Source: Promethearchaeota archaeon
Lineage (GTDB): Archaea; Asgardarchaeota; Lokiarchaeia; Sigyniarchaeales; SOKP01
DNA length: 39,688 nucleotides
Direction of reading: 5' to 3'
NCBI GenBank assembly: GCA_004524535.1
Contig: SDNY01000020.1
Location: 1 to 39,688 of the forward strand
Shown: positions 1 through 39,688 of the stretch, in pieces
How positions within the stretch are numbered: position 1 is the first letter of the stretch
Layout: each line of letters begins with the position of its first letter
Notes under the pieces: model-generated
Databases searched by the model: none
Seen by the model: the letters and a program-made list of their open reading frames with translations, nothing else
What the model was told of the DNA's origin: nothing
Program-made: the position numbers and the translations under genes

Positions 1-41
1 AAAAAAATAAATTAGTTAATTTGAAAAAAGAAGGGTACAAA

Positions 42-515
42 TTATTCTTGACTCTTGTACATTGAGTACCCAATAAGATAGGCCAAAATAACTACTCCAA
101 ACGAAATCGCACCGGCAATATAGAACCACCTTCCAAGCTCTCCTAAAAGGTCCATGATTATCCACTGGAACAACCACATCACCGAAGCAGCAGCCATACC
201 AAAAATCATATCCCATAGAAAATTCCAAAAAGAGTCTTGGCGATCTTCGAATTTCCAACCTAATAAATAGAGAACCACGTTTTCAAAGAACTCCCAAAAT
301 AGCAATAGAAATAGAACTATAATTATAATACTCCACCATGGAATTAAAGCTTGTCCTCCTAACGCTTCGGGAACAGTTATAAATAAGGATACGAGCAAAA
401 ATAACGCGATGCCCAGAGCTAGATGTCCCCAAGAATAAAAATCCCAAGGTGACCGCCCAACATAATCGGAATCTAAGCCAACCAAGGGGATATGTTTTGG
501 ATCATCTTTACCCAT
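42..515 (-). CDS. Integral membrane protein, about 4 TM helices, with an H...E...D motif set (putative membrane metal-binding/hydrolase-like protein)
   Basis: Hydrophobic segments; motifs DFYSWGH, WEFFEN, DSFWNFLWD; SD-like AGGTGA upstream of ATG. Confidence 0.6.
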   Translation of the reverse strand: MGKDDPKHIPLVGLDSDYVGRSPWDFYSWGHLALGIALFLLVSLFITVPEALGGQALIPWWSIIIIVLFLLLFWEFFENVVLYLLGWKFEDRQDSFWNFLWDMIFGMAAASVMWLFQWIIMDLLGELGRWFYIAGAISFGVVILAYLIGYSMYKSQE

Positions 516-1133
516 AATAATCTCACCTTTTTACAAATATATTTGATTTTTTATTGAAATTAAATCTCAATTAAAAGATAAATTATTTTAAATGAATTTA
601 AAATTATGGTATAGCCCAAAAAATTCACTCTAATACTCGTTTAAATATAAATTTTTCCTTATCAAGTTCGTAATAAAAGGATAATTTTTCTCAATCATAT
701 CATTTTAATTCTTTTTTTGAAAAAAAATTGGGATAATTTGCTTCAAAAAAAGTAATTTTTATCCCATGAATTTCATGAAAATTTTTTTTTTTTAATTAAA
801 TTTATGCGTTTATTTTCCTTTTATTATTCGATTATTATCTAAAAATTCCCGAAATTTTTTGAGACTCTCAATCTATGTTGTAGCAATCTATTTTATAGAA
901 TAATCGAATAGAGCTTTCATAAAATTGATACTTTATCAGTTAAATTTTTATACTTGAAAAAATATATATACTTTTGAAGAGAATTTTTCTTCTCGTAATG
1001 GAATGTTTAGCCATTAATTTATTCCTCCACTAGGTTTATATACTTATGACTATATTACATTCCATTACTTTTTTTTCTTATAATCAGTTTCCTTCTTATT
1101 AATTTTTTCTTAAGAAAAATTAAAAAGCTTTAT

Positions 1134-2339
1134 TTAAATTGTTTCTTCAGCTCTTACTTTTTTTATCTCTTTTATAAGAGAAGGTATGACCTTATGAAGG
1201 TCTCCAACTATGCCATAATGAGCGGTTTTAAAGATTGGAGCATTTTCATCTTTATTAATTGCTACTATTATATCAGAATTTTGCATACCGACGATGTGTT
1301 GAATTGCTCCTGATATACCACAAGCTATATATAATCTTGGCGAAACTGTTTTTCCTGTCTGCCCAACTTGATGGTCATTATCAATCCAATTGAGTTCTAC
1401 GGCTACTCTTGATCCTCCCACTTCTGCATTTAAAGTAGTAGCTAATTCTTCTATGATCTTAAAATTTTCTTTAGAACCCACACCTCTTCCCCCAGAAACA
1501 ATTATTTCTGCCTCTTCAAGATTTACTGTAACTTTTTCTTTAGTAATTATCTTTACAATTTTTGAAACCGTATCTTTTTCTTTAAAATCATAATCAATTT
1601 TTCTTATTTTTATTTCTTTTTTAACCTTTTCAGGGGTCTTAAATATTCCAGGCCTAACGGTAGCCATCTGTGGTCTGCTCCTTGGAGTTCTAATTGTGGC
1701 CATTATATTTCCCCCAAATGTAGGGCGAGTTTGTAGTAAATTTCTTGTTTCAGCATCAATATCTAATCCAGTACAATCTGCTGTAAGACCCGCATTTAAT
1801 CTTTTTGCTACTCTTGGAGCAAAATCTCTTCCAGTTGGCGTTGCTCCAATTAATATAATTTCTGGTTTATTTTTACTAATTAATTCAGTTAATACCTTTA
1901 CATATAAATCAGAATAATAATCTTTCAAAATTTTAGATTTAACATAAATTATCTCATCTACGCCGTAATAACTAAATTCATCCAATAGATTGTCAAAATT
2001 AGCTCCTAATATCACTAAGGTCAAATTTACCTTTAAAATATCTGCTAATTCTCTCCCTTTTCCTAACAGTTGATACGCGACATCATGAATTTTATCTTTA
2101 TAATGTTCTGCTATAACCCAAATTCCCTTGTATTTAGAGATATCAACTCTTTTGACTTTAAATTCCTCACGTTCTAAAATAATCGCTTCAACAGTACACG
2201 CCTCCACACAAGCACCACATAAATTGCAATCTTCTGTAATATGGGCTTTGTCATCTATTATTTCAATCCCCCCATAGGGACATGAAGCTACACAAGAACC
2301 ACACCCAGTACATAACTCATCATCTATTCGAATGCTCAT
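1134..2339 (-). CDS. etfA: Electron transfer flavoprotein alpha subunit with N-terminal 2x[4Fe-4S] ferredoxin domain
   Basis: CTGCGSCVASCP and CNLCGACVEAC; RPTFGG, QVGQTGK, GISGAIQH, AINKD motifs. Confidence 0.95.
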   Translation of the reverse strand: MSIRIDDELCTGCGSCVASCPYGGIEIIDDKAHITEDCNLCGACVEACTVEAIILEREEFKVKRVDISKYKGIWVIAEHYKDKIHDVAYQLLGKGRELADILKVNLTLVILGANFDNLLDEFSYYGVDEIIYVKSKILKDYYSDLYVKVLTELISKNKPEIILIGATPTGRDFAPRVAKRLNAGLTADCTGLDIDAETRNLLQTRPTFGGNIMATIRTPRSRPQMATVRPGIFKTPEKVKKEIKIRKIDYDFKEKDTVSKIVKIITKEKVTVNLEEAEIIVSGGRGVGSKENFKIIEELATTLNAEVGGSRVAVELNWIDNDHQVGQTGKTVSPRLYIACGISGAIQHIVGMQNSDIIVAINKDENAPIFKTAHYGIVGDLHKVIPSLIKEIKKVRAEETI

Positions 2340-2354
2340 TTTTTTGTCCTCCTC

Positions 2355-3164
2355 TTAAAAAATTTTATCCTCCTTTAATTTTTGACAAAGTTCACGAGAC
2401 ATCTCTTCTATAGTTCCAGTTAATTTGATATGTTCCCCTTTTCGTTCAGGAATAAAAATTTTCCAGACTTCTGTTTGTGAACCAGTTAATCCAATAAATG
2501 CCTTATCTGCATTTAACGCCTTAGCATCTAATTTAGTTACTTCCTTTTGTTCATATGCGTCTATGATTCCAGACATAGTAGGATACTTAGGCGTATTAAT
2601 TTGTTTTAAAACAGAGATTAATACGGGTAATTTGGTTTCAATAACTACAATTTCTTCAGTTCTAAAGACTCTCTCAGCAATAATACTATCATCGTCTTTT
2701 AATTCGAATTTTTGAACATATGTTATTTGTGGAATCTGTAGTTCTTCTGCCAATTCAGGACCCACTTGTGCCGTATCTCCATCAATCGCTTGGGTTCCAC
2801 AAATTATAATATATTTCTCATCCTTTTTTGAATCATTCAATATTTTTTTAATAGATAAGGCTAGAGCATGTGACGTAGCTAATGTATCTGCCCCTGCGAA
2901 TGCTCTATCGGTTAATAGGAAGGCTCTGTCCGCGCCCATAGCTAGTGCTTCCCGTAATGCTTTTTCTGCTTGAGATGGTCCCATGCTGATTGCTATTACT
3001 TCAGCTTCACGCTCTTCTTTTATTTTTAAAGCCAATTCGATTCCATTTTTGTCCATCGGATTGATGATTGATGGTATTCCCTCTCTTATCAAAGTATTAG
3101 TTTTTGGATCAATTTTAACTTCTGATATGCCGGGTACTTGTTTAATACAGACGAAAATCTTCAT
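2355..3164 (-). CDS. etfB: Electron transfer flavoprotein beta subunit
   Basis: CIKQVP, ALAMGAD, GADTLATS, DGDTAQVGP motifs; adjacent to etfA. Confidence 0.95.
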   Translation of the reverse strand: MKIFVCIKQVPGISEVKIDPKTNTLIREGIPSIINPMDKNGIELALKIKEEREAEVIAISMGPSQAEKALREALAMGADRAFLLTDRAFAGADTLATSHALALSIKKILNDSKKDEKYIIICGTQAIDGDTAQVGPELAEELQIPQITYVQKFELKDDDSIIAERVFRTEEIVVIETKLPVLISVLKQINTPKYPTMSGIIDAYEQKEVTKLDAKALNADKAFIGLTGSQTEVWKIFIPERKGEHIKLTGTIEEMSRELCQKLKEDKIF

Positions 3165-3494
3165 TTTTCAATATTTTAGGTTAAAACTTGTTAAACTTTA
3201 TAATATTAATAATTTTAAATATTTTTTATTCGTAAATTATTTTCACAAATTATTTGTTTTCGCAAGGAATTCAATTTGAGATATAAATATAATTTTTATT
3301 ATTAGAAAACCTTTCTAAATTAATTAACAGATATTATTGAATCTGTCATAAAAGATGCAGAAAAATATATAAAAAGGGCTTCTAATTTAGCAAAGTAGTC
3401 CTAAGTTCTCTTTTTTTTTTGATGAGTTAGGTTTCTGCCTTCTCTATATTTTATAAAATTTTAAAACACGAAAGTTTTTTTATTTCATTAGTTC

Positions 3495-4649
3495 TTAAAG
3501 TGTCATTCTTAATAAATGGTTAGCGATAACCATTCGCTGAATTTCACTCGTCCCTTCATATATCTCCGCCATCTTGGCATCTCTGAAATATCGCTCAACA
3601 GGGTAAGCTTTCATCAATCCATAAGCCCCATGTATTTGAATTGCATCGTGAGCTGCCTGCATTGCAGCTTCAGAGGCTTTAAGCTTTGCCATTGAACTAA
3701 CCAATCCATAAGGGATACCATTATCGCGCATCCATGCTGCTTTATAGGTTAATAATCGAGAACACTCGACAGCAACTCCCATATCAGCAATTTTCCATTG
3801 TACACCTTGAAATCGTCCAATAGGTTTTCCAAATTGTATCCTTTCATTTGCGTATTTAATTGAAGCTTCGAGTGCTGCTTGTCCTAATCCGACGCATTGT
3901 GCTGCCATAAGAATTCGACCATAATCTAGAATTTGTAAACCTAATCTAAATCCTTGTCCAACGCCACCTAAGACATTTTCTTTAGGAATTCGGACATCTT
4001 GAAAAACAAGCTCTGAAGTATTAGATGCTCTTACGCCCAGTTTATCTTCTCTGACACCTACAGAATATCCTGGTGTGTGTGTATCTACTATAAAAATGGT
4101 TAATTCTGGTCTTTTTCCCTTTTCTCCTGTTTTTGTTACGACGAGTAAAACCTCAGCAATACCTCCATTTGTAGCAAAAATTTTACTACCATTTAAAACC
4201 CATTCATCACCATCTAAATATGCGTTCATTTCAACACCGTGAGCATCAGAACCGGCGTTCGCTTCAGTTAATGCGAAAACACCCAATTTATCGCCCTTCG
4301 CAAGCGGAATTAAAAATTCTTGCTTTTGTTCTTCTGTTCCAAAAATATATATGGGATAAGCGCAAACACTCGCATGAACACCAGTTGTAATCGACCAAGA
4401 AGCGTCAATCCTTCCAATTTCTTCAGTAATAATACAAAAACTTACAGTATCATCATGTAATCCAGCACCTCCGTACTCCTTTGGAACACAAGTACCAAAA
4501 TACCCCATTCTTTTCATTTCTTCCATTACTCTTGGATCTAACTGTGAGTTCTGGTCACTCTCTTCTGCAATTGGAGCAATAAATTCCTCCGCAAACTCAC
4601 GAGTGATTTTGCGTATCATTTCTTGTTTAGGAGTAAGCTTAAAATTCAT
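3495..4649 (-). CDS. Acyl-CoA dehydrogenase (short/branched-chain type)
   Basis: FALTEANAGSD, LNGSKIF, KLGVRAS, QFGKPI, QIHG, EIYEGTSEIQR. Confidence 0.93.
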   Translation of the reverse strand: MNFKLTPKQEMIRKITREFAEEFIAPIAEESDQNSQLDPRVMEEMKRMGYFGTCVPKEYGGAGLHDDTVSFCIITEEIGRIDASWSITTGVHASVCAYPIYIFGTEEQKQEFLIPLAKGDKLGVFALTEANAGSDAHGVEMNAYLDGDEWVLNGSKIFATNGGIAEVLLVVTKTGEKGKRPELTIFIVDTHTPGYSVGVREDKLGVRASNTSELVFQDVRIPKENVLGGVGQGFRLGLQILDYGRILMAAQCVGLGQAALEASIKYANERIQFGKPIGRFQGVQWKIADMGVAVECSRLLTYKAAWMRDNGIPYGLVSSMAKLKASEAAMQAAHDAIQIHGAYGLMKAYPVERYFRDAKMAEIYEGTSEIQRMVIANHLLRMTL

Positions 4650-4887
4650 AATAAACCATCAAGTACCTAATTTCTTCTTAAATCTCTTTTGAAATAATAT
4701 TCTTTCAAGAAAATTAAATGGTTTAGTTATTAATTATAAATATATTTTATCAATAACATTAAACTTATTATCTATATCTAACAATGAAAACATCCTTTAT
4801 TCAAAAGATTAAATGGTTTCAATAATTATTAAAATTATATTTTATCAAATTAAATTTTGAATAATACTCAATTGGTAAGATTATATT

Positions 4888-6561
4888 ATGTGGGAAAAAG
4901 AATACTTAGAAAAAATCAGCAAAGCCAAATTAGAATGGGAAGAAAAATTTAAAAATAGCAAGGAACGTGATGGTAAATTTGAAACTGACTCTGAAATTCC
5001 AATTAAAAGATTATATACTCCATTAGATGTCAAAGGCGACTATTTAGACAAGGTCAACTTCCCTGGACGTGCTCCATACACACGTGGGATATATCCGACT
5101 ATGTATAGAGGTCGTGTATGGACAATGAGATTGTTTTCAGGTCATGGTACCCCAGAAGAAACCAATAAGCGATGGAAATTTTTATACGATAATGGTGAAA
5201 CTGGATTCAGTGCCGCTGTTGATGCTTTAACATTTAATGGTATTGATCCAACAAATCCAGATGGTTCACCAGAGGTCGGTACCTCAGGGGTTCCTTTATA
5301 TTGTATTGATAGCTTATTTGCTCTCACAGAAGATATCCCTATTGATAAGATTAGTGTTGCTTTAGTTGTTGAGCCCTTTACTTCTGCTCCAGTATGTTCT
5401 ATGTATTTTAATATGGCAAAAATGCGTGGATATGACATTAAAAATCTGGTGGGAACTACTCAAAATGATATTTTAACTATGACAGTTGGATATATTCCCT
5501 ATAAAAATGTTGCACCAAATCATCTACTTCGGCTAGCATGTGATTTTATTGAATGGACTGTAGCAATGAAAAATGTGCCTAAATGGCATCCGATAAATTT
5601 TACGGGATATAATTATCGTGAAGGGGGCATTGATGCCGTTCAAGAATTAGGATTTGTATTTGCAAGTGCCTGTTCCCATATTGATAATCTTATTGAAAGG
5701 GGTTGGAAAGTTGATGATTTTGTAGGCAGACTTGCCTTTCATTTAGCAGCACATAAGGATTTTTTTGAAGAAATTGCTAAATTTCGAGCCGCAAGAAGAA
5801 TTTGGTATAAATTAATGACAGATAGATATGAGTCAAAAGATGAAAGGAATCATGGGTTTCGCTTTCACATCCAAACGGCTGGATCATCTTTAACGGCACA
5901 AACACCCTTGGTTAATATAATAAGAACTGCGATTCAAGGTTTAGAAGCAACAATAGGCGGATGTCAATCCCTTCACACGAATTCCTACGATGAAGCAATT
6001 TGTTTGCCTTCAGAAGAGGCCGCTCTAATAGCGCTTAGGACACAACAAGTATTATCAGACGAAACTCGCATCACGAACACTGTTGATCCATTGGCTGGTT
6101 CTTATTATGTTGAATGGTTAACTGATGAGATCGAGGAAAGAGTATGGAAATATATTGAGAAAATAGAAAAAGTAGGAAATATTGCTAAGGCTCTCTCTAC
6201 AGGATTTTTATACAAAGAAATGAGAGATGCATTTCACCGTAGACAAGCTCGTATTGAAAAGGGCGAAGAAATCATGTTAGGTGTCAATAAATATGCTGTC
6301 CCCTATGACGAAGTTACAGATGTATTCAGAACAAATAAAGAAGCTGTAAAAATTGAACAAGAAAGAATTAGAAAGCTTAAAGAAAGAAGAGATAATGCGA
6401 AATTAGAGAGAATTCTGGACGATCTCCGTAAGGTGTGCGAGAAAGAGGAAAATGTAATGCCTGTTATAATGGAAGCTACTAAAGAAGGAGCGACTGTAGG
6501 CGAGATTTGTGATATCTACAGAGAAATATGGGGTATCTGGGATCCTCCCTTAGCTATTTAA
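4888..6561 (+). CDS. Adenosylcobalamin-dependent acyl-CoA mutase, large substrate-binding subunit (methylmalonyl/isobutyryl-CoA mutase family)
   Basis: PYTRGIYPTMY, GTTQND, FFEEIAKFRAARRIW, QSLHTNSYDEA, DPLAGSYYVE. Confidence 0.93.
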   Translation: MWEKEYLEKISKAKLEWEEKFKNSKERDGKFETDSEIPIKRLYTPLDVKGDYLDKVNFPGRAPYTRGIYPTMYRGRVWTMRLFSGHGTPEETNKRWKFLYDNGETGFSAAVDALTFNGIDPTNPDGSPEVGTSGVPLYCIDSLFALTEDIPIDKISVALVVEPFTSAPVCSMYFNMAKMRGYDIKNLVGTTQNDILTMTVGYIPYKNVAPNHLLRLACDFIEWTVAMKNVPKWHPINFTGYNYREGGIDAVQELGFVFASACSHIDNLIERGWKVDDFVGRLAFHLAAHKDFFEEIAKFRAARRIWYKLMTDRYESKDERNHGFRFHIQTAGSSLTAQTPLVNIIRTAIQGLEATIGGCQSLHTNSYDEAICLPSEEAALIALRTQQVLSDETRITNTVDPLAGSYYVEWLTDEIEERVWKYIEKIEKVGNIAKALSTGFLYKEMRDAFHRRQARIEKGEEIMLGVNKYAVPYDEVTDVFRTNKEAVKIEQERIRKLKERRDNAKLERILDDLRKVCEKEENVMPVIMEATKEGATVGEICDIYREIWGIWDPPLAI

Positions 6562-6579
6562 GATTTAGAGGTTATTACA

Positions 6580-6978
6580 ATGGCAGATGGAAAAATTAGG
6601 GTTTTAATGTCAAAACCAGGAATTGATGGGCATTGGCGTGGCGGGATTGTTATCTCAAGAGCGCTAAGAGATGCTGGGATGGAACTTATATTTGGTGGAT
6701 TTCAGAATGTTGAGCAATGTGTTGAATCTGCTATCCAAGAAGATGTGGATGTCATAGGGTTAAGTATACATTCAGGTGCACATTTCGCATATGTAAAGAG
6801 GCTTTTAGATTTGATAGAAGAAAAAGGACTTACGGACCAATTTATGTTACTTGTCGGAGGTGTAATTCCTGCTAGGGATTTTTCCGAGCTTAAGAAAATG
6901 GGAGTAGCTAATGTTTATGGTCCCGGTACTATGACTAAAGATGTTGTTGAATTTATTAAAGAAAATATTAAGAAATAG
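6580..6978 (+). CDS. Acyl-CoA mutase small cobalamin-binding subunit
   Basis: DGHWRG (DxHxxG), IGLSIHSG, VGGVIP, YGPGT. Confidence 0.93.
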   Translation: MADGKIRVLMSKPGIDGHWRGGIVISRALRDAGMELIFGGFQNVEQCVESAIQEDVDVIGLSIHSGAHFAYVKRLLDLIEEKGLTDQFMLLVGGVIPARDFSELKKMGVANVYGPGTMTKDVVEFIKENIKK

Positions 6979-7044
6979 TATGATATAGATTTTGAAAATA
7001 ACAATTTAAGCAATAAAGGAATAAATTTTTGGAGTTTTATTTAT

Positions 7045-8016
7045 TTGAGAAGAGAGTATGATATTGATCTTTTAATTAGAAAATTTAAAGAGAAAGATAA
7101 AATAGCTTTAGCAAGGTTAATTTCTATTATAGAAAATCATCCTGAAAAAGCTTCAGACATTTTTAAAAATTTTAATCATATTAAACATGATTCCTACATT
7201 ATAGGAATAACAGGATCTCCAGGTGTTGGAAAGAGTACTTTAACTGGAGCTATAGCTAAGAGACTCCTGAAAGAAGGGAAATCTATCGGTGTAATTTCAG
7301 TCGATCCAACTTCTCCTTTCAGTGGAGGTGCATTTTTAGGAGATAGAGTAAGGATGACAGAAGTTTCATTGGATCCCAATATCTTTATCAGAAGTCTTGC
7401 TTCGAGAGGGTATAGAGGTGGTATCTCAAGAGCTGTGCTTGATATTACATTATTATACGAAGCTTTTGGGATGGATTTCATTATTATCGAAACGGTAGGC
7501 GTCGGACAATCTGAATTTGAGATATACAATTTAGCTTATACGATTATTGTTGTCATGGTCCCAGGTTACGGAGATGCTATTCAAATGCAGAAAGCGGGAA
7601 TTATTGAAATAGGAGATATATACGATGTCAACAAAAAAGATCTGGGTGGTGCTGATATAGCTGCTCATATAGATATGATGCTTGACGACTCAACATTTCA
7701 AGGTGGCTGGAGACCACCTATTGTGCAGACAAATTCTATTACAGGTGATGGAGTGGATGAGCTAATTGAAAACATCTGGGATCATAAAGAACACATTGAA
7801 CTCTCTGATTTATTATCAGAGAAGAAAAAAATTCGTTTTGCTTATAAAATAAAGGAATTACTTTATTATAAGATTGATATAGTCTTAGAAAGTCTCATTA
7901 ATCAAGATGAGTTAAATCATATAACAACAAAAGCATTAGAAAATAAATTCCAGATATACGATTTAGTTCATGATCTATTCAGCGATGTTAAATTTGAACG
8001 AAAAAGTAAGAGTTAG
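7045..8016 (+). CDS. meaB: MeaB/ArgK-family mutase-associated GTPase chaperone
   Basis: GITGSPGVGKST, VDPTSPFSGGAFLGDRVRM, ETVGVGQSE, GDAIQMQKAG; third gene of the mutase operon; TTG start. Confidence 0.93.
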   Translation: MRREYDIDLLIRKFKEKDKIALARLISIIENHPEKASDIFKNFNHIKHDSYIIGITGSPGVGKSTLTGAIAKRLLKEGKSIGVISVDPTSPFSGGAFLGDRVRMTEVSLDPNIFIRSLASRGYRGGISRAVLDITLLYEAFGMDFIIIETVGVGQSEFEIYNLAYTIIVVMVPGYGDAIQMQKAGIIEIGDIYDVNKKDLGGADIAAHIDMMLDDSTFQGGWRPPIVQTNSITGDGVDELIENIWDHKEHIELSDLLSEKKKIRFAYKIKELLYYKIDIVLESLINQDELNHITTKALENKFQIYDLVHDLFSDVKFERKSKS

Positions 8017-8032
8017 TCCGTTTTTGGTCTTA

Positions 8033-8260
8033 CTAGTTATTTTTACTCCCTTTATAGTTAGGCGTTAATGCGTGGCAGTTAGGGCAGAGAAGTTCAAGGT
8101 TTTCAGGTCTGTTGTTCTGACGATTTCCATCGATGTGGTGTATATCGAGAGGAGATTTTCTAGTGTAAGGATTGATTTCATGCCTCCTACATTTTGGACA
8201 CATTCCTCGCGAAGTAATTAAAGAACAACAATGTTTTATTAAAGAAAAAAATATAAACAA
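8033..8260 (-). pseudogene. Small or truncated HNH endonuclease (zinc-binding HNH core)
   Basis: CPKC...LDIHHIDGNRQNNRPENLELLCPNCH; the 5' part looks like AT-rich non-coding sequence, so the start is uncertain. Confidence 0.7.
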
Positions 8261-8297
8261 TAATAAAAAAACAATTTAAAAAATACTCAAGATTGCA

Positions 8298-9020
8298 TTG
8301 ATAACTAATTTAAATCCTGAAACTATAGATGCCTTTGATAAGATAAGGAAGGTTTATTTATTAGAAAAATTTGAAAATCTTTCTGAAGAAACTGAAGATA
8401 TATTAAAAAGTAATTTGGAAAATGAAGAGTATTTAATGGATATTAAATCTACGATAGAATTAATAATTGAATCTAAATTTGAAAATAAGATCAGCGAATT
8501 TGAAGAGCTTTTTGATTTACCAGATCTTAACGAAGAATTAAGTTTAGCTCGTACATGTTTAATAGATTTGCTTAAAGGAGATCCGGACGTTGAATGTATT
8601 AAGAGCTATATAATTTATAATTCAGCAGCGGGTACCATAAAATTTGGATGGAATCACTCAATTTTTAAAAAAGATATTGAGTTAGTAATAGGTCTATTCA
8701 CAGCAATAACCAGCTTTAGTAAAGAAGCAATTGAAAGGCAATTAAAAGGCTTAAGTGTTGAAGGAATGGAATTTAAGATGATCCGCTTTGAAAAAAGTGA
8801 TTTAGCAATATTATTCATTTTAAGTAGAGAACCTTCACCCATTTTGATAAATAGAATGAATCAATTTTCAACTGAATTGCAAAAAGAAATGTTAGATCTA
8901 TTTTTGACAAAGGATTTTATTGATTTTACTCGTGATGAAAACGTGAAAAAGAAAATATATGATATTATGGTTCAAACTTTAAAATTTGATTTAAAAAAAT
9001 TAACAGAAATTAACGAATAA
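8298..9020 (+). CDS. Protein with C-terminal longin/roadblock-like domain (Asgard-type)
   Basis: YIIYNSAAG...ELVIGLFTAITSFSKE...GLSVEG pattern resembles the longin fold; acidic helical N-terminus. Confidence 0.55.
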   Translation: MITNLNPETIDAFDKIRKVYLLEKFENLSEETEDILKSNLENEEYLMDIKSTIELIIESKFENKISEFEELFDLPDLNEELSLARTCLIDLLKGDPDVECIKSYIIYNSAAGTIKFGWNHSIFKKDIELVIGLFTAITSFSKEAIERQLKGLSVEGMEFKMIRFEKSDLAILFILSREPSPILINRMNQFSTELQKEMLDLFLTKDFIDFTRDENVKKKIYDIMVQTLKFDLKKLTEINE

Positions 9021-9022
9021 AC

Positions 9023-9679
9023 ATGAGTGTAAAGGATTCTTTAAATTTATTACAGAAGAATATTATAAATTTTCAAAATATCGTTAAAGAGAGCATATTT
9101 AATTTAGGTAAATTTAAAGTATCAGTCATTAAACCTAATAATGAGACAGAATTAATGCCTCTTTCCATGGGACTTTATTTTATAAGAAATACAATCAAAG
9201 AAATACTAAATTCTGATATTAAATTAAAAGATTTTAATAAATTGCAAAAAACAATTAAAATATTATTTCAAAAATTTATTGATACTAACGAATTAATTAA
9301 ATTCGATAAGGGAGAAGATCTATTTAAAAAACTAAATGAAAATGATTCTATATCACCGTTTAAACTTTTATTTTGCGATGTTTTTCAAGAAAAAATTAAG
9401 AGAGATGCGTTCAAAGCTAAATGTAATGAATTAAAAGAGTGTGTAAGTAATTTTAATAGTTTCAAAGAAAAATTTAAAGAGCTTAATTCCAAAATTCAAT
9501 ATTTTGAGGCTTTAAGAAAAAAACTTGAAGAGTATCAAAATATCTTAAATAGCGGAAATTTAAAAAAGATTAATCAAAAAAATTTGGAAGATTTTAGACT
9601 GTTTCGCAGTTTCTATCCTTTAAACGCTAACTCTGAATATTTAATAGATATCAAAAATAGAAGCATCATTAAAATATAA
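9023..9679 (+). CDS. Hypothetical protein, helical/coiled-coil
   Basis: 218-aa ORF starting 2 nt after the previous stop; heptad-like C-terminal region. Confidence 0.6.
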   Translation: MSVKDSLNLLQKNIINFQNIVKESIFNLGKFKVSVIKPNNETELMPLSMGLYFIRNTIKEILNSDIKLKDFNKLQKTIKILFQKFIDTNELIKFDKGEDLFKKLNENDSISPFKLLFCDVFQEKIKRDAFKAKCNELKECVSNFNSFKEKFKELNSKIQYFEALRKKLEEYQNILNSGNLKKINQKNLEDFRLFRSFYPLNANSEYLIDIKNRSIIKI

Positions 9680-10047
9680 TGGGTGGAGTCATGGATTCAA
9701 AAGAAGTCATAGAATTAATATTAAAAGAAATAAAAACAAATAGCTATATCAATATTTCAGAATTTTTAAAGAAAAATAAGTTAAAAAATTTTAAAACGAA
9801 AGATATAATTGAAGAAATCGAGAGAAATTATAATAAGCAATTAATTTTAGATTTAAAAAATAAAGAAGTGTATTCATATAATTTAGTTTATAATTATCTT
9901 AAACTGAAATTATTCAAATTGTTGGAAAAGGGAAACGATATTGATCTCAGTTCTGATGATTTTAAAGCATTTAAACCGGATGATTTGATCCGGATTATTA
10001 GCATAATCGATTCAGAATTTTTGAATTACTTATTAGATAATATCTAA
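9679..10047 (+). CDS. Hypothetical protein (possible winged-helix)
   Basis: TAATG stop/start overlap with the upstream ORF; alternative ATG at 9691 preceded by GGTGGAG. Confidence 0.55.
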   Translation: MGGVMDSKEVIELILKEIKTNSYINISEFLKKNKLKNFKTKDIIEEIERNYNKQLILDLKNKEVYSYNLVYNYLKLKLFKLLEKGNDIDLSSDDFKAFKPDDLIRIISIIDSEFLNYLLDNI

Positions 10048-10085
10048 AAATTTATTAAAAATTAAGTAAAAAAAAAGAAATTAAA

Positions 10086-11765
10086 TTATTCAATAAGATC
10101 TGCGTCCGTAAGAATTTTTTTATGATCAAAAGCCAGATCCATTTCCTTCAGCCTTCTTCTTGGGACAAGGATAATATCTATTGCATCATCTCTGCTTTTC
10201 ATATCAGAGACATTCCCTTTTAATCTACACTTATATGCAGTTGAATGAATTGGGCCACGAGGATCTCTACCTTCTTCGTCGTAATATCCAATTTTTTTAA
10301 TAATTTGTACGTCTAAATTGGTCTCTTCCTTGACTTCTCTTATTAATGCATGTTTAATATTTTCACCCTTTTCTACGAGTCCGCCAGGTAACGCATAAAA
10401 ATCTTTAAAAGGCGGGTACTTTCGCTTAATTAATACTATATTCCCCTCATTATCTTCAATAATAGCATCTACAGCTTTTCCAATTTCCTTTTCTTTAATT
10501 TTATATCTTAAGAATATATAGTATCCAAGTGTAATAACTAAAATTCCAATAATAAATAAGGCTATTAGGCTATGTAACAGAATTGAAGGCAAATCACTCT
10601 CTTCTAGACTTAAAGCGATAAGAATAACTCCAGCTAAATCGGCTAAAATACCTGCCCCAAAGAGGAGATTTAGTAAACTGAGCCCTTTTTCAGTTCTCTC
10701 TTGATTTTCTTTACTTTTTTGAAGATATAACTCTTGTAAAGCTGCTTCGATAATCTTAAATTTATCATTCACTCGATTAACTAAATCTTTTAATTCAAAT
10801 TCATTTATTAGATGTTTCAATACACTCGTATAATGTTCTCTCCTATTATAATCCAATTCATTATATATTACACTTAATCTTGTTTGAATAAGCCCTCGTA
10901 ATAATCCAAGATTTTTTATTTTATCTTCTACAATCTCGATATTAACAAATGCTCCTGAACGAGTTTTTAAAAATAATGAATCAAGAGATTGGTTAATTGA
11001 CCTTAGAGCGAATAAAACAGCCCTCATTTTTGGAGTGGGATCTAAAACATATTGTTTCATATACGATTCAAAGAAATTCTCATAGTTTTGCTCTGCCATA
11101 TATATAAATCCAGAATTTCGATAAATAAAATGTAATTCCGACAAACGATTAGAAAGATTGTCCCTTATTCTTCTGTCAAAAAGTTTTTCAGAATAATCTG
11201 GCCATTGACCTGAATAAATCACTGTCCAATAAGAAATAACTTTTTTGTATTTATCAATGTTTTCTTGTGTCCAACTAATATTCGGGGGATTTGTCTTATT
11301 TGAGATGGTAAAGATATAAATAGGACTTTCTAAATCAAAGAAAACACCTTCATTTCCAGGCTTTCTGCTAAATTCCTTTAATAGGTTTAGAACAATATAG
11401 GGTATCTGCTGTATTAATAAGGAATTAATCTTTTCCTTTTTGGAAGGATCATCTTTAAAATATTCTATATCGAATTGGAAAAAACCGAGTGTGTTATATT
11501 TTCTCTCAGAATTTTCATCTGTATAAGGAAAATTCTCCACATATGTAACCCATTTGCATGATAAATTAATATTTTTAGCCATTTCGATCAAATTATCCTT
11601 TAGCTCTTTACGATAAATATCGTCATCTGTTAAATTACTCAGTTTATCGTGGATGAGATTTTTAAAATGTTGGCTTAACTTGTTTTCATTAACTTTAGTA
11701 GTATTCAGAAATGCGCTAATGAACCAAATTTCTTCTTTATAAATGAATTGTAAATTTTCCGTCAT
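10086..11765 (-). CDS. Membrane protein with long helical region, two TM helices and a C-terminal Nudix hydrolase domain
   Basis: Nudix box GGLVEKGENIKHALIREVKEETNL, RDPRG, LAFDH; two hydrophobic helices in the C-terminal half before the Nudix domain. Confidence 0.8.
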   Translation of the reverse strand: MTENLQFIYKEEIWFISAFLNTTKVNENKLSQHFKNLIHDKLSNLTDDDIYRKELKDNLIEMAKNINLSCKWVTYVENFPYTDENSERKYNTLGFFQFDIEYFKDDPSKKEKINSLLIQQIPYIVLNLLKEFSRKPGNEGVFFDLESPIYIFTISNKTNPPNISWTQENIDKYKKVISYWTVIYSGQWPDYSEKLFDRRIRDNLSNRLSELHFIYRNSGFIYMAEQNYENFFESYMKQYVLDPTPKMRAVLFALRSINQSLDSLFLKTRSGAFVNIEIVEDKIKNLGLLRGLIQTRLSVIYNELDYNRREHYTSVLKHLINEFELKDLVNRVNDKFKIIEAALQELYLQKSKENQERTEKGLSLLNLLFGAGILADLAGVILIALSLEESDLPSILLHSLIALFIIGILVITLGYYIFLRYKIKEKEIGKAVDAIIEDNEGNIVLIKRKYPPFKDFYALPGGLVEKGENIKHALIREVKEETNLDVQIIKKIGYYDEEGRDPRGPIHSTAYKCRLKGNVSDMKSRDDAIDIILVPRRRLKEMDLAFDHKKILTDADLIE

Positions 11766-11874
11766 AATTTTTCAGTTTAATAATAAATTATTTCTTTAGT
11801 CTAAAAAATAGGTTTAATTTTCAAAATAATTCTTTATAATAAAAACGTTTATAATTTAATATTTTCATTTTTTT

Positions 11875-13161
11875 TTATAGATATTTTACTTTAAATCCTT
11901 TTTTTCCCCCTTTTTTAACTTTCATTCGGACTTCTTTAAGTATTTGGCTTTCAAGTTCTTTACTAATTTCAAGGTTATTTTCCGCTAAATATTCTCTTAA
12001 CTTTTCTTTAGTAACCCGTCCTCCTATATTATTAGATTGTACCCAATTTGAAATTTTTTCAACTAATTCTCCCCCATCTCCTCCCATAAACTTTGGTAAA
12101 TAGCAATTAGCAAGTGCTTTTGACATGTAGACTGCATACACAAATAATCCTTTAGGATCTAATTTCTTATACACACCAGGAACTCTTTTAGGATTTAATA
12201 TGGTCATTTGGATATTTTTCCCGGCTTTTTGAATTTTCTTATAGAGTGGCATCCATTTATCAGCTCCATCTTGAGGCATTCCTGGTTTTAAGCCAGGCAC
12301 ATACTGAATTCCTGTCACATGAGGCAAAATATCATCAATAAATTTTATTTGTTCTGGTCCATCTAAATGATAAATTGAATAATCCATATGTTCTGCTTGT
12401 TCAATAAGATCTGGTAATACGAATCTTTTGAACCATTTTGGACTCAGCATTACGCTAAAATCACATTGCATTGTATAGTATCGTTTAGGACACCATACGT
12501 TAAGCCAAGTATTACACCCATCTACATATTTATTAATAATATCTTGTAATTCGTCATAAACTTTTAAATACTTCTCCATAATTATTGCCCGACAAGTATC
12601 AATAAGTCCAGGGTTGCGTTTCATTGCTAAAATGATATTTGTTGATCCTAAAAAGGAAATTAGTATGTCTAATACGCCTCCTAAATCTGTCATGGAGATA
12701 TAGTAATTGCCCTTGACAGCACGTTTTGCTGCATATTCCGTTATACGTTTTAATCTTGAATACCATTCATTATTGGCGTCTAATTTGACGCTTTCAAGTA
12801 CGGAGATTATATCTTTTACTTCTGTAGGCTTATGAAACCACATTGTATTTGCTTTGAATTCTGGTGTAACTCCTAAAACTGATGCCATTATCCCTGGACC
12901 ATAGTTTGGAAAATAAGAAGGGATGCATTCACCTCCAAAAATTAGGCCATCTGCATTATTTTCTAATTTGTCTAAAATAGCTTCAATCCCATCAAAATCT
13001 TTTGCCAAATCCCAGCACAAAGGAGTTGAAGCAATAAGTGCTTTAATAGAATTCTTGCCTGCAGGGATATTGTAAGAAAGAACGGGTCTATCAATAATTT
13101 CATGGTCCCACCAAGCTCTCATTCGTTCTTTAGCTTCTTCTAAATCTTCCTTTATTATCAT
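11875..13161 (-). CDS. Uroporphyrinogen decarboxylase/MtaA-CmuA superfamily TIM-barrel protein (paralog 2)
   Basis: PNYGPG, TDLGG, MQCDFSVMLSP..F..F..P, YHLDG, IQYVPG. Confidence 0.7.
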   Translation of the reverse strand: MIIKEDLEEAKERMRAWWDHEIIDRPVLSYNIPAGKNSIKALIASTPLCWDLAKDFDGIEAILDKLENNADGLIFGGECIPSYFPNYGPGIMASVLGVTPEFKANTMWFHKPTEVKDIISVLESVKLDANNEWYSRLKRITEYAAKRAVKGNYYISMTDLGGVLDILISFLGSTNIILAMKRNPGLIDTCRAIIMEKYLKVYDELQDIINKYVDGCNTWLNVWCPKRYYTMQCDFSVMLSPKWFKRFVLPDLIEQAEHMDYSIYHLDGPEQIKFIDDILPHVTGIQYVPGLKPGMPQDGADKWMPLYKKIQKAGKNIQMTILNPKRVPGVYKKLDPKGLFVYAVYMSKALANCYLPKFMGGDGGELVEKISNWVQSNNIGGRVTKEKLREYLAENNLEISKELESQILKEVRMKVKKGGKKGFKVKYL

Positions 13162-13253
13162 AATTTTCCTACTAAATTCGTAATTGCTTATTTAATTATT
13201 ACTAAAATCTTATCTTTTTCGTTCAAATACTTAATTTTAAAATAAATATCGTT

Positions 13254-14531
13254 TTAAACTCTTCTACTTAAAACTTTTAATGCGTCAGTTTTCTTCCTTA
13301 ATTCTTTAGCTACTTGTCCCTCAAGAGATTTTGATAATGGATTATTATTCTTTTGAGCATATTCTCGAATATTAGCTCTACTAACACGTGTTATGTTGTT
13401 TTCTTTTGCCCATAAATTTAAATCTTCAACGAGTTCTCCTCCATCTCCCCCTACAAATTTAGGCAAATAACAATCAGCTAAGCCTCTTGTAATATAGATT
13501 GCAAATACTATAAGACCTTTAGGGTCTAATTTTTTATAAATATGGGGGACACTAGAACAATCAAATGTAGTCATATGAATATTTTTTCCAGCTTTCTGAA
13601 TTTTTTTATAGAATGGCATCCATTTATCAGCTCCATCTTGAGGCATTCCAGGTTTTAAGCCAGGCACAAACTGAATTCCATCTACTACTTTTAATATATC
13701 GTCCGCAAATTTTATTTGTTCTGGCCCATCAAGATGATAAAAAGAGTAATCCATATGCTCTGCCTGTTCCTTAAGATCTGGTAATATAAATCTTTTAAAA
13801 TATTCGGGATTAAGCATAACGCTGAGATCACATTGCATAGTATAATATGTCCCAGGACACCAAAGATTTAACCAAGAATCACATCCCTCCACATGTTTAT
13901 TAATTATGTTCTGCAACTCGTCGTAGACTTTCAAATATTTTTCCATAATAATGGCTCGGCATGTATCGATTAATCCAGGATTCCTCCTCATCTGAATTAT
14001 AATGTTCTGTGGATCAATAAAAGATGCTAATATGTCCATAATCCCTCCTAAATCCGTCATAGCAATGTAATAATTATTTTTAGCACCTCGTTTTGCTGCT
14101 ATTTCCGTAGTGCGTTTTAATCTTACATACCATTCGTTATCATCGTTTAATTTGGCACTTTCTAAGACAGAAACAATATCTTTAACATCGGTAGGTCTAT
14201 GAAACCACATAGTGCGGGATTTATATTCGGGAGTCACTCCTAGTACCGCTGCCATTATTCCAGGACCGTAGTTTGGAAAAAATCTTGGGAGACATTCTCC
14301 TCCCCAGACGATTCCATTTCCATATTTTTCAAATCTATCAAGAACAGTCTCTATGCTATCAAAATCTTTACCTAAAGCCCAGTCAAAACCAGTTGATGCA
14401 TAAAGTGCCTTTTCAGAATTTGGTCCTTCGGGAATATAATAGGATATAACAGGTCTATCAGTTACCTCATGGTCCCACCAAGCCTTCATTCGTTCTTTAG
14501 CTTCTTCGATATCTTCTTTAACCATAGACAT
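13254..14531 (-). CDS. Uroporphyrinogen decarboxylase/MtaA-CmuA superfamily TIM-barrel protein (paralog 1)
   Basis: Same motifs as 11875-13161; colinear paralog. Confidence 0.7.
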   Translation of the reverse strand: MSMVKEDIEEAKERMKAWWDHEVTDRPVISYYIPEGPNSEKALYASTGFDWALGKDFDSIETVLDRFEKYGNGIVWGGECLPRFFPNYGPGIMAAVLGVTPEYKSRTMWFHRPTDVKDIVSVLESAKLNDDNEWYVRLKRTTEIAAKRGAKNNYYIAMTDLGGIMDILASFIDPQNIIIQMRRNPGLIDTCRAIIMEKYLKVYDELQNIINKHVEGCDSWLNLWCPGTYYTMQCDLSVMLNPEYFKRFILPDLKEQAEHMDYSFYHLDGPEQIKFADDILKVVDGIQFVPGLKPGMPQDGADKWMPFYKKIQKAGKNIHMTTFDCSSVPHIYKKLDPKGLIVFAIYITRGLADCYLPKFVGGDGGELVEDLNLWAKENNITRVSRANIREYAQKNNNPLSKSLEGQVAKELRKKTDALKVLSRRV

Positions 14532-14536
14532 ATGGT

Positions 14537-16549
14537 TTAACCTACATACTCAATTTTACCTTCTAAACGAATATCTCGGGAGGAACTCCCTATTAGTATG
14601 TTAAAAATGCCTTTCTCTGCTTTCCATGTATTACTTTTTTCGTCAAAAAAAGAAAGATCTTCTTTTTTAAGTTCCAATGATACACTCTTTTTCTCACTTG
14701 GTTCTAATTTAACCTTTTCAAAGCCCTTTAATTCTTTCAGAGGCCTATCAACACTGCACTCAACATCCTGGACATAAAGCTGAACTACTTCAGCACCTGC
14801 ACGCTTACCAGTATTTGTAATGTCAACCGATACTTTAATAGTGTCTTTTTCAGACATTTTTTCTTTATTTATATTAAGATTTTCGTAAATAAAATTAGTA
14901 TAAGATAAACCATGGCCAAAGGGAAAGAGAGGTTCAATATTGTTTGTATCAAAATATCGATATCCTACAAAAATCCCATCATCATAATTCACTTCTAAAT
15001 CCTTTACTATTTGAGCGGGTGAATCTTCAAGCTTTTTGGGAAATGTAATTGGAAGTTTACCGGAAGGATTCACTTCGCCAAAAAGGACCGAGGCTATAGC
15101 ATGTCCTCCTTCCATACCGGGATACCATGCTTCAATCACAGCGGGAACTTTATCAATCCAATCCATACCAATAGGACTACCACTTATTAAAACAACTATT
15201 GTTTTAGGATTTTCTTGAATCGTTTCATTTATCTTGCTAACTTGTACTGACGAGAGATGAAATTTTTTCCTATCTGAACCTTCAGTATCTTTATGAGGAG
15301 AATGTCTAAGTCCAGTAATATAGATAACAACATCTGCTTCTGAAGGGGTAGAAACTATTTCAATTTTCCCTTTACATTTCGCTTGTATTCCTTCAAGCGG
15401 CTTAATTTCATAGGGAGGTTTAACTTGAGAACTCCCGCCCCCCCTAGACATTTTTCTATTAGCATTTGGCCCAATTACGGCGATTTTTTTTATTGAATTG
15501 ATATCAAGCGGGAGAAGATTATCTTCGTTTTTTAAGAGAACAATGCCCTCTTCTGCGATTTTACGAGCCACTGCTTGATGTTCTGAAGTGTTTCTACTAC
15601 CAGGGGGAATCATGCTCGGATCGTCAAAAAGTCCTGTTAGAAACATTACACGCAATAACCTTCTTATATTTTCATTTAACATTTCTTCAGTAAATTTACC
15701 TTCATTTAATGCATCCATCATACTTTTATATTTATATTTGATTGCAGTTGGCATTTCGAGAGATAGACCTGCTTCTACGCAAGGCCCCGTAGTTTTTATA
15801 TGTTGCGTTGCAGTCCAATCAGAAACAACAAATCCCCTAAAACCCCATTCTTCCATTAACCTTTGTTTTAAGAGATTTTTATGTTCAGAACCATATACTC
15901 CATTAACTTTATTATAACAAGTCATGAATGACCAAGCGTCTGCTTCGCATACAGTAGCTTTAAAGGCAGGAAGATAAATCTCTTGAAGGGCTCTTTCACT
16001 AACGACTGAATTACAAGTAAGCCTATTTGTTTCTTGATTATTGCAAGCATAATGTTTTACACATGCCGCAATTCGTTGGCTTTGTATGCCTTTTACACAA
16101 TGTACTGCTAACCTTGAGTTTAAATAAGGATCTTCCGTTTGATATTCGAAATTTCTTCCACAATGCGGGGCTCTCTGAATATTTACCCCTGGTCCTAAAA
16201 GCATATGATATCCAATATCCCTTACTTCTTGTGCTACTGCCACTCCAAATTTTTCTGAAAGCTCTGGATTCCACGTTGCAGCCCGACAAATCCCTACGGG
16301 AAAATAAGTACATACCGAATCACCGCTACTATGTGGACCAATCCCATGGGGTCCATCCGTCATTTTAAAATGTGGTATTCCCAATCTTTTTATAGTTTTA
16401 GTATAAAAAAATTGTGTTCCCGAACTAAGTTTGAATTTATCTTTTAATTTTAACCTTCCTAAAAGGTCTTCCACTCTCTTTTCTAAATCCAAATTGTTAT
16501 CCATAAAAGGTAATTTTGATAATTCTTCATTTGAAAGCTTTTCACTCAT
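14537..16549 (-). CDS. Glycoside hydrolase family 3 beta-glucosidase/xylosidase with FnIII-like C-terminus, cytoplasmic
   Basis: DGPHG, GRNFEY..EDP, KHY, VVSDW nucleophile, WYPG.EGG, PFGHGLSYT, EVVQLY; no signal peptide. Confidence 0.93.
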   Translation of the reverse strand: MSEKLSNEELSKLPFMDNNLDLEKRVEDLLGRLKLKDKFKLSSGTQFFYTKTIKRLGIPHFKMTDGPHGIGPHSSGDSVCTYFPVGICRAATWNPELSEKFGVAVAQEVRDIGYHMLLGPGVNIQRAPHCGRNFEYQTEDPYLNSRLAVHCVKGIQSQRIAACVKHYACNNQETNRLTCNSVVSERALQEIYLPAFKATVCEADAWSFMTCYNKVNGVYGSEHKNLLKQRLMEEWGFRGFVVSDWTATQHIKTTGPCVEAGLSLEMPTAIKYKYKSMMDALNEGKFTEEMLNENIRRLLRVMFLTGLFDDPSMIPPGSRNTSEHQAVARKIAEEGIVLLKNEDNLLPLDINSIKKIAVIGPNANRKMSRGGGSSQVKPPYEIKPLEGIQAKCKGKIEIVSTPSEADVVIYITGLRHSPHKDTEGSDRKKFHLSSVQVSKINETIQENPKTIVVLISGSPIGMDWIDKVPAVIEAWYPGMEGGHAIASVLFGEVNPSGKLPITFPKKLEDSPAQIVKDLEVNYDDGIFVGYRYFDTNNIEPLFPFGHGLSYTNFIYENLNINKEKMSEKDTIKVSVDITNTGKRAGAEVVQLYVQDVECSVDRPLKELKGFEKVKLEPSEKKSVSLELKKEDLSFFDEKSNTWKAEKGIFNILIGSSSRDIRLEGKIEYVG

Positions 16550-16654
16550 ATTTAATCTCTAATTTTTTTTATTTTTTTAATATTTTTGATATAAGAGTTT
16601 AATTTCCTTTTTATTTTCTTATTATTCTTAAAAAAAAAGGATTAAAAATAGAAT

Positions 16655-18493
16655 TTAGTAGAGATCTTTAATTACAAAGTTTAAATTTAAATCTGTCAAT
16701 GTTTCTTTGGTTGGATATGCGTTTTCAGGATTCCAACCCATATTTTTGCAATATCCTTTATAGTCTTCCAAATAATCAACATCAACAGTTCTCTCAGGCA
16801 ATTTATTATTTATTACATCAATTCCTTCTCTTAAAGAAAATGAATGTCTTAATGTCTGAATCCTTAAACCTGCTTTCACAAGTTCATCTATAGAAATATC
16901 CCACCCAACTATTGCTTTTATTAATTCTATTAATGGATATTTCAGAAAGTTATAAATAAATTCGCACAATCCAACACAATTGGTTGCTTGGAAAATCCCA
17001 CATACTAATTTTTCAGCTTCACTTCTCTCATCACCAGGCCTTTTATATTTTCTTGGCAACTCAAAACCCTCAAATAATCCATTTGATTTTACTAAAGGCC
17101 CTCGTATATACATGTCCAGTGTTGCTGTTGTATGTCTTCCTGGAGTAGGGTCAAATGCATAACTTGCACCTAAGCTGTTATAAACTTTTGGAGAATGCAT
17201 CCCAAGCTCTTGACCCATCGAATGCATAGCATACTTGCTGCTCCCTTTCTCAATTTTTTCCGAAGCAATTTTTGAACCATCTGCTAATATATCTCCAAAA
17301 CCCTCACGATTAATGATCTTCTTGACTAATTCTATAATTACGGATGAATTGCCCCATGTTAATTCGAGACCATCGGTATCTTCTTTACTAAGAATACCAT
17401 TTTCATAACATTCTATAGCGAATGCGACTGTTGCTCCTGTGGATATTGTATCTATTCCAGCTCTATTACATAAATCATTTATTGTAAATAATGACATAAG
17501 ATCGTTATTGAGGACAAGGTGCCCAAAAGTAGCACAAGTTTCATATTCAGGCCGATGAGTCTCATCGAGTCCAAGTTCAGGGACTTTCATTATAGACCCA
17601 CATTGAACTGGACAAGAAAAACATCCATAAGGTTTTTGTCTATATTTATTTATTTCCATTCCCGAAATCTTATTAATCATCTCCATAGGGAAATCTTCAT
17701 TGACAGTTCCGCCCCAATTTTTAATTGGTGTATCTCCAGTTTGAGCACAATAAGTATTTGCCATAGTTGTGCCAAATGTTTTCCATCCGACAATCATTCC
17801 TTTTGATGAAGATATCCCTTCATTGTACTCTTTTGTAAGATTAAGTAATGCCTCTTTATCTGCTACAGTGATAGCTTTATTTCCCTTTAAAACAATAGCT
17901 TTTAATTTTTTAGAACCCATAACAGCCCCAAAACCAGATCTTCCCGCAATTCTAGCTTTATCATTTACAATTCCTGAGATTAACGAGAGTTTTTCCCCTG
18001 ATTGCCCTATGCTCATAACTTGGACTTTTCCATGCTTTTCTGTCAGTTTTTCTTCTGTTTGGACAACATCTAAGCCCCATAAATCAGAAGCATCTAAAAT
18101 TTGCTTGTCATCATTAATGATTGTTATATATTTTGGACTACTTGCCATTCCTTTAATAATTATCGCATCATAGCCACATTTTCTAATCTCTGGACCAAAA
18201 TACCCTCCACAATTAGAGTCTCCCCAGGTTCCTGTCAATGGAGACTTACCAGCGACCATAAAGCGCCCTGTTAGAGGAGCAACTGTACCCGTTAACAATC
18301 CTGGAAAAAATCCAAAAAGAGCATCAGACCCAAGAGCATCCGTTTTTGAAGGCATATTTTCATAAATTAATTTTGCTGCTAAGCCATAACCTCCAAGATA
18401 TTGTCGATAAGTCTCATCTGGTAATTGTTCTTCTTTAAAAGTTCCCTCAGAAAGATTTATCCATAAAATTTTACCCATATATCCATTAGACAT
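16655..18493 (-). CDS. aor: Tungsten-dependent aldehyde:ferredoxin oxidoreductase family protein
   Basis: KSPLTG, GAVMGSKKLKA, CFSCPVQC, PEYET, GIDTIS, GLC. Confidence 0.92.
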   Translation of the reverse strand: MSNGYMGKILWINLSEGTFKEEQLPDETYRQYLGGYGLAAKLIYENMPSKTDALGSDALFGFFPGLLTGTVAPLTGRFMVAGKSPLTGTWGDSNCGGYFGPEIRKCGYDAIIIKGMASSPKYITIINDDKQILDASDLWGLDVVQTEEKLTEKHGKVQVMSIGQSGEKLSLISGIVNDKARIAGRSGFGAVMGSKKLKAIVLKGNKAITVADKEALLNLTKEYNEGISSSKGMIVGWKTFGTTMANTYCAQTGDTPIKNWGGTVNEDFPMEMINKISGMEINKYRQKPYGCFSCPVQCGSIMKVPELGLDETHRPEYETCATFGHLVLNNDLMSLFTINDLCNRAGIDTISTGATVAFAIECYENGILSKEDTDGLELTWGNSSVIIELVKKIINREGFGDILADGSKIASEKIEKGSSKYAMHSMGQELGMHSPKVYNSLGASYAFDPTPGRHTTATLDMYIRGPLVKSNGLFEGFELPRKYKRPGDERSEAEKLVCGIFQATNCVGLCEFIYNFLKYPLIELIKAIVGWDISIDELVKAGLRIQTLRHSFSLREGIDVINNKLPERTVDVDYLEDYKGYCKNMGWNPENAYPTKETLTDLNLNFVIKDLY

Positions 18494-18614
18494 AGTATTC
18501 TTATTCCTTTTTTATTTAAACAAATTTAATATTTAAATCATATTTTACACGACATTTATTATTTCTTAAAATAATTTGAGAGGTCTAGATTCTTTTATAT
18601 TACTATTTTTATGT

Positions 18615-19487
18615 TCATAATAGTAAGTTTGGAAATCTCTTTTCCATTGCTAATTCTTTTTCAATGACTTGATTTAATAATTCTTCACGTTCTTTGCCCC
18701 CAAGAACTTCTAGTTTTCTAATTTCCAATGGATCGACTTTTCCTCTTAAGAGTTTAATTTCTTTTTCTGTTGGGGGTTTTGTCTCTTTCAAATCTTTTGG
18801 AATAATCAATTCAAAACCAGTTGATTTTTTTACCGTCTCAAGATCTATGCCTGGATGGATCGTACCAATTTTCATTCTCTTAGTTTCATTATCAAAAGTA
18901 AGATATGCAAGATTAGTTATTACACATTGAGGTCCAGAACCACCACATATACTTGGCTTCCCATCTGGAAATCCAACTCCTGAAATAAAATCAACTTTTG
19001 GAACAAATGTTTTCCTATCGTGCCTTGGGGTGTATAAAAAACTCCCTCGTGAATAAAACATAGAAAAATCCGCTATGCCAGCACATCCAGGAAACCTAAT
19101 TTTCGGATTTTTCCACTCACCAATACAAATATTATTTGTATTCCCATACATATCAATTTGAGCTGGTCTAAACCATTCAATTGTAGTTAATGTATCTGAA
19201 GGAAGAGATTCTAAGGTACATTCCCCTGAATTTTGAAACTTATATGCTCTAGCGGTATTCATCTCCAAATATAACAATGATACTTGACGGGGTTCAAATA
19301 CATATGTATTACCCATGATATAATGAAAAATTGCATCTGGTGCGTGAGTTACTTTTGCTAAAGTAAATGCTGCCCATACACAAGGGGTTGCAACTCCAAC
19401 GATCATAACGTCGTCATTTCTAACTTCTCTGGCCATTAAGACCGTAAGCATCTCATCCATTGTATAATCCTTTGAATATTCACTCAT
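18615..19487 (-). CDS. Class I CoA-transferase-fold beta subunit (GctB/CatJ/IpdB-like)
   Basis: AQIDMYGNTN, RFPG.AG, FVPKVDFISGVG, HPG, TGFEL; ATG at 19487 preferred because of the GGAGG SD upstream. Confidence 0.85.
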   Translation of the reverse strand: MSEYSKDYTMDEMLTVLMAREVRNDDVMIVGVATPCVWAAFTLAKVTHAPDAIFHYIMGNTYVFEPRQVSLLYLEMNTARAYKFQNSGECTLESLPSDTLTTIEWFRPAQIDMYGNTNNICIGEWKNPKIRFPGCAGIADFSMFYSRGSFLYTPRHDRKTFVPKVDFISGVGFPDGKPSICGGSGPQCVITNLAYLTFDNETKRMKIGTIHPGIDLETVKKSTGFELIIPKDLKETKPPTEKEIKLLRGKVDPLEIRKLEVLGGKEREELLNQVIEKELAMEKRFPNLLL

Positions 19488-19504
19488 ACTACTTCTCACT
19501 CCTC

Positions 19505-20362
19505 CTATAACAATACATTTAAAATTGTTTGTACTCCACCTACTTCTTCCAGATATTGACTATGAGTCTTATTTAGAATATATTTACGCTTATACTCCTC
19601 AAAATCTGTCTTAAGATAAGTTTGAATGTGAATCGGGTCAAAGGTATAGTTTGGAAAACAACTTGTAGGATGTGCTCCAAACGGAACTTTTACTACAGCA
19701 GCCGTAGTTTGCATTGGTATCTGAGCTCTTCTAGGTAATCTGATTATATCCTCAGTCTCAACTAACTTTTCAGATATAATAATTGTTTTTTTTGCGGTTT
19801 TTGCCATGTCATCGTCAAGCCAAACAGCTCCTTCGATATTTCCATTTCCAAACTCATCAGCATCATTAACATGTACAATAGCAACATCTAAGTCGATCTT
19901 AGGCATTGCCATTAGTTGAGTACCTGAACCTAAGGGATCTTCAAATTGTTTGATGTCATCTCTGACCTTTGGAAAATCTGTACCTATTATCCCTTTCAAA
20001 GGCATGAATGGTACCTTTAAGTAAGAACATTTAAGCCCTAAAGCAATCGAAGCTTCGCTTTCCTCAGAGATCCTGATTTCTCCAGACTCAACGCCCTTTC
20101 GATAGTGAGGAGCCATCCCAAAAACTTCCATACCGACAAAAGATGCTCTTATCTCAGAAACACATCCTCCTCCAACAAGCATATCTACATCAATCCCCCC
20201 AACAAAAGTACAAATCGAGAGGTCCTTTTTCTCTTGTCTGATTATTTCCCTGCAGGCGCATATTGGTTTCCTCCAAAATGATAATCCACCAATACCAATA
20301 AGATCGCCATTTTGGACATATGATGAAATCGCTTCTTCTAATGACATGAGTTTAGAATCCAT
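19505..20362 (-). CDS. Class I CoA-transferase-fold alpha subunit (GctA/CatI/IpdA-like)
   Basis: MSLEEAI...GD.IGIGG, RKP, DMLVGGG, GTD, DVAIVH..AD.FGN, PFGAHPTSC. Confidence 0.88.
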   Translation of the reverse strand: MDSKLMSLEEAISSYVQNGDLIGIGGLSFWRKPICACREIIRQEKKDLSICTFVGGIDVDMLVGGGCVSEIRASFVGMEVFGMAPHYRKGVESGEIRISEESEASIALGLKCSYLKVPFMPLKGIIGTDFPKVRDDIKQFEDPLGSGTQLMAMPKIDLDVAIVHVNDADEFGNGNIEGAVWLDDDMAKTAKKTIIISEKLVETEDIIRLPRRAQIPMQTTAAVVKVPFGAHPTSCFPNYTFDPIHIQTYLKTDFEEYKRKYILNKTHSQYLEEVGGVQTILNVLL

Positions 20363-20541
20363 TTATAAACCTCAAAAAGATGATATTAAAATTTTAAGAA
20401 CTCTATAGAAATTAAAATTGTTAATACAATATTAATAATGTCAGATCGAAAATTTAATTTGATTTATCATACTGTCCAAAATATATTTAAATACAAAAAC
20501 TTAGAAACCAATAAAAGGTGTAGAATATTACTCGAGAAAGA

Positions 20542-21094
20542 TTGAAGCAAGGACTTGTCCAAGTCTATTTTGGTAGAGGCAAAACTGCTGCCGTTTAAGG
20601 CAGAAGTGCCTAAGGGTAAAACTACCGCAGCCATAGGACAAGGAATACGCGCTATTGGACATGGTTTTAAAGTATACATGATACAATTTATGAAAGGAAA
20701 TTATAAATATGGAGAGATAAGGGCTCTTAAAGAGCTTCCCAACTTTGAGTTAAAACAATTTGGAAGCCCCGACCTCATAGCAGAACCAGGAGATTTTGAT
20801 CGTGAAGAGGGGAAAAAAGCGCTTGATTTTGCTAAAGAAATCATTATAAGTGATGAATATGATATAGTTATCCTCGATGAGGTGGGGGTTGCTATATCTA
20901 TGAATGTCATATCTGTTGAACCTGTTTTGGAACTTATAAAAAATAAACCTGAAAAAGTGGAATTGATTTTGACAGGGGGTCCACAAATGCATCCCAAAAT
21001 AAAACAAGTTGCTGATTTAGTTACCGAGATGAAAATGATAAAACATTATTATTCCTCTCAGGGTATTACTTCAAGATATGGAATTGAATATTAA
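20542..21094 (+). CDS. cobO: Cob(I)alamin adenosyltransferase CobO/BtuR/CobA, two exons: join(20542..20582,20614..21094), 173 aa
   Basis: Exon 1 from TTG gives MKQGLVQVYFGRG; exon 2 gives (K)GKTTAAIGQG..QFMKG..ILDE..ELILTG..ADLVTEM..KH..GIEY. The ORF-track N-terminus (MSKSILVEA...) is out of frame with exon 1. Confidence 0.88.
20583..20613 (+). other. Candidate 31-nt bulge-helix-bulge (BHB/BHL-type) intron in cobO mRNA
   Basis: 4-bp central helix AGGC(20577-80)/GCCT(20608-11), AAA bulge (20581-83), AAG (20612-14) on the 3' side, internal hairpin ACTGCTGCC-GTTTAA-GGCAGAAGT; in-frame TAA at 20596; excision restores GRGKGKTT. Confidence 0.78.
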
Positions 21095-21109
21095 TTAAAA
21101 AGCTATAAT

Positions 21110-21853
21110 TCATAATTCAAAATTTAAGCCGTCATACGCTGCGATGGTATTATTAAAGAATATTTTAGCTGCTGTTTCTGACTGTTTTCGTTCTTCCATT
21201 GTTTTGTAAAGGCTGGCGTCAAAATGTGTAATTATAAGTTGCTTAACATTACATTGTTTAGCGATATTGGCAGCAGATTCTGGATTTAGATGGGGCCAAG
21301 AGTCTTCAAATTGACCAGATTTATAAGAACACTCGCTTATTAGTAAATCAACATCGTTTGCAAGTTCTAAGATATTATCACACATACCAGTGTCAGTACA
21401 ATACGCAATTTTTTTATCATCAAGCTCAAATCTATAACCTAAACAAAGATCTGAATGAACAAGGAGTTTACAATTGAAATTAACTGGCTGTTTGTATTCA
21501 CCTTCTTCTATTTCATGTATTTCTGCGTTAAAAGGTAATTCACTTAACGGCACAGTAAAAGGATGGCGTAAAATTGTATCAATATTTTTTTTGATCCCAG
21601 TATATCCATATATTTGCATCTTTTCTTTAAATTGAAATTTATTAAAGATATGAATTCCAACGATATGATCAAGGTGCAAATGACTAAGAAATAATAGAAT
21701 TGGCTTATCATCCTTTATATAATTATCTATTTTGTAAAGACCATCACCAGCATCAAGAATTATATAAAATTCTCTTGAGTCAATTAGAATACAGGAAGTG
21801 TTGCCAGTTAATGTTGAAAACCAGCCATTAGTTCCTAAAAAAATAACTTTCAA
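21110..21853 (-). CDS. Metallo-beta-lactamase-fold hydrolase, RNase Z/ElaC-like
   Basis: FLGT.G, LDAG.G, SHLHLDH, YCTDT, LISECS, H...A, THF; TTG start. Confidence 0.85.
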   Translation of the reverse strand: MKVIFLGTNGWFSTLTGNTSCILIDSREFYIILDAGDGLYKIDNYIKDDKPILLFLSHLHLDHIVGIHIFNKFQFKEKMQIYGYTGIKKNIDTILRHPFTVPLSELPFNAEIHEIEEGEYKQPVNFNCKLLVHSDLCLGYRFELDDKKIAYCTDTGMCDNILELANDVDLLISECSYKSGQFEDSWPHLNPESAANIAKQCNVKQLIITHFDASLYKTMEERKQSETAAKIFFNNTIAAYDGLNFEL

Positions 21854-21920
21854 ATTTTAGTGTCAACTTTTAGTATTGTTACCATTTGATGGCATCGGGG
21901 TCAGAAAAGTTTAACTTATT

Positions 21921-22130
21921 TTAGTCGAATTCGACACCGATTTCCTTGAAAGAGACCTTAGGATATTGGGCAATCGCAATCACTTCTTTCCTTAAATAAT
22001 AGAAGAACAACTTATGCGTCCATCTTAGATGGTTCATCCTATTTGAAATATTATTCTCTTGAAGGAGTGCATAAAACCAATCCAAGTCCTTAGAGATTTT
22101 TGCTCTTCTAAATTCAACAAATTCTCCCAT
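21921..22130 (-). CDS. Small hypothetical protein
   Basis: 69-aa ORF with ATG start; no recognised motif. Confidence 0.35.
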   Translation of the reverse strand: MGEFVEFRRAKISKDLDWFYALLQENNISNRMNHLRWTHKLFFYYLRKEVIAIAQYPKVSFKEIGVEFD

Positions 22131-22292
22131 ACCATTTCTCTTTGATCTTTTTCTCGTTCATTTTGAATGTTTGAAACTTTTAAAAATCAAGAAAGCTTTA
22201 CAGTCCCCTATAATATGTATAAAAATGAATTACTCAACATATTGGATTTAGAATATAATGATTATATTATGATAGTTATAATTGATTAAGCT

Positions 22293-24077
22293 ATGGATAT
22301 GGGATGCATTATAAGACCTGGAGATGAGGTTAAAATATTACCTGATTTTACAAAAGCAAGTATATTATTTGATGAATTAAGGGATTATGTTGAAGAAGTT
22401 ATAATACGAGCAGATATAGAGATTTTAACTAGAATAGGTACAATACTAGATGAAACATTATATTCATATATGGGATTAAAAGCTAGCCAATTTAGGACAA
22501 TGAAATATAGATTAAATAAAAAGAATTTACCTTCGCTTTATTTTATACCAAGAGTTTATCTCAATCTTTATGATAAATTGAGACCTTATGTATCGGATAA
22601 GGATTGGAAGACTATAGAATGTAAAATTAATGAGTTATATTCTGTTTTATTTCGAAGTAACTTAGGATTTTCAGATTTCAAATCTTTATACTTAAATCCT
22701 CAAATTGTCGACTTTAGCAAATTCAAAGAACTGTTTAGATCTTTCAAATATGGTCAAAGAAGTTCTCACATAGTATCTCAAAAACGATTTTTAATAGATA
22801 AATTAGAATTATCTTTCTTTAGTATTTTTCTTGAGTTTAGGGAAGGTAAAAGATCGCTTACTACAACCGATAGACATCTTAGTAACTTATTATTTGATAA
22901 AGCTTATAGGACAAATATTTTTACAGCTACTGAAAAAGAAGAAAGAATTAATTTGCCAACTCTTTTAGCTCTCATTTATAGAATAGATTGTTTAACATTA
23001 TTAGATTTAAAGTCTAAGGGTGTTAATAGTGCTAATCTACATAAGCTTGAGAGGCTGAAGGATAACTTTAGAGCAATAATAGAAGATTTTATTGTTAGCA
23101 ATCCTTACATTGATAGTCCATATATTGGTAAATGGGGTGAGACTATTATTGAGCGTGAACCAGAATTTTATAGACCTGAGCTGGAATTATTAATCGAATT
23201 TTATATTGCTTTTTCCAATCAAAAAGGTCGAGAGATTTCACTTGAAGAATTAAAGAATGAATTAGGCATTAATCCAGGATTTTTAAATTTACATGATGTT
23301 AGCATTATTACATGGAATACATTCTTAAAATTAGTTGGCGAGTTTAAAGGTAATTATTACTTTTTAGGTATCCTGCATAAGAGCTTAACTTGTAAAAATT
23401 ATAAGCGAACGTCTCAAGCATTAAGAATTTATAGGAATGATAGAGAAATAAATCCGCCAAAAGAGTCGGGATATCATGAGAATTGGAATGATAGGGATTT
23501 AAAGGATTTTCATATCGTGATTTTATTATTAAGAGATCTTGGTCATGATATTCGTAACCTACAGCCAATAGATTCATCTTCGTTTTTAAGACAATTAAAT
23601 AATAAATATAAGTTCAGACGTCATCATATATTTAAGGAAAGTGATAGAAAAAGTTTAGATCCAAATAAATTGGCTTTAGTAATACAAGCTTATCATTATG
23701 CCTTAGAGAGTCTTGATACTTCAACTGTTAATGATTTAATCAGCAAAAGACTTAATTGGAATGATAATTCATGTCCACAATTTTATAAGGAATTATTTCC
23801 AGATGATTGGAATGATTTATGGCAAGAAATTATTGAAAGGCGAGATTATTTAAAACAGCGTGGTGTTGAAGAATTTCTTAAGAAATATTATCCTGATGTG
23901 GTTACTCGAGTATTTGGGAATCGATTTGTCAAAGGATCATTAGAGACTAAAGTAAGAAATATGATTTATAATTGGATAAAATTAGGAAATCCAATACCTA
24001 ATCTTCCAGATTATTTAGATAATATTTTAATAGGTCCAATTCAACAAAAAATAACAAATTATTTAGGAAATCTTTAA
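22293..24077 (+). CDS. Large hypothetical protein with possible HTH-like and C-terminal HNH-like motifs
   Basis: 594-aa uninterrupted ORF in an AT-rich background; ISLEELKNELGIN; FRRHHIF...LALVIQAYH. Confidence 0.6.
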   Translation: MDMGCIIRPGDEVKILPDFTKASILFDELRDYVEEVIIRADIEILTRIGTILDETLYSYMGLKASQFRTMKYRLNKKNLPSLYFIPRVYLNLYDKLRPYVSDKDWKTIECKINELYSVLFRSNLGFSDFKSLYLNPQIVDFSKFKELFRSFKYGQRSSHIVSQKRFLIDKLELSFFSIFLEFREGKRSLTTTDRHLSNLLFDKAYRTNIFTATEKEERINLPTLLALIYRIDCLTLLDLKSKGVNSANLHKLERLKDNFRAIIEDFIVSNPYIDSPYIGKWGETIIEREPEFYRPELELLIEFYIAFSNQKGREISLEELKNELGINPGFLNLHDVSIITWNTFLKLVGEFKGNYYFLGILHKSLTCKNYKRTSQALRIYRNDREINPPKESGYHENWNDRDLKDFHIVILLLRDLGHDIRNLQPIDSSSFLRQLNNKYKFRRHHIFKESDRKSLDPNKLALVIQAYHYALESLDTSTVNDLISKRLNWNDNSCPQFYKELFPDDWNDLWQEIIERRDYLKQRGVEEFLKKYYPDVVTRVFGNRFVKGSLETKVRNMIYNWIKLGNPIPNLPDYLDNILIGPIQQKITNYLGNL

Positions 24078-24273
24078 GTTTTTAATAAAATACTTTTTTT
24101 TAAAATATGTACATTTGTTCATTGTAATAATATAGATAAATATATGATTTATATTCCAAAGTATTATGGATGGTTTTATATAAATTGCTATAGAAAGAGT
24201 CTTGCTATTTAATTCTATGATTAGAAAATAAAAATTAGAAAAATAAAATAATCTTTATCTTTTATAGAAATGA

Positions 24274-24717
24274 TCATCCAGGAAAGACAATTGTACCTTC
24301 ACCAGAAGTCACTACTTCATCCTTTTCATTCTTTACAATCGTGTCGCAGATAATGAATTTTAATTTACCCTCTTTTTTAGTAAATTTATCTTTTACTGTA
24401 GCTATAGCGGTTAATTTATCACCGAAAAATACAGGTTTAAGAAATTTAACTGTCTGACCACCATATAAAATACCTGGTCCAAACAATTTGGTACCTAAAA
24501 CCGCTGAAATTAAACCAGAACTTAAAGCTCCATGCGCTACTTGTTTCCCAAACATCTGAGTTTTTGCATATTCAGGATTAACATGGATAGGGTTGTAATC
24601 ACCAGTTACTTCTGCAAATTTCATGACATCTTCTTCAGTTATCGTTTTAGTAAACTCTGCTGATTGCCCAATTTCGTAATCTTCCCATTTAACGGGTTTT
24701 AAATTTGAATTCGTCAT
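24274..24717 (-). CDS. MaoC-family (R)-specific enoyl-CoA hydratase/dehydratase
   Basis: FAEVTGDYNPIH, AHGAL, FLKPVFFGD hot-dog hydratase motif; ATG at 24717 preferred. Confidence 0.92.
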   Translation of the reverse strand: MTNSNLKPVKWEDYEIGQSAEFTKTITEEDVMKFAEVTGDYNPIHVNPEYAKTQMFGKQVAHGALSSGLISAVLGTKLFGPGILYGGQTVKFLKPVFFGDKLTAIATVKDKFTKKEGKLKFIICDTIVKNEKDEVVTSGEGTIVFPG

Positions 24718-24886
24718 AATAATAATCAAATGAAGTTATAGATAAAAAGGTTAACCTTCTAATTATGTATAAAAAAAATGCTCAAAAAAGTATATTAGAA
24801 ATCATAAGAAATTTAATTTTTCGATTATTCAATTTTTTAATTTAAATTAATTATAAGATTAAAATTAAAGAAAAAAGTGTAAAATT

Positions 24887-26146
24887 ATGGGAAAATTAGC
24901 AAGGAAAGTCGCATTAGTTGGAGCTGGTATGTGTAAATTTGGTGCGAATTTTCCGCACCAACGGAATCCAGATATGTGGGTAGAGGCTTGGTTAGACGCG
25001 GTGAGAAGAACTGATAATGGAATAGAACCAAAAGATATTGATGCATGTTATGTGGGAAATTATTCTTCAGATTTATTCAATCACCAGGGACATTTGGGAC
25101 CTCAAATGGCTGGTTTAGTTGGATTAGTTCCTAAACCTGCTTCTCGGTTTGAAGGCGCATGTGCTAGTAGTGGTATAGCATTTAGGCAGGCGATTATTGC
25201 TATTGCTTCAGGTATACATGATGTAGTATGTGTCTCTGGAGTTGAATGCATGACAGAATTACCAACAACAGGAGTTACAGACGTTTTAGCGACGGCCTCG
25301 GATAGTTTATTTGAATATCCTGCGGGTGCCACATTTCCAGGATTATATGCAACTTTAGCATCCGCACATTTTCACAAATATGGAACTACAGTAGAAGATT
25401 TAATGAGAGTTGCTATAAAGAATCATGAAAATGGAAAAGAGAATCCATATGCTCAGATGCAATCATCGATAAAAGATATAATGAATAGCAAAATATCAAA
25501 AATAAAAGCCTCTGGAGGAGAGATTCCAGATTGGAAGGATGAATTTGATTTTCTTAAGAGTAGATCAAATCCAATGATTGCTTATCCGTTACGTCTATTT
25601 GATTGTAGCCTTGTAACTGATGGAGCAGCGTGTCTTTTTATTGCTGCAGGCGATGTAGCAAAAAAATTTACCGATACACCTATTTGGATCACTGGAACTG
25701 GCCAGGGATCAGCAGAATTATCTATGCACGATAGAGAGTCTTTAACTAGCTTTATCGCAACGAAGGAGGCTGCACGTCAGGCATATGAAATGTCTGGATT
25801 AAAACCAAAGGATATCCAAATTGCGGAAGTCCATGATTGTTTTACAATAGCAGAAATTGTCGCACTTGAAGATTTGGGCTTTTATGAGAAAGGCAAGGCC
25901 GTTGATGCCATAAAAAATGGAGAAACAAAAAGGGATGGTTCTCTCCCGATTAATGTAAGTGGTGGATTGAAGAGTAAAGGTCATCCTGTAGGAGCCACAG
26001 GTGCTGCATTTGCAGTGGAAGCATTTAAACAAATGAGAGGTATCGCTGAGAGAAATAGACAAGTCAAATTTGATGTCGAACGTATGCTTACTCATAATTT
26101 AGGTGGATCCGGAGCAACATGCGTCGTAACGATATTTGAAAAATAA
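24887..26146 (+). CDS. Thiolase (archaeal/SCP2-type acetyl-CoA acyltransferase)
   Basis: EGACASSG catalytic Cys, EVHDCF, SGGL..KGHPVGATG, HNLGG. Confidence 0.92.
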   Translation: MGKLARKVALVGAGMCKFGANFPHQRNPDMWVEAWLDAVRRTDNGIEPKDIDACYVGNYSSDLFNHQGHLGPQMAGLVGLVPKPASRFEGACASSGIAFRQAIIAIASGIHDVVCVSGVECMTELPTTGVTDVLATASDSLFEYPAGATFPGLYATLASAHFHKYGTTVEDLMRVAIKNHENGKENPYAQMQSSIKDIMNSKISKIKASGGEIPDWKDEFDFLKSRSNPMIAYPLRLFDCSLVTDGAACLFIAAGDVAKKFTDTPIWITGTGQGSAELSMHDRESLTSFIATKEAARQAYEMSGLKPKDIQIAEVHDCFTIAEIVALEDLGFYEKGKAVDAIKNGETKRDGSLPINVSGGLKSKGHPVGATGAAFAVEAFKQMRGIAERNRQVKFDVERMLTHNLGGSGATCVVTIFEK

Positions 26147-26161
26147 AGGTGAGAAAAAAAA

Positions 26162-26584
26162 ATGTCTGAAAATGAGAGAGATTTTACTATTAAAAGTTAT
26201 TTAGATTTCTTGGCTGAGAAAAAACTAATGGGTTCTAAATGTAAAAATTGTAACGCTACTTATGTACCTGTAAGAAAACTGTGCACTAAATGTAATACGG
26301 CAAATATGGAATGGATTGAAATGTCAGGGAAAGGCAAACTTGCTGCGTTCACTAGTATTACGGTAGGAACTCCTTTTTTCGTAGAAAAAGGGTATGGTCG
26401 AAATAAACCCTATTGCTTTTCAGTTATTAAATTGGACGAAGGGCCAATGGTTAGTGGTCAATTGATTGGTGTGGATGAATCTAAACCAGAAACTATTAAA
26501 ATAGAAACTCCCGTGAAGGCTATATTTTTAGAAACGGAACTCAAAGGAGAAACAAGAGTCGATTTAGGATTTGAGCCCGTCTAA
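26162..26584 (+). CDS. DUF35 / ChsH2-like Zn-ribbon OB-fold thiolase partner
   Basis: CKNC...CTKC zinc ribbon, SGKG, PY....IKLDEGP; directly downstream of the thiolase. Confidence 0.9.
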   Translation: MSENERDFTIKSYLDFLAEKKLMGSKCKNCNATYVPVRKLCTKCNTANMEWIEMSGKGKLAAFTSITVGTPFFVEKGYGRNKPYCFSVIKLDEGPMVSGQLIGVDESKPETIKIETPVKAIFLETELKGETRVDLGFEPV

Positions 26585-26600
26585 ATATGTAATTATTTTA

Positions 26601-26620
26601 TATTCTTCTCTTTTTTTTAA
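26601..26620 (+). terminator. T-rich archaeal terminator after thiolase/DUF35
   Basis: TTCTTCTCTTTTTTTT run shortly after the stop codon. Confidence 0.45.
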
Positions 26621-26803
26621 TTTTAATAATGATCCGAATAGATATTTTCTAGAATAGAATTGATCTTATAATGAATTTACATAAAGAAAGAATATCGTTC
26701 GTTAATAAGTTTTACTTTAAATAACTTATTCTATATTATATTTATTATAAAAAGAAAATTTAAATTGAGTTTTTTATTTAATAGACCAAAGAAAGAATAG
26801 TTT

Positions 26804-27508
26804 ATGAATATGCAAAGAAAATACCGTATAAAATCAAAAGAAAAATCGAAAGAAACAAAAGAACCAATAACAAAAAAAAAAGTTATAGTTGCTACTTTTT
26901 TAATATTTTTTGCTTTTTTCGGATCTTTTCTTTTTTATTTCTTATTGTCGATTGCATTAAATACTGATACTCCAATGGTGGTAGTAGTTTCAGATTCAAT
27001 GGCACCAAAGATTAATACAGGGGACCTATTATTTCTACAGGGGAGAGATCCTGAGGATATAGAAGTGGGAGATGTTGTTGTTTATGACGCTCCATGGGCA
27101 GGAGCACCTGATGAACCTATTGTTCACCGGGTCGTTGGTATAAGATATAATGAAGAAAAAGATCGATATGAATTTCGAACTAAAGGGGATGCTAATGATT
27201 ATAAGGATGAGGAATGGTTCCCAGAACAGCGTATTAGAGGAGTAGTAATTGGCAGAATTCCGTACATTGGCTGGGTTAAAATAGTTTTAACAGATTATGG
27301 ATTATTCCTTCCAATTCTTATAATTCTCTCAGTTCCTCTTATTATAAGTATAATTTGGGATATTATTAAAGGTGAAGAGGAGAAGGAAAAGGAAGAAAAA
27401 ATGGAAAAAACAGATTTTTTAGAAGAAGAAATCAAAATAAAAGATGAAAGAAAACAAATAAAGAAAGTTGATCGAGTGGAGAGTAGAGATGACGATTTTG
27501 ATTTCTAA
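26804..27508 (+). CDS. Signal peptidase I, archaeal/ER Sec11 type
   Basis: TM then VVSDSMAP (Ser), GD, IVHRV (His), TKGDAN, IPYIG, second TM. Confidence 0.92.
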   Translation: MNMQRKYRIKSKEKSKETKEPITKKKVIVATFLIFFAFFGSFLFYFLLSIALNTDTPMVVVVSDSMAPKINTGDLLFLQGRDPEDIEVGDVVVYDAPWAGAPDEPIVHRVVGIRYNEEKDRYEFRTKGDANDYKDEEWFPEQRIRGVVIGRIPYIGWVKIVLTDYGLFLPILIILSVPLIISIIWDIIKGEEEKEKEEKMEKTDFLEEEIKIKDERKQIKKVDRVESRDDDFDF

Positions 27509-27749
27509 AAGCTTAATTAAATTCTTCTCGAAGTTTATGTTTATATTAATCCTCTAATAAACTTTAATATATTTCCTTAATTTAACACAAATGACTATAC
27601 TATCGAAAAATAGTGTAGAATAATAACATCATAATTTGTAATAAAAAATTATGATAGAACATCGTACATTATACGAAAAAACTAAAAAATCAAAAAAGCA
27701 AACAAAACTAAATATCAAAAAAACAAATAAAACATTAAAGGTAATGAAA

Positions 27750-28028
27750 ATGTCCAAAGACGAAAATGCTGTGTTTGTTGGCCGACGTCCCACCATGAAT
27801 TATGTGATGGCGACGATGATGATCCTTAACAAAGGTGAAGACTGCACTGTTAAGGCACGTGGCAGAGCTATTTCTCATGCTGTCGATGTATGCGAAATTT
27901 TACGCAACAGATTTTTAAAAGGCACAGAATATAAAGATATAAGATTATCTACTGAACAATTAGAAGGAGAAAATGGACAAAATAATAACGTATCAAGTAT
28001 AGAGATTGTCCTTGCTCCACCAAAATAA
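27750..28028 (+). CDS. albA: DNA/RNA-binding protein Alba
   Basis: VFVGRRPTMNYV, VKARGRAISHAVDV, VSSIEIVL; ATG at 27750 preferred over the low-complexity upstream extension. Confidence 0.92.
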   Translation: MSKDENAVFVGRRPTMNYVMATMMILNKGEDCTVKARGRAISHAVDVCEILRNRFLKGTEYKDIRLSTEQLEGENGQNNNVSSIEIVLAPPK

Positions 28029-28149
28029 AACAGAGAAGTTAAATAGTTAAGTTCTCTTCAGTAAAACAAAAAAACAATTTTTTTTTTTCATTTCCTATTT
28101 AATTTTTATGTTTAATCATCTCTATTTTTATGTGAACTTTAAATAATTA

Positions 28150-28198
28150 TTTATAAACCTCTAGTTACCATTAAAAGTAAATTATTTAACGGAAGTGA
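28150..28198 (+). promoter_or_regulatory. TATA box and SD-like site for the small ORF at 28204
   Basis: TTTATAAA at 28150-28157; GGAAGTGA at 28191-28198. Confidence 0.45.
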
Positions 28199-28203
28199 AT
28201 TTA

Positions 28204-28320
28204 ATGGAGTTAAGCAAAAAAGTGTTGGTTGCTTTAGCTATTCTATTAACAGTTTCTTATGGTTTAAGTATGGCTGCGGCTGGAGTAAGCATTCCAGGAT
28301 GCGGCGAAGCTGCCCCTTAA
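28204..28320 (+). CDS. Uncalled 38-aa signal-peptide/single-TM microprotein
   Basis: MELSKKVLVALAILLTVSYGLSMAAAGVSIPGCGEAAP*; GC content above the flanks; TATA and SD upstream; poly-T downstream. Confidence 0.65.
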   Translation: MELSKKVLVALAILLTVSYGLSMAAAGVSIPGCGEAAP

Positions 28321-28734
28321 ATCCTAAGGAATGTTTTAAATAATAGCTAAAAATTTATATTTTTTTTTCTTTTTTTTGCTAAATTGGAAAAATTTATTAT
28401 ATATAATATCTATAGAAATTCAATTTTTGCTTTATTTTCAAAAAAAAGAAAGATTTTAAATGTTCAAATCAAGAGCTTATATCTCTCAAAAGATTACATA
28501 CTTTTTATATGTAATTTTTCATGAAAATACATTTACCGATTAAATTTTCGGTTTTTGGATCCTTTAGAAAATACTATTTAACCTAAAAAAATGTGATTTA
28601 ACTAAGATTTAACAATAAATTTCAATAACATTTAAAAACTCAATTATACAAATTATTAATTAACAGTATTTAGAATTTTTTACAAAACTAATTAATAATA
28701 ATATAAAAACCTTAATTAAAAGAGGGAATAAATT

Positions 28735-28929
28735 ATGGCTAAAAAAGGTTCAGAACCACTATTTGTTAAATCTAAAGTTAGAGAGTTTATCAAATCTAAA
28801 GGATGTAATACGAGTAGTGCCGTTTTAGATGGTGATTCTTTGAATGGTATCATCATGGGCATGCTAGACAAAGCTGTCGGTAGAGCACAAGGAAACGGCA
28901 GAAAAACAGTAAAAGCTCGAGATTTATAA
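28735..28929 (+). CDS. Histone-fold protein (minimal, face-to-face/bacterial-histone-like type)
   Basis: LFVKSKVREFIKSKG...LDKAVGRAQGNGRKTVKARDL; RKTV...D histone L2 motif; ends right after RDL. Confidence 0.85.
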   Translation: MAKKGSEPLFVKSKVREFIKSKGCNTSSAVLDGDSLNGIIMGMLDKAVGRAQGNGRKTVKARDL

Positions 28930-28947
28930 TCTTAATTCTAACATTAT

Positions 28948-28975
28948 CTTTTTTTTTTATTTTTATTTATCTTTT
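28948..28975. terminator. Poly-T terminator between the convergent histone and rad50 genes
   Basis: Long T tracts immediately after the histone stop. Confidence 0.45.
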
Positions 28976-28988
28976 CTAAATCAAAAAG

Positions 28989-31067
28989 TTATAAAATTAC
29001 GCTTTGCTTTTCAAATTTCGCATGGCTAATACCTGTGGAATGATCTTTTTCTACTAGGATTTTATGCGTTTGAATATCTGACGGGATAGCTGTATGAGTT
29101 ATTAGAAAAATCTGAGAAAAGGCCTTAGATTTCGTAAGATGCTTTAATATTCGCTCTCTCCTAACCTCATCTAAAGCTGCTAAAGGTTCATCTAATAAAA
29201 GAAAATTGATTTTTGGATTTTTTTTTGGAGACTCTTTAGTTGGACGAATTATGCTCATTAATTCACTAATGGCTAACCTTAAAGCCATACCTAACGCAGT
29301 ACGATCCCCCCCAGAAAGGACCTCGATAGGCTCATATTGACCATTAAAATAGTCCTTAATTTTAAGAGAAAGTCCTGTCTTTTTAGTACCTGTTAAATCT
29401 AGCATAAGTTCACCATATTGACCCGACGTAAAATCCTTAATATATCTATCCGCTTTCAACGTAATGTTTTTTACAAGACGCTTAACAACCATATATTCCG
29501 TCACAAATCGCCGGACGAATTCTTTTGCTTTAATAATATGTTCAAGATCAATTTCAATCTCGCCAATTTTTTTCTCTAAATCTTTCATTTTTTTGATTTC
29601 ATTGCTCAATTCCGTAATTCTAGTTTGATTATTTTTAATAGTAGCTCTTTTTTCTGCTATTTCCTTCTTAATCAATTTCAATTCCGTTGTTAATCTTTCT
29701 ATTTCGAGAGAAATATCCTTTATTCCCTTAGCACTTGAATCCTTGAACCTCTCTTTATTTTTTTTTAAAAAAACCGATAGTTCTTTTTGAATATTCGTTA
29801 ATTCTATATCGTATTTCTGATAATTCTCAAAGTCTTTCTCAAGATTTTGAATAATAGTAATTTGTTCGTTTATTTTATCTAAATCTTGTTGACATTTCTC
29901 AATATCTTTATTGTTATTTTTTATTAATTGAGATATTTCCTTAATTTTTTTCTGATTTAGTGCAAGTTCGTCATTAAAATTCTGAATAACATTATCATAG
30001 TGCTCTTTTGTAAGTTCGCTTTGACATGTAGGACAGAGTGCGGTTTGATTTTCAGTAAATTGTAAACTTTTTTCCATTTTACTAATTATTTTTGAAATAT
30101 CTTCAACTCTACCTTTAGTTTTTCCCATACCTTTAACAGTTGCTTGCTTTTTTTTGTCATTTTTCTCTTTATTAGCTTCAATTTCTCTTTTTGAGTTATC
30201 TAAGGTATTAAATTTATTCTTAATTTTTTCTAATGATGTGAAATCTTCTAAATTTAAATCAGTATTCTTAAGTTTTGTTTCAAAATCATTTTTATAAGAT
30301 TTGTATTTCTCTTCAGTTATTTCTTTATTTTTATATAAGTTCTCTAAATTGGAAATTAATTCATTTGAAGGATATGTTTTAAGGGTCGATTCGTATTCAA
30401 GCATTATTTTTTCTTTTTCTGAGATAATTTTCTTGTTATCATTGTTTTCCTGTTCAATACGCTTTATATCTTCTTCTATTCTTTCAATTGGAACACGAGA
30501 TTTTTCAAATTTTTCCTTTTCATGAGTTTTTGACTTTGATTCTTTATCTAGATATCTTAATGAATCGTCAATTATATTAAGACGAAATATATCAATAATC
30601 ATTTCTCTTAGTTTAGCACCCTTGATATTGGCCAATTCTTCTACTTCTCCTTGCCTAACAAATACAGTACTCATAGCTTGGTCTTTAGAAATTTCAAAAA
30701 ATTCCTCAATATTAAATTTTTTAATTTCCCGATACATTCCTTTTTTATCTGATTCAAAGAGTTTCACACTAGCGCTTCCAGATCTGCCCCATTTACGATA
30801 TATATAATATTTGATATTATCAAGCGAGAAAGATACACTCAATTCTGCCTTATTTTGACCATAGGTTATAAAAGATTCAGCTTTTCTACCAGTAAAAATT
30901 TTTGACCCAAAAAAAGCAAATAAAATACCTTCTAATATTGTAGATTTCCCATAAGAATTGTTTCCACTCACTAAAATTAATCCCTGAGGAAAGTCATCTT
31001 CTCCATCAGGCAGATTTAATTGTTTATAACCCATAAAATTTTTAAATATAAGTTTGGTTATTTTCAC
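28989..31067 (-). CDS. rad50: Rad50/SbcC SMC-family ATPase
   Basis: Walker A GNNSYGKST, Q-loop RQGE, zinc hook CPTC, signature LSGGD, Walker B LLLDEP, H-loop LITH; GTG start. Confidence 0.92.
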   Translation of the reverse strand: MKITKLIFKNFMGYKQLNLPDGEDDFPQGLILVSGNNSYGKSTILEGILFAFFGSKIFTGRKAESFITYGQNKAELSVSFSLDNIKYYIYRKWGRSGSASVKLFESDKKGMYREIKKFNIEEFFEISKDQAMSTVFVRQGEVEELANIKGAKLREMIIDIFRLNIIDDSLRYLDKESKSKTHEKEKFEKSRVPIERIEEDIKRIEQENNDNKKIISEKEKIMLEYESTLKTYPSNELISNLENLYKNKEITEEKYKSYKNDFETKLKNTDLNLEDFTSLEKIKNKFNTLDNSKREIEANKEKNDKKKQATVKGMGKTKGRVEDISKIISKMEKSLQFTENQTALCPTCQSELTKEHYDNVIQNFNDELALNQKKIKEISQLIKNNNKDIEKCQQDLDKINEQITIIQNLEKDFENYQKYDIELTNIQKELSVFLKKNKERFKDSSAKGIKDISLEIERLTTELKLIKKEIAEKRATIKNNQTRITELSNEIKKMKDLEKKIGEIEIDLEHIIKAKEFVRRFVTEYMVVKRLVKNITLKADRYIKDFTSGQYGELMLDLTGTKKTGLSLKIKDYFNGQYEPIEVLSGGDRTALGMALRLAISELMSIIRPTKESPKKNPKINFLLLDEPLAALDEVRRERILKHLTKSKAFSQIFLITHTAIPSDIQTHKILVEKDHSTGISHAKFEKQSVIL

Positions 31068-31075
31068 AGTTGAAA

Positions 31076-32383
31076 TTAAACCTCCTTTTCTTTATCCATT
31101 ATTCTTAAGGCGCTTTTTATAGCACTCAATCCAAATTGAGTAAGCTTTTCGACATTGAACTGCGTTTTATCCTCTGTCAATTTCTCTTTAACGAAATTAT
31201 TAAATTCTTCGTCTGGTTTTTCCAAAATATAATCTTCAATAATCCCAGGACTAATATCATCCTCAATTGTTTCGGAAATATCAGAAACTTGCCAGATTAA
31301 CTGTAATATATTATATTTATCGGTTTGAGAAAAGCAATCCCTTCTAAGTGTTACCATTAAATCATTTATTTGCCAGAGTTTTTCGAAGGTCATTTCTCCA
31401 GTAAAATTCATTTTTAATCTTGCTGAGGTTTTAGGATCAAATCCATCCTTAGAGATATAGTTAGCTAATTCTTTATTCACATTATTTCTTAATTCTTCTG
31501 AGCTTTCTTGAGGAGAAATATTAATAGGAATTATTTCAAACGGTCTTGTTAACATTTTATCAGTATAAACTTTTTCAACCTCTAATTTTCTCGTGTTCTC
31601 TTCAATATTTATAATTAAATATCCCTGAGTTTCAGTTATTTCTTTAAAATTCATGGGTAATAAACATCCCGCGTAATAATGAGTTCTTGATTCTGATTTT
31701 AACCCGTGTTCATGTCCTAGAGCAATATAATCATATCCAAAATCATCTGAGCTTACTTTTTTGTGTAGCGTTTCATCTAATTTAGACCCATGAGCAATTG
31801 CAATATTAATATAATTATTATCATTAGGTTTTTGATTAATTATCCAATTATCATAAGCATTCTTATACTCAGCATGGCTCTTAAATTCAAAATAAGGAAA
31901 TAAATAAAAACGAACTTTTTTATCATTAAATTCAAGTTTTAAAGGGTTATTCGTTTTTATTGCTTCTATTAAATCTCGATCTTTGAAATAATAGAGATTA
32001 GGATATCTTTCTTTACTAATATGTGATTCAAACGGGGTATATTCATATCCTTTAAACACACCGTGATTTCCTTCAATATAGATAAAAGGTACTTTATTAT
32101 TTGAATTTTTAAAGAACGTATCTAATGCTGTTTTTAAAACTCTTCTTGCTGGTTCAGGAGGAGGATATGATCTATTAACAGTAGGTAAATGAAACATGTC
32201 TCCACAATGGACTAAGAAATCTACATCCTTTAGTTTAGAGACATCATCTATAACTTTTAGAAATGCATCATAAATTTCTTGTTCGTATGGTTTTGAATAA
32301 TTCGGTATAGCCCATTTATTTATAGTACCTCTTCCTTCTCTATAACCTAAATGGGTATCAGCCATATGAATAATCTTAACCAT
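31076..32383 (-). CDS. mre11: Mre11/SbcD nuclease
   Basis: ADTHLG, GDMFH, GNH, AHG, YIALGHEH metallophosphoesterase motifs; operonic with rad50. Confidence 0.9.
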   Translation of the reverse strand: MVKIIHMADTHLGYREGRGTINKWAIPNYSKPYEQEIYDAFLKVIDDVSKLKDVDFLVHCGDMFHLPTVNRSYPPPEPARRVLKTALDTFFKNSNNKVPFIYIEGNHGVFKGYEYTPFESHISKERYPNLYYFKDRDLIEAIKTNNPLKLEFNDKKVRFYLFPYFEFKSHAEYKNAYDNWIINQKPNDNNYINIAIAHGSKLDETLHKKVSSDDFGYDYIALGHEHGLKSESRTHYYAGCLLPMNFKEITETQGYLIINIEENTRKLEVEKVYTDKMLTRPFEIIPINISPQESSEELRNNVNKELANYISKDGFDPKTSARLKMNFTGEMTFEKLWQINDLMVTLRRDCFSQTDKYNILQLIWQVSDISETIEDDISPGIIEDYILEKPDEEFNNFVKEKLTEDKTQFNVEKLTQFGLSAIKSALRIMDKEKEV

Positions 32384-32428
32384 ATTTTATAACCCTTTTA
32401 ATAAAACTATAAAATTCTTAATTTTTTA

Positions 32429-33628
32429 TTATATACCAAAAACTTTTTGCCTCCAAGATTCAGTATATCTTTTAATTTTCGGATCATATTTTAATTCCAA
32501 AAATTTACTCTCTAATTTATTATATTCTGAGACCAATAATGTACTTGCCTCATGAGCACCAATTAGACATAATGGATAACCTCTTGGGGAGTATGGAATT
32601 AAATTTTTTAAAATATAATTTGCATCTTTTGTATCCAAGTAATCTGGAATATCAAATCTTAATGCTGAACTTTCTTCCTGTAATCTTGTTATATAAGCTT
32701 TACTTTTAGTATAAGCTGAAAGATCTGGTAATTCTACTAAAAATTTTTTATCTTTTAAAATTTCTGACCAAATAGGTAAAATAAAATTCCCTTGAGCATC
32801 TCTTAATCTACAAGTTTTGGAGAAACTATAATATTTAATATCGTAATCAACAATGAATCTATAAAAAAATTCAATAAAAGATGAGGGGGGAAAAATATGT
32901 TGTCGAAACATCTGAATCCCATCTCCAAGAAAAATAACATTTTTATTTTTGCCCCAATTGCTCTCTTCTTTAATTCTAATCAACGATTTTAAAATTTCAT
33001 CTGCAGTTCTAATTCTATCAACAACATGTCCTAATGAGGGATAATAAAAGTCATGACCCTTAATATGATCATCTATTTTTTTTTTATAGGTATTTTCATA
33101 CCACTCTTCTAACTCATCAATTTTCCCTTTTAGACTACCAGTATAAAAATCTCTTTTTACAGTTTTTACAAAATTCTCTATTACTGTCTTATAAACGATA
33201 AGTTTGTGTTCATTATCTTCTATATAACTACTAATAGGTCGATACATTATTTTTTCTATCTTATACTTTCCATCTTTAAAAATAACTTGGCCTTCACCAA
33301 ATTTGAACGAAGCTAATCTGGCATAAGTTCCACTCAAAGTATTTGAACTTTCATCAAATCCAATAATTTTATATTCTTTATTTATATAATCAGTCAATTC
33401 TTTTTCAATAATCTCATAGCCCATTTCACTAAAATGAGCATTAGTGTTTTTGAGAGTTTCATCACTATCAAATTTATCCGTTTCTAACTCGATTTTTTCC
33501 TCTTCCGTCCATTTAATCCTTCTCTCTTTTATATATTCTTTGAACAATTTAATTTCTTGATCTATTGATCTTTCTGGTCTGTTTTCAATAGTTTTTTCTA
33601 ATGAGATTAATTCAAAATCAAAAGAAAT
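32429..33628 (-). CDS. nurA: NurA-family 5'-3' nuclease (probable ATT start at 33628; ORF track uses TTG at 33547)
   Basis: IIGFDES, FLGDG, FSKT, GYP.CL..AH motifs; located between herA and mre11. Confidence 0.75.
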   Translation of the reverse strand: MSFDFELISLEKTIENRPERSIDQEIKLFKEYIKERRIKWTEEEKIELETDKFDSDETLKNTNAHFSEMGYEIIEKELTDYINKEYKIIGFDESSNTLSGTYARLASFKFGEGQVIFKDGKYKIEKIMYRPISSYIEDNEHKLIVYKTVIENFVKTVKRDFYTGSLKGKIDELEEWYENTYKKKIDDHIKGHDFYYPSLGHVVDRIRTADEILKSLIRIKEESNWGKNKNVIFLGDGIQMFRQHIFPPSSFIEFFYRFIVDYDIKYYSFSKTCRLRDAQGNFILPIWSEILKDKKFLVELPDLSAYTKSKAYITRLQEESSALRFDIPDYLDTKDANYILKNLIPYSPRGYPLCLIGAHEASTLLVSEYNKLESKFLELKYDPKIKRYTESWRQKVFGI

Positions 33629-33665
33629 TTTCTTTACACCTCGTATATTATTAATAAAAAGTTGA

Positions 33666-35411
33666 TTAAGGGAGCCCTGTTGGGGGAGTTGATGTTTGTG
33701 ATTTCATTTTTTTTGAAAATTCAATATAATAATTTTTTGAAACATCTTTAAAGTAATCATCATATAACGGAATTCTTAATTTTTGGAAGTTGGTTAACCA
33801 TATTCCAGAAATTAACGCAATACCCCTTGTGCCTGTTAAAGATTCAATATCGCTATATTGAATCCCTCCCCCTAGTATTTTTGACGCTGCTGATTTTTCT
33901 TTTTCTGATCTTAAAGGTAAATTCACTACAGTATTCATATTAGATATGATTGTATCGTCTATTGGAGTATATTGCTGTGAAATTACTTCTAATCCTAAGT
34001 TAAATTTTCTACCTTGCCGAGATATATCCTTGAATACATTACTAAATTTCATTATATCTGGCCGTAATATACTAGGTGCTTCTTCTATTGTAAAGATAAT
34101 AATAGGCATATCATAGGGATCTTTTACATTTGTTCCAGATGAGATATATAACTTTTTCAAATTAGCTTTGTAATTACCAAAGAAATTTTGAGGAAGCGCT
34201 TTACTCAGTTTTGTCTCAAAAGTAGAATAATCAGTTGAGGATTTTAAAGTCTTACGGATATCAAATAAAGTCCTTGCTAATACACTATTAAATAAAAATT
34301 GCTCTAAATCTCTTAATAGCGAGACATTAAATATGATAATTCCTCCTTTTTCTAACTTCTTAATAATCGATGGTAATTTGCTACTTGCATTTGATTGAAA
34401 TATATCTGAATATTCCAACCAGTTAAGACGTCTTCTGATTGCTGAAATTGTTTTTGGATCATGATTTCCTGGTGGGAAATAAGTATCATCTAATAGATTA
34501 TCAATATAATCATCCGGATTATCATGATAAGCAGAGTGTATAGCTCCAGCTTGTAGTTCGTTGAATGAGCCCGTAGCAAAGAGATCTTGGGGTTTTATCT
34601 CTTGATAATTAATTATGCATGGTTCTGCCATACTTTTTACTTCTGTAGGAGGGAGCCCTTTATTTGGATAGAGATAAAACCATTTACCAATTAATTTTTT
34701 AACAGCGCTCACATCCAACGTTTTAATTATATGGTATAATCCATAATCATTACAACCTAATGCGTATTCATCATGCATATCAATTGCGAGCATAGAAACT
34801 TTTGTGCCCTTTCCATTCATTATTACGTTTGCGTTATGTTGAAGTAAGCCATCAATAAAAACTTGATTTAAGTTGGATTTTCCCTGACCTGTTGCACCCG
34901 CAATAAAGAAATGATACATTAAATATTTCAAAGGAAAGAAAACTTTAACATTCGATTCTGATGCTAAATCTCCCATATATATCCCGTCGGGGGTAAAAAT
35001 ATTTTCCAAATAGATTGCTCTATCCTTTTGAATCTCTGATATCTTCATTGAATGGGGCTTTAAAACTTCCTTTTCCATTAGATCTTCAATAAAGAAAAAA
35101 ACATTTAAAGTTTTATGAGTTTCTTTCTTAGATTTTTTATCAATTTCCGTACAAATAATCGGCCGTCCTTGTATTACATACTGAAGTTCAGTCTCTAATT
35201 CGGCTTTTATATAATCTGTCATCCTTACATGTTTTAATTTTTGACGAGTTAAAACATAATCAATAATAGTTTGCTCGTTTAAGATTTGAATTATTATTCT
35301 ATATTCTTTATCGTCACTTTCAGCTTCAAGCTTTATAAATCCATGAAGATGTACATATTTTTCATAAAAAATTTCTATCGTGCTCTCAATTGAGTTTATT
35401 TTTATTATCAT
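33666..35411 (-). CDS. herA: HerA-family ATPase/helicase
   Basis: HFFIAGATGQGKS, IDMHDEY, IEEAP, RQGRKF, ISQQ. Confidence 0.85.
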   Translation of the reverse strand: MIIKINSIESTIEIFYEKYVHLHGFIKLEAESDDKEYRIIIQILNEQTIIDYVLTRQKLKHVRMTDYIKAELETELQYVIQGRPIICTEIDKKSKKETHKTLNVFFFIEDLMEKEVLKPHSMKISEIQKDRAIYLENIFTPDGIYMGDLASESNVKVFFPLKYLMYHFFIAGATGQGKSNLNQVFIDGLLQHNANVIMNGKGTKVSMLAIDMHDEYALGCNDYGLYHIIKTLDVSAVKKLIGKWFYLYPNKGLPPTEVKSMAEPCIINYQEIKPQDLFATGSFNELQAGAIHSAYHDNPDDYIDNLLDDTYFPPGNHDPKTISAIRRRLNWLEYSDIFQSNASSKLPSIIKKLEKGGIIIFNVSLLRDLEQFLFNSVLARTLFDIRKTLKSSTDYSTFETKLSKALPQNFFGNYKANLKKLYISSGTNVKDPYDMPIIIFTIEEAPSILRPDIMKFSNVFKDISRQGRKFNLGLEVISQQYTPIDDTIISNMNTVVNLPLRSEKEKSAASKILGGGIQYSDIESLTGTRGIALISGIWLTNFQKLRIPLYDDYFKDVSKNYYIEFSKKMKSQTSTPPTGLP

Positions 35412-35579
35412 CTTTTCATTCCTAATTTAGTTAATTCCTCTTATTATGAGATATATCCAACCAATATAAATAAAAAAAATAATCTTTGATTAGGATTTAT
35501 TTGTTTTCTTAAAAATTATATTTATCTTAATATTTAAACTTAAAAGAGTTTAAAAAATTAATAAATTACAGTTGAAAAT

Positions 35580-37115
35580 TCATAGTGTATGAGTTTGACC
35601 ATCTTTTAAAAGAACGGTATTATAAAAATTATTCGCAAACCACTCAGGATTTTGTGTATGAACTGGAATTATCACGTCCGGATCAATCGTTTCGATTGCC
35701 CATCTAATTTCATTTTGAGAAACATGCCCTGAAGCGTGGTAACCTTTAATAAAATTTGGTTTATCTCGTCCCTCTTGCTCTAAGATTTCGTATCCGTAAA
35801 TTTTGAAATTAAAAGCCTCAAGCCATTTACTTAATCGAATGAAATCATACTCTGACTCTTCCTCAAACGCTTCGCTTGAAGAATACACGTAAGTCCCATA
35901 TTCTGGTCGAATGTCTAATAAATGCTTCATATCATAAAGAGAAAAACAGAGTAGATATTTGTCTTGTTCGCTGGATATTCTTGTCGGATCGATAAAAGCT
36001 GTCTCATTTATTTCCTTTTTAAGGTATTCCTTCTCCCAATTATATCTAACTGCTTTTAATTCTTTATAAATCAATATATCTTTTGTCCTATCAACTCCAT
36101 CTGCCTTTTCAAGCGCTTTTAGCAAATAAGCATCTTTTGCCGATATGATTAACGTTCTCCCTACCTTACTGGCTATTTCTTTAAAAGTCTCTAAGCGCTC
36201 AAAGTTTCTGGCAGAGAAATCAGCAATAACAAGCCCTTTAGATTCCTCAACAGCCTCTAGACAATTTCTAAAAACCATTTCTTCGGACTCGTTTATATCT
36301 TTTCTCGATGTCCTCGTTCCCTCAATTATTAGAATGGAAGCATTTTTCGCTTCGTTAATAAACTTTCTACTCTTTTCTGCTCTCTTGCCATGAAGGCGAA
36401 AATCACCTGTGTAAGCAATTGTCGAATCACCCTCCAAAATATAAGCTGTAGATCCATATATAGAATGATCTACTTCAAAAGCTTTAATTTCGAAGGGAGT
36501 TGAGCAATCATCAATCGTACAAATGTGCCCTGCTTCTATCTGTTTTTGTTTTTTAACACTTGTCAAAATAAATTCTTTAAAAGGTTCTGAAAAACCTTTT
36601 GTACAAATAAAATTTCGACCTTTATATTTACTTAATTTCCTTCGATCTGCTTTTAGAACTCTGTCGTCCTTATCGTCTGGCAATCTTTCTGAAAAATAAG
36701 CAACATCTGACCCAACTTTAGCTGATGAAGTGTCTAAAATCGCTTTTAGTAACATTAATGTTGATGGCGATGCGATTATTGGAATATTTTCGTCAAGCAA
36801 TCCCATATTTCCAAAATGATCCATATGCGCATGACTAAGCAAGACTGCTTCTACATTCAACGAGGGAAATATGGATATATCGAGATCCGAAGGGATTAAA
36901 TCTTTACGATAAATATTGAGCCGAGGGATTAATTCAAGAGAAATATGATCGTAAATCCCTCTGGCGCTTCGATCGAATAAAAATTCTTGATAATACACTT
37001 TATACTTTGCAAAATTCATGCCAAAATCAAGAAAAACGCCCTTTTTGTTTTCTTCTACGTAAATCTTGTTCCCACCTATTGTCTCGGCACCATCATATAC
37101 TCTTACTTTTGTCAT
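35580..37115 (-). CDS. MBL-fold beta-CASP ribonuclease (RNase J/aCPSF-related)
   Basis: TIGGNKI, LDFG, SHAHMDH, VDHS, YTGDFRLHG, IEGT, HASGH, PVHT. Confidence 0.85.
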   Translation of the reverse strand: MTKVRVYDGAETIGGNKIYVEENKKGVFLDFGMNFAKYKVYYQEFLFDRSARGIYDHISLELIPRLNIYRKDLIPSDLDISIFPSLNVEAVLLSHAHMDHFGNMGLLDENIPIIASPSTLMLLKAILDTSSAKVGSDVAYFSERLPDDKDDRVLKADRRKLSKYKGRNFICTKGFSEPFKEFILTSVKKQKQIEAGHICTIDDCSTPFEIKAFEVDHSIYGSTAYILEGDSTIAYTGDFRLHGKRAEKSRKFINEAKNASILIIEGTRTSRKDINESEEMVFRNCLEAVEESKGLVIADFSARNFERLETFKEIASKVGRTLIISAKDAYLLKALEKADGVDRTKDILIYKELKAVRYNWEKEYLKKEINETAFIDPTRISSEQDKYLLCFSLYDMKHLLDIRPEYGTYVYSSSEAFEEESEYDFIRLSKWLEAFNFKIYGYEILEQEGRDKPNFIKGYHASGHVSQNEIRWAIETIDPDVIIPVHTQNPEWFANNFYNTVLLKDGQTHTL

Positions 37116-37274
37116 TTTTAAGACTTCTATTTTTTTCTAAGTTATTTTATTAATATTATATTTTAAATCAATCTATTAAATGAGTGAGAAAAATTTGTGA
37201 TAATTCTATTTACCATCGCAATCAAAAATTAAAAAAAAAAAGGAGTTTAATTTAAAATAGGTCCTTATTTACTT

Positions 37275-37670
37275 TTATTCGCGCTTTTGTATCCAAATAT
37301 GAATACCTAATACAGCGAAAAAGATATTCACAATCATTGCTATTATGACACCCATAGTTAATATCCCATACATAACAATACCAAGAATAAATGCGATTAA
37401 AATTAAAATATTTACGATTACTGCAAATAACACCCAATGCTCAATGTTCTCCCAGTTATCTAATTTCTTATACAACATTATCAAAATTACGACCCAAGCT
37501 ATAAAAATTGCTCCTATTATTCTACCAAGAACCGGAGAAAAGTGTCTTCCAGCATCCATTATTGCATTATAAGACTCATAAGAAATAAAAAGCCATGCGC
37601 CGTAAAAGATCACCACTAATATAGCTGCAATCCAAAATATTTTAAGTTCTTTCTCAACATCAAATGCCAT
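37275..37670 (-). CDS. 131-aa four-TM membrane protein (copy A)
   Basis: Four hydrophobic segments; paralog of 37933-38328; GGAGG SD upstream. Confidence 0.8.
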   Translation of the reverse strand: MAFDVEKELKIFWIAAILVVIFYGAWLFISYESYNAIMDAGRHFSPVLGRIIGAIFIAWVVILIMLYKKLDNWENIEHWVLFAVIVNILILIAFILGIVMYGILTMGVIIAMIVNIFFAVLGIHIWIQKRE

Positions 37671-37932
37671 TATTTTCCCTCCAAATATTTTTTTTTTAAT
37701 TTTTTGATTTTCACTTTTTTGTTAAAAGTAAGTAAATAATAAATAAGATCAGTTTTAAATCTTTCAAGAAAAATTGTATGAAATTTGGTTTTTTTGAACT
37801 GCTAACTAAAAGCGATTTTTGACCATAATTTTCTCTTTAGAGACAACAATATATAAATTATTATCTTTTTGTAAGTTCGCAAAAAAAATAAAAAAAAAAA
37901 GATTTTAATTTAAAATAGGTCCTTATTTACTT

Positions 37933-38328
37933 TTATTCGCGCTTTTGCATTATAATATGAATACCTAATATAGTGAAAAAGATATTAATAATTATAACTA
38001 TTATGACACCCACACCGAAGATCCCATACATAACAATACCAATAATTTCAGCGATTAAAATTAAAATTTGTACCATTACTCCGAAATACATCCACTCCTC
38101 AATTTTCTCCCAGTTATCAAGTTTCTTGAATATTCTTATTCCAATTATTGCCCAAGCTATATAAATTCCTCCTATAATTCTAGAAGAAACTGGATCAAAG
38201 TAGCGATGACTACCCAATAGTGCACGATAAGATTCAGGGGAGATGTAAAGCCACACTCCATAAACGAGCAACACTATTATACCTGTAATCCACCATATTT
38301 TAATTTCTTTCTCAACATCAAATGCCAT
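37933..38328 (-). CDS. 131-aa four-TM membrane protein (copy B)
   Basis: Starts MAFDVEKE at ATG 38328, same length and termini (MAFDVEKE...QKRE) as copy A. Confidence 0.8.
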   Translation of the reverse strand: MAFDVEKEIKIWWITGIIVLLVYGVWLYISPESYRALLGSHRYFDPVSSRIIGGIYIAWAIIGIRIFKKLDNWEKIEEWMYFGVMVQILILIAEIIGIVMYGIFGVGVIIVIIINIFFTILGIHIIMQKRE

Positions 38329-38589
38329 TGTTTTTCCCGTCAAATTTTTTTTATTGAATTTTTTAAATTTCACTTTTTTATTAAAAGTAAGTAATAAATA
38401 AGAAAAGTTCAGTTTTAAATGTTTTAGCAAAATTGTGCGAATTTTAGCTTTATTAACCAGTTAACAGCGATTTATAACCATAAATTTCTTTTTAGAGACA
38501 ATAATGTATAAATACTTGCTCATCATAAGGTTAAAATATCTAACAAAAAATATAACTCTAATATTAAAAAAAAAAAGAGGATAAACCTA

Positions 38590-38985
38590 ATGACGGAAAT
38601 CTCAAAAAGGATGAAATTACTTTTAATAATTAATACGATTGCTGCTTTTATCTATGGATTTTTATATTTGGCTATTCCAGAGATCCTTGCCGATTTAAAT
38701 GATCCCACTAATTATGATCCCCATTTTTGGAGACTTTGGGGTGGACTTTGTATCGTTTTCGGAATTTTTGGCATTCTCATGATTAAGAGAGCAGAATGGG
38801 AGGGCATAAAAATTCTTATAGAGTTTGTGATCATATGGCTTATAATGACAAACATTATAAATATAGCGACCATGTTCATTATACCTCGTTCAGCAGTCAA
38901 TTTCGCAAGCGAATTATTTGATATTATACTAATTTTCGCTTTAATAGGTGCTAATACTTATTTATACTTACAAGAGGGGCAATAG
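38590..38985 (+). CDS. 131-aa four-TM membrane protein, distant member of the same family
   Basis: DPHFWRLWGG...WEGI aligns with DPVSSRIIGG...WEKI; divergently oriented. Confidence 0.75.
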   Translation: MTEISKRMKLLLIINTIAAFIYGFLYLAIPEILADLNDPTNYDPHFWRLWGGLCIVFGIFGILMIKRAEWEGIKILIEFVIIWLIMTNIINIATMFIIPRSAVNFASELFDIILIFALIGANTYLYLQEGQ

Positions 38986-39067
38986 AATAGAGACAAGAAC
39001 ATTAAATAAAAAATTAAATCCCTTTTTTTTTCCTTAATTATAATAGTAGTGTAGAATCTTTCAAAAT

Positions 39068-39688
39068 TTAAAGAGACTTGGGATCAAGCAAAGGAACGGC
39101 AAAGATTTCCCACACAGGTTTACTATTTAAATTTACCTTCTGAATGGCTCCCTTTAAGAATCGATGATATTTCTCTGGGATATTTTCCACAATATTGACT
39201 AGCTCTCCCTTCCCAGCTTGTTCAATCAGAGGAAGGCACCACTTTTGTGGCACTTTTGCATATATGGCCTCAATCAATACTAATTTTTGATATAATTCAT
39301 GTGACTCTTCGCCAAATTGATTAATGATTTGATCAATATCTTCCCAAAAATCTTTAAAGACCTTTGGTTTAAATTTGTTAGATTTCATCTGACTTTCTAA
39401 TGGCTTCTTATATTTTTCTTCAAACTTTATAGTAATTTCCTCAGCAAGCCCGCTGAGAATGTGTTCGGTGGAGGAGCCAAGAGGCATTTGATAATCGATA
39501 ATTAACACGGATAAAATATGCTCCCCCGGATTGAATCGAGCTTCTAAAGTTCCCGATCGAATTAATGATACACCCGCGGGAAAGTGCAAGTCTTTAGCAA
39601 AATTATTGAGAGCTGATAAAAATCCAGACATTAATTGATCCTTGTCTACTTCCCCAAAATCCACAATTGAATACTTATACAGTAAAAT
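39068..39688 (-). CDS. Longin/roadblock-like domain protein, 5'-partial
   Basis: DQLMSGFLSALNNFAKD motif typical of Asgard longin-like proteins; frame stays open to the window edge (ILLYKYSIVDFG...). Confidence 0.65.
   Translation of the reverse strand: MLLYKYSIVDFGEVDKDQLMSGFLSALNNFAKDLHFPAGVSLIRSGTLEARFNPGEHILSVLIIDYQMPLGSSTEHILSGLAEEITIKFEEKYKKPLESQMKSNKFKPKVFKDFWEDIDQIINQFGEESHELYQKLVLIEAIYAKVPQKWCLPLIEQAGKGELVNIVENIPEKYHRFLKGAIQKVNLNSKPVWEIFAVPLLDPKSL

Follow-up and report, generated by a model that had tools for sequence, protein, structure and literature searches.

A highly probable 31-nt BHB intron interrupting cobO in an Asgard archaeon, and candidate introns of the same build in other protein-coding genes

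Comparison with related genomes makes it highly probable that positions 20583-20613 of the window, i.e., the whole 39,688-nt stretch of DNA that was analyzed, constitute a 31-nt bulge-helix-bulge (BHB) intron, carried by the pre-mRNA of cobO in an Asgard archaeon. The host falls in f1, a family-level group within the class to which the MAGs named Promethearchaeia belong, and the nearest named records are all Promethearchaeota/Promethearchaeia MAGs, in keeping with the probable Asgard host of the original prediction. That prediction was of an EndA/RtcB-type mRNA intron, and each part of it that could be checked at the sequence level turned out as such an intron would require. The cobO intron appears to be one of a population of 26-33-nt introns that this genome carries in tRNA genes and in about a dozen genes for proteins, and we consider it very likely that this archaeon splices messenger RNAs.

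When the window is translated as it stands, the frame that opens at TTG 20542, the first ATG, GTG or TTG downstream of an in-frame TAG, reads LKQGLVQVYFGRGKTAAV and then stops, 18 codons from its start. The remainder of CobO lies in a second frame, ..VPKGKTTAAIGQG.., which ends at the stop codon 21092-21094. This downstream frame matched the Pfam profile CobA_CobO_BtuR (PF02572) over positions 13-172 of 172 (E 1.1e-50), i.e., it is without the first 12 profile positions only. Exon 1, the peptide of which is also present in uninterrupted relatives, supplies the sequence ..GLVQVYFGRGK, identical in those relatives, and the joined frame reads GRGKGKTT. The profile match of exon 2, the N-terminal strand encoded by exon 1 and the joined Walker A motif together identify the product as a member of the CobA/CobO/BtuR family (PF02572). 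The two exons add up to 173 codons plus stop, and the peptide predicted to span the junction of the spliced product is ...VYFGRGK followed by GKTTAAIGQGIR. Compared with the uninterrupted cobO of the closest relative, which belongs to the same genus and encodes a 91% identical protein, the gene in the window is longer by exactly 31 bases. A cobO gene split between frames from TTG 20542 by 31 extra nucleotides had been described in the original prediction, and all of these elements were found in place. With one match in the genome, a second copy of cobO is absent. The coordinates of the features are collected in the table.

Table. Features of the interrupted cobO locus, with related loci elsewhere in the genome
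Feature	Position	Strand	Basis or remark
cobO exon 1	20542..20582	+	TTG start, 13 codons and the first two bases of the Lys codon (AA); encodes (M)KQGLVQVYFGRG
Possible outer exon-exon helix UUUUG/UAAAA	20568..20572 with 20617-20621	+	RNAalifold consensus; the 3' cut would lie in an internal loop of 4 x 5 nt
Central helix H, exon strand AGGC	20577..20580	+	Pairs with 20608-20611 in the MFE fold and the RNAalifold consensus
5' three-nucleotide bulge AAA	20581..20583	+	Unpaired in the MFE fold and RNAalifold; flanked directly by H and the intron stem
Putative intron, 31 nt	20583..20613	+	In the Walker A codons of cobO; missing from 29/29 other species-representative loci
Intron stem h', 5' arm ACUGCUGCC	20584..20592	+	8/9 positions pair with 20599-20607
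Hairpin loop GUUUAA	20593..20598	+	Holds the in-frame TAA that terminates the exon 1 frame
Intron stem h', 3' arm GGCAGAAGU	20599..20607	+	MFE fold and comparative pairing
Central helix H, intron strand GCCU	20608..20611	+	MFE fold, RNAalifold, alignment of relatives
3' bulge or loop nucleotides AAG	20612..20614	+	Unpaired in the MFE fold and RNAalifold; contiguous outer helix absent
cobO exon 2	20614..21094	+	From the G of the Lys codon through GKTTAAIG to the stop
RpoA' insert	contig C17:309-338		Pfam continuity, covariation
L11 insert	contig C188:175-204		Exon 2 from L11_N 21/58
EndA paralogue ORFs	contig C100, ORF covering 31106-31336; contig C84, ORF covering 30615-30863		PF01974

The MFE fold of 20560-20640 (-25.9 kcal/mol, z = -2.46) was matched in energy by 4 of 200 shuffles; by itself the fold energy is mildly better than chance, and the weight comes from the comparative data. 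All parts that had been predicted for the insert, i.e., a 4-bp central helix, a 3-nt bulge, an 8/9-bp stem and a 3' AAG, are present in this fold, in which the stem h' reads ACU.CUGCC/GGCAG.AGU around the loop GUUUAA. The 5' cleavage would fall between 20582 and 20583, as suggested by the rule given in passages of PMC2738675 and by the restored frame, and the 3' cleavage would fall between 20613 and 20614. Since the third nucleotide of AAG is a purine in 20/20 genomes, the junction codon is always Lys. On the exon side, the original prediction had described a relaxed closure by one of two helices. The closure is indeed non-canonical, and of the two helices UUUUG/UAAAA is the one favored by RNAalifold, whereas GGUAG/CUACC (20572-76/20622-26) is not maintained in the alignment of relatives. 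UUUUG/UAAAA can be put forward only tentatively; its covariation is uninformative either way, because the coding sequence (YFG, GKT) fixes both strands. In the MFE fold itself, the exon side forms UGGU/GCCA together with a local hairpin GGUA/UACC.

In terms of the motif types defined in a portion of PMC5829648, the site has the relaxed HBh' form, made up of H, the 5' bulge and h', and not the strict hBHBh' form, which has a 3-nt bulge on both strands of the central helix and a second helix (h, h') beside each bulge, as AAG lies next to no contiguous exon-exon helix. Because the strict motif is not formed, cleavage would depend on an enzyme of broad specificity. No Rfam family reached its gathering score anywhere in the window, and ARAGORN found no tRNA there. 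Group I and group II introns are built on a ribozyme core several hundred nucleotides in size, and inteins on a protein-splicing domain in frame with the host gene. These were ruled out for an insert of 31 nt that carries a stop and a frameshift, in a window with no Rfam family.

An insert after the same Lys codon was present in 13 of 80 cobO loci from named Asgard MAGs. A structure-blind pattern, in which the exon codons were fixed, a gap of 27-41 nt was allowed and nothing else was specified, matched 20 of the 160 genomes of the class and 20 of 399 species genomes of the Asgard phylum, with 0 matches for a reversed control pattern. All 20 intron-bearing genomes belong to the one family f1, in the genera g1, g2, g3 and g11. 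Their introns are 29 (8 genomes), 30 (10 genomes), 31 (1 genome) or 33 nt long (1 genome), and every one of the 11 whose length is a multiple of three contains an in-frame stop. The original prediction had applied the cleavage rule AA^A, AA^G to obtain GRGKGKTT; cutting in silico after the second nucleotide of each bulge gave FGRGKGKTT and an open frame of 173 or 174 codons in 20/20 genomes, across the four intron lengths.

Over the 20 sequences (18 distinct), 90.2% of the cells in the alignment pair, vs 33-59% when the partners were slid by 1-3 columns. Double compensatory changes occurred in 6 of 13 pairs, and the covariation score was reached by 0 of 500 shuffles (18 distinct sequences). 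Thus both a same-site insert in cobO orthologues and compensatory changes, which had been proposed as a check of the intron, were found. An earlier set of 14 sequences had given similar values (89.7% of cells paired, 6 compensatory pairs, 0/500 shuffles), and RNAalifold recovered the same helices independently. All six compensatory pairs belong to the intron stem h' (6 of its 9 pairs). In the central helix H, 98.6% of cells pair among the 18 distinct sequences; at each of its four pairs just one partner varies (G-C to G-U, U-G to C-G), with both-side changes at none of them in this set.

The distribution of the intron is patchy. The two closest relatives, from the same genus, have an uninterrupted cobO, and the pattern was matched by none of the 8 further genomes in genus g1. 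On a CobO tree (91 distinct rows, quick method) the intron trait needs 10 changes, of which the starred branches force only 1. Given that this tree is poorly resolved, the intron may go back to one old gain followed by many losses or to several separate gains.

Comparisons of the spliced cobO coding sequence with those of other intron-bearing genomes gave dN/dS values of 0.026-0.087 in eight pairs. Within exon 1, over 20 genomes, variable columns numbered 8, 2 and 14 of 15 at codon positions 1, 2 and 3, and codon differences were synonymous in 953 cases vs non-synonymous in 343. In the 20 genomes, the synonymous sites of which are saturated, the peptide GLVQVYFGRG is invariant except for V to I in two. 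Both cobO exons thus evolve as coding sequence under purifying selection.

A scan of "frameshifted" genes for BHB motifs, as proposed in the original prediction, revealed the same architecture elsewhere in the genome, where about a dozen more genes carry inserts 26-32 nt in length. A continuous Pfam domain is restored over the insert junction for RNA_pol_Rpb1_1 (34-73/74-153), SCP2 (3-72/74-98), CdhD (7-135/138-227) and GTP_EFTU (2-35/49-187), and exon 2 begins inside the profile at the expected offset for Ras (4/162), L11_N (21/58), Arginosuc_synth (12/162) and B12-binding (12/121). Exon 1 of CdhA had no Pfam match. The sole Rpb1 domain-1 locus and the sole L11_N locus of this 99%-complete genome each hold the stop codon of an insert. 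The RpoA' insert occurs in 7 of 30 loci and in 9 of 160 genomes. Pairing is seen in 93.2% of its cells, vs 33-47% in slid controls; 10 of 13 pairs show compensatory changes, one of these being an exon-intron pair of the central helix. The tRNA introns of this genome, 28-34 nt in length, share the architecture and combine a 4-bp helix and a 3-nt bulge with a stem of 8-9 bp.

Several candidates were set aside. For C65 (phosphoglucomutase), the profile match of exon 2 opens at position 95 of 138, and no match was obtained for the 28 aa proposed as exon 1; C138 has no Pfam support; C174:55724-55753 likewise has none, and its exons had been left out of the scan. Also set aside were C190, C40 and C169 and many AU-only matches.

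Counts from generic searches were also obtained. Among 26,990 loose BHB-like candidates, an open reading frame of 30+30 codons was restored in 759 under the true cleavage rule vs 795-822 under rules shifted by 1-2 nt. Stricter pairing scores gave a small excess of ORF-restoring candidates (8 vs 2-5 and 4 vs 0-2). In a control for bulge size, the 3-nt bulge yielded 190 strong candidates vs 136-185 for bulges of 0, 1, 2, 4 or 5 nt or on the other strand. A filter that required both bulges to be A-initial and a length of 26-34 nt gave 12 vs 1-4 and 14 vs 3-5, but this filter was chosen after the candidates had been seen and the enrichment appears only under it; one of the 20 rows that it returned is the intron of tRNA-Leu(CAA). 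Because the generic counts are not significant, the claim of other introns rests on Pfam continuity and covariation.

A covariance model was trained on 18 other 30-nt introns, with cobO held out and three introns that MAFFT had misaligned left out. Its best match in the window was 20577-20614 (22.3 bits, E 0.017 in 50 kb). The model recovered 5 of 12 held-out candidate places at E <= 1 in a 50-kb test, and over the whole genome, where 150 of 6729 first-look candidates were scored, it returned only a training sequence. The remaining matches in the window (E 0.25-0.85) were attributed to chance: 17610-17644 (+) and 30864-30910 (+) are antisense to intact ORFs, and 11544-11580 (-) pairs poorly by eye.

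On these grounds we think it probable, with somewhat less assurance than for cobO itself, that mRNA splicing is obligatory in this Asgard lineage, i.e., that at least 12-14 protein-coding genes contain 26-32-nt BHB introns built like tRNA introns, that EndA and RtcB serve as a general mRNA maturation system, and that gene callers mis-annotate the genes concerned. Among the interrupted genes would be the sole RpoA' and L11 loci and those for an EF-2-like GTPase, Elp3, argininosuccinate synthase and three subunits of CO dehydrogenase/acetyl-CoA synthase. The introns would lie where conserved motifs are encoded by GC-rich codons and where half of the cleavage motif can come from the exon. Their patchy distribution across genera (cobO in 20/399 and RpoA' in 9/160 genomes) points to repeated gain or loss.

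By profile search, the genome contains two tRNA_int_endo (PF01974) genes (107.9 and 70.7 bits, each a 201-aa ORF) and one RtcB gene (561 bits), so that a pair of EndA paralogues and RtcB are both encoded by the host. One of the paralogues presumably has the Tyr/His/Lys-like catalytic set, and the other appears to be without the His. Passages of PMC5829648 describe an (alpha-beta)2 EndA with an L1 loop, which confers broad specificity, in Asgard archaea, and two EndA paralogues are recorded for 44 of 60 Asgard genomes in part of bioRxiv 10.64898/2026.10.13.758758.

In the mechanism that we propose, the 4-bp central helix would form between AGGC, the closing bases of exon 1, and GCCU near the 3' boundary of the intron, and the 3-nt bulge AAA would lie between this helix and the 8/9-bp intron hairpin. 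The second cleavage site, AAG, would follow the central helix directly on its 3' side, in a loop that no contiguous outer helix closes, as in the relaxed HBh' form. A two-subunit EndA, made of the alpha and beta paralogues, would cut after the second nucleotide at each site, and RtcB would then ligate the exons and probably circularize the intron. From the mature mRNA, an entire ATP:corrinoid adenosyltransferase of 173 residues would be translated, its Walker A motif reading GRGKGKTT. Cleavage, ligation and the exact cut positions are what we infer from the sequence.

Several readings in which the RNA is not productively spliced were weighed against this mechanism. A truncated CobO might be initiated inside the insert, from about (M)PKGKTT, the upstream 18-codon frame being a dead remnant. 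An AUG, GUG or UUG in frame with exon 2 does lie at the junction of the stem and the central helix in 18/18 distinct sequences (GTG 20606-08 within the intron of the window, ATG in many relatives), and GTG can serve as a start codon. However, base pairing (pairs 16-41 and 12-42) already holds the UG of this codon constant, which makes selection for it as a start unnecessary; the product would be without Pfam positions 1-12; exon 1 is conserved as coding sequence, as the column and codon counts above show; and the parallel RpoA' inserts mostly finish in a TAA directly before exon 2, leaving no start. An internal start therefore seems very unlikely. Still less credible is a cobO killed by a 31-nt insertion through slippage or local duplication, in which the hairpin would be incidental. 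The insert is absent in the closest relatives, and its 5' arm is similar to the first part of exon 2, which is the trace expected of a local duplication; a comparison asking whether intron 5' arms track their own exon 2 was negative (own 0.715 vs cross 0.695). Against a dead gene stand the same-codon insert and intact exons in 20 genomes of four genera, the low dN/dS, the helices kept by compensatory changes and the single cobO copy. The sole RpoA' and L11 loci carry the same build, and these loci cannot be dead. The pseudogene reading is thus already contradicted by selection and covariation.

The insert might also be handled during translation of unspliced RNA. In phage T4 gene 60 bypassing and programmed frameshifts, as in cobO, a coding sequence is broken by a short stretch that is left untranslated and that contains a hairpin and a stop codon; bypassing works over a gap of constant length and relies on take-off and landing codons that match. 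In the 20 insert sequences no matched take-off and landing codons are present, the cobO gap varies over 29-33 nt such that lengths of 29, 30, 31 and 33 nt would each require a different shift, and the conserved, covarying unit consists of a hairpin and an exon-intron helix arranged exactly as in a BHB motif, a build shared by the tRNA introns of the genome. Although the hairpin is stable, with a stop codon right after the take-off region, and early cbf5 cases were initially mistaken for frameshifting (as told in passages of PMC2738675), programmed frameshifting or bypassing is thus barely plausible here. EndA could instead cut the transcript mainly for regulation or decay, or splice it under some conditions, the element acting as a switch on CobO synthesis, and EndA substrates beyond tRNA and rRNA are discussed for Haloferax (PMC7714728). 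We give this reading little credence, given that the frame and the motif are restored exactly in 20/20 genomes and that inserts occur in essential single-copy genes, which would require productive ligation at least much of the time. Finally, the genome is a MAG of 198 contigs, and an assembly artefact had been named as an outcome that would overturn the original prediction. This can be put down as negligible for assembly and binning errors alike, since a run that is possibly the source sample (X1) yielded an identical sequence over the stretch on one 14-kb contig at a depth of 56, runs from two other studies (X3 and X4) yielded contigs with variant inserts at the cobO site, and the insert is present in 19 other genomes. 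Run X2 contained an intron-less relative. A search for sequencing runs that contain positions 19000-23000 of the window brought up no RNA run.

To our knowledge, cbf5 of some Crenarchaeota has since 2002 been the only archaeal protein-coding gene with confirmed BHB splicing. Like the cobO intron, the cbf5 pre-mRNA intron (Desulfurococcales and Sulfolobales) lies inside a codon of a conserved catalytic motif and is patchy among relatives. Passages of PMC2738675 state that a hetero-oligomeric EndA cuts it between the second and third bulge residues, that its gain or loss is debated and that, in 2009, splicing was confirmed for cbf5 and no other gene; in portions of endonuclease papers from 2018 (PMC5829648) and 2025, cbf5 is still the sole example cited. 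The two introns differ in gene and in phylum, the cobO intron is one of about a dozen in one genome, and splicing of cbf5 is backed by cDNA and enzyme evidence, that of cobO by comparative sequence data. The cobO intron is not a member of the cbf5 intron family, which interrupts the catalytic Asp codon of a TruB-type pseudouridine synthase: it lies in cobO, and the cbf5/TruB_N locus of this genome is uninterrupted, with one open 353-aa frame without stops. It would hence work like the cbf5 intron while standing outside that intron lineage. No report of BHB introns in Asgard protein-coding genes was found in the open-access literature, supplementary files aside; as far as that literature shows, the mechanism is known from crenarchaeal cbf5, and the gene, the phylum and the number of genes are new.

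The HBh'-type tRNA introns of Asgard and TACK archaea have the same architecture, size and presumed enzyme, i.e., the (alpha-beta)2 EndA with an L1 loop (PMC5829648, in part), and Asgard tRNA genes are heavily interrupted through repeated gains, according to sections of bioRxiv 10.64898/2026.10.13.758758 and PMC11291895. In contrast to those introns, the host RNA of the cobO intron is an mRNA, the exon half of the motif consists of codons, and removal must be exact to the nucleotide to maintain the frame. Archaeal pre-rRNA BHB sites and other EndA substrates (cf. PMC7714728) share the motif and the enzymes and give circular products; unlike the cobO intron, the pre-rRNA sites release or circularize stable RNAs and restore no open reading frame.

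cobO would be the second archaeal protein-coding gene, from a different phylum than cbf5, with comparative proof of the structure, and following the architecture through the genome suggests that cobO is not an isolated case and that essential genes of information processing are affected as well. If this is true, EndA and RtcB would be a general machinery for the maturation of mRNAs in prokaryotes closely related to eukaryotes. Should RNA work confirm splicing, the finding would bear on how intron-interrupted protein genes became tolerable before the spliceosome, and the patchy distribution at one site would offer a tractable system for the gain and loss of BHB introns. Annotation pipelines would in that case mis-call such genes as frameshifted, truncated or split, with distortion of metabolic reconstructions (B12 salvage, the Wood-Ljungdahl complex) and of the marker-gene sets used for Asgard MAGs. 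At the cobO locus, an ORF caller would give a 179-aa ORF starting at TTG 20555.

In the window, the frame opening at TTG 20542 translates as LKQGLVQVYFGRGKTAAV and then reaches a stop codon, while another frame carries VPKGKTTAAIGQG on the way to the stop ending at 21094. The product of this second frame matches the Pfam family CobA_CobO_BtuR over profile positions 13-172 of 172 (E = 1.1e-50). In the gene of the nearest relative (L002, same genus, 91% identical) FGRGKGKTT is uninterrupted, and the window differs from it by exactly 31 additional bases. Translations, Pfam match and comparison with L002 thus bear out the original prediction of a cobO split between two frames by 31 extra nucleotides. 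The host was rightly taken for a probable Asgard archaeon, i.e., the nearest named records are all Promethearchaeota or Promethearchaeia MAGs. Its genome (G000), of which the window is contig C56, measures 3.66 Mb with 30% G+C and is 99% complete. Downstream of cobO lies a 594-aa ORF (22293-24077, plus strand), for which no Pfam family was found at E <= 0.001.

Among 60 related species genomes sampled first, cobO was uninterrupted in all 29 other readable loci. A scan of named genome records yielded 80 cobO loci. In 13 of these the GRGK codons were immediately followed by an insert, which was in some cases in frame yet stop-containing and in others frame-shifting. Using a structure-blind pattern with fixed exon codons and 27-41 free bases between them, we obtained 20 matching genomes, both among the 160 of the class and among the 399 of the phylum, and none with the reversed pattern used as a control. 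The matches were confined to one family (f1), in genera g1 (1/9, the host genome alone), g11 (5/54), g2 (13/42) and g3 (1/7), a confinement that is no evidence of absence elsewhere, since so exact a pattern would probably miss diverged classes. The insert is genuinely present in DNA: the possible source run has a contig identical to the window across the cobO stretch, two other studies have contigs with variant inserts at this site, and one run includes an intron-less relative. One of the variant contigs (run X3, an independent study; 100 nt) matches 20535-20628 with six extra bases and one substitution in the intron stem and loop (20586-20588), and represents a close strain in which the intron is 37 nt long.

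The minimum free energy fold of 20560-20640 consists of an AGGC/GCCU helix, an AAA bulge, the stem ACU.CUGCC/GGCAG.AGU closed by the loop GUUUAA, and then an unpaired AAG, which is the arrangement of 4-bp helix, 3-nt bulge, intron stem and 3' AAG predicted originally. Its energy (z-score -2.46; 4 of 200 shuffles equally good) is by itself suggestive, not decisive. Among the 20 pattern-selected sequences (18 distinct), 90.2% of the cells of 13 proposed pairs were paired, versus 33-59% in controls with the 3' partners slid by 1-3 columns. Two-sided changes occurred in six of the nine intron-stem pairs, so that cobO orthologues from 20 genomes showed both the same-site insert and the compensatory changes to which the original prediction had looked, while all four central-helix pairs changed singly only, in the G-C/G-U manner. 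None of 500 column shuffles reached the observed covariation score, an earlier set of 14 sequences gave the same pairing and covariation result, and RNAalifold, unaided, predicted the same two helices. This geometry matches the archaeal splicing motif, with a 3-nt bulge 3' of the 4-bp central helix on each strand, one strand of that helix being exon sequence. At the 5' site two helices flank the bulge in textbook fashion; the 3' site has no contiguous outer helix, and the motif is therefore of the relaxed HBh' form rather than the strict hBHBh'. At the junction of intron stem and central helix (20606-20608 and the homologous alignment column) there is a start-type codon in frame with exon 2, GUG in the window and AUG, GUG or UUG in 18 of 18 distinct sequences. 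This codon may be a by-product, its U and G being fixed by pairing, and could allow some translation of unspliced RNA.

For the cbf5 intron, cleavage is stated to fall after the second of the bulge residues and before the third (PMC2738675). Applied in silico to the 20 genomes, this rule gave introns of 29 nt (8), 30 nt (10), 31 nt (1) and 33 nt (1), and restored FGRGKGKTT with an open frame of 173/174 codons in every case, as had been claimed of GRGKGKTT in the window. Most of the restored peptide is forced by the search pattern, the third base of the junction codon and the downstream frame are not, and that third base was a purine (Lys) in 20 of 20. An in-frame stop is present in every one of the 11 inserts whose length is divisible by three. 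The spliced coding sequence yielded dN/dS values of 0.026-0.087 (eight computable pairs). Exon 1 alone (15 codons, the last four being in part dictated by the search pattern) had 8, 2 and 14 variable columns at codon positions 1, 2 and 3, and 953 synonymous versus 343 non-synonymous codon differences over all pairs. Because its variation is dominated by third positions and synonymous changes, exon 1 is still read in its own frame despite the stop or frameshift before exon 2.

From the cobO case the analysis led to a plural phenomenon that reaches essential genes. The genome-wide scan envisaged in the original prediction, performed with a script that sought a helix-bulge-hairpin-helix build whose removal joins two open frames, returned many chance matches plus a recognisable set with Pfam support. 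Its scan-wide controls were weak and became clear only after a post hoc filter for A-initial bulges (12 versus 1-4); we therefore relied on domain continuity and on a second case of covariation, in RpoA'. One domain runs on across the junction in RpoA', SCP2, CdhD and the EF-2-like GTPase; in the Ras-like GTPase, L11, argininosuccinate synthase, the B12-binding domain, ACS/CODH beta, Elp3 and the aldolase the second exon starts within a profile, at the offset to be expected. In most inserts of the set a 9-bp stem closes a 5-nt loop and the length is exactly 30 nt; those in the last six genes of the table span 26-32 nt. The L11 bulges, GUA and CAA, are not A-initial. Three CO dehydrogenase/acetyl-CoA synthase subunits share the build, Pfam continuity being clearest for CdhD; CdhA exon 1 gave no Pfam match. 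This 99%-complete genome has a single Rpb1 domain-1 locus and a single L11_N locus, each containing the stop of its insert, and the RpoA' and L11 genes thus cannot be dead. A phosphoglucomutase-family ORF (C65:12922-14351; locus L128) was rejected: it starts at PGM_PMM_I 95/138, the proposed exon 1 does not supply the upstream part, and the gene is interrupted in a manner that the candidate intron does not explain.

Inserts in cobO and in other genes of the host genome G000 (C, contigs of G000; L, single loci read)
Gene	Position	Insert	Domain context
cobO	window: exon 1 20542-20582, intron 20583-20613, exon 2 20614-21094	31 nt	
RNA polymerase A'	C17:309-338 (-) = L122:307-336	30 nt, in-frame TAG, between GHFGH and IELAR	Pfam continuous, Rpb1 domain 1, 34-73 and 74-153
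Ribosomal protein L11	C188:175-204 (+) = L126:129-158	30 nt, TAA	exon 2 from L11_N 21/58
EF-2/EF-G-like GTPase	C129:9431-9460 (-) = L121:2062-2091	30 nt, between G1 and G2	Pfam continuous, GTP_EFTU 2-35 and 49-187
Ras-family small GTPase	C161:11851-11880 (-) = L116:485-514	30 nt, just before P-loop	exon 2 from Ras 4/162
CdhA-like Prismane protein	C100:12004-12033 (-) = L114:2142-2171	30 nt	weaker support
CdhC/ACS beta	C32:3640-3669 (+) = L115:602-631	30 nt	CdhC in exon 1, ACS_CODH_B_C 25-64 in exon 2
CdhD	C8:3057-3086 (-) = L118:502-531	30 nt	Pfam continuous, 7-135 and 138-227
Elp3	C98:11116-11146 (-)		ELP3_N in exon 1, Radical_SAM from position 73 in exon 2
DeoC-family aldolase	C16:3517-3548 (+)		exon 1 up to profile 220/229
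SCP2 protein	C86:9543-9568 (+)		Pfam continuous, 3-72 and 74-98
Argininosuccinate synthase	C8:15418-15447 (-)	inside SGGLDTS codons	exon 2 from profile 12/162
B12-binding domain	C113:6524-6555 (-)	at DxH motif	exon 2 from profile 12/121
POR gamma-like gene	C189:15035-15064 (-)		one-sided Pfam support; top held-out covariance-model score, 30.4 bits

The RpoA' insert was present in seven of 30 loci read and, by pattern, in nine of the 160 class genomes, which represent five genera of the same family as the cobO cases. In the nine sequences 93.2% of cells were paired, versus 33-47% in slid controls, with compensatory changes in 10 of 13 pairs. One of these pairs joins exon and intron in the central helix, so that a codon's wobble base changes together with the intron. 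In most RpoA' inserts TAA immediately precedes exon 2, leaving no way of starting exon 2 separately. Two relatives have longer inserts at this site, one of about 40 nt (G023, locus L183) and one, upstream of the exon-2 match in a genome outside the nine, that is longer again, differently framed and missed by the pattern (G020, C212, locus L144); length at one site therefore varies beyond the 30-nt mode.

ARAGORN with intron search called only 22 tRNA genes in G000, 13 of them with introns, two of which are of an implausible kilobase size; multiple or non-canonical introns probably conceal many tRNA genes. Several tRNA introns recovered by the script scan are 28-34 nt long and have the same build as the candidates. 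A covariance model made from 18 thirty-nt introns, that of the window excluded, had its best window match at exactly 20577-20614 (22.3 bits, E 0.017 in 50 kb). The CdhD, aldolase, POR-gamma and C174 candidates were likewise matched and five others missed; the whole-genome run of the model was uninformative.

G000 encodes one RtcB and two tRNA-intron endonuclease catalytic-domain proteins, each from a 201-aa ORF. At the residue positions we take to be relevant, the Tyr/His/Lys set is complete in one paralogue and without its His in the other, which we would read as the pattern expected of alpha and beta subunits. An (alpha-beta)2 enzyme with a specificity-broadening L1 loop has been placed in Asgard archaea (PMC5829648), and 44 of 60 Asgard genomes are reported to have two endonuclease paralogues (bioRxiv 10.64898/2026.10.13.758758). 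In the pre-mRNA, the GC-rich tetramer ending exon 1 would pair with the 3' end of the intron, the (alpha-beta)2 EndA would recognise the helix-bulge-helix and cut both sites, and RtcB would join the exons and leave a free, probably circular intron. We infer cleavage, ligation and their efficiency from the observed structure, conservation and restoration of frame and motif. The inserts are placed at conserved motifs rich in Gly, Arg or His, which may be among the few places in a genome of 30% G+C to offer a stable 4-bp exon strand, and imprecise intron loss there would presumably be lethal.

Judged from sequence, the cobO insert is very probably a spliced BHB mRNA intron; recurrence, covariation, restoration of frame and motif, and selection on exon 1 all support the tRNA-type mRNA intron first proposed. 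The rival accounts are improbable even when pooled. A truncated protein translated from an internal start (GTG 20606-08 here), a dead gene, translational bypass or frameshifting, cleavage without ligation and an assembly artefact each conflict with particular results. The main argument against the first two is the continued selection on exon 1. Against the rivals jointly stand an exon-intron helix that covaries, four intron lengths that all restore the frame, and inserts in essential single-copy host genes; the artefact originally named as a possible refutation is countered by independent assemblies carrying the same or a variant insert.

Nearest among known cases is the cbf5 intron, found in Desulfurococcales and Sulfolobales. 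The cobO intron shares its relaxed motif, the rule for the cuts (here predicted ones), the presumed enzyme type, a site within a codon of a catalytic motif, and a patchy occurrence among genomes (PMC2738675). If spliced as predicted, the cobO intron would work like that of cbf5; it does not belong to that intron lineage, and the cbf5 locus of G000 is uninterrupted. Asgard tRNA genes are described as heavily interrupted, and the accessible parts of these reports make no mention of protein-coding genes (bioRxiv 10.64898/2026.10.13.758758; PMC11291895). Searches of open-access full texts turned up no description of BHB introns in mRNAs of Asgard archaea. The kind of intron is already known from cbf5; as far as those texts show, both the gene and the phylum of the cobO case are new.

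In the cobO intron, the 5' arm (20584-20592) resembles a degenerate copy of the first exon-2 codons (20618-20629; A-ACN-ACN-G...), as it does in loci L164-L182, and the unspliced frame therefore reads GK-T(T)- ahead of the stop. This likeness is not specific to each genome (own 0.715 versus cross 0.695). It hints that the intron may have originated by local duplication, and a similar resemblance is visible by eye in some RpoA' introns.
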